DNA of 61,907 bases. Origin: Theionarchaea archaeon (lineage in GTDB: Archaea > Methanobacteriota_B > Thermococci > Methanofastidiosales > SZ-28-30). The notes beneath the pieces were generated by a model. That model saw nothing but the letters and a program-made list of their open reading frames with translations. It was not told the DNA's origin and ran no database searches. This document shows, piece by piece, positions 1-61,907 of this stretch (within the stretch, counting starts at the first letter, position 1; each line of letters begins with the position of its first letter). A program made the translations under genes and the position numbers. The stretch covers positions 1 to 61,907 of the forward strand of contig JACVGW010000007.1 of NCBI GenBank assembly GCA_018992565.1, read 5' to 3'.

Positions 1-849
1 AGATTGAAATCGTTCAAAACTATACATTGGGGAGGATACACGAAGATCGTGTATTATCCCCTTTTTTTCTAATTGCAGTATGCTGTCAATCTCAAGACGT
101 TTCTCAAAGAACAGGTTCAGGAGCATGGTGTTATCAATCCTATATACATAACTGGATCTGTCAATCTTTTTCAGTTCCTCCACAAACCCAGTCTCATAAT
201 CCGTTTCAAAAGAAACGAAATAAGGAGTGTAGTTCCCATAGCCATTGGGAAAGAAAGGGATCCAGATTGAGCAATCCCTCAGAATCCTCTTGTAGCTGTT
301 CAGGATTTTTCTGTGAGAGACTCCAAGTGCGCCTCCGATCTTAGTACTTGATTCAGTGGGATCCCTCCTTCTCTCAAAGACGTCCCAGTCGAAAGAAGAC
401 CAATCAGGTGGGGCCATACGAGGCAGTTTTCCTGGTTCATGAAGGCAGGGATCAATATTCTGTATCTCATTTTTCTGAGGGTAACTCGGAAAAATGCATT
501 TAGCATATGTCAGGTTAGTTCCTGTATCGCTTGCTGAAAAACACAAGAGTGAATGGGCCCCCAGTAACAGGACTGCATAGAAGGTGTCTTCATGGCTACT
601 TACCTTCTCAAACTGCTCCACAAGGGGAACGTGCCTGTATTCCACAAGTTCAACTCTGACCTTCTGTATGCAGAAAATACGGGGAGGAAATATGATCTTT
701 TCCTCTACTGCCTTATTCAAGAGTCGGAAGGTTGATTGCTTACGGTTAAACGGCTTGTACCATCGGTGAAATTTCGAGTACCTTACTTCCTTCGTCTCGA
801 TGCAATACTGAACATATGCATAGACAATGTCCAAATGGTGCGCTTCCAT
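1..849 (-). CDS. Hypothetical protein, 3-prime partial (runs off left edge); repeated HTH-plus-small-domain layout, possibly Lrp/AsnC-like
   Basis: Own minus-strand translation gives an uninterrupted frame from ATG at 849 to base 1, with an in-frame TGA at 967-969 upstream. Sequence: MEAHHLDIVYAYVQYC...PPDWSSFDWDVFERRRDPTESSTKIGGALGVSHRKILNSYKRIL...YVYRIDNTMLLNLFFEK. It is missing from the ORF track because no stop lies inside the window. Confidence 0.5.
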   Translation of the reverse strand, partial: MEAHHLDIVYAYVQYCIETKEVRYSKFHRWYKPFNRKQSTFRLLNKAVEEKIIFPPRIFCIQKVRVELVEYRHVPLVEQFEKVSSHEDTFYAVLLLGAHSLLCFSASDTGTNLTYAKCIFPSYPQKNEIQNIDPCLHEPGKLPRMAPPDWSSFDWDVFERRRDPTESSTKIGGALGVSHRKILNSYKRILRDCSIWIPFFPNGYGNYTPYFVSFETDYETGFVEELKKIDRSSYVYRIDNTMLLNLFFEKRLEIDSILQLEKKGIIHDLRVSSPMYSFERFQS

Positions 850-1816
850 GTAGGAGAAAATTAATATAAATCCTATATAAATCTTCCGTAGGTGTATCCC
901 GTTTTTCAAACAGGATTGTGCACATGGACTGAGATGCAGGCTGCGATAATCCGCCCCACTTAACCTTCATCTCAGCTTCCAGAAGCAGGGAGTTGAAAGA
1001 AGCGGAGGGTCGAAATGAACTTGAGAATGGAAGCTTTGGGACAAGGCTGCCAGAGCAGTCTCCCTACCAGAACTGGTGGTGGAGACAAAGACCTTTTGGG
1101 TACCAATGAAGGTTCGAAAACGAATTCTAGCCATCTTAACTCAGCCTGTGTGAGCTATAGGACTTTTGTGGGATTAATGAGGTTTCTCCTGACAGTGAGG
1201 AACCCTTCCCTCTGATATCAAGACCGAGAGAGCGGGGAGATTGAGGACTGTGCTGAAGTGGGCAGATTCACATCTTTCACCTCCCTTTCAGCCCTTGACC
1301 CTAAAGCTCTTTTGGTCCGGGGAAGGTTCTTCCTGGAGTTGAGTGTGAAATTCCAAGAAATGAGAGAATTCCTCACGTACGAGAAAAGAAATCCCTTGAC
1401 AACCTGACGGTTCTGTCCTGAATGGATTGCAGAACCTGTATCCACAGAAACACGTGAAGGTGTTGAGGAGATAGAAAATCTCAGAGATGGAGAACTTTCT
1501 AGTGACTACTGATGGGAATAGAGCGAGCACGAGAGAACCCACTCAAGTCAAAGAATATTGAAAACTCTCTGAAACTGGTAAATCCATTGGTAGAGACAAA
1601 GCTGGCCTATAAACCATGAAAAAAGCAAGAAAAGAAAGAGAAAGAGAAAAGAAGGCCAGGGTGCACTGGAGGAGCACAGAATGTGCTGGGATGCAGGCTG
1701 TCATTTTGTATAGGTAAGGACTGGAGTACGTTGCTTTTGACACTAATGTGAAGCTTAAAGGCTTCATCGAAACGTATTTAAATCTACTCAAGCTCTGTGA
1801 GCATGGAGGGAATCAT

Positions 1817-2857
1817 ATGAACAAAAGTATGAAGATGCTGTTCACCCTGGTAGTGCTGTGCTCCCTTGCACTGGGATGCATTGGACAGGAGGAAGAAACC
1901 ACCACTCCTGCACCGACTTCTACACCGGAAGCCCCTGCAATGAAGATTGCTGCTGTTTTTGCCACTGGTGGACTGGGAGACAAGAGCTTCAATGATAGTT
2001 GTTACGAAGGTATCAAGAAGGCCAAAGAGGATTTTGGCATCGAATTCGATTATGTTGAACCCACAGCCATTGCTGAATACGAAGGATTCCATAGGCAGTA
2101 TGCCAAATCCGAAGAATATGCGCTGATTATTGGTATTGGATTCGACCAGGCAGACGCCATCACTGCTGTTGCAGAGGAATACCCGGACCAGAAGTTCGCC
2201 ATTGTGGACATGGTGGTAGACAAGCCAAACGTGGCTTCTCTGGTATTCAGAGAGAATGAAGGTGGCTTCTTGGTTGGTGCAGCTGCGGGTCTGAAGACTG
2301 AGACTGACATGATCGGGTTTGTAGGTGGAATGGACATCCCCTTGATTCGCAAATTCCTGGCCGGCTACAAGTTTGGAGCTGAATATGTAAACCCAGACGT
2401 AGAAGTCACATGGAAATATGTGGGTGACTGGGTGGATCCTGCAAAAGGGAAGGAGCTTGCCCTTGCACAGTATGACGCAGGCGCAGATATCATATTTGCC
2501 CCTGCCGGAAGGTCCGGTCTGGGAGCTATCCAGGCGGCTTTTGAACGAGACAGGCTGGTCATTGGTGTGGACGCAGATCAGTGCGACACTATTGAGGGAG
2601 TGCCTGTGACGACCTTCTTGTGCAGCATGATAAAGCGCGTGGACCTTGCTGTGTATGAAACCATAAAGCAGGTTATTGACGGTACCTTTGCAGGTGGAGT
2701 TAAGAGCTTTGGTGCAAAGGAGAATGGTGTTGGCGCTTGTGACCACCTACCTGATGACATAAAAGACATTATCGAGGATTACAGGGAGAAAGTCGCATCT
2801 GGCGAAATCAAGGTTCCCACTGGTATTGACGAGGCCGGTGAATACACCTGGGACTAG
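1817..2857 (+). CDS. BMP-family (PnrA/Med-like) ABC transporter substrate-binding lipoprotein, nucleoside-type
   Basis: Internal ATG at 1817 preceded by GGAGGG. Signal peptide with lipobox (LVVLCSLALGC), Thr/Pro linker, then BMP-like core (AAVFATGGLGDKSFND, GFVGGMDIPLIRKF). Same strand as the cognate ATPase and permeases downstream. Confidence 0.9.
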   Translation: MNKSMKMLFTLVVLCSLALGCIGQEEETTTPAPTSTPEAPAMKIAAVFATGGLGDKSFNDSCYEGIKKAKEDFGIEFDYVEPTAIAEYEGFHRQYAKSEEYALIIGIGFDQADAITAVAEEYPDQKFAIVDMVVDKPNVASLVFRENEGGFLVGAAAGLKTETDMIGFVGGMDIPLIRKFLAGYKFGAEYVNPDVEVTWKYVGDWVDPAKGKELALAQYDAGADIIFAPAGRSGLGAIQAAFERDRLVIGVDADQCDTIEGVPVTTFLCSMIKRVDLAVYETIKQVIDGTFAGGVKSFGAKENGVGACDHLPDDIKDIIEDYREKVASGEIKVPTGIDEAGEYTWD

Positions 2858-2860
2858 TAC

Positions 2861-2892
2861 TTCTTCTTTTTACTTTTACTTTTTTGTTCCAA
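2861..2892 (+). terminator. Oligo-T tracts after the binding-protein gene (archaeal intrinsic terminator candidate)
   Basis: acttcttctttttacttttacttttttgtt lies directly after the stop at 2857. Confidence 0.3.
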
Positions 2893-3143
2893 GGTTCTGT
2901 CCAAGAGGCAGCTTTTTCTCTATTTCCTCTCAGGTGAACACTCTAGCTCCTTCTGACATGTGGTGATGCTCTCTGGAGAAATGAGAAAGAAGGTCATTTC
3001 ATTGAGAATCTCTGTATTTGACCTCAAATCAGCAAAAACAACTCGAAATATTAAGAATAATTGTCCTTAAAGACTACAAGTTATTCCAATTGCTCTTATT
3101 CAAGTACTATAAGAGTGATAATATTTGTAGAATTCATAGAAAT

Positions 3144-3158
3144 GGAAAAGTATTTAAA
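3144..3158 (+). promoter_or_regulatory. Candidate BRE/TATA (ggaaaag tatttaaa) for the small-peptide/radical-SAM cassette
   Basis: An AT-rich TATA-like octamer at 3151-3158 lies about 40 nt upstream of the ATG at 3199. The predicted transcription start falls just before the SD-like aggaagtgg at 3185-3193. Confidence 0.3.
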
Positions 3159-3198
3159 GATAAAAAGAAATCTTATACAACAATAGGAAGTGGAACCT

Positions 3199-3306
3199 AT
3201 GAACATGACTATCCTCATCGAAGCAGAAGAGCAAATCATGGAACCTCTGTGCATCACGGAAGGAACTGGCTCGTGGTGCTGCAAAATTTGCCACCCCTAT
3301 GTATGA
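3199..3306 (+). CDS. Candidate RiPP precursor peptide, 35 aa: MNMTILIEAEEQIMEPLCITEGTGSWCCKICHPYV
   Basis: Own translation; the ORF is below the track length cutoff. An SD-like aggaagtgg lies 6-14 nt upstream. The N-terminal half is acidic and Cys-free, and the last 18 residues carry 4 Cys (C-x8-CC-x2-C). It ends 52 nt before the first radical SAM/SPASM gene. Confidence 0.55.
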   Translation: MNMTILIEAEEQIMEPLCITEGTGSWCCKICHPYV

Positions 3307-3358
3307 GTCCATAAAAAAGGCAGTTCAACCTGCCTTTCTTTTTTCCGAGGTGAACCTC

Positions 3359-4702
3359 ATGAAAATATCCAACTTCAACATGATCATTCCCACAGAGACT
3401 CCTGGAGAATATCTGCTGGCTAACATGATGAGCGGTGCAGTAATAGGAATAGACGAAGAGCTGAAAGGAGCTCTGGAAGCTGAGAATCTTGACGTTCTGG
3501 ATTCTAGCTTACTCGAATCCCTAACAAATCTCAAGGTGATCATAGAAGACGACTTTGATGAATTCCGCAAATTCAAGGTGGGATATGAATACAGAAAATA
3601 TACAGTTGAATTTCCCCATTTCATGCTCATAACGACATATGCCTGCAATCTAGCATGTCCGTACTGCTATGAAGGAAAAGGAGAGCTCTTTCACGGGACA
3701 ATGAATGCTGACACCAGAGAAAGAACTATAAAATTCATAAAGAGGTATGTGGAAGACACCCGCGCACGAGAATTCTCTATATCACTGTATGGTGGTGAAC
3801 CACTCCTCAACTTCGATGACTCAGTATATATTATGGACTCCTGCTTTTCCTGGGCAGAAGAACGGGGAATACCATACGTGACAATGATGGTAACAAACGG
3901 TACCCTGGTCACGCCTGAAATAGCTGAAACATTGAAGCGGTACCACACAGACTATGTGCAGATCACGCTGGATGGTCCCAAACGCATCCACGATACCAAA
4001 CGATTCTATAAGAGTGGAGGAGGTACTTTTGACGACATGATGCAATCAGCTCGCATTCTGCAGGACCATGACGTCGGAGTGAGCTTCAGGGTGAATGTGG
4101 ATTCTGAAAGCAGGCCTTTCATCGGTGAACTGCTGGATGAACTTCAAGAGAGGGGATTCAAGAACGTCCCTGTGCGCTGTGGTACAGTCGGGGCATCGAC
4201 TCAAGCATGCAAGGACTACTCCAAGTGCATCAAAGAGGAAGAAGCCCGCGAAGTACTTGCTGAATTCAGAGATATTGTGGATCAAAAAGGTCAAACAGCA
4301 GCTGTCATTCGCACTCACAAGCCAGCTCACGTATTCTGTGGATTCTTAGGAGAAGGAACGTTCATCATAGATCCTCATGCTGATCTCTACAAGTGTCTCA
4401 CCTTTGTGGGGCAGAAGAGCCATTCAATTGGCCATATCTCAGAAGACGGTACTGTAAAAGAGTACACATGGGCATACTACGACTGGATGAGCAGAGATCC
4501 CCTGCAAATACCAGAGTGTCGCGAGTGCAAGATGCTGCCCTCCTGTGGTGGGGGATGTGCTGCTATTGCTTACGAGAAACACGGGACATACCATGCAGTT
4601 GGATGCTATGCACCGTACCAGGAAATGAAACATCAGCTTCGATGGTATCTCGAAAAGAAGCTTCCCGACAGGTTCAAGGCGGGAAAGATTGTCTGGGTTT
4701 GA
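3359..4702 (+). CDS. Radical SAM/SPASM-domain peptide-maturase-like protein 1
   Basis: CX3CX2C motif (ACNLACPYCYEG). C-terminal SPASM signature Cx2Cx5Cx3C (CRECKMLPSCGGGC) plus upstream FCG...YKC and a trailing VGC. About 95-aa N-terminal extension (YLLANMMSGAVIGIDEELKGAL) typical of peptide-binding maturases. Start chosen at the ATG after GAGGTG; an alternative ATG at 3299 overlaps the precursor stop. Confidence 0.9.
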   Translation: MKISNFNMIIPTETPGEYLLANMMSGAVIGIDEELKGALEAENLDVLDSSLLESLTNLKVIIEDDFDEFRKFKVGYEYRKYTVEFPHFMLITTYACNLACPYCYEGKGELFHGTMNADTRERTIKFIKRYVEDTRAREFSISLYGGEPLLNFDDSVYIMDSCFSWAEERGIPYVTMMVTNGTLVTPEIAETLKRYHTDYVQITLDGPKRIHDTKRFYKSGGGTFDDMMQSARILQDHDVGVSFRVNVDSESRPFIGELLDELQERGFKNVPVRCGTVGASTQACKDYSKCIKEEEAREVLAEFRDIVDQKGQTAAVIRTHKPAHVFCGFLGEGTFIIDPHADLYKCLTFVGQKSHSIGHISEDGTVKEYTWAYYDWMSRDPLQIPECRECKMLPSCGGGCAAIAYEKHGTYHAVGCYAPYQEMKHQLRWYLEKKLPDRFKAGKIVWV

Positions 4703-4707
4703 TCATC

Positions 4708-6036
4708 ATGCAGAGATCAAAGTACTGCTTTATTATCCCATGCAAAGAGGAGTATCTTGTATATAATACAATCAACGGGTCTCTGGCGGTGATTGATTCT
4801 GAAACGTATGATGTCCTCATGGCAGGGAAAGGGCCCCCTGAGGTAGTTGATGCGCTGTCACAGCAGAGACTTCTCATAGAGGATGCCTGTCAAGAGATGG
4901 ACATGGTGCAGGCCTCATTGGAAGAGAAGAAGTGGCGTCCCCCCTCTACAGGATACCGGGGATCTCCTCTTGGAAGAGTGGCATTTTTGAACTTCATTAT
5001 CACTCACGAGTGCAACTTGAACTGCAGTTACTGCTACAGGAATTCTTCTACCTGCTCCGGGCACATGAGCCAGAACGTGGCAGAAAGAGGGATAGCATTT
5101 GCTGAGAATCAGATTGCATCAGACATTGACACGCTTTTTGTCAGTTTCTACGGGGGAGAACCATTCCTGAATCAAGAGCGCATGGCTTTCATCGCTGAAA
5201 CCTTGCAAGAAGTGTGCAACGAAGCAGGTGTCTCTCTTTTGATCAAACTCTTCACCAATGGGACTCTCCTCACTGCCGAGCAACTTGACCAGCTCTCACA
5301 GTTCACTGTAGCAGATATTCATATCACTCTTGATGCACCAGAGCGCTATCACCACACCAGGAGAGTTTTCCATGATGGAACCAGCAGCCTTCAATCGGTT
5401 GTGCAGGGTGCCCACTGTGTTGAAGACAGGGGCATGAACCTGATATTACGAATTAACATATGGGAAGACAATATCATCCCTTTTCTTGAAATGTTGAGAG
5501 GAGCTGGCCTCGAGAAGGCCCACATCTATTTTGGGACAGTCACTCCACGCATGGATTACTGTACCCACTACTACAGCTCCTACGGATATCCGGGGACTTC
5601 AGATCTTTTCAGTGAGGTCATGGGGATGGTGATCCACAAGGGGTTCACTATACTTCCTTTTGGAATAGGAGTGTATTTTTCTCTGTGTGCTGGTGTCACT
5701 GACTGGTTTCACATCATTGATGTGGATGGCCGTGTTTACAAGTGCATGTCTCTGGTGGGAGATGCCCGCTATGCTGCAGGGTCTTTGGACTCTCGGGGTT
5801 CATTGAAAAAAACACCTGCGTATTACTCGTGGATGGCCCGCAACCCTTTGATTATTTCTGAATGCAAGAACTGCGTTATGCTTCCCCGGTGTATGGGTGG
5901 ATGTCCTGCCATTGCATTGAGAGAGAAAGGAACACTCGATGCTCCTGGCTGCTTTACTGTGGATTTCACCAGGCAGGTCTACGGGTTACCACAGGTAAAA
6001 ACATACATCAGTAGGCACAAGGAGGGCCATGAATGA
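4708..6036 (+). CDS. Radical SAM/SPASM-domain peptide-maturase-like protein 2
   Basis: Starts MQRSKYCFIIPCKEEYLVYNTINGSLAVIDSETYDVL, 5 nt after the previous stop. CX3CX2C motif (ECNLNCSYCYRN) and SPASM CKNCVMLPRCMGGC. The first 105 codons of the track ORF 4393..6036 overlap gene 1 out of frame and are not credible. Confidence 0.9.
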   Translation: MQRSKYCFIIPCKEEYLVYNTINGSLAVIDSETYDVLMAGKGPPEVVDALSQQRLLIEDACQEMDMVQASLEEKKWRPPSTGYRGSPLGRVAFLNFIITHECNLNCSYCYRNSSTCSGHMSQNVAERGIAFAENQIASDIDTLFVSFYGGEPFLNQERMAFIAETLQEVCNEAGVSLLIKLFTNGTLLTAEQLDQLSQFTVADIHITLDAPERYHHTRRVFHDGTSSLQSVVQGAHCVEDRGMNLILRINIWEDNIIPFLEMLRGAGLEKAHIYFGTVTPRMDYCTHYYSSYGYPGTSDLFSEVMGMVIHKGFTILPFGIGVYFSLCAGVTDWFHIIDVDGRVYKCMSLVGDARYAAGSLDSRGSLKKTPAYYSWMARNPLIISECKNCVMLPRCMGGCPAIALREKGTLDAPGCFTVDFTRQVYGLPQVKTYISRHKEGHE

Positions 6037-7850
6037 TACTGAACTGTCTGCCCCCTTACAGCTACGACATTCCCAATCCAGCTTTAGGGTATCTGAAGGG
6101 GTTCCTGCAATCAAAAGGAATCCCTGTGACAAATGTCTACTGGAATCTAGTGCTTGCTGAGGAGTTATCAAAATTCCAGACTCATATTGGGGACTACCCC
6201 GTGTTTTCATCCCTATCCTCTCTTAATACTCCAGTGCTGTATGCAGTAAGACACCTCTCAAGTCGTCACCGCGAGAAGACCGTCCTTGACCAGTATTTTT
6301 CACCATACTTTGACCACGGGAAGGAACCCACTTTTGTCGACTCGCTGCGGACAAAAATAGATGACTATATCTACCAGAACAGCCTGCACAAAGAGTCTCT
6401 AGCAGGATTCACGTTGAAAACATACCAGTGGCTTCTGGGCTCCCATATAATGAGACGGCTGAAAGAACTAAATCCTCATATGCAGATTGTCATAGGAGGG
6501 CTCCGCAATAGTGAACAGGCTCAGACCTTCATGCGGTTTTTCACGCTGGCTGACTACGCTGTATGGGGAGAGGGAGAATATCCTTTGTTCCACCTGGTTC
6601 AAAGTATACGAGAAGGAACGTTCAATGAGGTCCCTCATCTGGTGTACCGGGATGGTGCTGCTATCACTTCCACAGAAAAGGATTCCGAAAATTGTGACCT
6701 GGATTCATACCCGTTTGCGGACCACACAGACTATTTTGCAGCATTGAATGCCTGCATCCATGAAGATATGCGAGTCATCATCCCCATATGGGGGTCACGC
6801 TCATGCCCCTGGAACAGGTGTAAATTCTGCGTCTTGAATGAAGAGTTCTCATATCGAGCCCGGTCTCCTGAAAATATCGTTGAAGAACTGGAATACCAGT
6901 CCAGGAGATATGGGTGTGACACCTTTGTATTTGTAGATACCGAACTTCCTGGTAATACGAAGCGATTCGACCATCTCCTGGCCCTTATTGTAGCAAGCTC
7001 GGAAAGAAGGGGACGTCCCTACTGTCTCTTTGCAGAGGCATCTCCTATCTTTGTTAATCCTGACACAGTACAGGCCATGAAGAAGGCTTGTTTTGAAATT
7101 GTGCAGATTGGGTTTGAAGCAATGACCGATGGCCTCTTGGAGAAAATGAAAAAGAGACACTCTTTTGCTCATAACATTCAGGCTTTAAAGCTAGGAGACC
7201 AATACGGCCTTGAGATTAAGGGGAATTTTATAGCAGAGACGCCGCCTGAAACTGAGGAAGACGTTCTGGAGAGTTGTGTGAATCTGAAATTTCTGAGATT
7301 TTCTCTGAGGAAGTACTCCATTGTCCCCAAGTACTTCACACTGTACAAGGGATCACCATACTACAATGAGATGTCAGAATATGAAAGAGAGGCCTACGAC
7401 AAAGACCCTATGTGGGCAGAGGTTGCATCGGTTTTACAGCTGCCAGACAGCGAGCGGTTTGAATTCTTTGGATTCTTTGCAGGGAAAATCCGCCATTACC
7501 TCTTGTGGAATACGTTTCAAAGACTTCTGCAGTTCTATTCACGAACAGGAAGTGATTATCAATGGACAGAATATCCCGATTATTCCTTATTTGAAGAAAA
7601 AGGATCAAGATCCCTAGACTTTTCCCTTAGTAGAGATGAGACTGATGTTCTGGTTTTCTGCGACAGCATAAAATCATTCACCCAAGTACAGCAGCACTTT
7701 TCCCATCTGGAGGAGAAAAAGCTTCTGCACGTATTGGAGATTCTGAAAGAGAGGGGGTTGCTGTACTGTGACCGGTCTCTTGGGAATATTATCTCAGTAG
7801 TGAGAGCAGATGAGAGAGTGATGAGTACAGAGCTGGAGAAAAATCACTGA
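6033..7850 (+). CDS. B12-binding-domain radical SAM protein (RiPP-maturation rSAM type, TIGR03975-like)
   Basis: ATGA start/stop overlap with the previous gene. The N-terminus MILNCLPPYSYDIPNPALGYLKGFLQSKGIPV and IVIGGLRNSEQ resemble a cobalamin-binding Rossmann part. Cys triad SRSCPWNRCKFC, followed by a long C-terminal domain. Confidence 0.85.
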   Translation: MILNCLPPYSYDIPNPALGYLKGFLQSKGIPVTNVYWNLVLAEELSKFQTHIGDYPVFSSLSSLNTPVLYAVRHLSSRHREKTVLDQYFSPYFDHGKEPTFVDSLRTKIDDYIYQNSLHKESLAGFTLKTYQWLLGSHIMRRLKELNPHMQIVIGGLRNSEQAQTFMRFFTLADYAVWGEGEYPLFHLVQSIREGTFNEVPHLVYRDGAAITSTEKDSENCDLDSYPFADHTDYFAALNACIHEDMRVIIPIWGSRSCPWNRCKFCVLNEEFSYRARSPENIVEELEYQSRRYGCDTFVFVDTELPGNTKRFDHLLALIVASSERRGRPYCLFAEASPIFVNPDTVQAMKKACFEIVQIGFEAMTDGLLEKMKKRHSFAHNIQALKLGDQYGLEIKGNFIAETPPETEEDVLESCVNLKFLRFSLRKYSIVPKYFTLYKGSPYYNEMSEYEREAYDKDPMWAEVASVLQLPDSERFEFFGFFAGKIRHYLLWNTFQRLLQFYSRTGSDYQWTEYPDYSLFEEKGSRSLDFSLSRDETDVLVFCDSIKSFTQVQQHFSHLEEKKLLHVLEILKERGLLYCDRSLGNIISVVRADERVMSTELEKNH

Positions 7851-7986
7851 ACTAGACCAGTCAGAGAACTTGAGAGACAGAGGTGCCAGGCTCTATAGGA
7901 GCTGTCCGCTGTTACCATGAGAGTCCATCCCCTCCAATATTGCCGTGTGACATGCAACCGGTAGACTTTTTAAGGGATGTGCACTT

Positions 7987-9516
7987 GTGATGTCAATGAA
8001 TGCAGAACCCATCAATGCTGTGGAGATGCAACACATAACCATGCGCTTCCCTGGTGTTCTGGCCAATGATGACATTACTTTTTCAGTTAGGAAAGGAGAA
8101 ATTCATGCTCTTCTTGGAGAAAATGGTGCAGGAAAAACCACGTTAATGAACGTCCTCTATGGATTATACCAGCCTGGTTCTGGAGAGATTTCTGTCAATG
8201 GTAACCCTGCTAAAATAGCAAATCCTAATGATGCTATTTCACTTGGGATCGGGATGATCCACCAGCACTTCATGCTGGTACCTCCCTTCACTGTGGCCGA
8301 AAACGTTGTCCTGGGGGTTGAACCAAAAGCCTATTTCTTCATGGACACAGAAAGAGCAATAAGCGATGTTGAAGAAATCTCAAAACGGTATGGTCTCATT
8401 GTAGACCCAGGAGCCAAAGTCCAGGACATATCAGTGGGAATTGAACAGCGAGTGGAAATCTTGAAAGCGTTGTACCGCGGAGCTGAAATTCTCATTCTGG
8501 ACGAACCGACAGCAGTCCTAACTCCACAAGAAGTGGAAGAGCTGTTCAAGGTTATGAAATCGTTGAAAGAAGAAGGAAAAACAATCATTTTCATCACTCA
8601 CAAGTTGAAGGAGCCCATGGCAACCTGTGACCGCATCACTGTGCTGAGAAAAGGACGATTAATAGGAACAGTCCACACCGAGAAGACAGATGTTGCGAAC
8701 CTGGCCAGGATGATGGTGGGTAGAGACGTCTGCCTGGTTGTAGAGAAACCTCCTCACCCTTCAGGAGAGGCAGTGATGCAGGTGCAGAACCTGGAAGCAT
8801 ACAATGATAGAGAAGTGAAAGCACTACAGGGGATAACACTGGAACTGCGAAAAGGTGAGATACTTGGTATTGCAGGAGTGGAAGGCAATGGCCAGCTGGA
8901 GCTGGCAGAGTGTATGACTGGGCTGCGAAGCCCGCGTGCCGGCAAAATTCTCGTACATGGAAAAGACGTCACCCACTCTTCTGCACGGGATTTCATCAAT
9001 GCAGGAGTGTCTCACATCCCTGAAGACCGTCAGAAAAGAGGGCTGATCCAAGATTTCTCTCTGTCAGAAAACCTGATACTGGGATCTCATTTCAAGGCTC
9101 CTTTTTCACATGGGTTCAGAATGGACTATGAAAAGGTGGATGCATATGCATCCCAGCTAGCGAAGACTTTTGATATCAGAGGAACAGGTGTACACAGCCT
9201 GGTCAAGTATCTGTCAGGCGGAAACCAGCAGAAAGTGATTGTGGCCCGAGAACTGGGGAGAGAACCAGAGATCATCATCGCTTCCCAGCCCACCAGAGGT
9301 CTTGACGTAGGCGCCATCGAGTTCATCCATGAGACTCTTCTCGCCATGAGGAAAAAAGACAAGGCCATACTCCTTATCTCTGCAGACCTGGATGAGGTCT
9401 GCTGTCTTTCTGACCGAATCGCTGTCATCTACGAAGGAAAGATTGTGGGGGAGCGAGACTCTCAAAAGACTACTGAAGAAGAACTGGGATTGTTGATGGC
9501 AGGTGGACATGCATGA
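7987..9516 (+). CDS. ABC transporter ATP-binding protein with duplicated ATPase domains (BMP/sugar-nucleoside type)
   Basis: Walker A GENGAGKTT and GVEGNGQLE, signature LSGGNQQKV, Walker B ILILDEPT. Start is GTG 7987 or ATG 7990. Confidence 0.93.
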   Translation: MMSMNAEPINAVEMQHITMRFPGVLANDDITFSVRKGEIHALLGENGAGKTTLMNVLYGLYQPGSGEISVNGNPAKIANPNDAISLGIGMIHQHFMLVPPFTVAENVVLGVEPKAYFFMDTERAISDVEEISKRYGLIVDPGAKVQDISVGIEQRVEILKALYRGAEILILDEPTAVLTPQEVEELFKVMKSLKEEGKTIIFITHKLKEPMATCDRITVLRKGRLIGTVHTEKTDVANLARMMVGRDVCLVVEKPPHPSGEAVMQVQNLEAYNDREVKALQGITLELRKGEILGIAGVEGNGQLELAECMTGLRSPRAGKILVHGKDVTHSSARDFINAGVSHIPEDRQKRGLIQDFSLSENLILGSHFKAPFSHGFRMDYEKVDAYASQLAKTFDIRGTGVHSLVKYLSGGNQQKVIVARELGREPEIIIASQPTRGLDVGAIEFIHETLLAMRKKDKAILLISADLDEVCCLSDRIAVIYEGKIVGERDSQKTTEEELGLLMAGGHA

Positions 9517-10592
9517 AACCACAATTTGCGAAATTAGCCCAGCTGGTTCAGAAAGAAAGCTTAATGGACATTTTTATTTCAATAATAGCTGTTATCGCTG
9601 CCCTTCTGGTGGGGGCAGTTATTGTGTATGCGGCAGGTTCATCACCCTTAGAAGCATACAAAGCACTGTTTGATGGCGCATTTGGGAGTACGTATGACTT
9701 TGCTCAGACTCTGACCCGGGCAACACCCCTCATTTTTACCGGGCTGACTGTAGCCTTTGCTTTTCGATGTGGGCTGTTCAACATTGGTGGTGAGGGACAG
9801 CTGTATATGGGAGCTATCACTGCGGCTGTTGTAGGGATCAAGTTTGCCTGGCTTCCCTGGTATCTTCACATACCTCTGGCACTGGGAGCTGGAGCAGCAG
9901 CAGGTGGCATCTGGTCACTGGTGCCCAGTGTGTTAAAGGCACGAGTGGGTGCTCATGAAGTGATTACCACCATCATGATGAACTATATTGGGGTACTCCT
10001 GTGCAACTACCTGGCCAACTATCCCTTGAAGGCTGAAGGATGGATTGCTCAGACTGATGTTGTTGCAGCCTCAGCACAGCTTCCACGACTGGTGCCTTCT
10101 ACCCAGCTATCAGCAGCCATTATTGTGGCACTCATATGTGTAGGCATCACGTACTACATTCTCTATAAGACCACACTAGGGTATGAGATCAGGGCAGTGG
10201 GATTGAGCCCCACAGCGGCTGAATATGGGGGGATCAGCGTCCAGAAGAGCATAATCGTATCTATGTTCATATCTGGAATGCTTGCAGGACTGGGCGGATC
10301 AGGTGAAGTACTGGGACTGCACAGACGATTTATTTTTGGGTTTTCTCCCGGCTATGGGTTTGACGGAATTGCAATTGCTGTTCTGGGCAGGAATCATCCG
10401 GTAGGGGTGGTATTGGGTGCGCTGCTGTTTGGTGCTCTCAGGAATGGAGGTATGGTTATGAAACAGGTGACCAATGTGCCCACAGACCTCGTGGTGGTCA
10501 TCCAGGGTATTGTGATACTATTCGTGGCAGCTCCTGAAATGTTCAGAATCTTCAAGAGGATCAGGAAAGGAGGGATTGCCGATGCTTTCTAG
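9513..10592 (+). CDS. ABC transporter permease (BMP-family system)
   Basis: ATGA overlap with the ATPase stop. Polytopic hydrophobic protein (FNIGGEGQLYMGA, GFDGIAIAVLG) typical of this permease family. Confidence 0.9.
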   Translation: MKPQFAKLAQLVQKESLMDIFISIIAVIAALLVGAVIVYAAGSSPLEAYKALFDGAFGSTYDFAQTLTRATPLIFTGLTVAFAFRCGLFNIGGEGQLYMGAITAAVVGIKFAWLPWYLHIPLALGAGAAAGGIWSLVPSVLKARVGAHEVITTIMMNYIGVLLCNYLANYPLKAEGWIAQTDVVAASAQLPRLVPSTQLSAAIIVALICVGITYYILYKTTLGYEIRAVGLSPTAAEYGGISVQKSIIVSMFISGMLAGLGGSGEVLGLHRRFIFGFSPGYGFDGIAIAVLGRNHPVGVVLGALLFGALRNGGMVMKQVTNVPTDLVVVIQGIVILFVAAPEMFRIFKRIRKGGIADAF

Positions 10593-11502
10593 TATTGCCA
10601 TACTACTTGGTGCGACCTTGAGGATATCCCCTCCTATCGCCCTGGCTTCCATTGGGGGAGCATACTCAGAACGCAGTGGTGTCATCAATATCGGGTTAGA
10701 AGGTATGATCCTGATGGGTGCTTTTGCAGGGGTGGCAGGCACGCACTTTCTGGGAAATGCCTGGGTTGGTGTTCTGTTTGCAGTTCTGGCGGGCGGAGCC
10801 CTGGGGCTCCTGCATGCAGTGCTCTGTATCAAGTTTAAAGCCAACCAGGTTGTCAGCGGAGTGGGTGTCAATATTCTGTCTCTGGGATTGACAACCTTAC
10901 TGCTACAGATCATCTGGGGAAACAGGGGAGCGTCAGATCCTGTCTCTGGGTTGAAACCACTGTCCATACCGGTGATTAGAGACATTCCCTATCTCGCAGA
11001 TGTTCTTGACCAGCAGAACCCTCTGGTGTACATTATGATTGTCATCGTCCTGGTTGCCTGGGCTGTCATGTTCAGGACTCCTCTAGGATTGAGAATCAGG
11101 GCAGTAGGAGAACACCCGGAAGCTGCAGATACGGTGGGAATACGTGTGCATCGGATCCAGTACATGTGTGTAACAGCCAGTGGCATGTTATCGGGATTGG
11201 GAGGTGCTTACCTTTCTCTGGGATGGTTGAACCTATTCAGCCAGAACATGTCTGCAGGAAGAGGGTTCATCGCTTTGGCAGCAAATATCTTTGGAAAATG
11301 GAACCCTGCGGGAGCTTTTGGAGCCAGCCTGCTCTTCAGCTTTACTGATGCTTTGCAGATAAAACTGCAGGGAATAGTGGCAGTCAATCAGTTTATTCAG
11401 ATGATTCCCTACATTCTGACTATTCTGGTCTTGGCTGGAGCAGTAAAGAGAGCTGTACCTCCTGCAGCCCTGGGGAAATATTACGAGAAGGGAAAGAAAT
11501 AG
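10582..11502 (+). CDS. ABC transporter permease (second subunit)
   Basis: ATG at 10582 lies behind GGAAAGGAGGG and overlaps the previous gene end. Motifs INIGLEGMILMGAF and GRGFIALAANIFG. Confidence 0.9.
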   Translation: MLSSIAILLGATLRISPPIALASIGGAYSERSGVINIGLEGMILMGAFAGVAGTHFLGNAWVGVLFAVLAGGALGLLHAVLCIKFKANQVVSGVGVNILSLGLTTLLLQIIWGNRGASDPVSGLKPLSIPVIRDIPYLADVLDQQNPLVYIMIVIVLVAWAVMFRTPLGLRIRAVGEHPEAADTVGIRVHRIQYMCVTASGMLSGLGGAYLSLGWLNLFSQNMSAGRGFIALAANIFGKWNPAGAFGASLLFSFTDALQIKLQGIVAVNQFIQMIPYILTILVLAGAVKRAVPPAALGKYYEKGKK

Positions 11503-11718
11503 GTCCATTCTCCCCTTTCCAATGGGGATGTAGAAAAGGTAGCAGGTGTAAGAAGACCTGTCCTTCAAGAATTGCTATAAAATCTGTTGCTTTCTCTACG
11601 AACTCAGAATATTCTTCTTTTGAGCCTCATTTTTGTCTTTTTATAAAGATAAGTAAGTCACTAACGGTATTAGAAGAGCCCTGGAAACGCTTAAGAATAT
11701 GACAAAGAAGGGCCCAAA

Positions 11719-11913
11719 ATGGAAGCTGAATCAACTACCGAGAAGAAAGATCCTGTTGACGATGGGACTCTTTATCTTGCAGCAGGAGGAGGACTGACAG
11801 CTGTTGCAGTAGCTGGTGTTGCCGCAAGTACTGTGTGCCCTGTTTGCGTCGTGGGAGCTCCCCTTCTCGTAGGATATGGATTGTACAAGAAGTACAGGCA
11901 CAGGAGCCCATAG
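11719..11913 (+). CDS. Small hypothetical membrane protein (64 aa)
   Basis: Acidic N-terminus, then one Gly/Ala/Val-rich hydrophobic segment with CPVC and a basic tail KKYRHRSP. A TATA-like tttttataaag lies about 70 nt upstream. Confidence 0.4.
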   Translation: MEAESTTEKKDPVDDGTLYLAAGGGLTAVAVAGVAASTVCPVCVVGAPLLVGYGLYKKYRHRSP

Positions 11914-12126
11914 TCTCCGTGCAGAGATAGGGTCAGCAAGAGAGAGGAGAATCCATTTCATTACCTAGACAGATGATGGTGGAATTGTGCACCAGATGGC
12001 TCTGGAGAAGAATATTGAGAATACATGAAGAATTGACTGGCTACGCAGATCAAAAGGAATGACTAGTGAAAGACTGGAAGGCCAATGCCAACATGAATAG
12101 ACACCTGTTGAGGTGCTGTTCCGAAG

Positions 12127-13521
12127 TTAGTGTGAATGCTGGCCAGCTGCTGAGTTCACAATTTCGTTAACAAGTTCTATTCCTTTTTTCACCAGGGTTT
12201 CAGCCCTCATCCTGTCTGGAGAATCAGAATATACCCGGAGTACAGGCTCTGTACCAGATGCTCTCAGAAGCAGCCAGGAATCATCTGGGTAGACCAGTTT
12301 GAACCCATCAATATCCACCATCTGCAGACAGTCGTCACCCAGAGTGGGCAGCACATGGTCTCTAATGAGAGACATTGCCGCATCTTTTTTTTCTGCTGGG
12401 AGATTTATAGTGTGCTTCACCTGATAAAATCGAGGATATCTATCCACTAGTTGAGAAAGTGTGATCTTGTTACTGGCAAGTATTTCCAAGAGCTTCAAGG
12501 TGGCTAACAGCCCATCACACCAGTTTACTTCCTCGGCGAAGTAGTATTTCCCAGACTCCTCATAGCTGTATATTGAACCAGCCCTTTTTATGGCCTCCAC
12601 TGTGGCGGGCTGCCCTATTTTGCAGTATTCCAATTTCACATCTCTTGTTCTCCTAAACCACTCCACAATCCCAGACGAATTGACAGGGGTCACAAACGCG
12701 CCTTTTTTCGCAGCAAAAACATGATCCGCGAAGATAACTCCGATAACATCCTCAGACAATGGGATTCCCTTCTCATCAATGAAAACCACACGATCAGCAT
12801 CTGTGTCCAGTCCAACGCCAAGATCAAGTGAATTTTCCCTTACCATTGCACATAAGTCCGTCAGTGTGGAAGCCCGGGGTTCAGGAGGCCGACCAGGAAT
12901 TCCAGAAGGTTCTCCATTTATTTCAGCAGCATCACACCCAATAAACTCCAGAATATCGGCCAAGAACCCACATGCAGTTCCATTCACGGGATCAACTGCT
13001 ACTCTAAACCTATTTCTGGCAATGAGATCACTATCAATCAAAGAAAGCACTCTGTCTCTATAGCGAGAAAGACAGTCGGTTGCCTCATTAAGACTTCCCA
13101 CTTTAGAATTATCGACTCTCGTCTCCAAAAATGCCCTGTGTACAATACTCTCCTCCACAACCTTCACCTGCTCATCAGGTAGATATGCCCCGTCTTCCAG
13201 CAAGGGTATGATCCCTACCATATCGGGAGGAAGGTGTGATCCTGTAACCATGATACCACCGTCAGCCTCTTCGCTCACCATATAAGCCAGAACGGGCGTG
13301 GGAACTACCCCACATTCTATGACATTAATTCCCTGTGACATCAATCCAGAACGTGCAGCCAGCTCCAGCATATGGGAGCCGAACCGTGTATCTCTCCCAG
13401 TGCATGCCTTTCCATTTCCAATCAACGCACCAACAGAACCTCCAATATCCATGGCCAGCTGTGGAGTGATTTCACTGACAGTATATCCACGCACCCCGGA
13501 GGTTCCAAAAAGGCTTCCCAT
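12127..13521 (-). CDS. Alpha-D-phosphohexomutase family protein (PGM/PMM/GlmM-like; possibly acting as archaeal phosphopentomutase)
   Basis: MGSLFGTSGVRG N-terminus, active-site loop VTGSHLPPDMVG, metal loop GVGLDTDADR, C-terminal LLRASGTEPVLRVY. Confidence 0.9.
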   Translation of the reverse strand: MGSLFGTSGVRGYTVSEITPQLAMDIGGSVGALIGNGKACTGRDTRFGSHMLELAARSGLMSQGINVIECGVVPTPVLAYMVSEEADGGIMVTGSHLPPDMVGIIPLLEDGAYLPDEQVKVVEESIVHRAFLETRVDNSKVGSLNEATDCLSRYRDRVLSLIDSDLIARNRFRVAVDPVNGTACGFLADILEFIGCDAAEINGEPSGIPGRPPEPRASTLTDLCAMVRENSLDLGVGLDTDADRVVFIDEKGIPLSEDVIGVIFADHVFAAKKGAFVTPVNSSGIVEWFRRTRDVKLEYCKIGQPATVEAIKRAGSIYSYEESGKYYFAEEVNWCDGLLATLKLLEILASNKITLSQLVDRYPRFYQVKHTINLPAEKKDAAMSLIRDHVLPTLGDDCLQMVDIDGFKLVYPDDSWLLLRASGTEPVLRVYSDSPDRMRAETLVKKGIELVNEIVNSAAGQHSH

Positions 13522-13530
13522 GATTACACC

Positions 13531-14199
13531 CTACTCAGCGCCCTTTACGATTGTCACTCCTGCACTTGCTCCAATCCTGCTTGCTCCCGCCTGAATCACT
13601 TCAATTGCCTTTTCATAGGTCTTTATGCCTCCTGCTGCCTTAACACCCATGGTGTTACCCACTGTACTCCTCATTAGGCGGATGTGCTTCATCTCAAATG
13701 GAGGGCCAAATCCTGTTGATGTTTTCACAAAGTGAGCTCCTGCATCTTCTGCTATCCTGCAAGCTGTCACCACTTGCTCGTCTGAAAGATAGCCAGTCTC
13801 CAGGATAACCTTCACAGGGTTACCGGAAGCAACCTCCACCACAGCCTTGATATCATTCTTGACATAGAGCAGATCCTCAGGAGTTCCAGGCAAGAGCTTC
13901 CCTACATTCATAACCATGTCAATTTCATCTGCTCCATCTTGTACCGCTCTCCCTGCTTCATACGCTTTTGCTGCGGTAGCCATTGCACCCAGCGGGAACC
14001 CTACCACGCTGCACACTTTGACCTCACAGCTCTCCAGAAGGCTCTTACACAAAGACACCCAGCAGCTGTTGACACAGACAGAAGCAAATCCATATTCCTT
14101 CCCTTCCTTACAGATTACTGCAATCTTATCCTGCGTGGCTGTAGAAGCCAGCAGTGTGTGATCTATCATTCCTGCCAGGTCTTTCTTGGATATTTTCAT
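13531..14199 (-). CDS. deoC: Deoxyribose-phosphate aldolase
   Basis: IDHTLLASTAT, SVCVNSCWV, VKVILETG, FVKTSTGF (Schiff-base Lys region), VKAAGGI. Confidence 0.92.
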   Translation of the reverse strand: MKISKKDLAGMIDHTLLASTATQDKIAVICKEGKEYGFASVCVNSCWVSLCKSLLESCEVKVCSVVGFPLGAMATAAKAYEAGRAVQDGADEIDMVMNVGKLLPGTPEDLLYVKNDIKAVVEVASGNPVKVILETGYLSDEQVVTACRIAEDAGAHFVKTSTGFGPPFEMKHIRLMRSTVGNTMGVKAAGGIKTYEKAIEVIQAGASRIGASAGVTIVKGAE

Positions 14200-14311
14200 G
14201 AAATCCCTCTCCTTCTCTTAGAAGATGTTGTTTAAAAATCTGTGGAATTGATCCAATCCACGTTGTCTCTTCCATGGGAACTTATTTATGAGCACCAAAT
14301 CTCTATAACAC

Positions 14312-15145
14312 ATGAATATCGGAGCTCATGTTTCAATAAAAGGAGGAGTAACCCACGCATTTGATGAAATACGTGAAATAGGAGGCACGTGCGGACAGAT
14401 CTTCACTCATTCTCCCCGTGGCTGGCGATTTCCAGAAATAGATAAAGAAGAAGCATCCAGATTTAGAGAGACGTATGGCAAGAAAGAGATATGGCCTGTT
14501 CTCATTCACGAATCCTATCTAACCAACCTGGCCACTCCCAGGGAGGATATCTACAAAAAGTCCATGGAGACCATGGAGAAGGAAATTGCTGCAGCCAGAA
14601 CCCTGGGAATTGAATATATCAAGATTCACCCTGGATCCCACCTGGGACAAGGAGAGGAAAAGGGGTTGATGCAGATTGCCAATTCCCTGAACAGCCTGGA
14701 ACCTGAAATAGACGATATTATTATCCTGCTGGAAACGACCGCAGGAAAAGGAACAGACCTGGGTTACACCTTTGAACAGCTGCAATACCTCAGAGATACC
14801 ATCACGTATGAGACAGGTGTCTGTCTGGATACCTGCCATGTATTTGCGGCAGGGTACGACATTACAACTAAAGAAGGACTTGACAGGACACTGAACCAGA
14901 TTGACAACACTATCGGCATCTCCACCTTGAAAGCGGTGCAACTCAATGACTCCAAGCACCCGTTCAACTCCCGAAAAGACGAACACGCTCACATCGGATT
15001 GGGCGAGATAGGAAAAGAGGGCTTCAGAGTGTTTGTGAACCATCCCGTCATAAGGGACCTTCCTCTCATACTGGAAACCCCTGTAGATGAAACCAGAGGA
15101 CATAGAGAGAATATAGAAGCAGTACGAGCACTTGTCACCCCATGA
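14312..15145 (+). CDS. nfo: Endonuclease IV (AP endonuclease, TIM-barrel)
   Basis: MNIGAHVSIKGG, IHESYLTNLA, IHPGSH, LETTAGKG, LDTCHVFAAGYD, HIGLGEIG. Confidence 0.92.
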   Translation: MNIGAHVSIKGGVTHAFDEIREIGGTCGQIFTHSPRGWRFPEIDKEEASRFRETYGKKEIWPVLIHESYLTNLATPREDIYKKSMETMEKEIAAARTLGIEYIKIHPGSHLGQGEEKGLMQIANSLNSLEPEIDDIIILLETTAGKGTDLGYTFEQLQYLRDTITYETGVCLDTCHVFAAGYDITTKEGLDRTLNQIDNTIGISTLKAVQLNDSKHPFNSRKDEHAHIGLGEIGKEGFRVFVNHPVIRDLPLILETPVDETRGHRENIEAVRALVTP

Positions 15146-15289
15146 CCTGCGAGTTATAAACCCGGTGGATCATCAAGAGAAATCGCTCTCTTCTCTCTGG
15201 TTCAGTAAGGAGATTCCTCTCGCCGGAAGCGTTACCATACTGCAGGGAATAGAATTCCTCCATTTCCGAATTATCAAACGTACTGTATT

Positions 15290-17869
15290 TCAGGTGGGTT
15301 CCGGACAATCTCTACTCCATTTTCCCTGTGCTTTCTCTCTTTCTTTTTCTGCTGATATCTGCTGAAATAATTGAAGTGCAATCTCGTAATAGGAAGCAGC
15401 TTCCTCAGGTGCTCCGTGTTTTTTCATGCCAAGTCCAAATTCCAAATAGGTTTTCCCCAGTTCCAAAGGCGAACCACCAGTCTCATCAATGCTCTTCTGG
15501 TAAAGCTCCTTTGCTCTCTCCCATTCTCCTCTCTGCTGCAATACCATAGCATATATCCTGCAGAACTCTCCATGATGAAGGCTCTTCCCAAGCATAGAAA
15601 ACATGTTCTCACATACCTCGCAGAGAGAATGAGCCTTCTCCAATTCTCCCTTCTCCAGGAGGAGACCTGCCATTTTCATCTTCAAGTAGGTAGTAGAATA
15701 CAAATCCTCCAGCGATTCTGCCAGTTGTAGAGCTCTCTGGTAGTAGTTTTCTGCCAGATCACCCTCTCCCCCTTCTGCGTACACCATACCCAGGTTCCCA
15801 CATGAGATGATCTGATCTCTGATATCTGAAATCCTTTCTGATATATTGAGGGTCCTCTTAAAGCACGAGATTGCCTTTTCGAAATCTCCCTTGTAGAAGT
15901 GGATCAGCCCCAGTGTATTGAAGTTGGCTGCAATGCCTCTTACATCCCGCACCTCCTCAGCCAGGGTCAGACTCTCAGTGTGATACTGGAGAGCTGTATC
16001 AAATTGATCCTGATAGTAGTAAACATTAGCCATTCCCCTCAGCATCTGTGAAAGGCCGTACATGAACCCACTTTTCTCAGCAATCGCCTTTCCTGCCTCA
16101 AAATGAGAGAGTGCCTCTCCAAATAGCCCCTCTTTCATCAACAGCAGTCCAATGTCTGCATGAATACTGACCATTTCCTTGTGTTCCTGGAGTCTTTCCA
16201 GTATATCCAAACTGGTGTCAAAGCACGTATGTGCTGTCTTCCAGTCTCCTTTTGAAGCATAGATATTTCCTATCCAATGCAGAGCTCGGGCATCATATGC
16301 GTCAGAGTTAATGTTCCGTGCAGTCTTCTGCATTTCCTCAAATGCTCGAAGTGCATTCTTGGAATCCCCATATAAGGCCAGAATCCTGCCTTTGGCACAC
16401 ATTATAGAGCACCACAACTCAGATGGCACTCGTGATTTCCTGAACCCGTTCAAAATATCCAGATATGGTGACAAATACCCCCTCTCTATCAAATCGACGT
16501 CTTGAGGTTGTGCTACGAGACGGGCAGCCTCCTCATGGTTTCCACCCTGCAGGAAGTGATACATGGATTCCAGCAGCCCCTCTGGGGTGCCTTGACATCT
16601 GTAAGAGTCAGCGATTTCTGTATGTAATTGCGCCTCATCAGGAACTCTCTGATAGGTAAACTCAACAATTGAAGAGGGAAGCACATACCCTCCATCCTGC
16701 CTCCTGATAAACATGCGCTTTTCCAGCCCTTTCAAGCAGGTCCAGAACCCAGGAACCAGGCACACCTTCTTGAGGATTTCAACTGATGCAGGTATACGGA
16801 ACATGGACAAACACTCCACAAGCTTCCGCTCTTCCTCTGACAGAGTCTGAAATATCTCGCTCCACAGATAGTCCTCCACCTGATTCCCCGGGAGATTGTC
16901 CAGGACAAGGCGAGGCTGCTTTTCTTTTGCTGCTTCACAGAACATGTCCAGCATCAGAGGATGACCTCCCAGCTTCTTATGGGCTTTTTTCATCATTTTA
17001 TCTCCCAGAATAACTCCTCTAGAGTGAAGGAGCTCTCTGGCTTCCTTTTCAGTAAAAGCGGATAACCTGATCTCCTTAATATCACTCCGGGATATGGTGA
17101 CAAAGGAGGGACGTTCCCGGGAAGTGATAATAATCTGTGCACCAGGGTCTTTGAGCAACTTGAACATCGTGACAAGTTCTGAATCCTGCACTTTCTGGAA
17201 CCCATCAAAACAGAATATCATGTCCTCTGTCATTCCCTGCTGAAAGAGGGAAATAAGCACCCTGCTGTCCCTCCCCTCCTGTTTTATATACTCCAGAAGG
17301 TTAGAAAGGCCCACGTTATTCAGGAATACAGACAGCTTATTAATAACGTAGTGAAAAGAGTCAATGTCAGTGAAGGAATGCCAGAAAATCTTTTTCCCCT
17401 TCGCCTGTGCACTTCGTGCATACTCTGCTGCCAGAAAGGTCTTTCCAATGCCTGCCAATCCCTCAATGACCACTATTGAGTGAGAATCAATCGACTGCAG
17501 CTCCTGCCTTCTATTGATGAACCCATGCGCTTCAGGTATTTCAAACTTGAAAGCATCATAGGATACTGACACTTCTTTCTCACCCTTTGTCTTTACACAG
17601 AGCTTCAACCCTTCGGGCTCAAAGGCAATGCTAATCTCTTTTGTGTCAACATAGTACAGCTTAACATTGCGCTCTCGATATGCCCACTGGCTGCGTAAAA
17701 TACCCATTTTCTCAAGATTTGAGAGAATCCTAGAGATATATCCCTCTTGCATTCCCAAAATCTCAGATATCTTTCGGGGATAGGACGGTTCGTTCCTCAA
17801 CAGATTTATGATCTCGAGGTTAGTCTTATTTGAAAGTGTCTTTAGGAGTTCCTGCGTGTGAACCTCCAT
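15290..17869 (-). CDS. wHTH (ArsR-like) - STAND/AAA ATPase - TPR repeat regulator-like protein
   Basis: N-terminus NLEIINLLRNEPSYPRKISEILGMQEGYISRILSNLEKMGIL, Walker A EGLAGIGKTFLA, Walker B-like MIFCFDGFQ. The C-terminal ~400 aa carry repeated TPR-like units (ALxxYxxAL patterns). Confidence 0.85.
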   Translation of the reverse strand: MEVHTQELLKTLSNKTNLEIINLLRNEPSYPRKISEILGMQEGYISRILSNLEKMGILRSQWAYRERNVKLYYVDTKEISIAFEPEGLKLCVKTKGEKEVSVSYDAFKFEIPEAHGFINRRQELQSIDSHSIVVIEGLAGIGKTFLAAEYARSAQAKGKKIFWHSFTDIDSFHYVINKLSVFLNNVGLSNLLEYIKQEGRDSRVLISLFQQGMTEDMIFCFDGFQKVQDSELVTMFKLLKDPGAQIIITSRERPSFVTISRSDIKEIRLSAFTEKEARELLHSRGVILGDKMMKKAHKKLGGHPLMLDMFCEAAKEKQPRLVLDNLPGNQVEDYLWSEIFQTLSEEERKLVECLSMFRIPASVEILKKVCLVPGFWTCLKGLEKRMFIRRQDGGYVLPSSIVEFTYQRVPDEAQLHTEIADSYRCQGTPEGLLESMYHFLQGGNHEEAARLVAQPQDVDLIERGYLSPYLDILNGFRKSRVPSELWCSIMCAKGRILALYGDSKNALRAFEEMQKTARNINSDAYDARALHWIGNIYASKGDWKTAHTCFDTSLDILERLQEHKEMVSIHADIGLLLMKEGLFGEALSHFEAGKAIAEKSGFMYGLSQMLRGMANVYYYQDQFDTALQYHTESLTLAEEVRDVRGIAANFNTLGLIHFYKGDFEKAISCFKRTLNISERISDIRDQIISCGNLGMVYAEGGEGDLAENYYQRALQLAESLEDLYSTTYLKMKMAGLLLEKGELEKAHSLCEVCENMFSMLGKSLHHGEFCRIYAMVLQQRGEWERAKELYQKSIDETGGSPLELGKTYLEFGLGMKKHGAPEEAASYYEIALQLFQQISAEKEREKAQGKWSRDCPEPT

Positions 17870-17964
17870 GCTTTAAAAGGTAAGTACACCTTTATAAGTT
17901 TTACAGTAAGCGGGGATTGAACTGATCTCCCAGAAATAAATTACACTAATCTCCAAGAGCCACT

Positions 17965-19989
17965 TCATTCTGGCTTTCTGTGAAGGACATGAACCAGAGT
18001 TTCCTTCAGTTCCTCAATGGTATAGGGCTTGGTAACCACACCAGAGAATCCATACTCTCTGTAATTGGCCATGACAGGATCGTCAGAATACCCACTTGAT
18101 ACAATAGCTTTCACATCAGGATCGATTTCCAGCAGGTGCTTGATGGTCTCCTTACCACTCATCTTACCTTTAATGGTGAGATCAATGATGACTGCATCAA
18201 AAGCCTGAGGCTTCCCTTTGGCTTTCTCATACAGCTTGACAGCATCCACTCCATCTCTGACCACATCACATTCGTACCCGAGAAAGGCGAGAACTTCACT
18301 GGTTGCTTCCAGGATGCATTCTTCATCATCCATGAGCAAAATTTTCCCTTTCCCTTCCGATCTCCTGGCAGGTGCCACCTCTCTCTGGGGAGCTTCTCTA
18401 TCAGAGGCCGGCAGATAAATGCAGAAGGTTGTACCCCTTCCCAGCCTGCTGGAGACGGTAATCCATCCTTCATGGTTCTTTATTATGGAGTAACTGGTGG
18501 CCAGTCCCAGGCCACTCCCTTTCTGCTTGGTGGAAAAATAGGGTTCAAATATCCGCTGCAGATGATCCTCAGGTATGCCGATGCCTTCATCTTGGATGCT
18601 TATCTTAACGTACGGTCCTTCCCTGATGGGGAGTCCTTCTTTCAAGTTGACTTCTACATTTTCTGCCCGGATAATAATGACACCTCCCGCGGGCATGGCT
18701 TGATCTGCATTGATGATAAGGTTGTTAATGACCTGGCTGATCTGACCCGCATCTACCTCTGCAGACTTCAAGTTCTCTGCAATGCGAAATTCGCATCGCG
18801 CTTTGGAGCCGGAAAGCGCAAATTCAGCGGTAGCCTTCAGCAATTCGGATAAGGAAGCAGGCTTTCTCACCGGTGCACCTCCCTTGGAGAAGGTCAGAAG
18901 CTGCTGGGTCAGGCTCTTCGCTCTGAGGGATGCCTTCTCGGCCTCGGTGAGCAATCTGAAGATCTCACTGTCAGGCAGAGTCTGCATCTTCGCAATAGTG
19001 ACATTGCCCAGGATTGCAGTGAGGATGTTGTTGAAATCGTGAGCTATTCCTCCAGCCAGAATACTGACAGATTCCATTTTCTCCCTCTCTAACCTGAGGA
19101 TATTGCTTTCCATTTTTCTCTTTTCAGTGACATCACGAAATACGAGAACAGTTCCCAATATGGTATTCTCCTCATCACGAATGGGGGCTCCGCTGTCTGC
19201 AATCATACGTTCTGTGCCATTCCTGGCGATCAAGACAGTGCTATTGGCAAGCCCCACCACTTTGCCAGTTTTCATAATCTTCTCGAAAGGGTTTGAGCAG
19301 TGTTCTCGGGTTTCTTCATTCACAATGAAGAACACTTCTGCCAGAGGCTTTCCTTTGGCTTCTTCTTCCTTCCAGCAGGTGAGCTGCTCAGCTACATTGT
19401 TCATAAAGGTTATGTATCCCTTGGTGTCTGTGGCAATGACACCATCGCCAATGCTCTTCAACGTGGTGGCCAACCATTGCTCGCTCTCTCTGAGGCTCTG
19501 CTCCAGAGCCAGGATGATCTTCTCCTGGGCATCCAGAATACGGTCTCTACAGGCAGCAAGAAACCCCTCCACAAATAGAGAACAATAGCGAGTTATGGCT
19601 CGTGCTGCCACTTCTGCAACCTGGCACTGCTGGTTCTGATATTCCTCTCTCACAAGGGGAAGACACGTATCCTGCAGAGCAGAAAGAAGGTCTACCGCCG
19701 ATCTATCTCCTAGCCCAAGATGTGCAAACTGTGCTCCCTGTTGGGAGACGTTGCTGGGTTCTGAGTACATCTGACCAGAATGCAGAGCCGTCAGCAGCCC
19801 TCTGACATTGACGAGACTGATATTCAAGAGCTCTTCCTGAGAGAAAATGTGTTCATGGTAGACTGCCGTGTGTTCCAGCACCTTTTCCAGAGCGGCAGCG
19901 ATACGGCTCTCATGAGTGTACAGTGCCTGCGCAGCACGAGAGAGCAGTTCCAGTTCTTCAACAGACAAGTCGTAGCAATATCCCGGCAT
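17965..19989 (-). CDS. Hybrid sensor histidine kinase (PAS - HisKA - HATPase - receiver)
   Basis: PAS (SIGDGVIATDTKGYITFMN), H-box HDFNNILTAILG, N/G boxes NLIINADQAM, DEGIGI, GSGLGL. Receiver KILLMDDEE...VIIDLTIKG. ATG 19989 with a GAGGT upstream is preferred over TTG 20016. Confidence 0.9.
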   Translation of the reverse strand: MPGYCYDLSVEELELLSRAAQALYTHESRIAAALEKVLEHTAVYHEHIFSQEELLNISLVNVRGLLTALHSGQMYSEPSNVSQQGAQFAHLGLGDRSAVDLLSALQDTCLPLVREEYQNQQCQVAEVAARAITRYCSLFVEGFLAACRDRILDAQEKIILALEQSLRESEQWLATTLKSIGDGVIATDTKGYITFMNNVAEQLTCWKEEEAKGKPLAEVFFIVNEETREHCSNPFEKIMKTGKVVGLANSTVLIARNGTERMIADSGAPIRDEENTILGTVLVFRDVTEKRKMESNILRLEREKMESVSILAGGIAHDFNNILTAILGNVTIAKMQTLPDSEIFRLLTEAEKASLRAKSLTQQLLTFSKGGAPVRKPASLSELLKATAEFALSGSKARCEFRIAENLKSAEVDAGQISQVINNLIINADQAMPAGGVIIIRAENVEVNLKEGLPIREGPYVKISIQDEGIGIPEDHLQRIFEPYFSTKQKGSGLGLATSYSIIKNHEGWITVSSRLGRGTTFCIYLPASDREAPQREVAPARRSEGKGKILLMDDEECILEATSEVLAFLGYECDVVRDGVDAVKLYEKAKGKPQAFDAVIIDLTIKGKMSGKETIKHLLEIDPDVKAIVSSGYSDDPVMANYREYGFSGVVTKPYTIEELKETLVHVLHRKPE

Positions 19990-19999
19990 GTCATCTACC

Positions 20000-20776
20000 T
20001 CATTTGTAAGCAACAAACGTGAAACTGAGTTCGCTTATGTCTTTATTTACTTCAGGTGAATCATCGGGAAGTCCCCAGTAGAATCCTCTGGCCAACCCCT
20101 CCTGAGTGAGCTTCCATGGTTTGATGATGTCAATGGTCTTTTCCTCAGAACGTGCATAGAACCGTAGATCCATTTTTCGGGAAGCCTCATCCACTCCTTC
20201 CATCTCACTGACTCTGAGACCAGCGCTGGATACTGCAATGTAACTGCCTTTTTCCACCCAATCATACATGATGTCAAAGAAGCGCTCCAGGGGTTCATCA
20301 GGAATATACAGAAAGACGCCTACAAAGCCGATGCCTATCCGACGGCTATCTCCGAATAGTTCAGTAATGACAGGAGAATCAAGGAGTGCATGAGGTTCCT
20401 CAGCATCGCAGTATATATATCGGACTTTGGGATTATCTCCCAGTATTTCCTGGCCAAAGGCCACAGCAATGGGGTCTCTATCAGAGTAAATGACTCTTGC
20501 TTCGGGATTGATTTTCTGAACAAGTTCATGCACATTTCCTCTGGTGGGAAGCCCTGACCCGAAATCCAGGACATTCCTCAGATTCTTCTCCCTGACCATG
20601 TAGGTTACTGCTCGTTGAAGAAACCGTCTCTGTGCGCGCATGGACTCCTCATACTGGGGGTACAGGGTTCTGGCCAGTCTCACCGCAGTCCTGTCTATGG
20701 CAAAATTGTGGGCACCACCCATAATATAGTCCCACATGCGAGCTGAGTTTGGCTTTATCTTAGTCATTATTTCCAT
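20000..20776 (-). CDS. SAM-dependent methyltransferase, DUF574/Methyltransf_19-like
   Basis: ARMWDYIMGGAHNFAIDR...LQRAVTYMV...VLDFGSGLPT...VIYSDRDP. ATG 20776 lies behind GAGGGA. The track ORF N-terminus (27 aa, MWCWNVPFF...) is unlikely to be real. Confidence 0.8.
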   Translation of the reverse strand: MEIMTKIKPNSARMWDYIMGGAHNFAIDRTAVRLARTLYPQYEESMRAQRRFLQRAVTYMVREKNLRNVLDFGSGLPTRGNVHELVQKINPEARVIYSDRDPIAVAFGQEILGDNPKVRYIYCDAEEPHALLDSPVITELFGDSRRIGIGFVGVFLYIPDEPLERFFDIMYDWVEKGSYIAVSSAGLRVSEMEGVDEASRKMDLRFYARSEEKTIDIIKPWKLTQEGLARGFYWGLPDDSPEVNKDISELSFTFVAYK

Positions 20777-21128
20777 TGAAATCCCTCTCTCTGTACAGGC
20801 TGGAAACCTGAGGCTAGCGTAACAACATGCAAAGAAGGGCACATTCCAGCACCACATGCACGAAACCTTCTCTTTTCTATTCCCACAGAATAACCCGCCT
20901 CTGTACCTTTCATTGCATCACCGTGTGCAACAGCTATGCTTATGGTACTGTAACTGAGAGTAATTTAAAAATGTTTTCATTCATACTGAGATATTCACAA
21001 AAGGAGAAAATTATCGAAAGCTAGCACGTAGAGATAATCTGAGGTTAACTCTGCGGCTGCTTGTGTTTTCTTCTAATACATTCGCAGGCAGCTCAGGGTT
21101 GCCACATCACTGTTAGAAAGAATTTAAA

Positions 21129-21893
21129 TTGGCAGAGACGATACGGGTGGGTATGAGTCCTCTCTGCCGGGATGAAATTGATGGCATGGCTCACCTGGTC
21201 TTTGAAGCCTGCACCCATGAGGAATATGAAGCTGCTCTTCATGCTCTCAGGCCTATTCTGGATAGGAAATGCCATTTTTCAACCCTTGACCTGCTGGGAA
21301 AACGGATTGGCCAGATGGGTGTTGATGAACACGAAACGTTCTTCAAGGCATTTGACAAAATCATCCAGTATAATGCCATGGGCAGTTACGTCATTGTGAG
21401 CCAGGCTTTAATCTGGTTTTTGCCTTCACATCTGGAATTCGTCATGAGAAAGAGCAGGGAATACATTATTACGGGAGATGTATGGTATGTATGTGACATA
21501 ATAGGGGAACGCAGCCTGGGCTATGCTGTTGTGGACAACTTTGATGAGATGCTTCCGTGGCTGGAGAGGTTCCTTGATGATGAAAATAGATGGGTGAGGC
21601 GAAGTGCAGGAGTGGCCATCCATTTCTTCAGCAAACGCGTAGTGGATCAACCAGGTAAGACCACAAAACTGCTCCATGTGCTTGCACCTCATCTCGCCGA
21701 GAAGCGTATCGAGGCGGTCAAGGGTATCGGGTGGGGACTGAAGACTATAGGAAAACACCATCCTGATCTACTGGTCACCTTTCTAGCATCGCAGAGTGAA
21801 AAGAAAAGGAAGATATCACGGTTACTCATCAGGAAAGCTGTCACGTACTTGGAAGAAGAAAAGAAAAAAGAAGTTGAAGCCCTTTTTCTATAA
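21129..21893 (+). CDS. HEAT-repeat protein, DNA alkylation repair (AlkD-like) family candidate
   Basis: DDENRWVRRSAGVAIHFF, EAVKGIGWGLKTIGKHHPD, all-helical composition. The start is ambiguous (TTG 21129 or ATG 21153). Confidence 0.6.
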   Translation: MAETIRVGMSPLCRDEIDGMAHLVFEACTHEEYEAALHALRPILDRKCHFSTLDLLGKRIGQMGVDEHETFFKAFDKIIQYNAMGSYVIVSQALIWFLPSHLEFVMRKSREYIITGDVWYVCDIIGERSLGYAVVDNFDEMLPWLERFLDDENRWVRRSAGVAIHFFSKRVVDQPGKTTKLLHVLAPHLAEKRIEAVKGIGWGLKTIGKHHPDLLVTFLASQSEKKRKISRLLIRKAVTYLEEEKKKEVEALFL

Positions 21894-22028
21894 TCTACTT
21901 CCCTAGAAAGAGATTGCTTCTCGGAAGAGACTCGATTTTTGGTTTGAGAAGATGCACCACTCATCACAAATGAGAGAACGATTCCTGCAGAGAGCGCGGT
22001 TCAGTCAGTCATGTACGAAATGGATACA

Positions 22029-22418
22029 TCATCTCTTCAACCTCAAATCCTCCAGCGGGACCTGGTCGTATGACTTCCCTTCACCTAGCACCTGGTGGAC
22101 AATAAGCATCAGTCGGCTGATTGGAATGGTTTGTGGACACTTGTCCTCGCACTCTTTGCACTGAACACAGACTGTTGCCTGCCCTCTTTCGCAGTGGTAG
22201 TCTCCCTCCAGCCCGTCCTTCATGAATCGATACCAGAAACGGGCCCTTGGGGACTCTCTCTTTCATACATCATGCCATGATCACTAGCGCAGTGGATCAT
22301 CCGGGTTGCCTCAGGTTCATGTACACGCATACTCCCCTTCCAGATAGGGGAGTCTCATACATCCAAACCCGAGAGCTGACACTTTCCAGTCCAACCTACC
22401 GAACGTGCGATACTGCAA
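22029..22418 (-). pseudogene. Decayed Fe-S aldo/keto reductase paralog (N- and C-terminal remnants only)
   Basis: The N-terminal remnant (M)QYRTFGRLDWKVSALGFGCMRLP stops after 33 codons. In another frame is the C-terminal remnant FWYRFMKDGLEGDYHCERGQATVCVQCKECEDKCPQTIPISRLM. Both match the ends of the intact paralogs at 22994..24052 and 24325..25476, and about 250 aa of the TIM barrel is missing. Confidence 0.6.
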
Positions 22419-22431
22419 AAGAATGCCCTCC

Positions 22432-22977
22432 CTACCACCACTTCTTCTGCAATGACATGGCAAGGATTTCTCTGATCTCAAGCCTCTTCGTCTCATCGCT
22501 ACAGAATGCATCCTTGGTTGTCGTTGCTCTTGCAACTACCGCTGTGTCTTCCCCTCTTGCAGTTCCACCCACGCCCACAACGTCTTCATACAGGGGGACT
22601 TCTCCTTTGTCGGAAGCAATAAGGATGACCTCAACTGCAACCTTTAATCCCTGACCGAAAGTCCGAAAAGTCTCTCGAATGGGGTCCATTCCTTCCGTGT
22701 GCAGAGGCAAATGAGTTTTTTCCAGAGGAATGCCACCAGATTCAACAATATGTTGCTTGTATGAAGGATTCATCTTTTCGTATGAGACGACGACAACAGT
22801 TGCGGCATCTCTGAGTTTCTCTGAGAATGCTGCCCCGGTCTCTCCAGAAGTGCTGGCAACCACGACTGTCTTCAAGTCTCTTTCTGTTACCCGATTTCTG
22901 ACGATTCTAAGAACATCATCGGTATTCTGTGCACCATAATCCGGAAAATACCCAACCTCTCTCTCAATCATATTCAT
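22432..22977 (-). CDS. Pyruvate kinase C-terminal (alpha/beta) domain-like protein
   Basis: 181 aa with TVVVASTSGETGAAF, VVVVSY, GVGGTARGEDTAVV, a pattern I recognise from stand-alone PK_C-like archaeal proteins. Confidence 0.6.
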   Translation of the reverse strand: MNMIEREVGYFPDYGAQNTDDVLRIVRNRVTERDLKTVVVASTSGETGAAFSEKLRDAATVVVVSYEKMNPSYKQHIVESGGIPLEKTHLPLHTEGMDPIRETFRTFGQGLKVAVEVILIASDKGEVPLYEDVVGVGGTARGEDTAVVARATTTKDAFCSDETKRLEIREILAMSLQKKWW

Positions 22978-22993
22978 TTTCCAACCTCCTTGC

Positions 22994-24052
22994 TCACGTA
23001 CTCGCTTTCTCCATACTTCTCTTATACTCTCTCACCTTTTGCTCGTAGAAAGTAAGACTTTCCTCAATCATGTCTCGAATAGGCAGTTGATATGGGCATT
23101 TCTTTTCACATTCGCCACACTTGATGCAGTTCTTTGCGCTCTCTACCGAGTGCTTGACATAATCCCAGTTGAAAAACCAGTCAGGCGGCCACAGCTCCCA
23201 GAGAATCGGCAAATATACAACACCGCAAATGAAGACCTCCTGAGGACATGGCATGCAGTAGGTGCATTGTCGACAGAACCTGGTCCCCACTTTTTCACGG
23301 ATGGTTCGTATCCTGTCCATATCCTGAGATGATAACCCCCAGGACTCACTGTTTACAATATCAACAATTTCCTCAATTTCCTCAACACTTTGAACTCCAG
23401 GGTCTGGAACAACGCTGTCAAACTGAAGCAAGTACTTGATGGCAAGGTTGGCGTCTCGTATCCTCCCCCCCGCAAAGGGCTTCATTGCGATAAACCCCAT
23501 GTCGAGGCTTCGAGCGAGCGGAACCAGGTCTGCAGCAGCTTCATCTGAGACGAAATTGAGAGGAAATTGAACAGTCTCGAACCACCCAGAAGCTACCACT
23601 TTCAGAGCCATGTCTATATTATGACTGCTGAATCCAATATGTCTGATTTTGCCCTTCCTCAATGCTTCCTGTGCCCCTTCCATCGCTCCCCCCGGTCCAA
23701 GCACTCTTTCCAGTGTTTCAACAGTGTTGATACCGTGGATTTGCCAGATATCAATGTAATCAGTGCAGAGCCTCTTGAGGCTCAGTTCCAGATGCTGCAG
23801 GGCTGTGTCTCTATCACGTCCCCCTGTTTTGGTCGCTATGACGACCTCTTCTCGACGTCCTGATACTGCCTTCCCAATGCGTTCCTCGCTCTTCCCATAT
23901 CCAATGGCTGTGTCAATGAAATTAATTCCCAGGTCCAGGGCACGCTGTACTACAGCAATTGCTTCCTTTTCAGAAGGACGATTCAGAGGGATACCTCCTA
24001 TCCCTATTCGAGAGACTTCAAGACCAGTTTTTCCCAAGATAACGGTTTTCAT
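22994..24052 (-). CDS. Aldo/keto reductase with C-terminal 4Fe-4S ferredoxin-like domain
   Basis: LGKTGLEVSRIGIGGIPL, IDTAIGYG, GFSSH. C-terminal Cys clusters CRQCTYCMPCP and CIKCGECEKKCP. Confidence 0.9.
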   Translation of the reverse strand: MKTVILGKTGLEVSRIGIGGIPLNRPSEKEAIAVVQRALDLGINFIDTAIGYGKSEERIGKAVSGRREEVVIATKTGGRDRDTALQHLELSLKRLCTDYIDIWQIHGINTVETLERVLGPGGAMEGAQEALRKGKIRHIGFSSHNIDMALKVVASGWFETVQFPLNFVSDEAAADLVPLARSLDMGFIAMKPFAGGRIRDANLAIKYLLQFDSVVPDPGVQSVEEIEEIVDIVNSESWGLSSQDMDRIRTIREKVGTRFCRQCTYCMPCPQEVFICGVVYLPILWELWPPDWFFNWDYVKHSVESAKNCIKCGECEKKCPYQLPIRDMIEESLTFYEQKVREYKRSMEKAST

Positions 24053-24324
24053 GTAACGTCCCTTCTTTAACCTTATTCTTCAACCGATGGATCGTAAGGA
24101 GTCCCGCTCTTGACATCAATTTCCCGATAATCCCTTTCACCTCTTTGATTTCTTCTCTGAACCTTTGGTTGTGAAGTTTCCCAACAACATCAATGTACAC
24201 AACCGGAGCTCCTGAGACACGTGTCTCCTCCCTATCACATGTGCCTTTTTTGTTCCTATCAGCTCTCTGCGAGGTGGTTTATATGCCTTTAGGCACCTTA
24301 AAGGAAATTACTTTTTTAACCCGT

Positions 24325-25476
24325 TCACACACCCGTACTGAGAATCTGATGTGCTTTTTTCAGTTGTTCTGCAATGGGAATCTTCTGAGGACACTTCTTT
24401 TCACATTCGCCGCACTCAACGCACGCAGTGGCGTCTTTTCCGGGAGGGTAGTATTCCTCTACATTCCCTATGTTCTTGTAATACAGACGAGCTCTCTCCT
24501 TCTGATTATAGACCTGATAGTACGTGAGTGCTGTGAAAATAAATGGAATATTAACTTCATTTGGACAGGGCATGCAGTACTCGCAGGCCGTGCAGATGTT
24601 GTCTGTCAGTTCTTTGAATTTTCTCCTAATGTCCTGAGCTGTTTCCATCTCCTCCTCACTGAGAGTGTAGGTGTCATCTGAAGCAATAAGCAGGTTGTCA
24701 TCAACCATCTGTTCAGACCCCATTCCAGAAAGAGCAACAGAAACACTGGGGTTGGTCCACACATATTTCAATGCCATATCCACAAAATTCCTCCTGCCTC
24801 TGTTCAGCCACTGATGCATTTCTACTGGAGGTTCTCCTGCAAGGCGCCCACCTGCCACTGGCCCCATGATTGCTACACCAAGGCCCTTCTCTGCAGCGTA
24901 GGAGACCATCTCTTCGTTGGCAGGGTTTAAGATGTTGTACTGAACAAGCATGACTCTGAAAGCATTGGAGTCAATAATTTCTTTCAGCACATCAGGACTG
25001 TCGTGGAAAGAGAATCCCAAATAGCGAATCTTTCCTTCATCTCTTGCTTTCTCTGCTCTTTCAATAAGATCAAATCCAAGGACCTTCTCCTTCCATGATG
25101 TTCGGTCGAGAGAATGCAGCAGGTATATGTCAATGTGGTCCACGTCCAACTTCTTGAGCTGAAGGTTCAGATAGTCCTCAAAATGCTCAGGTTTATTAAA
25201 ATCGTCCTTCCACACGGGGGATTTAGTTGCCAGCGTTACTCTATCCCGGTATCCGTTCTTGAGTGCCTTGCCCACCACTATTTCGCTCTCGCCCATGTGA
25301 TAGGGTTCTGCTGTATCAACGTAAGTTATCCCACTGTCGATTCCTTTCCTAATAATCTTGATTGCCTCTTTTTCTGCAATTCTTGCCTTGTCCCAGGCCA
25401 CAGTGGGCAACCGCATACATCCAAATCCCAAAATGGATGTCTTTATCCCTGTGTTTCCCAACATTCTATAATGCAT
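24325..25476 (-). CDS. Aldo/keto reductase with C-terminal 4Fe-4S ferredoxin-like domain (paralog)
   Basis: MHYRMLGNTGIKTSILGFGCMRLP, VDTAEPYH, LGFSFH. C-terminal CTACEYCMPCP and CVECGECEKKCP. Confidence 0.9.
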   Translation of the reverse strand: MHYRMLGNTGIKTSILGFGCMRLPTVAWDKARIAEKEAIKIIRKGIDSGITYVDTAEPYHMGESEIVVGKALKNGYRDRVTLATKSPVWKDDFNKPEHFEDYLNLQLKKLDVDHIDIYLLHSLDRTSWKEKVLGFDLIERAEKARDEGKIRYLGFSFHDSPDVLKEIIDSNAFRVMLVQYNILNPANEEMVSYAAEKGLGVAIMGPVAGGRLAGEPPVEMHQWLNRGRRNFVDMALKYVWTNPSVSVALSGMGSEQMVDDNLLIASDDTYTLSEEEMETAQDIRRKFKELTDNICTACEYCMPCPNEVNIPFIFTALTYYQVYNQKERARLYYKNIGNVEEYYPPGKDATACVECGECEKKCPQKIPIAEQLKKAHQILSTGV

Positions 25477-25480
25477 GGTA

Positions 25481-26026
25481 TCACTTCCTCGTAATGGATT
25501 CCTGCCCTATCTGACGTGCTCTTTCTACCAGATGAGGGTTACCGTTTATTCCTCCCGGTGCAAGCACCGTGGCAGCATGTTCAATAGTAAGATATTCAAG
25601 AACACTCGTCAAGATCCCAACTGTATACTTGGCATAACTTTCACTGCCGCCCAGAGAAATCACCAGTATCGCCTTTTTCCCTTGGAAAATTGCCTTATCA
25701 GCACCATACCATCGATCCATGAATGCTTTGAACTGTGCTGAAGGCCCCCACCAGTATACTGGAGTACCCAGAACCCAGACTGTACTCTGCTGCATCTTCT
25801 TCAGAACCATGAGCATATCGTCCTGTTGCACACACTCACGCTTCGTGTGACAGACATTGCAGGCTCTACAGGGCAAAATCCTCAATTCATTGAGAATGAT
25901 TTTCTCAGATACTGCGCCAGCTTCCTCTGTGCCCTCAAGAACTGCATCCACCAGAATATCAGTATTTCCTTTGAGACGTGGGCTTCCCACAATTCCCAGA
26001 GCTCTGACTCCTCCTTCCTTAGACAT
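25481..26026 (-). CDS. isf: Iron-sulfur flavoprotein / NADPH-dependent FMN reductase-like protein
   Basis: ALGIVGSPRLKGNT flavodoxin-like start, compact Cys motif CRACNVCHTKRECV (CX2CX2CX5C), GTPVYWWGPSAQFK. ATG 26026 lies behind GAAGGTGA; a longer start at 26101 is possible. Confidence 0.8.
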   Translation of the reverse strand: MSKEGGVRALGIVGSPRLKGNTDILVDAVLEGTEEAGAVSEKIILNELRILPCRACNVCHTKRECVQQDDMLMVLKKMQQSTVWVLGTPVYWWGPSAQFKAFMDRWYGADKAIFQGKKAILVISLGGSESYAKYTVGILTSVLEYLTIEHAATVLAPGGINGNPHLVERARQIGQESITRK

Positions 26027-26150
26027 GATGTCACCTTCATTTATACAATCTGACAAAATGGGCAGATTAACCGTGAGACACAATCCATCCATTTTTTGCA
26101 TCTCATGAGAGTTTTATCCCACATGTTACCTATTTACATGGTATGTTAAT

Positions 26151-26180
26151 TTCACATACGTATGTGAACGTTTATAAATA
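26151..26180. promoter_or_regulatory. Perfect 18-bp palindrome TTCACATACGTATGTGAA abutting a palindromic TATA element (tttataaata)
   Basis: Read directly from the sequence at 26151-26168 and 26171-26180. It lies upstream of the minus-strand isf-AKR operon. Two further direct ATGTGAA half-sites sit at 26197-26209. Confidence 0.4.
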
Positions 26181-26718
26181 TTTCTGTTTGCTTCTTATGT
26201 GAATGTGAATCAGTCTCAAAGAAGTCATGATAAGGCGGGTATCTGGGATGGCATAGAGTCTGCATCCAAAGCTGATAGAAAAATGTTCTTGTGAGCTATT
26301 ACTACAAAAGAATCTCAATATGATCTGAGATTATAACAAATCAGTCGAAGGGTTTATATAAAGAGAACGTAGATGTCGATGGGGTGAAGCATGTACGGAA
26401 AAAGAATAGGAGGTGTATGACACGAATAAGAGATCGAAATACAAGACAGACAGGTCACCTGCAGGAGATTCCGAGCCCTTGCCGAATCAATATGTTCTCT
26501 TCCCTTAAGATGCATGGTTGTACTGGGCAGAAAGTCACCTGAAAAATGGACATTGCGCTGGAAGTGAAAAGAGTGTCATTCTCTCATTTCTTCCTTAGTG
26601 TTAAAGAGAAAATCGAGGAGGACAATATCCTCAGTGAAATCCTTAAATAGGATTCGCTCCTAGGATAGTCCAACTCAATCCAAACAATGATTGACCCAAA
26701 AGAGAATGGAGGTACCTC

Positions 26719-27528
26719 ATGTACGAACTACCAGATATTCTGGTGCTGGTCCAGCAAATGAACAAAGAATTGAAAGGGAAAGCAATAGAATGTGCGATTT
26801 TTAATGAGAAAGGATACTTCAACCTTCCAAAGAAGGATTTTGAAGGTGTATTAGTTGGAAAGACTATAGAATCGGTAGAGGGAAAGGGAAAGTGGATTTT
26901 TGTGAAACTGTCCTCTGATACGTATATGCAGATAGGCGAGCATACTGGTCATGTGTTATACCATACTGATATCAAGACAATCCCTGATGTCTACACGCTG
27001 AGAGTGGACTTTACTGATAATACCGTACTAACCGTTCGTAACCATGGGATGAGTTTTCTGCGTGTGGTCAAGAAGGAGGAACTGGGAACATTCAGGTATC
27101 CGGGGGCCCTGGGAGTCTCCCCTCTCGATGGTTCATTCACGGCTGAATCCTTTCATGTGATTCTTGAGCAGAACAGCGCCAGGACCCTGAAGGCTGTTCT
27201 CCTGGACCAAACCATACTCGCAGGGTTGGGCAATGGCTATTTTCAGGAGATCATCTTCAGAGCGGGGGTACATCCCAGGAGGAAAGCCGGTGATCTCACT
27301 GAAGAAGAAAGGAGAGGGCTGTATACTGCCATGCGAGATGTCCTCATGAACGCTGTAACACTGGGAGGAAAAGAGGACATCACTGATCTGTATGGCAACC
27401 CGGGAGGGTATCACAAGGTTCTGGGTGCTCACAGTCTGGGAAGACCCTGCCCTGTGTGTGGCACCTCTATTGAAAAAATAAATATTCTGGGCTCTACTAC
27501 GTATATATGTCCATCCTGCCAGAAATGA
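26719..27528 (+). CDS. Fpg/Nei-family DNA glycosylase homolog lacking the N-terminal catalytic proline
   Basis: GGAGGT SD 6 nt upstream, and an in-frame TGA 27 nt upstream fixes the start. The N-terminus is MYELPDI instead of the canonical MPELPEV. H2TH GLGNGYFQEIIFRAGVHP and zinc finger CPVCGTSIEKINILGSTTYICPSCQ are present. Confidence 0.85.
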   Translation: MYELPDILVLVQQMNKELKGKAIECAIFNEKGYFNLPKKDFEGVLVGKTIESVEGKGKWIFVKLSSDTYMQIGEHTGHVLYHTDIKTIPDVYTLRVDFTDNTVLTVRNHGMSFLRVVKKEELGTFRYPGALGVSPLDGSFTAESFHVILEQNSARTLKAVLLDQTILAGLGNGYFQEIIFRAGVHPRRKAGDLTEEERRGLYTAMRDVLMNAVTLGGKEDITDLYGNPGGYHKVLGAHSLGRPCPVCGTSIEKINILGSTTYICPSCQK

Positions 27529-27920
27529 GGTCTCTTATGATCCTGGCAGAAGTGCGGAAATGTCAAGAAGAGAGTACTCTTACATTGCGAATAACAGAAC
27601 GAAGAACACAGAATAATACGTGACCATGAGGGCCCTTGGTTCTCACTGCGAATAGCGGGAGTGTAAGTCTCAGGATTTGGATGACAATCAGGAACCCTGA
27701 AAAGAGAGGCACTTCAGGGAATTCGAATGGAAGCATGGTACACGAGGATGGAGAGAACCAGCTGATCAGCAGAAGCAAAGAATAGAAGGGCAACAGAAAA
27801 ATCCGTGAGCGGATGTGGAATTGGAGGGAGTAGTGCTTGATTTTTCTACATATGTTAGACGAGCCCAGGTTGTGATCGTCATAAAAGGAGAGCTTATAAG
27901 TTAGTATTCGAATAAAACTC

Positions 27921-28733
27921 ATGATGAAACTGATAACTCTAAATGCACAAAACTATGATGATGGTGGAAACTGGGAAACGAGGAAGAAGATGATAGTCAA
28001 CGCTATAGTGCAGTGCAATGCTGATGTTATTGCTTTGCAGGAAATCAGGTTTGATCGCTCCCAGGAATCTACAACCCTAACATATCAGAACATGGGCGAG
28101 CAGATTGTGAGTGACCTCTCCCAATATAGTGGATATGCAACCTGTGCTATCGTGTACCAGTGGGCCCAATACTATGCCAATGGTTCAGTCACTCAGAAAA
28201 TTACAACTACGTGGGAAGGGCTGGGTATCATCTCTCGGCTCCCCATTGTGGAAACAGGTTCTGCTTTTCTGAGTATGCCACAGAATAGCGGAGACAAAAA
28301 CCACAGGATAACGCAATATATTACCGTAACCACCGGTGCAGGGAACACTGTACATGTGTTTAATGCGCACTTCGCAGTATATTCATGGTGCCCCCTCTGC
28401 TTGAATTCGAATGTCACTGAGACACTGGAGTACATGAACAAGATCTCTACAGCATCCAGGGTTCTGGTAGGTGATCTGAACGCACCTCCTGATAATGAAG
28501 AGATCCAACGATTGAAAACGAGTGGCCTTGTGGATATGTGGCCAACATTACATCCCGGGGAGGATGGATTTACATACCCCTCATATCCTACTCCCAATGA
28601 GAGAATCGACTATGTATGGGCTGATAAAGGACTAGCAACCTCTGTAAAAGAGATTGAAATCATCCTGGCAGATCCGCAAAGTGGTGTATATGCCTCTGAT
28701 CACCTGGGACTTGCTGTAACCCTGTCAGTATAA
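27921..28733 (+). CDS. Endonuclease/exonuclease/phosphatase (EEP) family protein
   Basis: MKLITLNAQN, DVIALQEIR, GDLNAPP, IDYVWA, ASDHLGLAV. Confidence 0.85.
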   Translation: MMKLITLNAQNYDDGGNWETRKKMIVNAIVQCNADVIALQEIRFDRSQESTTLTYQNMGEQIVSDLSQYSGYATCAIVYQWAQYYANGSVTQKITTTWEGLGIISRLPIVETGSAFLSMPQNSGDKNHRITQYITVTTGAGNTVHVFNAHFAVYSWCPLCLNSNVTETLEYMNKISTASRVLVGDLNAPPDNEEIQRLKTSGLVDMWPTLHPGEDGFTYPSYPTPNERIDYVWADKGLATSVKEIEIILADPQSGVYASDHLGLAVTLSV

Positions 28734-28869
28734 TAGCTCAAAGTCCTATTCAACCTGTTCCTGCACAGTGGAGAGCACTCAGTTGAACCGAGAGGAGACC
28801 ATACGCTCTGCAGTCTGTGGGAAGAGATATAAGCAGCATCTGCCGCAGAGGGAGAGGAGGAACAATCCC

Positions 28870-29190
28870 ATGTATACATGCAACGTGAATGATAGTGAAG
28901 GAAAGGAAATTATCCCTGGATATCGTGGCAGATTCGTGCATTCTGAGAATATGACGCTGGCCTACTGGAATATTACAGCTGGTGCGGCGCTGCCCGAACA
29001 TACCCACCCTCATGAACAAGTGGTGAATGTAATTGAAGGCACCATGGAATTAACCGTGGAAGGCGAGGTCTACCAGTTAGGAGAAGGCTCAGTCCTGGTA
29101 ATCCCGGGTGGGGTCCCACATGCTGGGAAGTCAATCACCCGATGCAGGGTTATCGACGTATTCTTTCCAGTGAGGGAAGACTATCAGTAG
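28870..29190 (+). CDS. Cupin-domain protein
   Basis: ATG 28870 lies behind GAGGAGG. Cupin motifs LPEHTHPHEQVVNVIEG and PGGVPHAG. Confidence 0.8.
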   Translation: MYTCNVNDSEGKEIIPGYRGRFVHSENMTLAYWNITAGAALPEHTHPHEQVVNVIEGTMELTVEGEVYQLGEGSVLVIPGGVPHAGKSITRCRVIDVFFPVREDYQ

Positions 29191-29364
29191 TACTGCCAAC
29201 CTGGAGACGAGTGCACAGTTTCAGGTCTGATAACCTCTTTCCCGCCATGAGCACTTTGACCCCGAAAAGAGTTGAACGAAGCACTCAACTGACGCAAATG
29301 TTTATGTAGTACACGGTAAGAAAGCAGTAACACAGGAGCTTGACTGCTCTGTGCAGATCTAGAG

Positions 29365-30825
29365 GTGATCCAAATGTTCATAGAATTGGTCATACTGTTA
29401 ATAGCACTCTTCTGTGGTATTTTACTAATACGAGCCAGTCTCTTTGAATCCAGACAGGTATCTGTGGAACCCGTTACTGACATAGCAGTAGACAAGAAAG
29501 CACCTGAACGCCTATCCAGAGCTGTCCAATTCAAGACAGTATCCTATCAGGAAGAGGCCAATTGTGACAGAAAGGAGTTCACAGGACTGCATGACTATTT
29601 GAAGGAAGCTTTTCCCTTGACCCATTCCCACCTGAAGAGAGAAGTCATTGCAGACTACAGCCTGCTCTTCACCTGGAAAGGGAACCCCCAGAGCCGTGCA
29701 CCCATGCTGCTAATGGCCCACCTTGATGTGGTTCCTATCGAACCTGGAACAGAATCAGAATGGGCATACGCACCGTTCTCAGGAGACATCAAAGAAGGAC
29801 ATGTCTGGGGCAGAGGTACCATGGACATCAAAGAAGGTGTCATGGGCATACTGGAGGCTGTAGAAACTTTACTGCAGCAGGGGTTTGAACCAGAGCGTAC
29901 CATCTATCTCGCTTTCGGTCACGACGAAGAAGTTGGCGGCTTAAGAGGAGCTTCCTCGATTGCTGAACTGCTGAGAGAAAGAGGCGTCACATTGGAATAC
30001 GTACTGGATGAAGGAGGCTCTGGTACAATTGGAGTAGTCCCTGGTGTTAGTGTCCCCGTGGCTCTGGTAGGTGTAGCAGAAAAAGGATATATCAGTCTGG
30101 AGCTATCAGTCCGGTCAGAAGGTGGCCACTCTTCCATGCCTCCCAGAGAGACAGCTGCAGGCATTCTATCCACAGCCATCAGTAGGTTGGAGAAGAACAG
30201 GTTTCCATCCAGGTTTGAAGGCGTGGTGAGGGACATGTTTGAGTATACTGGGCCTGAAATGACGTTCCCTAAAAAAATAGTGTTCGCCAATTTGTGGCTA
30301 TTCAAAGCACTGGTCATTAATCAGTTGTCCCAGTCTCCCAAGACAGATGCATTGATTCGCACAACCACAGCCCCCACAATACTGGAAGGAGGTACAAAGG
30401 AGAATGTCCTGCCCAAAAACGTCAGAGCGGTAGTCAACTTCAGGATACTTCCTGGAGAGACTACAGAAACAGTCATCAAGAGAGTTACTGAGGTTATCAA
30501 CGATCCACGGGTGGAAATAACGCAAATGACACAGGCCTGGAACCCCTCTGAGATATCAGACATGAACTCACAGAGTTATGATGCCATCCAGAAGACACTC
30601 AGGCAAGTATTTCCTGATACTGTTGTGGCACCCTATCTGGTCACCGGAGCAACAGATTCCCGTCACTATCTCCCCTTGACCCACAGTGTATTCAAGATCG
30701 TTCCCCTGGTAGCAACATCGGAGGATCTGAGTCGTATTCATGGAACTGATGAACGAATCTCTGTGGACAACTACATGAAGTGCATTCAGTTCTACATCCA
30801 GCTTATCAGAACCTCAGCACAGTGA
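29365..30825 (+). CDS. M20-family metallopeptidase (carboxypeptidase-like) with N-terminal membrane anchor
   Basis: N-terminal hydrophobic helix, MAHLDVVP, GRGTMDIKEG, GHDEEVGG, EGGHSS. Start is GTG 29365 or ATG 29374. Confidence 0.9.
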   Translation: MIQMFIELVILLIALFCGILLIRASLFESRQVSVEPVTDIAVDKKAPERLSRAVQFKTVSYQEEANCDRKEFTGLHDYLKEAFPLTHSHLKREVIADYSLLFTWKGNPQSRAPMLLMAHLDVVPIEPGTESEWAYAPFSGDIKEGHVWGRGTMDIKEGVMGILEAVETLLQQGFEPERTIYLAFGHDEEVGGLRGASSIAELLRERGVTLEYVLDEGGSGTIGVVPGVSVPVALVGVAEKGYISLELSVRSEGGHSSMPPRETAAGILSTAISRLEKNRFPSRFEGVVRDMFEYTGPEMTFPKKIVFANLWLFKALVINQLSQSPKTDALIRTTTAPTILEGGTKENVLPKNVRAVVNFRILPGETTETVIKRVTEVINDPRVEITQMTQAWNPSEISDMNSQSYDAIQKTLRQVFPDTVVAPYLVTGATDSRHYLPLTHSVFKIVPLVATSEDLSRIHGTDERISVDNYMKCIQFYIQLIRTSAQ

Positions 30826-30912
30826 ACTATATATGTCCTGAATTCCTCATGAGAACGTCTCGTCAGATGTACATGTGAGAGAAACGTATGCCTTGCTGCA
30901 GAAGGTGAGAAT

Positions 30913-31113
30913 ATGATATGCTGTCCAAAATGTGGAAGTACTGATGTCGTCATGCGATATGGTGGAAGACTGGGCAGACTTTGGCTGTGCAGGAAATGTG
31001 GTTATCAGGATTGGTTTGTAGTGGATTTTCCCGACGAATCGCTGAAAAAAATGAAGGAAAAGGAAAAGCTCGAGACGCTGGAAAAGAAAATGAGAAATGA
31101 ACCCCGCAGGTGA
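30913..31113 (+). CDS. Small zinc-ribbon protein with Lys/Glu-rich tail
   Basis: CPKCGS...CRKCGY pair, then KKMKEKEKLETLEKKMR. It overlaps the start of the next gene. Confidence 0.5.
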   Translation: MICCPKCGSTDVVMRYGGRLGRLWLCRKCGYQDWFVVDFPDESLKKMKEKEKLETLEKKMRNEPRR

Positions 31114-31117
31114 AGGT

Positions 31118-31531
31118 ATGGGCCCTGATGACTTCGACAAGTTATGGAGAGAACCAATACGGTTTGAAATCACAATCGTGGAGGTTGCTTCTGCATGCAG
31201 AGCCAACCACAAGCAGGGACAGACATTCTCATTCGATTGGAATACACCACAGGGAATATGTGGCGAATCCTTTGTGGGCATGTATCCTCTTCTCTTCTCC
31301 ATGCGTATCGGTGGAGATATGCAAATGCTGGGCTCTCCAGATAGGAATACAAGAATATACACCTGCCCAAGCAGAGTAGTAAAATTCATGATTACAGCTC
31401 GGGAGCAGTGCCCTCTATGCGGAAGTATGGAAGGACTAGAATCATGGCCTATCCCAGTTGGAACCTCTCAGATGAACTTGAAGGTGTGTCCTCAATGCAG
31501 AAAAATTTATGGATGCGACTGCGCAGAATGA
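31118..31531 (+). CDS. TIGR04076-like conserved hypothetical protein with C-terminal Cys4 extension
   Basis: IRFEITIVEV..CRANHKQGQTFSFDWNTPQGICGESF..YPLLFSMRIGGDM...IYTCPSRVVKFMI matches my memory of the TIGR04076 pattern. The extra tail carries CPLCGS...CPQCRK. Confidence 0.6.
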   Translation: MGPDDFDKLWREPIRFEITIVEVASACRANHKQGQTFSFDWNTPQGICGESFVGMYPLLFSMRIGGDMQMLGSPDRNTRIYTCPSRVVKFMITAREQCPLCGSMEGLESWPIPVGTSQMNLKVCPQCRKIYGCDCAE

Positions 31532-31579
31532 AAGTGCATTCTGCTACAGTGAATGGGTACATGTGAACAGTGTGATTGA

Positions 31580-32386
31580 ATGAGCCGGTCTGTAGGGTTG
31601 GTTGGAATTCTCAAAAAAGGATTTCCACTACGGTTTTTCATAGCTCGATTAACCAGAGTTCCTCTTCTGGGAAGGATCATGGACACCATGTTTTTCAAAG
31701 ATGATGGGATCATCTATTTGCCTATTGACAGGGCTATCACTGTCAACGAAGCTGTCGCATCAGAGAGCATGGTGCTGCCTTCCAGTGTTGTGGAACACTT
31801 CATTGAAAAGGCAGCCTATCACTGGGTTATGAATTTCTGCATTTGCCGTGACGCAGCTGCGTGTAAAGACTATCCTGTTGAACTGGGCTGTTTGTTCATG
31901 GGAGAGGCTGCCATGAAGATCAATCCAGAGCTGGGAAGAAGAGTGACAAAGGAAGAAGCGTTAGAACACGTGAGAAAGTGCAGAGAAGCAGGATTAATTC
32001 ATTTGATTGGCAGAAACAAGTTGGATACTGTGTGGCTCAATGTAGGGCCTGGCAATAGACTTCTAACGGTGTGCAATTGCTGCCCCTGTTGCTGTCTCTG
32101 GCGCATGCTCCCTGATCTGGCACCCGAGATTGGAATGAAGGTGACGAAGATGCCTGGTATTACCATGACTGTTACTGACGCCTGTGTGGGATGCAGAACG
32201 TGTGAATCAGTGTGCTTCGTCAATGCAGTAGCTGTAACAGATGGCCGGGCCCAGATACATGAAGAATGCAGGGGTTGTGGTCGTTGCGTTGACGTCTGTC
32301 CTCAACACGCCATCATGGTTTCAGTGGAAGGAGATCCTGTGGAACGGTCAATTGACTTCATTTCTGATTTGGTGGACATTACCTGA
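31580..32386 (+). CDS. Cys-rich Fe-S protein with C-terminal 2x[4Fe-4S] ferredoxin domain
   Basis: NFCICRDAAAC, TVCNCCPCCCLW, then CVGCRTCESVC and CRGCGRCVDVCP. Confidence 0.75.
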   Translation: MSRSVGLVGILKKGFPLRFFIARLTRVPLLGRIMDTMFFKDDGIIYLPIDRAITVNEAVASESMVLPSSVVEHFIEKAAYHWVMNFCICRDAAACKDYPVELGCLFMGEAAMKINPELGRRVTKEEALEHVRKCREAGLIHLIGRNKLDTVWLNVGPGNRLLTVCNCCPCCCLWRMLPDLAPEIGMKVTKMPGITMTVTDACVGCRTCESVCFVNAVAVTDGRAQIHEECRGCGRCVDVCPQHAIMVSVEGDPVERSIDFISDLVDIT

Positions 32387-32844
32387 TTTCCTGGATGATG
32401 CCAGCTGTAGTTGTGAACCCTTGTCAAAGATATACCCTTATGGGGATATTCCTGGTTAAATTATCGTCAGATTAATAAAGTAACTCATCTCAATAAGAGT
32501 GGAAGACCAGAAGAGGATACAGTGAGTGTGCTCTTGAATTCTCACCTCAAGCATACCCCTCCTCCATGGTCACATTTAAACCCGAGTGGACAAACACGGA
32601 TCTTTCACCCCCTTCAGAGTGGGACACAATACTCAGAGATGCAGTCCCTCCGAGTAATTGTCCCACATTGAGGACCTGGAGCAGGCTTACTGCCTCTCTA
32701 TTCATGTTCATTCATGGTCCTCTCTCTCCTTTTTCGTGTTCTTATGATGTGTGGATTGATACACTTACTGCTGAACACCATTTCATCCTCAGAAACGAAG
32801 GTTGAAGCAGAAACCTCTTTAAGCACGCCATTGTAGTATGAATA

Positions 32845-33651
32845 ATGCCACTCAGATCCAACATCAAGAAATCACTCGCAATTTCTGCAATCGGTGTTGT
32901 ATTTGTGATAGGGATGGGAGGTAACATTAACCCACTGGAGTGGAAAACGCAGGTAGACAGATTTTTCTCACCCCAGCAACTTATCCTCCCTGGAGCCACA
33001 GCTGACCTATATGATGAAATGGAGGAAAACGTCAAGGATGACCCTGCACAAGTATTTTCTGTCATTGAATGGAAAGTCCAGTACGCCACAGACCTGTTCA
33101 ACTACCGAGCCCTCAACCACCTGGCAACTGCAGAAGAAGTCCTACGTAGAGGCAGGGACGATTGCGATGGCCAGGCTGTGGTGTTGTGCTCAGTGCTGCG
33201 GTATGCTGGATATGATGCTGTTGCAGTGATTGGCCCGTACCACTCATGGGTCGAAGTGAAAGGTAATCCCCACACCATGATCAATTACAAGGAAGGGACA
33301 TGGTTTGTAAGGTTCAATGAGATGTCGGTTCAATGGAACTACTGGGTATTCTTTCTGGTTCTTGCTGGAGAATTCTTGTTGTTCTTCGTTGGGCTAATAG
33401 TGGTGTTCCACATTGCTGAAACGGGGCTGCCTCACTATGTGAGTGAATCAATGGAGTACCTCAAGTACATGGGCATACTGGCGAGTGCGCTGGTTCTCAC
33501 TGTGTTCGTTATGTCCCGATACTGGGTGCCCGGCCTCATGGTGTGTTCTCTTGCTTTGTTGATTGGTCTGGAAATCATTGCTCAGGTGCGAACTCTGGTG
33601 GGCAGCAGGAGAGAACTCCAGAACTTGCTCTCTGTCGCCAGGAAACTGTGA
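32845..33651 (+). CDS. Membrane protein with transglutaminase-like (Cys-His) core
   Basis: N-terminal TM segment, GRDDCDGQAVVLCSVLRYAGYDA...YHSWVEV, and three or more C-terminal hydrophobic helices. Confidence 0.6.
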   Translation: MPLRSNIKKSLAISAIGVVFVIGMGGNINPLEWKTQVDRFFSPQQLILPGATADLYDEMEENVKDDPAQVFSVIEWKVQYATDLFNYRALNHLATAEEVLRRGRDDCDGQAVVLCSVLRYAGYDAVAVIGPYHSWVEVKGNPHTMINYKEGTWFVRFNEMSVQWNYWVFFLVLAGEFLLFFVGLIVVFHIAETGLPHYVSESMEYLKYMGILASALVLTVFVMSRYWVPGLMVCSLALLIGLEIIAQVRTLVGSRRELQNLLSVARKL

Positions 33652-34044
33652 TGGCCTTTTCTGGACAAAAATCTATACATTTCAAACGTCTAATACACTG
33701 AGAAAGCCGTATTGCGGCAATCCCCAACAACTGAGGACGTGGGGGGCCTATTTGATATGGAGCGGCTCATGCATTAAGAAAATGGCTGGATCGCACACTT
33801 TCAAGCATCTTCCACATTCTCTGGGGTCTATTCTCCCTTCTTCTTATCATTTCGGGCAGCCAATGACATTCTGGTTTTGCTCATCCCTACACCTCGCCTT
33901 GAGATTCTTCTCACAGATCGGGAAAGTCCTCTCTGGGGATGAGCTCGAGTGCATTATGGATGCACGCCTGTCTGCGTACACCCTGCAACGATGGGTGGCA
34001 AAAGCTTATAGTAGTAACCTCTCCACAGTAGCACGGTGATGTGA

Positions 34045-34485
34045 ATGGGAAAATACTATGAGGATCTGGCCATCGGTGAGAAATACACCTCATCGGGAAG
34101 AACCATAACTGAAACTGATGTCGTCCATTTTGCTGGATTGAGTGGAGATTACAACCCGCTGCACACAGACAAGATATTTGCAGAACAATCACAGTTTGGC
34201 CGCAGAATAGCTCATGGGGCTCTGACCTTTTCCATCATGACAGGGCTGTGGGATCAACTGGGGATTATTCGTGAAACAGTAGTTGCCTTCTATGGTGTGG
34301 ATGCAATGAGATTCCTCAACCCCGTTCTCATTGGAACCACCATTCATGCGGAAATAGAGATTTTGGAAAAGAGAGATAGAGGAGAAAATGGAATTGTAGT
34401 CATGCGAAATTCAGTCCTGAATGAGAAAGGTGAGTTAGTCATGATCTGCGATGCTCTCCTGCTCATGAAAAAGAACCCCTCATGA
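34045..34485 (+). CDS. MaoC-like (R-specific enoyl-CoA hydratase/dehydratase, hot-dog fold)
   Basis: TITETDVVHFAGLSGDYNPLHTD...RRIAHGAL. Confidence 0.9.
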   Translation: MGKYYEDLAIGEKYTSSGRTITETDVVHFAGLSGDYNPLHTDKIFAEQSQFGRRIAHGALTFSIMTGLWDQLGIIRETVVAFYGVDAMRFLNPVLIGTTIHAEIEILEKRDRGENGIVVMRNSVLNEKGELVMICDALLLMKKNPS

Positions 34486-34489
34486 TAGA

Positions 34490-35251
34490 CTAAGACTCTT
34501 TCGCCAGTAATGCGGCACCAAGGGCTCCCACAACCTGCGGGTCTTCTGGTATCTCCACTTCTTTTTCCACCTTTCGTTCAAGAGCATGAATCATTCCGGC
34601 GTTCAGTGCCACTCCACCTGTCACCATGATCTTTTCCTTAATGGGTATCTGATGCACCATGGCAAGTACCCGTGATGCAATGGCTTCATGGACTCCTGCA
34701 ATGATATCCTCCTTTTTCTTCCCCTGATTCTTGTAGGAAATAACCTCAGACTCCGCAAAAACTGTACAGGTAGAAGATATTGTGACATTCTCCCTGCATC
34801 TCAAGGATAGATCGCCCAATTCATCAAGCTCAACTTCCAGAGCTCTGGCCATGACTTCCAAAAACCTCCCAGTGCCTGCTGCACACCTATCATTCATCAC
34901 AAAATCCTTCACTTTCCCTGAAGCATCAAGAGAAATTGCCTTGGAATCCTGTCCTCCAATATCAATGATGGTCCGTACCTGGCTGTCCAGGTAGTGGGCG
35001 CCTCTTGCATGACATGTGATCTCAGTCACGGTCCTGTCAGCCATGGGCACCATGTTCCTCCCGTACCCCGTAGCCACTATACCCCGTATGTCTCTACGGT
35101 GAATGCCGGCTTTCTCTACACCCCGCTCCATCAGCTCTTCAGCTGTCTTCACCGTGTCAAACCCACTGGGAATAACAGTGCTTGAGACTACCATATTTTC
35201 AAACAGCACCAGTTTGGCCGTGGCTGCGCCGATGTCAATACCACACCACAT
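34490..35251 (-). CDS. BcrAD/BadFG-type ATPase, activator of 2-hydroxyacyl-CoA dehydratase-like enzymes
   Basis: MWCGIDIGAATAKLV, DIGGQDSK, NDRCAAGTGRFLE, GGVALN. The start abuts the stop of the upstream gene. Confidence 0.9.
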   Translation of the reverse strand: MWCGIDIGAATAKLVLFENMVVSSTVIPSGFDTVKTAEELMERGVEKAGIHRRDIRGIVATGYGRNMVPMADRTVTEITCHARGAHYLDSQVRTIIDIGGQDSKAISLDASGKVKDFVMNDRCAAGTGRFLEVMARALEVELDELGDLSLRCRENVTISSTCTVFAESEVISYKNQGKKKEDIIAGVHEAIASRVLAMVHQIPIKEKIMVTGGVALNAGMIHALERKVEKEVEIPEDPQVVGALGAALLAKES

Positions 35252-36445
35252 TTACTCACCCAGGGATTCCAGAAACGCTTCTATTCTTGTTCTCATTTGC
35301 TCCTCTGCATACACTCGCGAATCAACCATGTCTGCCTCAATGATCACCACAGGTATTCCTGTTTCTTCCTTTATGCACCGGGCAAGATCATACTGCCCGA
35401 GAGAGTAAGGTTTACAGGATCTGTTGCTGTGCATTACCATACCATCCACATCGAAGCGGTGAATGAGAGCAACAATTCTCTCCAGCATCAGATCCATGGA
35501 AATATTCAGATATATCTCCAGATAGTTTCTGGCAAGACTCTCCATGGGATTACCTGTGTCCAGAGCAGCTGAAGCCCAGGCATTAGTATAGGTATCTGCC
35601 ACCAGGCAGGCATGATATTTCTCAAAAAGCTCAGACAGTCCCCTCATGGCATACCAGACAGGTATGTTGTCCCACAGCAGCCGTATGTTCTCGTTCTCCA
35701 CTGCGGCAATTCCTTTCTGAACCCGTGACTCCAGTTCCTGATTTAAGGTCATATAATGGGTTACTGCCTCTTGCGTCCCTCTCAAGGATACAATAGCTGC
35801 CATCTGTGTGAAGGCATCGAAACACGTTAGGGGAGAGGGCTTATACGCCCCGAACTCGAGAGTTCTTGTCCACAATTCCACGCATTTCTTTGAAAGCTCC
35901 AGTGTTCTTACGAATTTCTGCTCATCGAATTCTCTGCCTGTCAATGATTCCAGAGACTCCACTGCCTGCTGGAGTTGAGCTGTAACATATTCTACAGCAT
36001 GGTCTGTAATGGCAGTATGAACAAAGGGAGTATCCACAAACAGGAAAGGAACGTCATAATGTCTGGATGCAATTTCATACCACTTCAAGATGGTGCCACA
36101 GATGTTGTTGCACCCGAAGAGAAAATCCGGGCGAGGCAATCCCCCGATGGGGCTCGTACCCAGGAGAGTGGATCCTCTGTCGCACCGGAAATAGCTACAC
36201 AGGTCACGCGAGAATCCTTCAGCTTCGGCGACTTCGCAGAATTCAGAGCCCTGTTTTGCTGCTCCACAGATTGAAGCGTGGTTTTCCGGGTATAGTGTGA
36301 TGACATCAAAAGGACGCAGCAGCTCCACCGGGGCACCACTGGAAACCCAGCCAACCTTCTGATTGAAGAAGTGGGCAGTCTTTCCCTGCATGTAGTGGCT
36401 TCCAATGAGCTTCTTGAGATTCTCATAGGTATTCAGTTTCTTCAT
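35252..36445 (-). CDS. 2-hydroxyacyl-CoA dehydratase / benzoyl-CoA reductase B-C family subunit
   Basis: ATG 36445 lies behind GGAGGG, which sits inside the end of the upstream gene. VGWVSSGAPVELL, YPENHASICGA, LCSYFRC, MHSNRSCKPYS. Confidence 0.85.
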   Translation of the reverse strand: MKKLNTYENLKKLIGSHYMQGKTAHFFNQKVGWVSSGAPVELLRPFDVITLYPENHASICGAAKQGSEFCEVAEAEGFSRDLCSYFRCDRGSTLLGTSPIGGLPRPDFLFGCNNICGTILKWYEIASRHYDVPFLFVDTPFVHTAITDHAVEYVTAQLQQAVESLESLTGREFDEQKFVRTLELSKKCVELWTRTLEFGAYKPSPLTCFDAFTQMAAIVSLRGTQEAVTHYMTLNQELESRVQKGIAAVENENIRLLWDNIPVWYAMRGLSELFEKYHACLVADTYTNAWASAALDTGNPMESLARNYLEIYLNISMDLMLERIVALIHRFDVDGMVMHSNRSCKPYSLGQYDLARCIKEETGIPVVIIEADMVDSRVYAEEQMRTRIEAFLESLGE

Positions 36446-36447
36446 GG

Positions 36448-37494
36448 CTATCCCTCCAGCATTTCGCAGAACGCCTGAACCCTGGTCCGTATCTGTTCTG
36501 GTGAGGGCTGATCTTCGAGCTCCAGTTGCAGACATGGATAGCCATTCTCTCTCAGCGTATTTTTGATCGAGACAGCCTCGAAGAGATGTGGTTCACAAAA
36601 CTTGTGGAGAAGGAGTACGACCCCATCTGCTTCGTATTCTTTTATTTTGTCGAGGATATGTGGTCCTCTTGGAACGGACACTGCTCTGCAGGGACACCAC
36701 ATACTCTGGTACCGTTGCGCAATTCCCCGCAACGACAATTCTTCCACCAGAGGCAGATACCGAGATCCTGTGCACAGATCATCATAGCTGATTTGCCCAT
36801 ATTCTTCAATAATCTCCAGTACGTACGGGTCCACCGTCACGCTTCCCAGAAGGATGAGACGAGGATGAGAATACTCTCTTGGATCCACTTCTTCTAAGAA
36901 TTCCTCCAGTAGTGCTGTATGTTCCTGCTTCAGCATGGTCATGGTGGCTTTCATCACCTTATCCACCACCACAGCAGAGATATGGCCCTTTTTTCTTCTT
37001 TCATACAACTTCTGCAGTAACTTTCTGTTTTCATTGTAAATACTAATGCTTTCTTTCAGAGTATTATCTGATATTTCTCCTGAAAAGACTTCCACTCTCT
37101 TTCTAAACCGGTCAAGCTCTTTGGTGAGATATTCAATCCCGGCTCCGATAACCACCGGGAGGACAAGCGTTTCATGGAATTCCTCCTTAACCGAATAACC
37201 CCAAATGTCAGAAAGCCTCTGCATAGTATCACAGCTGTGAACGAATACAGACCCATCAAGAGGACGCGTTAGTCCTTCTTCCAAGACTCGTTTTGCGTAG
37301 GAGCAGCAGTAGGACTGCAGATGGGCACTGGCTTTTTCTATGACATGCGAGCCAAAGATCCGAACAGGGAGGATACCTGCTGCATGAAGAATCTCTTCGG
37401 GCGTGAATGAACAAAAATGAGCAAAAATCTTCATGATTTTCTTTTTCTGACCGAGATAATTCTGGAGATCCAGGGTACTCAGAGCAGCCTTCAT
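36448..37494 (-). CDS. 2-hydroxyacyl-CoA dehydratase family subunit (partner of 35252..36445)
   Basis: KIFAHFCSFTPEEILHAAGILPVRIFG, LQSYCCSYAK, VHSCDTM, HKFCEPHLFE. Confidence 0.85.
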   Translation of the reverse strand: MKAALSTLDLQNYLGQKKKIMKIFAHFCSFTPEEILHAAGILPVRIFGSHVIEKASAHLQSYCCSYAKRVLEEGLTRPLDGSVFVHSCDTMQRLSDIWGYSVKEEFHETLVLPVVIGAGIEYLTKELDRFRKRVEVFSGEISDNTLKESISIYNENRKLLQKLYERRKKGHISAVVVDKVMKATMTMLKQEHTALLEEFLEEVDPREYSHPRLILLGSVTVDPYVLEIIEEYGQISYDDLCTGSRYLPLVEELSLRGIAQRYQSMWCPCRAVSVPRGPHILDKIKEYEADGVVLLLHKFCEPHLFEAVSIKNTLRENGYPCLQLELEDQPSPEQIRTRVQAFCEMLEG

Positions 37495-37819
37495 GAGATG
37501 TCTTGTTGAAAGAACACATAAATAGATTTCTCATGCGCATTTTTCAATTCCTCTCCCTGCACTTTAACCTGAAAACGTGAGAGTCCCGATATCAACAAAT
37601 AGACAGAAAAGAGTCAATTTAGGAGCAACTATAGTGAAATAATCTCTCTTGGAGACAGCCTGATCAAATCAGACTGCAAGGAAACGATCAGCAACAGTTA
37701 AAAGGCATCCACGAAGCATGAAAAAGCCTTCTCATAACCCAGAAGTGAACTCCTCAGACCATGGTTCTTCATTTCCTGTACTGAAATTGCATCCTGTTGT
37801 TAGTCACCTTTTTTGACAC

Positions 37820-37850
37820 CAGAAACGTTCAGAAACGTTCAGAAACTTTC
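37820..37850. repeat. 10-bp tandem repeat (cagaaacgtt x2, cagaaacttt x1), with a degenerate fourth copy at 37860-37869
   Basis: Read directly from the sequence. It lies about 105-135 nt upstream of the ATG at 37955, in the 400-bp divergent intergenic region. Confidence 0.85.
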
Positions 37851-37954
37851 AATAACAAATCAGAACGAAAATATAAAAAAGATTTACAATAAAAGCCAAT
37901 CCGTTACTAAACAGCGAGCGAAAAGCTTATAAACGAGCTTTTGCAGGACATATT

Positions 37955-38710
37955 ATGATACCTAAGAGATGGCTGGTAATCGCTGTTTCAATTGCCCTTG
38001 TTGTACCCGTAGCAGCCCAAGGTACAGTAGTCATCGTATCGGATTCAGATTGCGATGTAGCTATGGCAGAGCTCTTGGCCTCAGTAACTGAGGCAAGAAT
38101 TGTTAAAGTCGAATGGGGCCAGTTTGATGAAAATATTCTTGCAGAAGTTGTAGAATCAGACCCCAATAACATAATAATCATTGGCGGAAGCATGGCTGTT
38201 GTAGAACAGATCCAGCAGATGCTGGATCAGATGGGATTCAGTATCTTCAGGGTGGCGGGAAGAGACAGAGCACAGACGTCTCTCGAGCTGTACAAAGCTT
38301 TTCAAGAACACTTCAGTAATGAGTTTGCAATAGTAGTCGTGGATACCAGCAGGGCGAGCATTGTCAGGGGAAAGAAACTAGCTATACAGAATAGTGTTCC
38401 TCTGTTCTTTTGTGACATTTCTCAACTTGACGACATGCTTGAGCAAATCAACCAGCTGGGAATCGAGGAAATCAAAATAATAACCAGCAACCGACAAGAT
38501 GATCTTAGGACCATATGCGAGAAGAGACTCAAGGAAGCCTCCGAACGATTGGCAGGCATTGAGTTTGCAGAAGAGGATGTAGAGCTCAAGGAGGAGTCTG
38601 AAGAGCTACTTGAAAAAGCTACAGAATCCTTTGAAGATGGAAACTACCTCCTTTGTCTCCAATATCTGACAGAATTAGAGAAACTCCTTAGTGAGCTCCA
38701 GGAGGAATGA
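37955..38710 (+). CDS. Secreted protein with S-layer/CWB2-like repeat and acidic coiled-coil tail
   Basis: Signal-like N-terminus, VVIVSDSDCDVAMAELLAS, IIIIGGSMAVVEQ, RVAGRDRAQTS. ATGA overlap with the next gene. Confidence 0.6.
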   Translation: MIPKRWLVIAVSIALVVPVAAQGTVVIVSDSDCDVAMAELLASVTEARIVKVEWGQFDENILAEVVESDPNNIIIIGGSMAVVEQIQQMLDQMGFSIFRVAGRDRAQTSLELYKAFQEHFSNEFAIVVVDTSRASIVRGKKLAIQNSVPLFFCDISQLDDMLEQINQLGIEEIKIITSNRQDDLRTICEKRLKEASERLAGIEFAEEDVELKEESEELLEKATESFEDGNYLLCLQYLTELEKLLSELQEE

Positions 38711-41700
38711 TGATGAATCGATTCCTTCTCATCCTCTTCTGTATTATGTTATCACTCGTCTCTGCAGCAGAGATACCCACCGTACTGGAAGCACGATCTG
38801 GTCCTGGAGGTGCGATCCTTTTAAAATGGGATGGATCTGCAGATTCCTTTGTTCTATACAGAGGGGAAAAGGAATCATTCCAGACAGCAGAGGAAATTGC
38901 AAGAATCAAAGGTTCAGCATATACTGATTATCCAGACATGAACGGTACCGTTTACTACTACTGGGTGACTGCCCTTTCAGGTGACACTGAGAGTCCTCCC
39001 TCCCTCCCAGCAAGCGCAGTATGCGATCGTGAGGCTCCTCTCCTGAGTATTGCATCGCCACATGATGGAGCCCATATCAGTGGAACTCTCAAGATTGAAG
39101 GGACAGCATCAGACGGAGAAACTGGTGTCAACCAGGTGGAGGTGCTTGTTAACGGAATGTGGTACCGAGCTTCGGGCACTTCCACCTGGCGCTTATCAAT
39201 AGCTTCGCCTCCCCAGGGAGAAGTTGTACTGCGCTGCCGAGTTCAGGATATGGCAGGGAATAGCACTGAGAGTGCAGAGATTACCGTTTTTGTAGAATCA
39301 GTTCCACCCAGCATAGCGTCTATTGAACCAAGTAACCATGAGTCTGATACAGCATGTGTTGCAGATATCTTGGGAACTCACTTTGTTGAGACTCCACAGG
39401 TTCTGGTGGGAACAGCCAGCTGCAGCGTTACCTTTGTTGCAGAAACGCATCTGACTGTAACCATTCCACCTCTGAACCCTGGCACTTATGACGTCACTGT
39501 TGTTAATCCTGACGGGAAATCGGACACTCTGGAAAATGGGTTTCTCAGTTTTGAACCCAATACTCCGCCTGTCATCACGTATGTCAATGCAGTTCCCCAA
39601 TTTGTGCCCAATAATGGGACGACTACCCTCATTCTTTCGGCTCATGTTGAAGACACTGATGAAAATATTAAGACAGTCTCCATAGATTTCTCTCCCATTA
39701 ATGGTTCTGTGACCATGATGAGAGATGATGGAGTGATTCCTGACAAGACTGCAGGAGATTCCATATACACAATACAGACTGTAATCACCAAGGAAACACC
39801 CCAGGGCACCTATACCCTGGAGGTAATAGCCAGAGATGATTTCGGAGCAGAAGACACCAGATCTGTCACCATTACTGTAGTAGAAGACCCTCCTGATAAT
39901 CCCCCTCAATTACTCAATTACCTGGTTTCTCCTTCTTCGGGAACATCAACTACCATTTTCAAGTATTCTGTCACCTACAAGGACCAGGATAACAATTCAC
40001 CCACCTATGTTACCCTTACCATCACCGGTGTGGGGACTTTCAATATGATTGAAAGCAATCCAGATGACTATAATTTCATGGATGGCAAGCAGTACTACTA
40101 TGAATATTCAGGTCTGGGGACGGGGACTCAGAGTTATACAATATCGGCCAGTGATGGAACAAACCCTGTTTCTATCGGTGCGACTGGCCCCTCAGTCTCT
40201 GGCACAAACACTGCACCCACCCTCCTTTCTCTAAATGTTACCCCGTCCTCAGGCACTCAGACCACCAACTTCAGATACACTGTCACGTATAAGGACTCAG
40301 ATAATGATGATCCTGCTTCTCTTACCATTACCATAACAGGAATTGGAACCTTTTCAATGTCAGAAGTGGACCCTGGAGACACCTACTACAAGGATGGGAA
40401 AGTATATTACTATGATTATACAGCTGGCTTGTCACCAGGTACCCACAGCTATACCATAACAGCAGATGATGGGACTGATACCACCTCTGTGGGAGGTACA
40501 GGGCCCACCGTAACAGCAGATCCCAATACACCAGCGACCCTCACCAGTTTCTCTGTTACCCCGTCCTCAGGCACTCAGACCACCAACTTCAGATACACTG
40601 TCACGTATAAGGACTCAGATAATGATGATCCTGCTTCTCTTACCATTACCATAACAGGAATTGGAACCTTTTCAATGTCAGAAGTGGACCCTGGAGACAC
40701 CTACTACAAGGATGGGAAAGTATATTACTATGATTATACAGCTGGCTTGTCACCAGGTACCCACAGCTATACCATAACAGCAGATGATGGGACTGATACC
40801 ACCTCTGTGGGAGGTACAGGGCCCACCGTAACAGCAGATCCCAATACACCAGCGACCCTCACCAGTTTCTCTGTCACGCCCTCATGTGGTAATACTTCAA
40901 CCGTCTTCGTCTATCAGGTAACCTATAAGGACTCAGACAATGATGATCCTGCTTCTTTCACCATTACCATAACGGGAATTGGAACCTTTTCAATGTCAGA
41001 ATTGGATCCGGAGGACACCTACTACAAGGATGGGAAAGTATATTACTACGTGTACTCAGGAGGGTTCCCCATAGGTACCCACAGCTACACCATGACAGCA
41101 GATGATGGGACTGATACCACCTCTGTGGGAGGTACAGGACCGGAGATTCCCGTTGGTGATTGTGGACCCCCTCCCCCATCACCCGTTCCGCGGATCAGTA
41201 TCTTCCCCATTGCAGGCCCGACAGGCATCTGGGTGACGGTTTCTGGGACAGGATTTTCTTCCAATGAAGACAACATCAGGGTGACCTTTGCAGGCACTCC
41301 TGTTTCGCTCGCTCCCTTGGGGTCAACAGTAGCTGGAACTTCCACAGGAACAGTAAGAGCCAATAGCTCAGGGAACTTTTCTGCAAAATTCAGAGTACCT
41401 CCATCCAGCCCGGGGATCAAGCAGGTTGACGCGTCTGGTGCTTCCACTCCTGCGTCCAGTGTGCCCAATAGGACCTTCACTGTTCTTACGCTGCCCCTCA
41501 TCCCACACTTTCCCCCGCCCAGTGCTCAGCCACCTACAGACACTATATCTCCCAATTCCATCATTACGTACCCTCAGACAAATTCAAAACTGAAGGGGAC
41601 CTATATCACGGTCAGGGGTACAGCCTCTGACAACAATGAAGTAGTGAAAGTAGAAGTATCCTTTGACAATGGTTCAACCTGGCATACTGCCTCAGGCACA

Positions 41701-42498
41701 CTCAATTGGTCCTACAGGTGGAGACTTCAATCTGACGGAGTTTACACCATCCGGTCCAGGGCCACTGATGACGAAGGTAATACCGAGCTGGTAGGGGACG
41801 CAGTAGTGATTGTCATTGATAACACACCACCAGTGGTGGCTTTTGACCCAGGGATACAGCTGCAGGAGATTGAGACTGAGACTACCTTCGAACTAAAAGG
41901 GACTGCCTCTGACAATGACGTGGTAAAACGGATTGAGATCACCACAGATGGGGGTTCTACGTGGCAGCCAGTGGAAGGAGCCGTTAGTACCTGGACCTTT
42001 TCCTGGAACCCTGTAGATGGCGAATATATCCTGCAGGTACGTGCCTGGGATGACCTGGGTCATGTAGGGTATTCTGAAGAGATTTCAGTAATCATTGACA
42101 CCACACCTCCTGAGCTGTACATCACGACTCCTGACAGGAGCACAGTCACAGGAGATTCCTTCTTGATCAGTGGAAGTGCCTACGATCGCAATGGAGTGGT
42201 CTCGGTAGAAGTAGCTGTAAATGATGAGCCTGCGCAACTGGCCCAGGGAACTGATTCCTGGACCTACCAGTGGATAGTACCGGCCACAGAAGGAACCTAC
42301 ACCATCACCGTGACTGCATGTGATGCAGCAGGGCTTGAAACGTCAGCTGGGATTCAGCTGATAGTGGGAGAACCTGCAGGTGAAGGATTGCTGGGAGGAC
42401 TGGATTCGAGAACCACCCTCTTGATGATTGCAGCAGGTGCAGGAGTCCTCATTGCTGTGGCAGCAGCACTTCTCTTCATCTACATGCGGGGTTCATAA
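38707..42498 (+). CDS. Large (1263 aa) cell-surface adhesin-like protein: signal peptide, FN3/Ig-like/IPT modules, four ~105-aa repeats, C-terminal TM anchor
   Basis: Signal peptide MMMNRFLLILFCIMLSLVSAA. IPT-like block GTHFVETPQVLVG...TVTIPPLNPGTYDVTVVNPDG. Repeated Ig-like blocks ISGTLKIEGTASD / LKGTYITVRGTASDNNEV / FELKGTASDNDVV / FLISGSAYDRNGV. C-terminus LLMIAAGAGVLIAVAAALLFIYMRGS. Confidence 0.9.
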   Translation: MMMNRFLLILFCIMLSLVSAAEIPTVLEARSGPGGAILLKWDGSADSFVLYRGEKESFQTAEEIARIKGSAYTDYPDMNGTVYYYWVTALSGDTESPPSLPASAVCDREAPLLSIASPHDGAHISGTLKIEGTASDGETGVNQVEVLVNGMWYRASGTSTWRLSIASPPQGEVVLRCRVQDMAGNSTESAEITVFVESVPPSIASIEPSNHESDTACVADILGTHFVETPQVLVGTASCSVTFVAETHLTVTIPPLNPGTYDVTVVNPDGKSDTLENGFLSFEPNTPPVITYVNAVPQFVPNNGTTTLILSAHVEDTDENIKTVSIDFSPINGSVTMMRDDGVIPDKTAGDSIYTIQTVITKETPQGTYTLEVIARDDFGAEDTRSVTITVVEDPPDNPPQLLNYLVSPSSGTSTTIFKYSVTYKDQDNNSPTYVTLTITGVGTFNMIESNPDDYNFMDGKQYYYEYSGLGTGTQSYTISASDGTNPVSIGATGPSVSGTNTAPTLLSLNVTPSSGTQTTNFRYTVTYKDSDNDDPASLTITITGIGTFSMSEVDPGDTYYKDGKVYYYDYTAGLSPGTHSYTITADDGTDTTSVGGTGPTVTADPNTPATLTSFSVTPSSGTQTTNFRYTVTYKDSDNDDPASLTITITGIGTFSMSEVDPGDTYYKDGKVYYYDYTAGLSPGTHSYTITADDGTDTTSVGGTGPTVTADPNTPATLTSFSVTPSCGNTSTVFVYQVTYKDSDNDDPASFTITITGIGTFSMSELDPEDTYYKDGKVYYYVYSGGFPIGTHSYTMTADDGTDTTSVGGTGPEIPVGDCGPPPPSPVPRISIFPIAGPTGIWVTVSGTGFSSNEDNIRVTFAGTPVSLAPLGSTVAGTSTGTVRANSSGNFSAKFRVPPSSPGIKQVDASGASTPASSVPNRTFTVLTLPLIPHFPPPSAQPPTDTISPNSIITYPQTNSKLKGTYITVRGTASDNNEVVKVEVSFDNGSTWHTASGTLNWSYRWRLQSDGVYTIRSRATDDEGNTELVGDAVVIVIDNTPPVVAFDPGIQLQEIETETTFELKGTASDNDVVKRIEITTDGGSTWQPVEGAVSTWTFSWNPVDGEYILQVRAWDDLGHVGYSEEISVIIDTTPPELYITTPDRSTVTGDSFLISGSAYDRNGVVSVEVAVNDEPAQLAQGTDSWTYQWIVPATEGTYTITVTACDAAGLETSAGIQLIVGEPAGEGLLGGLDSRTTLLMIAAGAGVLIAVAAALLFIYMRGS
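40237..40872 (+). repeat. Perfect in-frame tandem duplication, 2 x 318 bp (106 aa), inside the adhesin gene
   Basis: 40237-40554 and 40555-40872 read identically. This is also shown by identical antisense track ORFs at 40328..40531 and 40646..40849, offset by 318. Diverged copies flank it at about 39925-40236 and 40873-41190. Confidence 0.95.
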
Positions 42499-42589
42499 GC
42501 AAGTGAATCATGAATACCGCTCTCCTGAGTGACACCTGCCCCGTCCTCAAGGGGGAATCAGAACAAAGAATAACTCTTACGCCTTGACA

Positions 42590-43039
42590 CTAGATTTCTC
42601 CCCTGATCACCTTGTAACCTTCTTCCTCCAGTTTCTTGGAATATTCCCTGGTGGTTCTGTGCGGCCCAGAAAATGAGAAAATCACGGGGGGAGAAAAAAT
42701 CAGAGATGCAATGTATGTGTAGTTGTACTTCTCACCTGTCAGAAAAAAGTCTCTATAGAAAAGCTTCAGGTCCTCAGGATTGTCCAGACGAACGATCATC
42801 CTGTCACCTTCAAAAACCACATTTGATACCTTGATCAGCTGGACACCCATTTCCTCCAGAAAGGGGACAGTAGTACTTTCCATATACGTCATTTCTTTTC
42901 TGTAGCTCCGGATAGGGTGATTTCCAGAGGGAATTGCGTAAATGGTTCCCAGTTGAGAAGAACTTTTCATGAGAATGTAGTACAGGTTATTCTCATCAAT
43001 TATGTCCTTGTGGTCTTCAACCCTGAATGTAATAGCCAT
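42590..43039 (-). CDS. Hypothetical protein (149 aa)
   Basis: Clean ORF in an otherwise empty interval with protein-like composition. I recognise no family. Confidence 0.5.
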   Translation of the reverse strand: MAITFRVEDHKDIIDENNLYYILMKSSSQLGTIYAIPSGNHPIRSYRKEMTYMESTTVPFLEEMGVQLIKVSNVVFEGDRMIVRLDNPEDLKLFYRDFFLTGEKYNYTYIASLIFSPPVIFSFSGPHRTTREYSKKLEEEGYKVIRGEI

Positions 43040-43189
43040 GAAAAGAGTGACGAAAAAAAATCTTATAAGGCTTTCGGTAGAGCTAATTTCATTTCTGCGT
43101 GTTTCGTCTCAAGGGGTGATTTCACCACCTATCGTGATGAGAAGGGCATGAGGCAAAACCTTCTTTAACCTCAGCGAAGAGGAGATTTG

Positions 43190-44116
43190 ATGTTCAAGGA
43201 AATCCCACCGTTCACCAAGCAGGAAATTGTCGATGTCGCGTTCAGAAAAGCATCCAAAAAAGGAAGAAACGACCTGGAAAAGGTGACCATGGCAGCAGAC
43301 ACTATTGCTTCAATGCTTGAGAAAATCATAAAAAGATACCCGTCCTTCCAGCAGCTTGACACCTTTCAGAGAGAACTCATTGATATTATTGTAGGGGAAG
43401 ATTCTGTCAGGCACAACCTGGGTGCTTTACAGTGGGCTCTGAACACGATCCAGAGAATCAAGAGGGAATACCTGTCAAGAATGAGAAAGAACAAAGAGCT
43501 GAGGTTACAGCTCATGCAGCAGTGCTATGCTCGATACGTTTCTGTGCTGGACCAGGTTGAAGAAAACCTCACTTTCCTCAGGGATGTCAGAAAAAAGCTC
43601 ATCTCTCTACCCTCTGTCAATCCGGATCTATATACGGTGGTGCTGGCTGGACTTCCCAATGTGGGTAAGACATCAATCCTGAGAGAGCTGACGGGATCAG
43701 AGCCTGATATTCAGCCTTATCCATTTACTACTCAAGGAATAAACATCGGGCATATGGAGTACCATCTTGCTTCAATACAGGTAGTGGACACTCCAGGTCT
43801 GCTTGATCGTCCCTTATCCCAAAGAAACTGGATCGAAAGACAGGCTATCAGTGCGCTGACCAATGTGGCGGATCTCATTGTATACATTTTTGACGTGTCA
43901 GAAACGTGCGGGTATTCTATTGATCAACAGGCTCGATTATTAGAGGAAATAAGAGACATGGGCGTCCCTCTCATTGTGATCAATAATAAGTGTGATCTTG
44001 GAGAGAGCGGATATTTTAACATCTCTGCTGAGACACACAAAGGGATTGGTGAGCTTCGAGAGGAGATTGAACAGCACTTTGTGACTCACAACAGAAAGGC
44101 TGAATTGACAGAGTAG
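43190..44116 (+). CDS. NOG1-family GTP-binding protein (archaeal)
   Basis: N-terminal NOG1-like helical region, G1 GLPNVGKTS, G2 PFTT, G3 DTPGL, G4 NKCD. ATG lies behind GAAGAGGAG. Confidence 0.85.
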   Translation: MFKEIPPFTKQEIVDVAFRKASKKGRNDLEKVTMAADTIASMLEKIIKRYPSFQQLDTFQRELIDIIVGEDSVRHNLGALQWALNTIQRIKREYLSRMRKNKELRLQLMQQCYARYVSVLDQVEENLTFLRDVRKKLISLPSVNPDLYTVVLAGLPNVGKTSILRELTGSEPDIQPYPFTTQGINIGHMEYHLASIQVVDTPGLLDRPLSQRNWIERQAISALTNVADLIVYIFDVSETCGYSIDQQARLLEEIRDMGVPLIVINNKCDLGESGYFNISAETHKGIGELREEIEQHFVTHNRKAELTE

Positions 44117-44131
44117 TCTCGCACTCCAAGA

Positions 44132-45796
44132 TCAGTCTTCCTGGTTTTCTCTCAGTTTTCTCCTCAGTACCTTCCCCACCATGCTCTTGGGCAGAGTCTT
44201 CACTATCTCAATAGAAGTTGGTACCTTATATGCAGCCAGATTCTCTTTACAGTATGCTAGTATCCCTTCCACAGTAGGCTGTTCTCCTTCACGTGGTACA
44301 ATGAAGGCCTTAACACTCTCCCCTCTCTTCTCATCAGGAATGCCAATGACGGAGGCTTCTTTGATCTGGGGATGCTCAAACAGAACTTCCTCGATTTCTC
44401 TGGGATATACATTAAACCCCGATGAAATGATCATATCCTTTTTTCTGCCCACGATGTAGAAGTATCCTTCTTCGTCCATTCTGGCAATATCCCCAGTATG
44501 CATCCAATCTTCGCGCAGCACTTTTCTTGTCTCTTCAGCATCATTCCAGTATCCTTTCATCACCTGGGGTCCTCTAACTACCATTTCACCTTCTTCACCA
44601 ACTGGAACGTCTCTCTCCCCTGTTTTCAGGTCGACAATTCTGCAATCAGTATCAGAAATAGGGAGTCCAATGCTGCCCACTTTTCTCCTGCCAGTTAGAG
44701 GGTTGATGTGGGTGACAGGACTGGTTTCTGTCATGCCAAATCCTTCCAGTATCACACCCCCAGTTAGGTTCTCAAATTGCTCCAGAATCTCCACCGGCAT
44801 GGGAGCTGCTCCACTGAAGCAGTACTTGACAGAAGAAAGATCATACCGCTTCAACCCGGGGTAGTTTACCATGTTGACATACATTGCAGGAACACCGGGA
44901 ACCATGGTACTCCGATGCTTCTGTATATTCTCCAGGATATCCCTCGTATCTCTGGGGTCCGGGATCAGAACCAGTGTAGAAGCTGCATATACGGCAAAAT
45001 TCAGGCAGCATGTATGCCCAAAACTATGAAACAAAGGAAGAGCAGCCAGAATTATTTCTCCTGCATACTCCGCCTTATAGAGCCAATGGAATCCCTGGAC
45101 ACAATTGGCCACCAGGTTCTTATGAGTGAGAGCGACTCCTTTGGGGACTCCTGTGGTTCCTCCCGTGTACAACAAAACCGCGCATTCGTCAGGGTCCACC
45201 ACAATCCTGGGATCATGACGGGAGTACGTAGAAAGCAAATCCTTGAAAAAAACTGTGCCTTCGCCTCTCGAGACTGGAACGCAATCCCGCCTTCTAACCA
45301 CAGGATAGAGTATATTCTTCGGAAATGAAAGGTATTCAGAGAGACTGCTGACAATAACGGTTCTGAGGGGAACTGTGCCCCGGATAGCCTGTACTTTGGG
45401 GTACAACATCTTCAAATCCAGTGTTATCACCGTGCTGACTCCTGCGTCCTGCAGTTGATATTCAAGTTCTCTTTCTACATACAGAGGATTCGTTTCTACC
45501 ACAATGCCTCCTGCTTTCTGAATTGCGAAATATGAAATCACGGCCTGGGGACAATTAGGCATGAAAATAGAGACCCTGTCCCCTTTCTCAACTCCAAGGT
45601 CAATAAGCCCATTAGCCAATCTCAGGACTGCATCATACAACTCGAAGTACGATATCTTTTTATCCACGAAGATCATAGATGTCTTTTCAGGAAAATTCGA
45701 GGTAGCCTCATCCAAGAAGTAAACCATCGGAACGTCAGGATAGTCTGCACTCTCAGGCACTTCCTCAGGATAGTGCTTAAGCCAGATTTTTTCCAT
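44132..45796 (-). CDS. AMP-forming acyl-CoA synthetase (long/medium-chain fatty-acid-CoA ligase-like)
   Basis: LLYTGGTTGVPKGV, EGFGMTE, GYWND, HTGDIA, SGFNVYPREIE, GKVLRR. Confidence 0.92.
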   Translation of the reverse strand: MEKIWLKHYPEEVPESADYPDVPMVYFLDEATSNFPEKTSMIFVDKKISYFELYDAVLRLANGLIDLGVEKGDRVSIFMPNCPQAVISYFAIQKAGGIVVETNPLYVERELEYQLQDAGVSTVITLDLKMLYPKVQAIRGTVPLRTVIVSSLSEYLSFPKNILYPVVRRRDCVPVSRGEGTVFFKDLLSTYSRHDPRIVVDPDECAVLLYTGGTTGVPKGVALTHKNLVANCVQGFHWLYKAEYAGEIILAALPLFHSFGHTCCLNFAVYAASTLVLIPDPRDTRDILENIQKHRSTMVPGVPAMYVNMVNYPGLKRYDLSSVKYCFSGAAPMPVEILEQFENLTGGVILEGFGMTETSPVTHINPLTGRRKVGSIGLPISDTDCRIVDLKTGERDVPVGEEGEMVVRGPQVMKGYWNDAEETRKVLREDWMHTGDIARMDEEGYFYIVGRKKDMIISSGFNVYPREIEEVLFEHPQIKEASVIGIPDEKRGESVKAFIVPREGEQPTVEGILAYCKENLAAYKVPTSIEIVKTLPKSMVGKVLRRKLRENQED

Positions 45797-45947
45797 TTTA
45801 TACCCTATGAGTAATCTGATTTAAGGGTTTCGGGCCCTTGCTCGTATCAATAGAACCCCATCTCTGTGGGATTCTCCAAAGGCAAGGAAGATGTTGTTGA
45901 TCTGGCAGAATCCACAAGACTTATAAGAAGTAACCAGAAAATGAATC

Positions 45948-46808
45948 ATGCTTATTGATGAGAACACAAGAGTCGTGGTCCAGAATATCACTGGCACACA
46001 GGGCCAGTTTCACACCAAATCTATGCTGGACTACGGTACAAAGATAGTGGCGGGAGCTACTCCAGGAAAGGGAGGTCAGTCTGTTCATGACATTCCTGTG
46101 TATGATACAGTGGCTGAAGCAAAGGCAGAAACTGGTGTCACGGCCTCCATTATTTTCGTCCCTGCCCCTTTTGCAAAGGACGCAGTCCTTGAATCCGTAG
46201 ACTCCGAACTGAATCCCATCGTAGTAATTACAGAGCACGTTCCTGTGCATGATTCCATTATGTTCATTCAGCTAGCTCTTTCCAGAGACATTAGCATTAT
46301 TGGTCCGAATACACCTGGAATGATGGTTCCTGAGAAATGTAAACTGGGAATCATGCCCTCACATATATTCAAGGGGGGGCCAGTAGGTGTGGCCTCACGA
46401 AGTGGTACATTAACATATGAAATTGTAACTGATCTAACCAGGAATAACCTTGGACAGTCAACTGTTGTGGGACTGGGTGGAGACCCCGTGGTTGGATTCA
46501 ATTTCATTGATGCTCTGAAGAAATACGAAAAGGAAAAGGAGACGAAAGCGGTGGTACTGATCGGCGAAATCGGAGGAAATGCTGAAGAACTGGCTTCGGA
46601 ATTCATCAGGGAATATGTCGACAAACCGGTTGTGGCTTACGTAGCAGGAAAGACTGCACCAAAGGGAAAACGTATGGGACACGCAGGTGCTGTCATTTCT
46701 GGAAAGACAGGTACTGTGGAATCCAAGGTGGAAGCATTCAAGAAGGCAAAAGTACCCGTGGCTGACACTCCAGATGATATTGCAAAGCTACTCAAGGAGA
46801 TATTGTAG
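45948..46808 (+). CDS. sucD: Succinyl-CoA synthetase alpha subunit
   Basis: VVVQNITGTQGQFH, ASIIFVPAPFA, GPNTPG, SRSGTLTYE, MGHAGAVISG (phospho-His loop). Confidence 0.92.
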   Translation: MLIDENTRVVVQNITGTQGQFHTKSMLDYGTKIVAGATPGKGGQSVHDIPVYDTVAEAKAETGVTASIIFVPAPFAKDAVLESVDSELNPIVVITEHVPVHDSIMFIQLALSRDISIIGPNTPGMMVPEKCKLGIMPSHIFKGGPVGVASRSGTLTYEIVTDLTRNNLGQSTVVGLGGDPVVGFNFIDALKKYEKEKETKAVVLIGEIGGNAEELASEFIREYVDKPVVAYVAGKTAPKGKRMGHAGAVISGKTGTVESKVEAFKKAKVPVADTPDDIAKLLKEIL

Positions 46809-47003
46809 CCTCTGCCTTTTGAATTCTCTTGACTGCTGTCCCGTTTTCTTTTTCTCTATCTCTACTCATATTGGGAACGAGATGTTGCTGTCTTCCTACC
46901 AGTGAATCCAAAGAACTCGCTACAACTATTCGTTCTTTATGCCAAGGTGTAGAAGTGAGAAATCTTTTTATACCAGAAGTCACTACCTATTCATGGTGAG
47001 GCT

Positions 47004-47447
47004 ATGCCCAAGAAGCTAAGACTTCTGGAAAGACTCGAGCTGATAGTTCCTGGGTTCAAGGGCTACAAGGAAAAGGAAATTCGAAGAGAACAAGATAAGG
47101 CCCTGAGAATGCGGCTAGTTCGGGCCTTGGATGGTCTCAAGTATGATCTGATTGGTATGGAAGAGGAATATCCTGACGATCTAAAGAAAGTGAAGGAGCT
47201 GGAGGCTCTCATTGCACGCATCCAGAGATTGAAGGATAAGATTGAGCACGCAGACTATGGCTATGCAGGATTTTTCGACCTCAACCATATTGATGAGGAT
47301 ACGCTTGACGCGATCTACGAGCATGACCTAGGAGTATTTGATTTCATAGATCGAGTCAAGGGGATTGAAGAACTGGACATTCTTAAAACGAGAATCCTAG
47401 AAATCGAACAAGAATGGGACAAGAGGGAAGAGTTATGCGCGTCATAG
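47004..47447 (+). CDS. Hypothetical coiled-coil protein (147 aa)
   Basis: Charged heptad-like sequence. It overlaps the start of the downstream SPFH-like gene by 13 nt. Confidence 0.6.
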   Translation: MPKKLRLLERLELIVPGFKGYKEKEIRREQDKALRMRLVRALDGLKYDLIGMEEEYPDDLKKVKELEALIARIQRLKDKIEHADYGYAGFFDLNHIDEDTLDAIYEHDLGVFDFIDRVKGIEELDILKTRILEIEQEWDKREELCAS

Positions 47448-48391
47448 ACTACAAAGGAGACGATCTGGTAAATGCATACCGAGGAGAAGTGACACTTGGT
47501 GATCAATGCATTGTTCGAGAGAACCAACAGGCCGTCTTCTTCAGGGATGGGAAAGCATACGATGTGCTCGGCCCCGGCAGGCATACATTGACCACACTGA
47601 ATATTCCTCTTCTTTACAGAGCGTACAAGGTTTTCTTCGATGGACGCACGCCATTCACAGCAGAGGTTGTCTTCGTCAATACTTCAAAGTTTACCATCAA
47701 GTTCGGAACTAAACAGAAGGTGATGCTCAAGGACATGGTGCCAGTGGGAAGCTTCGGCACCACGTTCCTGCAAATCGAAGACCCGAAGCTGTTTGTCATT
47801 GAAATAGTGGGGAACCTTTCCCGATTTACGGAGGAGGAAGTGAAGAATTTCATTGAATCCTTTATTATCGAGAAATTCATAGACACACTGGCTGATTACA
47901 CATCTTTTGAAGTCTACAGACAGACAGAAGAAACGTCTACCAAGATCAGGGCCCAACTGCGGACAGATCTGGGCCGTTTTGGCCTGGAAATGGTAGATAT
48001 GCGGATTGAAGGAGTGACCATTCCCGACGACTACAAGAACAAGCTTTTCTACCTCCAAAGAGGAGTCAACGCAGAACAATTGATGGGCAAAGAAGTAGCA
48101 GAGAAATTTGCAGAGGCTATCAGAGATACGAAAGGAGGAGGAGCTGCACTGGGTGCCGGATTCATGGCTATTCCCTATGCACTTCAGGGGGCTACTCAAA
48201 TGATGACTGGTCCAGGCGCAGCATTGGTACAATGCTCAAACTGCGGAATGCAGGTACCTCGAAATGCCAAATTCTGCCCTAACTGTGGAAATGCCATGGG
48301 TACGGTGTCTGCAGGGATCAAGTGCTCAAAGTGTGGGTCAGAAATTCCTGCTGGGAGTAAATTCTGCCCGAATTGTGGAGAAAAAATTTAA
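47435..48391 (+). CDS. SPFH/virion-core-like (COG4260-type) protein with two C-terminal zinc ribbons
   Basis: GEVTLGDQCIVRENQQAVFFRDGKAYDVLGPGRHTL, then CSNCGMQVPRNAKFCPNCG and CSKCGSEIPAGSKFCPNCG. Confidence 0.8.
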   Translation: MRVIDYKGDDLVNAYRGEVTLGDQCIVRENQQAVFFRDGKAYDVLGPGRHTLTTLNIPLLYRAYKVFFDGRTPFTAEVVFVNTSKFTIKFGTKQKVMLKDMVPVGSFGTTFLQIEDPKLFVIEIVGNLSRFTEEEVKNFIESFIIEKFIDTLADYTSFEVYRQTEETSTKIRAQLRTDLGRFGLEMVDMRIEGVTIPDDYKNKLFYLQRGVNAEQLMGKEVAEKFAEAIRDTKGGGAALGAGFMAIPYALQGATQMMTGPGAALVQCSNCGMQVPRNAKFCPNCGNAMGTVSAGIKCSKCGSEIPAGSKFCPNCGEKI

Positions 48392-48561
48392 CCCTACATA
48401 CAGTCTTGGAGTCCATGTGACTCTGATTTCTCTTTTTTTCAACGTTCCATCTGATGAGCACATCAGCTACCGGCTGCACTGATCTCGCTGAATGCTCCTG
48501 CTCCAGTTTTCTTGTGAGACTCCTGCTCTTTTCTTTTCACTGATCACTTCATCATATGCCC

Positions 48562-49419
48562 TTACACTTCAGCCTTTTTCCGACCCCTGAGTCCTCTTGC
48601 GGCACCCAGAAGCAAAAGAATGCCTGCCACCACTACAACGACGATGACTGTATCCCATAGACCTGAGCTGGGAAGCGCGTTTTCCGTCACCCACTGGAAG
48701 CAATTTATGGAGAATTCCTGATTATTGGGCAGATTAATAAAGGAATCCAGAAAAGGCGTATTTGATCCAAGAAAAATTATCCTCCCTTTACCGTATTCAA
48801 TTGCAGCAACTACCACAATATCCTCTCCACGAATTACATCTGCACCGATAGTGCTCGTATCATCATCGCCCCAGGCGACAGCCACAACATCTTCCGATAC
48901 CTGGAGTGAACACGGCTTGTACATGACTATTTGCACAACGCCCACTGTCAGAGGATGATCTGCAAGGTTATGAATCACGGGAGTACAGTAGCACCCTTTC
49001 TTGTCTGTGGGATCGTCCACTGCATTGGACTGAAATGCCACTCCGAAGACCGATGTGAATTCATTATAGGAGATTCTGGACTCATCTTCCCATCCAATGT
49101 CGTGTTCGCCGCATACTATGAGTCCACCACCATCTTTCACGAATTTCTCCAGAGTATTCACATCAGAATCAGTCAACAATGTGTAGGGATGATACAGCAT
49201 AATGGCATCAAACCCGTTGAGTGTGTCCAGATTCAAAGGCTGATAGTTGAAACTGAGAGAGAAGTCCGGCAGCAAAGTCTGTATGGCAACCATGTTGTTC
49301 TCTGCGTTGACGTTCTGTTCACTGTGTGAAAGGTCCACCATGACGCGACGGGTTGCAGCTTGTGAATCAACACAAAGACCACCGATCAGCAAGAGTACAA
49401 AGACTACTACTAGTTTCAT
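48562..49419 (-). CDS. Secreted, C-terminally anchored protein with GATase1-like/DUF4350-like fold
   Basis: Signal peptide, DLSHSE, FDAIMLYHP, GGGLIVCGEHD, GKGRIIFLGS, C-terminal TM VIVVVVVAGILLLLGA plus a basic tail. Confidence 0.6.
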   Translation of the reverse strand: MKLVVVFVLLLIGGLCVDSQAATRRVMVDLSHSEQNVNAENNMVAIQTLLPDFSLSFNYQPLNLDTLNGFDAIMLYHPYTLLTDSDVNTLEKFVKDGGGLIVCGEHDIGWEDESRISYNEFTSVFGVAFQSNAVDDPTDKKGCYCTPVIHNLADHPLTVGVVQIVMYKPCSLQVSEDVVAVAWGDDDTSTIGADVIRGEDIVVVAAIEYGKGRIIFLGSNTPFLDSFINLPNNQEFSINCFQWVTENALPSSGLWDTVIVVVVVAGILLLLGAARGLRGRKKAEV

Positions 49420-49520
49420 AACCTGTTCTTGCAGCTTACATATTTAAAGCTTATGGTAAACCGATAGTTTTATATAGTTTTAATGAGCAATAGTACTAGA
49501 TGGTACTTCTAACCACAATG

Positions 49521-49558
49521 TTTAAATAGGCGTATTTCGTCAAGTAATTTAACTTGAC
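49521..49558 (+). promoter_or_regulatory. TATA-like tttaaata followed by a 20-bp palindrome GTCAAGT-aattta-ACTTGAC
   Basis: Read directly from the sequence at 49521-49528 and 49539-49558. The palindrome ends 9 nt before the ATG of the HTH gene at 49568. Confidence 0.35.
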
Positions 49559-49567
49559 TTTGGTGAT

Positions 49568-49975
49568 ATGATGCAGTACACTTTAACCTATGTGGAAAAA
49601 TGGCTCAATAGTGATTCTTTTGCCAAGAAACTGCTTGAAACGAGCTATTTCACAAAGAGGCAAATTAAGGACTACGTGACCTACGTGTGGAATCAAGACC
49701 TGGGAGAGAAGACCACCTATGAAGAGATTGCTGCCAGGCGGAATATTACCAAACAGGGGGTGGCAGAAAATATCCGATTGGCACGGGAGAACATTGATAG
49801 AGCAATGGCAACTTTCCTGCTGGCTGTGTACTGCAATGTCATACCACTGGAGACAATTGACTTTCTCATTGAGATTCTGGATGCTATGAGAGTAGCAAAG
49901 GAAGCTAATGATGAAGCAGAGTTTCGCAGACTGAGAAAACAAATGATGAAGGTCTTCAGGGAAAAACAGCCCTGA
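49568..49975 (+). CDS. Tfx-like / sigma-70 region-4-like HTH DNA-binding protein
   Basis: FTKRQIKDYVTYVW...TYEEIAARRNITKQGVAENIRLARENIDRA. Confidence 0.6.
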   Translation: MMQYTLTYVEKWLNSDSFAKKLLETSYFTKRQIKDYVTYVWNQDLGEKTTYEEIAARRNITKQGVAENIRLARENIDRAMATFLLAVYCNVIPLETIDFLIEILDAMRVAKEANDEAEFRRLRKQMMKVFREKQP

Positions 49976-50092
49976 AGTAATGAAGCGAAGGCTGTTGGAT
50001 GAGGACTGATTGCTTTTCCATTGATCGTGAAGTCTGAATCTCTTTCTTCTTCTGGCACTCAAATGTGCATATGAAATGCGCCACATGAGAAC

Positions 50093-50755
50093 CTATCCAG
50101 GAACCCCTTTTGGTCTTTGAATAATTAAGCACGTTCTGGTGAACAATCCATTCTCCATGACCCCGTTTATTGCATTGAGTTCGTGTTCCATGCTGACAGG
50201 ATCGTCAACTCTGGTCTTCATGTCAAAGATTACATTTCCTGACTCTGTGATGAATACTTGGTCACCCTCTTCAATTGACCTGCCATGGACAGTGCGCAGT
50301 TCACATACCCCATATTGTGATAAGTCTTTCTGTACAGAGTGAATGGCATAAGGATGGACTTCCACAAAGACTCTGGTAATTCTCTCAACAAATTTGTGAG
50401 AGTCAGCCAGAATCATCAGGCGGTCTGCTCTGTAATCCACCAGTTTCTCTTTGAGAAGGGCACCCCCACCCCCCTTAGAGACAAAATGGTGACGGTCCAC
50501 CTGGTCTGCCCCATCTACAGCTATATCAATAGTCTGAGAGGAGACGATATGAATATCGTTTTGCTCTGCCAGAAGGTGGGCTTGATATGAGGTGGGAACG
50601 CCATAGACAGTAATCCCCTCTGTGCGAATTCTTTCCCCGAGAGCCCTGATGAATTCCGCCGCAGTAGACCCTGTACCCAGTCCTACAACCATTCCATCCT
50701 TTATCATTCTGGAAGCTGTTTCTCCCAAGTCCCTTTTTTCATAAGCTTGAGACAT
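50093..50755 (-). CDS. rpiA: Ribose-5-phosphate isomerase A
   Basis: VVGLGTGSTA, DGADQVD, KGGGGALLKEK. Confidence 0.92.
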   Translation of the reverse strand: MSQAYEKRDLGETASRMIKDGMVVGLGTGSTAAEFIRALGERIRTEGITVYGVPTSYQAHLLAEQNDIHIVSSQTIDIAVDGADQVDRHHFVSKGGGGALLKEKLVDYRADRLMILADSHKFVERITRVFVEVHPYAIHSVQKDLSQYGVCELRTVHGRSIEEGDQVFITESGNVIFDMKTRVDDPVSMEHELNAINGVMENGLFTRTCLIIQRPKGVPG

Positions 50756-51240
50756 GGTGGTACTCCACTATTCCACACTTTATACTTTTCGGTTCTGATT
50801 GAATGCCTATTTTTCGGAGTTTGTCTCATCAAAGAAGAAAAGTCATTTTGTCTATCAAGGACCCGGGACGAAGGCTTACGTGCAAGAATTGATAGTCGCA
50901 TCACGCTTGCCCTGCAGCAATTTTATCAGACGGTGAACCCCACCTCGGGTGAATCCTGGTAACTTGCGCGCTACCTGATGTATCTCATTTCTTCGGAAGA
51001 AGCAATCGGAGGAAAGATACACCATGATGTCATAGGGACCAAACCACGTCTGTCACAATGATACACTGAAGCCGGAGAGGATTATCTTTCATTTGAAGTG
51101 ACTTTCGAAATACACAGGATCAGAATACACTGTGTCACCTTTATTCAATCATGAGATTCTCCACTGTGGGGCGGTAATAAGTGTTTATCTTTTAATATTA
51201 AGAGATTCCAGTATAAAAGACATAAATCAATATTAAATAA

Positions 51241-51258
51241 CTTCAACGTTAATTGAAG
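51241..51258. repeat. Hairpin/inverted repeat CTTCAA-cgttaa-TTGAAG
   Basis: Read directly from the sequence. The same stem sequence recurs at 51326-51341, 52967-52984 and 53051-53068. Confidence 0.6.
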
Positions 51259-53050
51259 CTATTACCCTTTGTTGTTTTTATCCATACCTAGGTACTGTTG
51301 ATAATCACCACTGATAAGAGTTAACTTCAACAAATATTGAAACCTACTTGTTGAATGATAATTATGTAGGATCATCTGTCTAGTAACATGAGAGACCGAA
51401 GATCTTCATGAGTATCCACTGAGCAGCTCACCATCATCATCTAGTCCAGTGATTGATATCAATGAAAGACAGAACATGCCTAGGTATCAAACGCCAGCTG
51501 GATGTCTGTGCATGTTGCTCATGTCTGAGTTGAAGAGGACGAGTCCTTTCACGGGACATGCCTTTCACATGTGGAGAGATCCTTCTTTTCTGATATTTCT
51601 TTTTATACCTTAGAGAAGAGATTTGCTACCTATGATGAGAAATAAAAGATATTTAATTATTGTATATTTACCTTAAAAAATACATCTAGTAGAGTGAAAA
51701 AGCAATATTGAGATTCTGAGACTGTTGTCAATTGAGAGAGAGCGAAAACTGAAAAGCTGAATCAGGCTGGCTGAATACTCACTTCCGGAAGGGGTGACCT
51801 CCTCGTATCGAAATTGATAGGTTATGTGCAGCACGATTCGAAGCAATCTCGACTACAGGAAAAGGAGAACATCCTTAACTGAGATCGTGCTAGAAGCAGC
51901 AAGAACATGAGTGTGCGTGAAGCACAGCATACCCGTGAGACTTCAGGAATACAGGAGATGCCGGGGTCCATCATCCTGACGCTTTTCGGGGAAGGTCGGT
52001 GGGAGCTATTTTCACTCATAAGTAGGAACAAGGAGTTGTTTTTACACTTTGTTAAAGAAATCAGTGCTGCCATTGAACATCTCCAGGTAACAATCCAAAG
52101 CATTGGGTTGCCTGATACGGAAGTAAACGACTTGGTTCAAAGATGGAGCCAGGAATCCTCCTTTGCTCTTTTGCCCATACATGCTCTCTTTGCAAGAAAG
52201 GGTCAATTCGGGAGGCTACTTCTGGATTGTCTACAGAAACATGTATAGGACAAAAGGAATCTCTGGAACGGCCAAGACGGCAATTGATAGGCTGTCAATA
52301 TGGATCATCCGCATTTCTGAATGAGTGAATACCACTCCCAGGAATGAACCATTTTCTGGATGAAAGATGAAGAGGGAAACTCAACCTCAGTTGCACTCTT
52401 CAATTGTGGGAGACTCTATCCTGAATGTACCATGATGGTACTCGTTTCCATCAGTGAGCAGGGTCAGAGGGGTTCAGCTCTGTACTCCTTGACTCAGTAC
52501 CTGGGAGCGAATCATGATTCCCTCTCTCATGTTGAAAGCCTCCAATTCCTAAACACAAAACCACTGAAGCTGCAGAGAGAGTATACTCTGACATGAAAGA
52601 GCCAAGGTTATTTCCAGGCTGCGCTATCTGCAAGGAGAGAATCAGGAGAGAAAGGTTTACACATGGAGTGTGCTCCAGATTTCTCTCGATTGCCTTCCTT
52701 TCAATTCCTTGGTGGAGGAAGTCCTTAGAAAAACAACCACACCTACCACAACTCTCGGCAACGTGGGATAGGAAAGGAATTCTCGGGTGGCCTGGAAGAG
52801 CTTCATCATGCCTCCATCCAAGAACCTTCCAGACTAAATCACTCCCGGATATCTCTATAAGCGATGCTCTGCACAACTTGTAGATGGACCGCCTTCTTAT
52901 CAAGAACAATGCTCTTTTTTACCATAAGAGCTCTGTCTTGTCGTCATTACGATAATAATCTGATGGCTTCAATTCTAACTGAAGTCATAATCACTTATTG
53001 GTAAAAGACGTCGTCCTATAACATTAATTAACGACATTAATAGTCATTAA

Positions 53051-53068
53051 CTTCAACACACGTTGAAG
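53051..53068. repeat. Hairpin/inverted repeat CTTCAAC-acac-GTTGAAG
   Basis: Read directly from the sequence. It lies 5 nt beyond the stop of the minus-strand ABCE1 gene and is preceded by TAA, like the left copy. Confidence 0.6.
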
Positions 53069-53072
53069 CCAT

Positions 53073-54830
53073 CTAGCTACTATAATAGTACTCCCCGCGA
53101 GCCTTCTGTTCTCTGTCCAGCAAAGAGCCTTCCTTGTTAGCCCGCGGCCTTCCTGACTCGGGTTCTCTTCTGAAAGTCACACCAATACTCCTTAAGAAGG
53201 AATTCATTCCATCCTTCAACCCTACAGGTGCAGAAGCTTCCCCTTGCACTCCTGGAACCCCTGAGAACACAATCAGTCTATCCGAAAGGTAATCAACAGA
53301 CACAATATCATGCTCCACGACCATGGCAGCCTTCTCATTCCTCTCCACAAACCTCCGCACCACCTTTGCCATAGCCAGTCTCTGCTCCACATCCAGGTAT
53401 GCAGTAGGTTCATCCAGTAAGTACATATCAGCTTCCTGCAGCAGACACACAGCAATACTCAACCGTTGCAGCTCACCTCCACTCAACTCTGACACCACAT
53501 TCTCTAGTAGCCGCTCCAATCCCAAAGGCCTCACAATTTCTGTCAACTGCAGAGAACTCAAAGGCTTCCTGTTCACTTGCATCAACACTATATCAACTGT
53601 TCCCTCATAATCAGATTTTAGATACTGCGGCTTGTACGATATCTTCAGTGTTGTTTCAAATTTCTCTTCACCTTCAATTACGCCTGCTAATATCTTGACA
53701 AAGGTGGACTTCCCGATGGCATTAGGTCCGATAATGCCCAGAACCTCTCCCATATGAATCTCCCCCTCACTCCCCTGGAACGAAAATCCCTCAAATTCCT
53801 TCCTCAGGGCAGGATATGTCAACATAATCTCCTCACCTTTCCACACCTTGCCCGCAGTATCAAACACAATCTCCTCCTTTCTGAATCGCACATTCTCCTC
53901 TTTTAAATATCCTCTCAGATATGAATTGATCCCCACTCTCACTCCATATGGAACAGAACAGACTCCATACACCCCCGGCTGCCCGTACAATACATGCACA
54001 TAGTCAGACAGGTAATCCAGTAAGGCCAGATCATGCTCCACCACAATGACACTCTTAGATTCTGACAAATCCCTAATAGCCCTAGAAGCATTCAGCCGTT
54101 GGGTAATATCCAGGTAACTGGACGGTTCATCAAAGTAGTATACATCCGCTTCCCTGCACATAGCCACAACCAGGGCCAACCTCTGCAGCTCTCCCCCTGA
54201 TAGACTCGAAATATCCTTTGATAGAGCCTCCTCCATTCCAAGTTCTCGAAACAGAGTGTCAGAAACCCCTCTTTCATCTGTTTTCCCTATCACATCCTCC
54301 ACTGTCCCTTTGACTACAGCAGGTATCCTGGTAATCTGCTGGGGTTTCATCACTACTTTCAGATCTCTGGATTCAAGCCTCTCAAAGTAGGTTTGCAGTT
54401 CTGAACCTCTGAAATACTGAGATAGGTCATGCTTTACTTCAGACGCATATTCACCCAGATTGGGAGTAATCTCTCCGCACAATATCCGAATTGCAGTAGT
54501 CTTACCCACCCCATTGGCACCCAACAGCCCCAATACCTGGTTCTCTCTGGGGATGGGCAACCTATATAATCTAAAGCTGTTGGCTCCAAATTGATGAATG
54601 GGCTGCTCTAGCTCCTCTGGCAAATTCACTATAGTAATAGCATCAAAGGGACACTTGTGAATGCAAATTCCACACCCTGTACACAGAACCTCGCTAATGA
54701 TAGGCTTTTTCGTGTCTTCATCAACTACAATTGTTTCTTCGCCCATTCTCACTCCTGGACAGAATTTGATACACATATAGTGACACTTCTTGGGTTCGCA
54801 CTTATCCAAATCCAACACTGCAATCCTCAT
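53073..54830 (-). CDS. abce1: ABCE1 / RNase L inhibitor-type ribosome recycling ATPase
   Basis: N-terminal 2x[4Fe-4S] (CEPKKCHYMCIKFCP, CTGCGICIHKCP). Walker A GANGVGKTT and GPNAIGKST. Signatures LSGGELQR x2. Confidence 0.95.
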   Translation of the reverse strand: MRIAVLDLDKCEPKKCHYMCIKFCPGVRMGEETIVVDEDTKKPIISEVLCTGCGICIHKCPFDAITIVNLPEELEQPIHQFGANSFRLYRLPIPRENQVLGLLGANGVGKTTAIRILCGEITPNLGEYASEVKHDLSQYFRGSELQTYFERLESRDLKVVMKPQQITRIPAVVKGTVEDVIGKTDERGVSDTLFRELGMEEALSKDISSLSGGELQRLALVVAMCREADVYYFDEPSSYLDITQRLNASRAIRDLSESKSVIVVEHDLALLDYLSDYVHVLYGQPGVYGVCSVPYGVRVGINSYLRGYLKEENVRFRKEEIVFDTAGKVWKGEEIMLTYPALRKEFEGFSFQGSEGEIHMGEVLGIIGPNAIGKSTFVKILAGVIEGEEKFETTLKISYKPQYLKSDYEGTVDIVLMQVNRKPLSSLQLTEIVRPLGLERLLENVVSELSGGELQRLSIAVCLLQEADMYLLDEPTAYLDVEQRLAMAKVVRRFVERNEKAAMVVEHDIVSVDYLSDRLIVFSGVPGVQGEASAPVGLKDGMNSFLRSIGVTFRREPESGRPRANKEGSLLDREQKARGEYYYSS

Positions 54831-54831
54831 G

Positions 54832-55461
54832 CTAATCCCAGTCCACTCCTACAATCTGTATTGTGTCCATATCCAGTATATCCACATAGACCCTCAAAAC
54901 ATTGCATGGATAGTAATTGAGATACACGAAGATTATGGCATCATATATATTGCCTCTGAATGTGCCTGAAACATTCGAAACAGACACCGAGTGATGACAT
55001 GTACCGCAGCTCTGGCATGGATAGCATGAGCAGTAAGGGTCGGACCAGTAGGGACAGTCAGAGTGTACTCGCCGAGATTCACATTCATTCAAATCATTCT
55101 CCAATTCCTGAGCTTCTGCTTCCAGATCATACACTCGCATTCTCAAAGAATTCACCAGTCCTTCATATGAAATGGCACTTCCTGACTGCGATTCCAGCTC
55201 CCTCTGCAGTTCTCGGAGGCTGGAATTAAGCACATCAATTTCCTTCTGAAGATCCTCGTTCTCCTCTTCCAGGTCATGTTTCTGTCGATCATACTGATAG
55301 TACAAGTTGTTCTTCTCTGCCTCCAAGGAAGCAATCTTCTGTTCCAAAGTCCAGTCAGCCTGATCAGACTGAACAGAATAGTACAGCAAGAAAAAATTTC
55401 CCACAACTGAAAGGATAAAGAGAATGAAGAGCATAATGAAAGCCACATCCTTTCCAGTCAT
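54832..55461 (-). CDS. Membrane-anchored coiled-coil protein with Cys-rich C-terminal region
   Basis: N-terminal TM FIMLFILFILSVVGNFFLLYY, a long acidic coiled coil, then CPYWSDPYCSCYPCQSCGTCHH. Its stop is 1 nt from the ABCE1 start. Confidence 0.65.
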   Translation of the reverse strand: MTGKDVAFIMLFILFILSVVGNFFLLYYSVQSDQADWTLEQKIASLEAEKNNLYYQYDRQKHDLEEENEDLQKEIDVLNSSLRELQRELESQSGSAISYEGLVNSLRMRVYDLEAEAQELENDLNECESRRVHSDCPYWSDPYCSCYPCQSCGTCHHSVSVSNVSGTFRGNIYDAIIFVYLNYYPCNVLRVYVDILDMDTIQIVGVDWD

Positions 55462-55469
55462 ATTACCAC

Positions 55470-56123
55470 CTATTGAACTAAATCAAGTATCTTCTTCTGT
55501 TGTTCCTGCGCTATCTTGTCGACCGCTGCTTCACTTCCCGAAATGATAATTATTGTCCTGCCAGCCTTATTAATGGTGATCAGTTCTCCTGAGTCAATTG
55601 CCTCCGAGGTCAGAGTTCCTTTAGGCTTTTCCGACCTGATTAACTGCTGGATAGCGTCAGGGAAGACTGTTGCTCCATAATTTGTTCCGACAGGCAGAGT
55701 GACACGAGAGCCGACAACAATGACCTCTCGAGCAAGCAAGTAGCGTGAATAATTATCTGTAATTGACACTCGGACTCCACCTGACTCCAGGTACGCTCCT
55801 AGATCCTGAGCAGCTTCTGTATGATCCGGACCTGCCAGGATGATCACTGGAGAAATTGCGTAGAAGACCATGGTCCAGATCACTAACCAGGACAGCAGCG
55901 ATGACCACGCGCCCCCCAGAGCTGATCTGGGGCGACTTTCTCCCAGTTTTTCGAGCTTTACACCAATCAGAGGATATAGATATGTCGTAGCATACAGAAT
56001 TACCACATACAAGAACAGAATCACCGTGTTGGGAACACCCAAAATACTCAGAAGAGCGGAAAAAATCCCCAACAATCCACCTATCAGCATATACAACAGC
56101 GATACCTTGGTTTTATCTTCCAT
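55470..56123 (-). CDS. Polytopic membrane protein with C-terminal soluble domain
   Basis: About 4 hydrophobic helices, then VIILAGPDHTEAAQDL...RTIIIISGSEAAVDKIAQ, reminiscent of the S-layer C-terminal LILVGGP..AN motif. Confidence 0.65.
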   Translation of the reverse strand: MEDKTKVSLLYMLIGGLLGIFSALLSILGVPNTVILFLYVVILYATTYLYPLIGVKLEKLGESRPRSALGGAWSSLLSWLVIWTMVFYAISPVIILAGPDHTEAAQDLGAYLESGGVRVSITDNYSRYLLAREVIVVGSRVTLPVGTNYGATVFPDAIQQLIRSEKPKGTLTSEAIDSGELITINKAGRTIIIISGSEAAVDKIAQEQQKKILDLVQ

Positions 56124-56421
56124 ATCAATGGTGTCTTTATTTAGTTTAAAAAGGTTTTGCAGTTTTTGTAGGGAACATGTGTTATACAGTGGATGAATCA
56201 GCTGGTGTCACTATCTGAGCTATCTCATTGCCCCTCTCTCTGAGGATCGTCCGCTGCGTAGTAGAAAGGAACATTCGAAACTCGGTGGACAAAAACAGAC
56301 TATCCCTGAGAGATATAGTAATATTATATAAGAGATGGTTCCAGGGTGGACTATGGGGCTTCACGATCACGGCACAGGAGCCTTGAGCCGGTGAGCTTTT
56401 AAGCTGCTATTCCTTCTGGAA

Positions 56422-56889
56422 GTGATGAGAATTGATGTTGATGTCTACTTCATGAAAATTGCCCGGCTGGTTTCTGAACGATCTACCTGCGTCAAGCAGC
56501 AAGTTGGTGCTGTCCTCGTGAAAGACAACCACATCATCGCCACAGGATATAATGGAGCACCGAAGGGAATTCCCCACTGCACCATTGATACCTGTCTGCG
56601 GCTGAACTCCAAGTCTCTCGAGGAATCACATCATTGCCGGGGTGTACATGCAGAACAGAATACCATTGTGCAAGCTGCATTCCATGGGACCTCTACTGAA
56701 AATTCTGTCATCTATACTACTCATTTCCCCTGTATGAGTTGTACAAAGATCTTGATCAATGCAGGAGTGAAAGAAATCATCTATGAAGAAGAATACGATA
56801 TGGATAACGAAGTAAAGATGCGCCTCCTCCAAGATGCAGGGATCAGAATGCGACAAGTTACAATCACTCAACAAGAACAGGAGCCTTAA
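56422..56889 (+). CDS. dCMP deaminase (CMP/dCMP zinc deaminase family)
   Basis: YFMKIARLVSERSTC, GYNGAP, HAEQNTI, PCMSCTKILINAG. Confidence 0.9.
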   Translation: MMRIDVDVYFMKIARLVSERSTCVKQQVGAVLVKDNHIIATGYNGAPKGIPHCTIDTCLRLNSKSLEESHHCRGVHAEQNTIVQAAFHGTSTENSVIYTTHFPCMSCTKILINAGVKEIIYEEEYDMDNEVKMRLLQDAGIRMRQVTITQQEQEP

Positions 56890-57121
56890 GAAGAGGAATG
56901 AAGTCTCAAAGAGTCCACAGGTTGGTACCCATGTCCTCTGGTCTCTGGCTCCTCCAACCTGGAAGACTTCCTATTCCCATGCCAATTAAGTGACCAATCT
57001 CTCTAAGGATTAAGCCTTGTATTTGGGTTGTTTTCCAAATCAGACATATAAATGAAATAAGACAGCTGAGCTTCATTGCCAAACTCCAAACATTTATAAG
57101 TGGTTGTGCTACAGTCCACCT

Positions 57122-57886
57122 ATGATTGACTGTACCTTTTTTGTAGAGGCACAGAGTAATAGTAGTATGGTAGTAGAGAGTTCTCTCCGTGAACTACTCA
57201 CTGATGTGGAAAACCACGCTACTGTCATCAAATCCAAGTTTGAAGAGATTACTGAACATGAAGTTGAAGGAACTCGATATTACTCGGGCATTTTGCAGAT
57301 CAGGCTGAAGACTGATTTCAGAACATATATTAACCTCTGTATGCGCCTTACTCCAACTGCTATTGATGTTAGTGGAAGCTCTCTGTCACTTGAACCCAGA
57401 GAGCTCCTGCCTGTATTCGGAGATATCTCATCCCACATCAGAAAGCTTAGCCAGAAACTTGGAATAGCAATCCAGCACGCTGGTAGTAAATTCCAGGAAG
57501 CTCCTGGCCTGGATCCTGATCTCATTGATGAGACCATAAATTACGGGGGCGTCCTCATGAAAATGGTTTTTGAAGGCCGTTCAGACACCGAGGAAAGGCT
57601 GAAGGAAACAGTCATGGAAGCTGTCAACTCAGCAGGAGCATACATTAACAAGATGAACTCAAGAAGAACAGAAGGTCCCGATTGGACCGGCGTGGTGGGA
57701 GTAGAAGTACTCTTTGAGGATATTGAAGACGTTTTTCTGGCTGTGGTCAGACTTATTCCCGTTGCCATGAGCATTGTAGAACCTGATACGATTTCATTGT
57801 CCTTGCGGGATATTCAGAATATCGGTATGGATGTATCTGAAGTAGTACATAGCTTTGTATCTGAGTCAATTGCAAGACACATGTAA
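57122..57886 (+). CDS. Hypothetical protein built from two homologous ~115-aa halves
   Basis: ATG 57122 inside the track ORF 57104..57886. The halves FFVEAQS...RLTPTAIDVSGSSLSLEPREL and MKMVFEGRS...RLIPVAMSIVEPDTISLSLRDI align by eye. Confidence 0.55.
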   Translation: MIDCTFFVEAQSNSSMVVESSLRELLTDVENHATVIKSKFEEITEHEVEGTRYYSGILQIRLKTDFRTYINLCMRLTPTAIDVSGSSLSLEPRELLPVFGDISSHIRKLSQKLGIAIQHAGSKFQEAPGLDPDLIDETINYGGVLMKMVFEGRSDTEERLKETVMEAVNSAGAYINKMNSRRTEGPDWTGVVGVEVLFEDIEDVFLAVVRLIPVAMSIVEPDTISLSLRDIQNIGMDVSEVVHSFVSESIARHM

Positions 57887-57945
57887 GACAAATGTCGGAT
57901 TCTGAGAGTCATTGATTAGTTTTATTGGTTAGCAATACCGAAAAG

Positions 57946-57953
57946 CTTATATA
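57946..57953 (+). promoter_or_regulatory. TATA box candidate (cttatata) for the first S-layer gene
   Basis: It is preceded by the purine-rich ccgaaaag and lies about 80 nt upstream of the ATG at 58033, which has the strong SD aggtaggagga. Confidence 0.35.
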
Positions 57954-58032
57954 GTAGCTTGTGTTAATGATATAATAACATACCAGATGGGACCCTAAAC
58001 AAATCACAAAAACAGGTAGGAGGATTATAGAA

Positions 58033-60465
58033 ATGAAGCTTAAAAAAATAGGAGCTGTCTTATTAGGTGCTGCCTTACTAGGTGCCACGCTCTACGGAGC
58101 AGCAGCTGATGTGTACCCGCCCTCAAAAGAGTTTTTCATCAATCCTGATGGAACTCCCGCGTGTACTATTGCAGTGGGCGGAAATGCTGCTGCAATGGAT
58201 GTGGTTTCTGCGTCCATGATTGCTGCCAAGATTGGTTCAATGGCAGTGAGAATTGAGGAAGTGAAACTTCCACCCAAGCGATACACCTCAATGCATCAGG
58301 ACATTCCCCTTTATGACTGGAATGGGAACACATTGTTGAGCGACGAGCGGCTTGGGTACCCTGTGCTGGATGTGCCCGATGCCACCATATACAACAACTG
58401 GGACCAGAATCCCTTTTCACCTCCCACTTCTGGTGTCACTCCAAATCCACCCATCAACTACACATTGACCAGTTTGTGGTGGTTTGATGATCATGATAAT
58501 GGATTGTGGGGAGACCAGGACGGTGTCTTTGATCCCTGGGAGACGCATGAGGAAATCCAGTTCAGATTTGACAACCTAGCAGTCTTCGACCCGTTCTCAG
58601 GTACTACAGTGAGGGATCATTTAGCTGATCTTCTGGGAGGGGACATTGAGTTGTGGAGACCTCCACTACCTCTGGCTATGAACAACATGTTGGTTCCCAG
58701 CCTGATCTACAGAGCAGACAATATCTATGTACCACCTATGATCCAGTGCATCCAGACTAAGAACCACCCCAGTGGCGAACACATTGTGGATTTGGACTTC
58801 GAGTATACTCAGTCATACTATGTGCCAAACCCGGCACATGTCCACTATGATGCACTTCCACAATTCATGTTCTTTGGCGTCCTTCACACAGTAGTGGATG
58901 CTGGACCCGTTGTGGACATTAACCTGAGAACAGGAGAAGTGGGATCCTTAACTGGAACACCATACTTGGTCACTGGAACGCCCACCTACTACTTTGAGGA
59001 GTACCTGTACAAGGATGAACCTGCAGAGTATGGCGACTACACTGTGCTACTGAAAGATGTCGACGTCGACCACAACAAGGCTTGGTTTGAAGTCACAGAT
59101 CCTGATGGTGATGTCAGCAGTTTCTGGATGGTACTAGATCCTGAGCATGGGTTCTCACCGAATTTGCAGCAACAGGGATGGTCTGGTGAAGTCATAGTTA
59201 TCCCTGTTGATATCAATGGTGACGGAATCACTGATGACTACTACTACAACAAGTGGATCGTAGGACGCGCTGAAAACGATGTATGGGGTGACCTGCAGAA
59301 TGAAGGATACAGAGACGACAGAGATGACTACTGGTGGCTGTTCAGTGTACCCATGTTTGTCCTTGATGGAGTCAAAGTGTTTGTGGGAGCCAACGGAACC
59401 ACAGGAATCGAAGTCAAGGTATACACTCTTCAGGACAAGGTGGTATTCTATAACCACGAGTGCTGCATCCCCTTTGTCACAGAACCCAACAACTACCAGC
59501 TGTTCCTGGATGCCTACGAGGCCGGATGGGACACAATATATTACACAGACCCACCTATGGTCTGGGAATATTTGTTCCAGCCACCTGGAACGGGATTATG
59601 GCCACAGGCTGGTCTCAATCTGTGGCAATTAATGGTGCCTCCCGGTAACTACATTGGAAATGGGTTCCTGGACAACAACGATGGACACGTTGGAAATGAG
59701 TTCTATGCTCTCAATGCAATGGGCCAGTACTTCCCAGAAGCCAACGACCTGGATAGAGATGGCAGTGGACCGCTTCTCCCCATTGGATTAAACGACAGTG
59801 ATCCTCTAGTTCCTCAGGGATTAGTATGGGGCTGCGAGTATCCTGCAAATGCATTTGCACCCTATCCAGACATTGAGGATCCAGTAGTGTACAGGACTCT
59901 TTCACAGAATATCATTGGATTCCACTGCCCAGGACAGATCATGGTGGAACTGAATGTGGCCCTTTGTGACATTGTGGAAATGGCAGAATGTCTTACCCGG
60001 TTTGTCTTTTCAGGTCCTAAAGACTACTTCCGCATTGAAATGGATGACATCACCTGGGATGACGATCAAGACGGGGACCCAGACATTTATGGCCTTGGTA
60101 ACGACGGGCTAGATTGGCAAACAGTGATGGAGATAGCAGCAGGTACCTACACCCAAGTAGTTCAAGTGGATATCGACGAAACAGAACTGGTGAAACTGGA
60201 TATCGAGATTGATTCTCTGGACAAACAGAATTTCAATCTGATCCTCGTGGGAGGGCCTGTGGCAAATCAGCTCGCCAAGGAACTGGAAGACCTCTCCATT
60301 CCACCCGACGATGGAAGTCCTGTAGACTGGATGTACACGTCATTGGAAGGTGACTTCAAACTGTACACAGACCCATACGGAACTGGCAAAGATGTTCTCA
60401 TGGTAGCTGGTGCAGACAGAGATGCCACAAGAGCAGCAGCAGAACGACTAATCTCAAAACTGTAG
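58033..60465 (+). CDS. S-layer protein (S_layer_N / S_layer_C type)
   Basis: Signal peptide MKLKKIGAVLLGAALLGATLYGAAA. N-domain motif CTIAVGGNAAAMDVVSASMIAAKIGS. C-terminus FNLILVGGPVANQLAKEL...VLMVAGADRDATRAAAERL. Asp/Trp/Tyr-rich acidic body. Confidence 0.8.
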   Translation: MKLKKIGAVLLGAALLGATLYGAAADVYPPSKEFFINPDGTPACTIAVGGNAAAMDVVSASMIAAKIGSMAVRIEEVKLPPKRYTSMHQDIPLYDWNGNTLLSDERLGYPVLDVPDATIYNNWDQNPFSPPTSGVTPNPPINYTLTSLWWFDDHDNGLWGDQDGVFDPWETHEEIQFRFDNLAVFDPFSGTTVRDHLADLLGGDIELWRPPLPLAMNNMLVPSLIYRADNIYVPPMIQCIQTKNHPSGEHIVDLDFEYTQSYYVPNPAHVHYDALPQFMFFGVLHTVVDAGPVVDINLRTGEVGSLTGTPYLVTGTPTYYFEEYLYKDEPAEYGDYTVLLKDVDVDHNKAWFEVTDPDGDVSSFWMVLDPEHGFSPNLQQQGWSGEVIVIPVDINGDGITDDYYYNKWIVGRAENDVWGDLQNEGYRDDRDDYWWLFSVPMFVLDGVKVFVGANGTTGIEVKVYTLQDKVVFYNHECCIPFVTEPNNYQLFLDAYEAGWDTIYYTDPPMVWEYLFQPPGTGLWPQAGLNLWQLMVPPGNYIGNGFLDNNDGHVGNEFYALNAMGQYFPEANDLDRDGSGPLLPIGLNDSDPLVPQGLVWGCEYPANAFAPYPDIEDPVVYRTLSQNIIGFHCPGQIMVELNVALCDIVEMAECLTRFVFSGPKDYFRIEMDDITWDDDQDGDPDIYGLGNDGLDWQTVMEIAAGTYTQVVQVDIDETELVKLDIEIDSLDKQNFNLILVGGPVANQLAKELEDLSIPPDDGSPVDWMYTSLEGDFKLYTDPYGTGKDVLMVAGADRDATRAAAERLISKL

Positions 60466-60504
60466 AGCTTGAGGCTCTACATCATTTTTTGTTTCATTTT
60501 TTTT
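60462..60504 (+). terminator. Stem-loop (GTAGAGC-ttgag-GCTCTAC) followed by two T-tracts
   Basis: Read directly from the sequence. The stem includes the TAG stop of the S-layer gene, and T6 and T8 runs lie at 60485-60504. Confidence 0.55.
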
Positions 60505-60713
60505 ACATTATCACCTCACCACGGGATCCTCGAGTTAAATATGTCATTTTCCTTTCTTGATCCTGTGAAAATACCCACAAGAGAGAGATGACCCTTTAGA
60601 GTATCTGAGCAGTCAATTGACGAATACGATTTAGACGATCAATAAAGTTTTCCCACTAAAACGGAGGATTTTTCGTAATCTATAGATGATTTGGAGACAC
60701 ATGGGGCGAAAGA

Positions 60714-60721
60714 TTTATATA
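60714..60721 (+). promoter_or_regulatory. Consensus archaeal TATA box tttatata (with upstream gcgaaag) for the second S-layer gene
   Basis: It lies about 130 nt upstream of the ATG at 60850, implying a 5-prime UTR of about 100 nt. Confidence 0.45.
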
Positions 60722-60764
60722 GGCCAACCCAGTTAATAGGATGTGTACCCTTTTGGGAAATGTT

Positions 60765-60825
60765 CGAAATTCTCAGAATTTCGGAGTGGTAGGAATCCAA
60801 TCTACCACCTAGACCAAATGTCTAG
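60765..60825 (+). promoter_or_regulatory. Three consecutive perfect hairpins in the predicted 5-prime UTR of the second S-layer gene
   Basis: CGAAATTC-tca-GAATTTCG (60765-60783), GTGGTAG-9nt-CTACCAC (60786-60808) and CTAGAC-caaat-GTCTAG (60809-60825). They end 10 nt before the SD aggaggaaag. Confidence 0.5.
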
Positions 60826-60849
60826 CTACCCAAATTAGGAGGAAAGAAT

Positions 60850-61907
60850 ATGAAATTAAGAAAGATTGGAGCTGTATTGGCTGGAGCCGCATTACTTGGA
60901 GCCACCCTTGCGGGTGCTGCTGCTCAAGAGGTGCCACCCACTGACTTTTTCGTGGACCCTGAGACAGGACAGCCAAACTGTGTCATTGTGGTAGGCAGCG
61001 GTGCTGCTGCGATGGATGTCGTATCAGCCACCATGTTAGCTGCCAAGATTGGGACAATGACCTTTACAGAGCAAGAAGACGAAGTTACCTTTACCGACAC
61101 ATCTGTTGCTGTACACGAGGATGTCAACCCCATGTTATTTGTCGTTAACTCTGGAACATGGATCAATGTACCAGTGAATGCAGTGCTGTGGGGCCTGGGT
61201 TATCCAACTGTTGATGTTCCTGACGCTGTGCCATACAACGGCTGGGACAACAATGGAACACCCATCAACTACACCCTGAATCCACTGTGGTTCTTTGATG
61301 ACTACGACAATGGATACTGGGGTAACGGTGATCAGCACTTCCAGGCCTGGGAAACTCACGAAGAAATTCAGATCCGCTTTGATGACTTCTACTCAACACA
61401 GGAAGACATGTGGTTAGAATATGCTGACTGCAGAGCCTGCCTGTATGGTGGAGACATCGATCTGTACAACGCATGGAATGGAACACTGGGCAACTTGTGG
61501 GCCTGGTATGCTGTTCCCGGTCTGATCTACAGGGCTGACAACATCTTTGTGCCCCCTTCAATTGTGTGTTACATGGACTACAACCACCCTGCTGGTGTTC
61601 GAATAACTGGACTGGACTACAACAGAGTGCGCGCCTTCCCTGTACCCGACCCATACCTGGTGTACTACGGGATGCTGCCGCAGTTCAAGCTGTTCAACAC
61701 TATCTACACAGTAGTTGACGCTGGTCCAATCCTCGACATGAACGGGAGAACAGGTGCTCTTGGTGACCTGTTCGGAAAGCCTTACCTGGTGGTAGGTGAC
61801 CCCTCCTATGAGCCTCAGATCTACCTGTACAAGCACGAACCCATGGAGTTCGGTGCCTACTCTGTAGAGCTCATGGATGTCGATGTTGACCACAACAAGG
61901 CATGGTT
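60850..61907 (+). CDS. S-layer protein paralog, 3-prime partial (runs off right edge)
   Basis: Own translation: MKLRKIGAVLAGAALLGATLAGAAAQEVPPTDFFVDPETGQPNCVIVVGSGAAAMDVVSATMLAAKIGT...YSVELMDVDVDHNKAW. It is collinear with 58033..60465 and absent from the track because it has no stop. Confidence 0.85.
   Translation, partial: MKLRKIGAVLAGAALLGATLAGAAAQEVPPTDFFVDPETGQPNCVIVVGSGAAAMDVVSATMLAAKIGTMTFTEQEDEVTFTDTSVAVHEDVNPMLFVVNSGTWINVPVNAVLWGLGYPTVDVPDAVPYNGWDNNGTPINYTLNPLWFFDDYDNGYWGNGDQHFQAWETHEEIQIRFDDFYSTQEDMWLEYADCRACLYGGDIDLYNAWNGTLGNLWAWYAVPGLIYRADNIFVPPSIVCYMDYNHPAGVRITGLDYNRVRAFPVPDPYLVYYGMLPQFKLFNTIYTVVDAGPILDMNGRTGALGDLFGKPYLVVGDPSYEPQIYLYKHEPMEFGAYSVELMDVDVDHNKAW

Follow-up and report, generated by a model that had tools for sequence, protein, structure and literature searches.

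A small ORF in the genome of an uncultured Theionarchaea-type archaeon raises the question of whether three radical SAM enzymes encoded just downstream have their substrate immediately in front of them, in a domain of life (Archaea) in which radical-SAM modified peptides have hardly been studied. The ORF (35 codons, 3199-3306) was previously without annotation; the whole stretch of DNA analysed, here called the window, comprises 61,907 nucleotides. The original prediction read the ORF and the three genes as a RiPP cassette, a reading that has gained support: the mini-ORF is conserved, and the two SPASM proteins score as RiPP maturases. It is highly probable that this is a RiPP cassette with the 35-aa peptide as its substrate.

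A conserved peptide gene and its expression signals

A 35-codon ORF is unremarkable by itself, and it is conservation as coding sequence that lifts this one above chance. The features in and around it are:

3144..3158, + strand: archaeal promoter, a purine-rich BRE-like GGAAAAG (3144-3150) followed by a TATA box, TATTTAAA (3151-3158)
3186..3193, + strand: Shine-Dalgarno-like GGAAGTGG, 5 nt 5' of the peptide ATG
3199..3306, + strand: putative precursor peptide gene, 35 aa, translation MNMTILIEAEEQIMEPLCITEGTGSWCCKICHPYV
3316..3345, + strand: hairpin (8 bp stem, 3316-3337) and then CTTTTTT, terminator- or attenuator-like, between the peptide and enzyme genes

At ten further loci, peptide homologues adjoin orthologues of gene 1 with 56-92% identity to it (homologues in L001, L007, L089, which has two copies, L090, L091, L093, L094, L095 and L101); L087/L088 has a diverged peptide copy, and L092 a decayed peptide gene beside an apparently intact gene 1 orthologue. 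Between the window and L007, the peptide gene has 6 substitutions at first, 2 at second and 16 at third codon positions, and 8 synonymous changes leave the amino acids of the 14-residue core unaltered. The ORF at 3199-3306 is a genuine, conserved protein-coding gene: it is kept beside orthologous enzymes, has a third-position bias and is accompanied by conserved expression signals. The peptide family is undescribed; no Pfam or NCBIfam model matches (NCBIfam peptide models were tried at E up to 10), Rfam has no match in the region, and a literature search gave no paper describing the family.

The putative leader extends from residue 1 to about 14-16 (MNMTILIEAEEQIM), and is followed by a conserved core, EPLCITEGTGSWCC, and the tail KICHPYV, with cysteines at positions 18, 27, 28 and 31. 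The family consensus is MNMKVLVGAEEKVxEPLC[IP]xEGxGx[WV]CC, after which comes a short aromatic tail that differs among members in both length and sequence.

The TATA-like and Shine-Dalgarno-like elements of the original prediction are present, and their position is kept in relatives. The TATA box lies 41-48 nt 5' of the peptide ATG, each of the nine other peptide loci compared has a GAAAnn-TTTATAAA element equally far from the ATG, and relatives have GGAGGT at the Shine-Dalgarno position. All intact peptide copies are preceded by both kinds of element, and nearly all loci have the hairpin and oligo-T; hairpins of differing sequence, with a T-run, are found at the matching place in L001, L007, L087, L089b, L090, L091, L093, L094 and L101. 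The window's hairpin folds as RNA at -14.2 kcal/mol (z = -2.9). The peptide gene would be transcribed from its own BRE/TATA promoter, and the hairpin and oligo-T would probably stop most transcripts, giving more precursor mRNA than read-through enzyme mRNA.

A hairpin and T-run directly 3' of an ORF is also a layout known from attenuators. Could the mini-ORF be a regulatory upstream ORF (leader-peptide attenuator) of the radical SAM operon, with the enzyme substrate encoded elsewhere? This is very improbable. The hairpin begins 9 nt past the peptide stop codon without overlapping the ORF, and so offers no alternative-pairing logic; selection acts on the amino acids, chiefly in the Cys-bearing C-terminal half, over about 50% enzyme divergence; and features of the peptide go with the enzymes present, the KIC[HS]PY[VF] tail being confined to cassettes in which no YcaO was detected. 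The first enzyme, moreover, has a predicted RRE-like domain, the kind that binds peptide leaders.

Three radical SAM enzymes and their probable chemistry

The enzyme genes follow the peptide gene closely:

3359..4702, + strand: gene 1 (A), predicted radical SAM/SPASM peptide maturase, 447 aa (PF04055 and TIGR04085 matches)
4708..6036, + strand: gene 2 (B), predicted paralogous radical SAM/SPASM maturase, 442 aa (PF04055 and TIGR04085 matches)
6033..7850, + strand: gene 3, predicted cobalamin-type (class B) radical SAM enzyme, 605 aa (TIGR03975, AF2, Foldseek)

The mini-ORF, the gene coordinates and the tight spacings all proved correct as predicted: 52 nt from the peptide stop to the gene 1 ATG (3359), 5 nt from the gene 1 stop (4702) to the gene 2 ATG (4708), and an ATGA overlap between genes 2 and 3 (6033-6036). 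The gene 1 start is backed by GAGGTG at 3347-3352. With correct starts the N-terminal extensions of A and B come to about 87-96 aa, not the 95-130 aa first proposed.

A is the sole enzyme found in every cassette of the family, and B is 30% identical to it. The CX3CX2C motifs claimed for both (CNLACPYC in A, CNLNCSYC in B) can be read in the sequences, as can SPASM Cx2Cx5Cx3C signatures (CRECKMLPSCGGGC and CKNCVMLPRCMGGC), and both proteins pass PF04055 (A 70.1, B 55.3 bits; cut-off 29.5) and the SPASM model TIGR04085 (57.2 and 47.7 bits; cut-off 27). Eleven cysteines are invariant among 17 A orthologues, eight of them C-terminal; B also has eight C-terminal cysteines. This number is sufficient for two auxiliary clusters. 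The B family is very narrow, with 12 proteins at >=48% identity, including the window's own (two close relatives at 80-82%), before identity drops to <=29%; in L101, all that is left of B is a 52-aa remnant.

Both N-terminal domains had been proposed to be RRE/PqqD-like, with a YxxNxxxGSxxxIDxE pattern. That pattern fits gene 2 better, gene 1 having Yx3Nx2SGx5DxE, and the Pfam PqqD/RRE model matches the N-domain of neither A nor B. For gene 1, an RRE-like N-domain is supported by predicted fold: in the AF2 model of A, strands 7-11, 17-22 and 27-32 precede helices 33-40, 49-57 and 68-81, an RRE topology, and the fold alignment with RRE-containing CteB is full-length. This model is of moderate quality (pLDDT 71.5), with the SPASM region poorly modelled. 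Residues 1-87 of A alone score 47 bits against the CefB model.

CefB (NF038107) is the best curated family for both enzymes, at 388.1 bits for A (aligned over 1-437 of 444) and 218.9 for B, each under the cut-off of 600. PapB (NF047865; A 161.6, B 117.5 bits, cut-off 340) and SCIFF (TIGR03974; A 100.1, B 80.7 bits, cut-off 425) likewise fall short of their thresholds, and models of sactipeptide maturases give low scores (RumMC 73 bits, StsB 15 bits). The best PDB match to A, by sequence (E 4.5e-21) and by fold, is CteB (5WGG/5WHY). Candidate assignments that were rejected are the anaerobic sulfatase maturase (TIGR03942; A 89.1, B 61.2 bits, cut-off 349), QhpD (A 95.0, B 72.7 bits, cut-off 453) and MftC (A 61.4 bits, cut-off 265; for B, outside the 25 families listed).

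The original prediction had named sulfatase and cofactor maturases as a competing placement for the two SPASM proteins; the best curated families of A and B are without exception RiPP maturases, which score far better (CefB, 388 and 219 bits), and TIGR04463, Clo7bot and geopeptide maturases also outscore them. That A and B are RiPP-type maturases is supported by these sequence comparisons. If they were protein maturases, anaerobic sulfatase maturase- or QhpD-like, the small ORF would be incidental; some of the fold matches are indeed anSME structures, and there are significant matches to TIGR03942 and TIGR03906. The scores of 61-95 bits, however, are far under the family cut-offs and the RiPP maturase matches, anSME is without the N-terminal domain that A has, no sulfatase or quinohemoprotein genes lie nearby in the window, and the peptide co-occurs with the enzymes, all of which leaves this idea hardly credible.

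The B12-type architecture proposed for gene 3 agrees with the predicted fold. In its AF2 model (pLDDT 87.5), a Rossmann-like N-domain is followed by the radical SAM core and by a C-terminal domain in which three helices come after three strands (RRE-like topology), and the top Foldseek matches are TsrM, OxsB, MgmA, TokK and CysS (E 2e-16 to 1e-12). On this model, a cobalamin-type Rossmann domain leads into a radical SAM barrel in gene 3, and cobalamin binding is predicted. It scores 174.6 bits against TIGR03975 (cut-off 281.85), aligned over 6-580 of 605, and 18.3 bits against PF02310 (cut-off 32.1). The CPWNRCKFC motif reported earlier is there, with its cysteines (C258, C263, C266) in CX4CX2C spacing and not the canonical CX3CX2C; CPWN[KR]CKFC occurs in 120/120 gene 3 homologues examined. 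The gene 3 family is almost confined to Theionarchaea and Methanofastidiosia, and related cassettes carry orthologues of ~50% identity.

What, then, might the three enzymes do? Most likely, they cross-link and methylate the Cys-rich peptide. A would bind the leader (M-x-M-K/T-V/I-L-...E-E) through its RRE-like N-domain and cross-link the core, EPLCxxEGxGxWCC, using a 5'-deoxyadenosyl radical and two auxiliary [4Fe-4S] clusters; its product would most likely be a Cys-S-to-carbon thioether, as with CteB or PapB. B may put a second cross-link onto the same core, and gene 3 may methylate one or more unactivated carbons. This explanation taken whole (peptide gene, leader binding by A, cross-links by A and B, methylation by gene 3) is quite probable. 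None of the three enzymes reaches the curated cut-off of any named family, and their chemistry is therefore not confidently transferable. At least one Cys thioether in the product has a slightly better than even chance, and whether gene 3 works as a C-methyltransferase is close to a coin-toss.

Another possibility, rather unlikely but the most substantial of those weighed here, is that the same RiPP cassette carries out other chemistry, with A and/or B forming C-C or C-N cross-links via the conserved Trp/aromatic tail (cyclophane- or Lys-Trp-type) and a cobalamin enzyme that does not methylate. The tails are aromatic-rich (IYWW, VYWW, IYWY, PYV, PYF), and in most members a Trp precedes the CC pair. 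The cyclophane-forming families YhhB, GrrM/OscB and FxsB match significantly, though more weakly, and in the PDB sequence comparison the second-best match to A is the cyclopropyl synthase TigE; SPASM enzymes that are near in sequence can differ widely in chemistry, TigE being an example (PMC10878394). The CX4CX2C spacing of gene 3, for its part, is the one reported (PMC9204698) for the non-methylating OxsB. Against this, it is three cysteines, and not the aromatics, that are invariant in intact peptides (L093 and L095 have Val for Trp26), and the families and structures that match most strongly are enzymes of Cys-rich peptides and thioether formers.

Cassette variants and the fate of the product

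The cassette family is small, is confined to Theionarchaea-type genomes and has several variants in composition, of which the window's cassette is one. Relatives have A alone, A+B, A+B12 or A+A+B+YcaO+B12; a YcaO gene and an additional A stand around related peptides in L090, L093, L094, L095 and the JGI contig of P0004. B and the B12 enzyme are accessory, since some relatives are missing them. In the window the cassette sits inside a BMP-type ABC importer operon, whose genes are:

1748..2857, + strand: BMP/PnrA-family ABC substrate-binding protein gene, outside the cassette (PF02608, 236 bits)
7987-9516, + strand: ABC importer ATPase gene, outside the cassette, same importer operon
9513-10592 and 10576-11502, + strand: two ABC permease genes, outside the cassette, same importer operon

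For the interruption of this operon, the comparison was with the gaps between substrate-binding protein and ATPase genes in 74 other operons.

The original prediction saw no leader protease, exporter or immunity gene; there is indeed none in the cassette, none stands out elsewhere in the 62-kb window, and no dedicated one recurs among the called genes inspected at the relatives' loci. This would be accounted for if the modified peptide stayed inside the cell, for example as a peptide-derived redox cofactor or metal-binding molecule, and were not a secreted antimicrobial or signal. PQQ and mycofactocin, whose pathways also use SPASM enzymes, are precedents, and the core here is very short and strongly conserved around its invariant cysteines, many bacteriocin cores being hypervariable. 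Such a role is nonetheless distinctly unlikely: RiPP natural-product maturases outscore MftC (61 bits), PqqE is absent among the 25 best families, and there is no linked dehydrogenase partner or other cofactor-dependent enzyme. The patchiness of the cassette, whose genomic contexts differ between loci, and its gene losses (B in L101, the decayed peptide in L092) are sooner to be expected of an accessory trait than of a core cofactor.

Comparison with known systems

The closest curated family is the CefB 'Cys-every-fifth' maturase (NF038107), which has its whole architecture in common with A and B, N-terminal domain included. The window's peptide, however, is without Cys-every-fifth periodicity, both enzymes are well under the 600-bit cut-off, and the bacterial homologues among the search matches are about 35% identical. 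CefB itself is a bioinformatically defined family, on which a literature search gave no paper.

CteB (SCIFF/thermocellin) and PapB/freyrasin resemble the predicted system in combining RRE (for A, RRE-like by predicted fold), radical SAM and SPASM domains with two auxiliary clusters, and in having a short Cys-rich substrate peptide encoded alongside the enzyme. They differ in that identity is 20-23%, that the TIGR03974 and PapB scores stay under cut-off, and that the host here is an archaeon; the window's precursor bears no relation to either SCIFF or CX3D repeats.

From end to end, gene 3 can be aligned with the TIGR03975 'RiPP maturation radical SAM C-methyltransferase' family at a score under its cut-off, and is predicted to share a cobalamin-type Rossmann domain and radical SAM barrel with TsrM, OxsB, MgmA, TokK and CysS. 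It has CX4CX2C in place of CX3CX2C, a spacing reported for OxsB. Finally, there is a likeness to radical-SAM/YcaO clusters (hybrid thioether plus azoline/thioamide), in that sister cassettes add a YcaO around the same peptide family, whereas the window's cassette is without YcaO and its peptide ends in a longer tail that holds a fourth Cys (KICHPYV).

A conserved peptide gene and its expression signals

The small ORF and the three enzyme genes form a same-strand series in the window, with putative expression signals on either side of the peptide:

Features of the peptide-enzyme cassette (window positions)
3144-3158, purine-rich run and TATTTAAA, upstream of the peptide ORF
3186-3193, GGAAGTGG, upstream of the peptide ORF
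3199-3306, + strand, peptide ORF, 35 codons, translation MNMTILIEAEEQIMEPLCITEGTGSWCCKICHPYV
3316-3337, 8-bp hairpin, then CTTTTTT, 3' of the peptide ORF
3347-3352, GAGGTG, Shine-Dalgarno (SD) sequence before the gene 1 ATG
3359-4702, same strand as the peptide, gene 1 (A), 447 aa
4708-6036, same strand as the peptide, gene 2 (B), 442 aa
6033-7850, same strand as the peptide, gene 3, 605 aa

The spacings originally read from the sequence (52 nt from peptide to gene 1, 5 nt from gene 1 to gene 2, and an ATGA overlap into gene 3) are all exact. RiPP operons typically run in the order seen here: promoter, precursor, partial terminator, enzymes. As RNA, the hairpin folds at -14.2 kcal/mol (z = -2.9). 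One publicly available gene call (P0001, 467 aa) begins gene 1 at the 3299 ATG, giving the longest ORF and falling inside the peptide ORF. Orthologues of A begin MKxSNFN, leaving the 3299 start without orthologue support; together with the SD sequence at 3347-3352, they support a predicted start at 3359. The P0001 start (window 3299-3358) masks the peptide gene as well as the hairpin between it and gene 1.

Gene 1 orthologues form a tight group (56-74% identity and, from a Theionarchaea MAG, a further one at 92%), and their contigs were fetched and then inspected for small ORFs adjoining the gene. A homologous small ORF adjoins the A orthologue in related contigs L001, L007, L089 (two copies), L090, L091, L093, L094, L095, and L101; L087 and L088 carry a diverged version with a TTG start; and L092 (~850-967) has a decayed, Cys-less relic (MNISVLVGKKEGEPLYPLRGKSAW...) upstream of an apparently intact A, running into the enzyme gene. 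The peptide consensus is MNMKVLVGAEEKVxEPLC[IP]xEGxGx[WV]CC, with a tail of 2-7 residues, most of them aromatic. Between the window and L007 peptides there are 6, 2, and 16 substitutions at codon positions 1, 2, and 3. Eight synonymous differences leave the amino acids of the core EPLCITEGTGSWCC intact. In all ten peptide loci compared, and in L101, the ORF is preceded by a GAAAnnTTTATAAA-type BRE/TATA element at 40-50 nt and by an SD sequence of the GGAGGT type; in all of these except L089a, a hairpin of differing sequence and then oligo-T precede the enzyme gene. The original prediction that the mini-ORF would be conserved in relatives is thus borne out by the homologues beside A, the third-position bias, and the shared promoter and SD signals; with the hairpin as part of the conserved signature, the same comparisons show that the small ORF is a real gene, with the marks of one that is expressed and under selection as coding sequence.

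The family appears very restricted. The peptide gave no match to Pfam or NCBIfam models at E-values up to 10, an exhaustive phmmer search of the 35-aa sequence against 1.84 billion representatives found only two true relatives (P0141 and P0143), and a degenerate DNA pattern for EPLCxxEGxGxxCC matched only one of 185,579 species-representative genomes, the sister MAG already in the set. Five further phmmer matches were repeat proteins, judged unrelated. P0139, a 499-aa protein from outside the window that matched the peptide query, has a signal peptide and about 14 DPLCLFHGQGCWKR repeats with acidic spacers and KR sites between them; it resembles a multi-core precursor of the fungal, KEX2-processed type, and its likeness to EPLCxxEGxGxWCC is probably convergent.

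The putative modifying enzymes

A and B are paralogues (30% identical), each with CX3CX2C, PF04055, a SPASM domain that passes the curated cut-off, Cx2Cx5Cx3C, and eight further C-terminal Cys residues, which in A are invariant across 17 orthologues. The best curated families of both are all peptide maturases: CefB (NF038107; 388 / 219 bits for A / B), TIGR04463, Clo7bot, geopeptide, and PapB, with every curated-family score below its cut-off. Scores for anaerobic sulfatase maturase, QhpD, and MftC are far lower, placing the SPASM proteins outside the sulfatase and cofactor maturases, as their original assignment to peptide maturation had implied. By sequence (E 4.5e-21) and by fold, the nearest solved structure to A is the thioether-forming CteB, and in an AF2 model of A (pLDDT 71.5) the N-terminal domain has three strands and three helices in the topology of a RiPP recognition element (RRE); Pfam PqqD did not match the isolated N-domains of A or B. 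Two other readings bear on these results: that the ORF is a mere attenuator uORF, and that the enzymes are protein maturases. Both are poorly supported, fitting badly with the family scores, the RRE-like fold of A, and the concentration of substitutions at third positions.

The B family is very narrow: 12 proteins, among them the one from the window and two closely related ones, reach 48% identity or more, and the next do not exceed 29%. A metagenome search with the A alignment returned, besides L007 and a few homologues at 33-36%, mostly relatives of about 25% identity; the more distant Theionarchaea A-like genes (33-36%; L003-L010) have different upstream peptides, or none obvious.

Gene 3 aligns end to end with TIGR03975 (RiPP maturation radical SAM C-methyltransferase), scoring below the cut-off, and its confident AF2 model (pLDDT 87.5) matches the cobalamin-dependent radical SAM enzymes TsrM, OxsB, MgmA, TokK, and CysS. 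The C-terminal 100 residues of the model include three strands and three helices of RRE-like winged-helix topology (residues ~508-573, window 7554-7751), suggesting that gene 3 may recognize the peptide leader on its own. The canonical radical SAM cluster motif is CX3CX2C. In gene 3 (residues 258-266, window 6804-6830) the spacing is CX4CX2C, as CPWN[KR]CKFC, in all 120 homologues examined (P0145-P0264). The CX4CX2C spacing is documented for OxsB (PMC9204698). The gene 3 family comprises more than 200 sequence clusters, with all organism names given by the sources being Theionarchaea or Methanofastidiosia, whereas B has only about a dozen relatives; many more cassettes therefore seem to exist around the B12 enzyme in these lineages, with other partners and peptides.

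Cassette composition and genomic setting

Sorting of the cassette genes by tblastn gave several compositions: peptide and A (L087, L088); peptide, A, and B (L007, with no B12 gene found nearby); peptide, A, a B remnant, and B12 enzyme (L101); peptide, A, B, and B12 enzyme (the window and L001); and A, peptide, A, B, YcaO, and B12 enzyme (L090, L093, L094, L095, and the 17.7-kb JGI contig of P0004). L101 is a natural B deletion: its B is a 52-aa fusion of the first residues and the last ~41 (7846-8004), its A is 87% and its B12 enzyme 75% identical to those of the window, and its peptide is the same. A alone is present in every composition, which makes it the peptide's one universal partner; B, YcaO, and the B12 enzyme are accessory. 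Peptide features follow enzyme content: in the cassettes found without YcaO, the tail is [KR]IC[HS]PY[VF], with a fourth Cys, and in those with YcaO the peptide has Arg23 and tails of YV or IYWW. Only the closely related YcaO-type clusters of L093 (~925-1010) and L095 (~88-170) have another small ORF (MDMEHVCIDEEYW[HR]LY...FLVTVM) ahead of their first A copy; sought as an extra precursor, MDMEHVCIDEEYW... was absent from L090 and L094.

Theionarchaea MAG contigs matching the window were found in GCA_019008925.1 and ERZ18242345 NODE_298. The cassette (window 2858-7986) sits between genes of one ABC importer, the BMP/PnrA-type substrate-binding protein (1748-2857) and the ATPase and permeases (7987-11502). 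The gap between binding protein and ATPase is under 500 nt in 70 of 74 homologous operons of other genomes, as against 5,130 nt here, which shows that the cassette was inserted into the importer operon. The 92% relative, L001, has the same interrupted arrangement, and in other relatives the cassette occupies unrelated neighborhoods. No signs of recent mobility (flanking direct or inverted repeats, GC or compositional anomaly) were found around it, and an Rfam scan of window 1-12000 detected no non-coding RNA or riboswitch. A large ArsR-HTH, NB-ARC, TPR (STAND-type) protein is encoded at 15290-17869 (- strand), and TPR-rich proteins also neighbor the cassette in L091 and L092; a regulatory link is conceivable.

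Elsewhere in the window the encoded proteins are ordinary metabolic and housekeeping ones, and neither YcaO nor a dedicated protease or peptide exporter was found among them. One reading of the product is an intracellular cofactor- or metal-related role, which is rather unlikely.

Possible chemistry and relation to known RiPP systems

What is established is a peptide gene that is conserved, under selection, and equipped with expression signals of its own; two SPASM enzymes of RiPP type, of which one has an RRE-like fold; a radical SAM enzyme of the cobalamin type; and the strict co-occurrence of A with the peptide. By analogy with CteB, PapB, and the SCIFF enzymes, A would bind the leader and make a Cys-derived cross-link in the core, most likely a thioether, and B would make a second; by analogy with class B radical SAM methylases, gene 3 would C-methylate. 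It is conceivable, if doubtful, that the chemistry is different, with the aromatic residues taking part or with the cobalamin enzyme catalyzing something other than methylation. Improbable, too, is the idea that the EPLCxxEGxGxWCC family is matured into a scaffold bearing undescribed cross-link chemistry, its product being intracellular or metal-/redox-related and not a bacteriocin. Candidates for novel chemistry might be a Cys-Cys-Trp-centered cross-link that two divergent SPASM enzymes form together, or a reaction other than methylation catalyzed by the CX4CX2C cobalamin enzyme; were both undescribed chemistry and an intracellular role true, the family would be the first of a new RiPP class specific to archaea.

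As far as we are aware, hardly any archaeal radical-SAM RiPPs have been characterized. No description of the peptide family was found in the searchable literature on Theionarchaea/Methanofastidios* RiPPs, archaeal ranthipeptides or SPASM precursors, Cys-every-fifth, or TIGR03975. Theionarchaea, an uncultured sediment lineage, have peptide-modifying machinery of the radical-SAM RiPP kind, including a large lineage-specific family of cobalamin-type radical SAM enzymes with an unusual cluster motif, and a validated precursor gene that was missed or overlapped in public gene calls. The compact, exactly bounded cassette (4.7 kb, four genes) suits heterologous co-expression tests, and the natural "deletion series" (A; A+B; A+B12; A+A+B+YcaO+B12) suggests which enzyme is essential.

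The cassette is readily testable and would interest specialists in RiPPs and radical SAM enzymes, without being categorically new. Membership by curated score failed for each named family. It belongs to a known kind, that of radical-SAM RiPP cassettes, and stands nearest to the ranthipeptide/CefB-like group, with a TIGR03975-like B12 enzyme.
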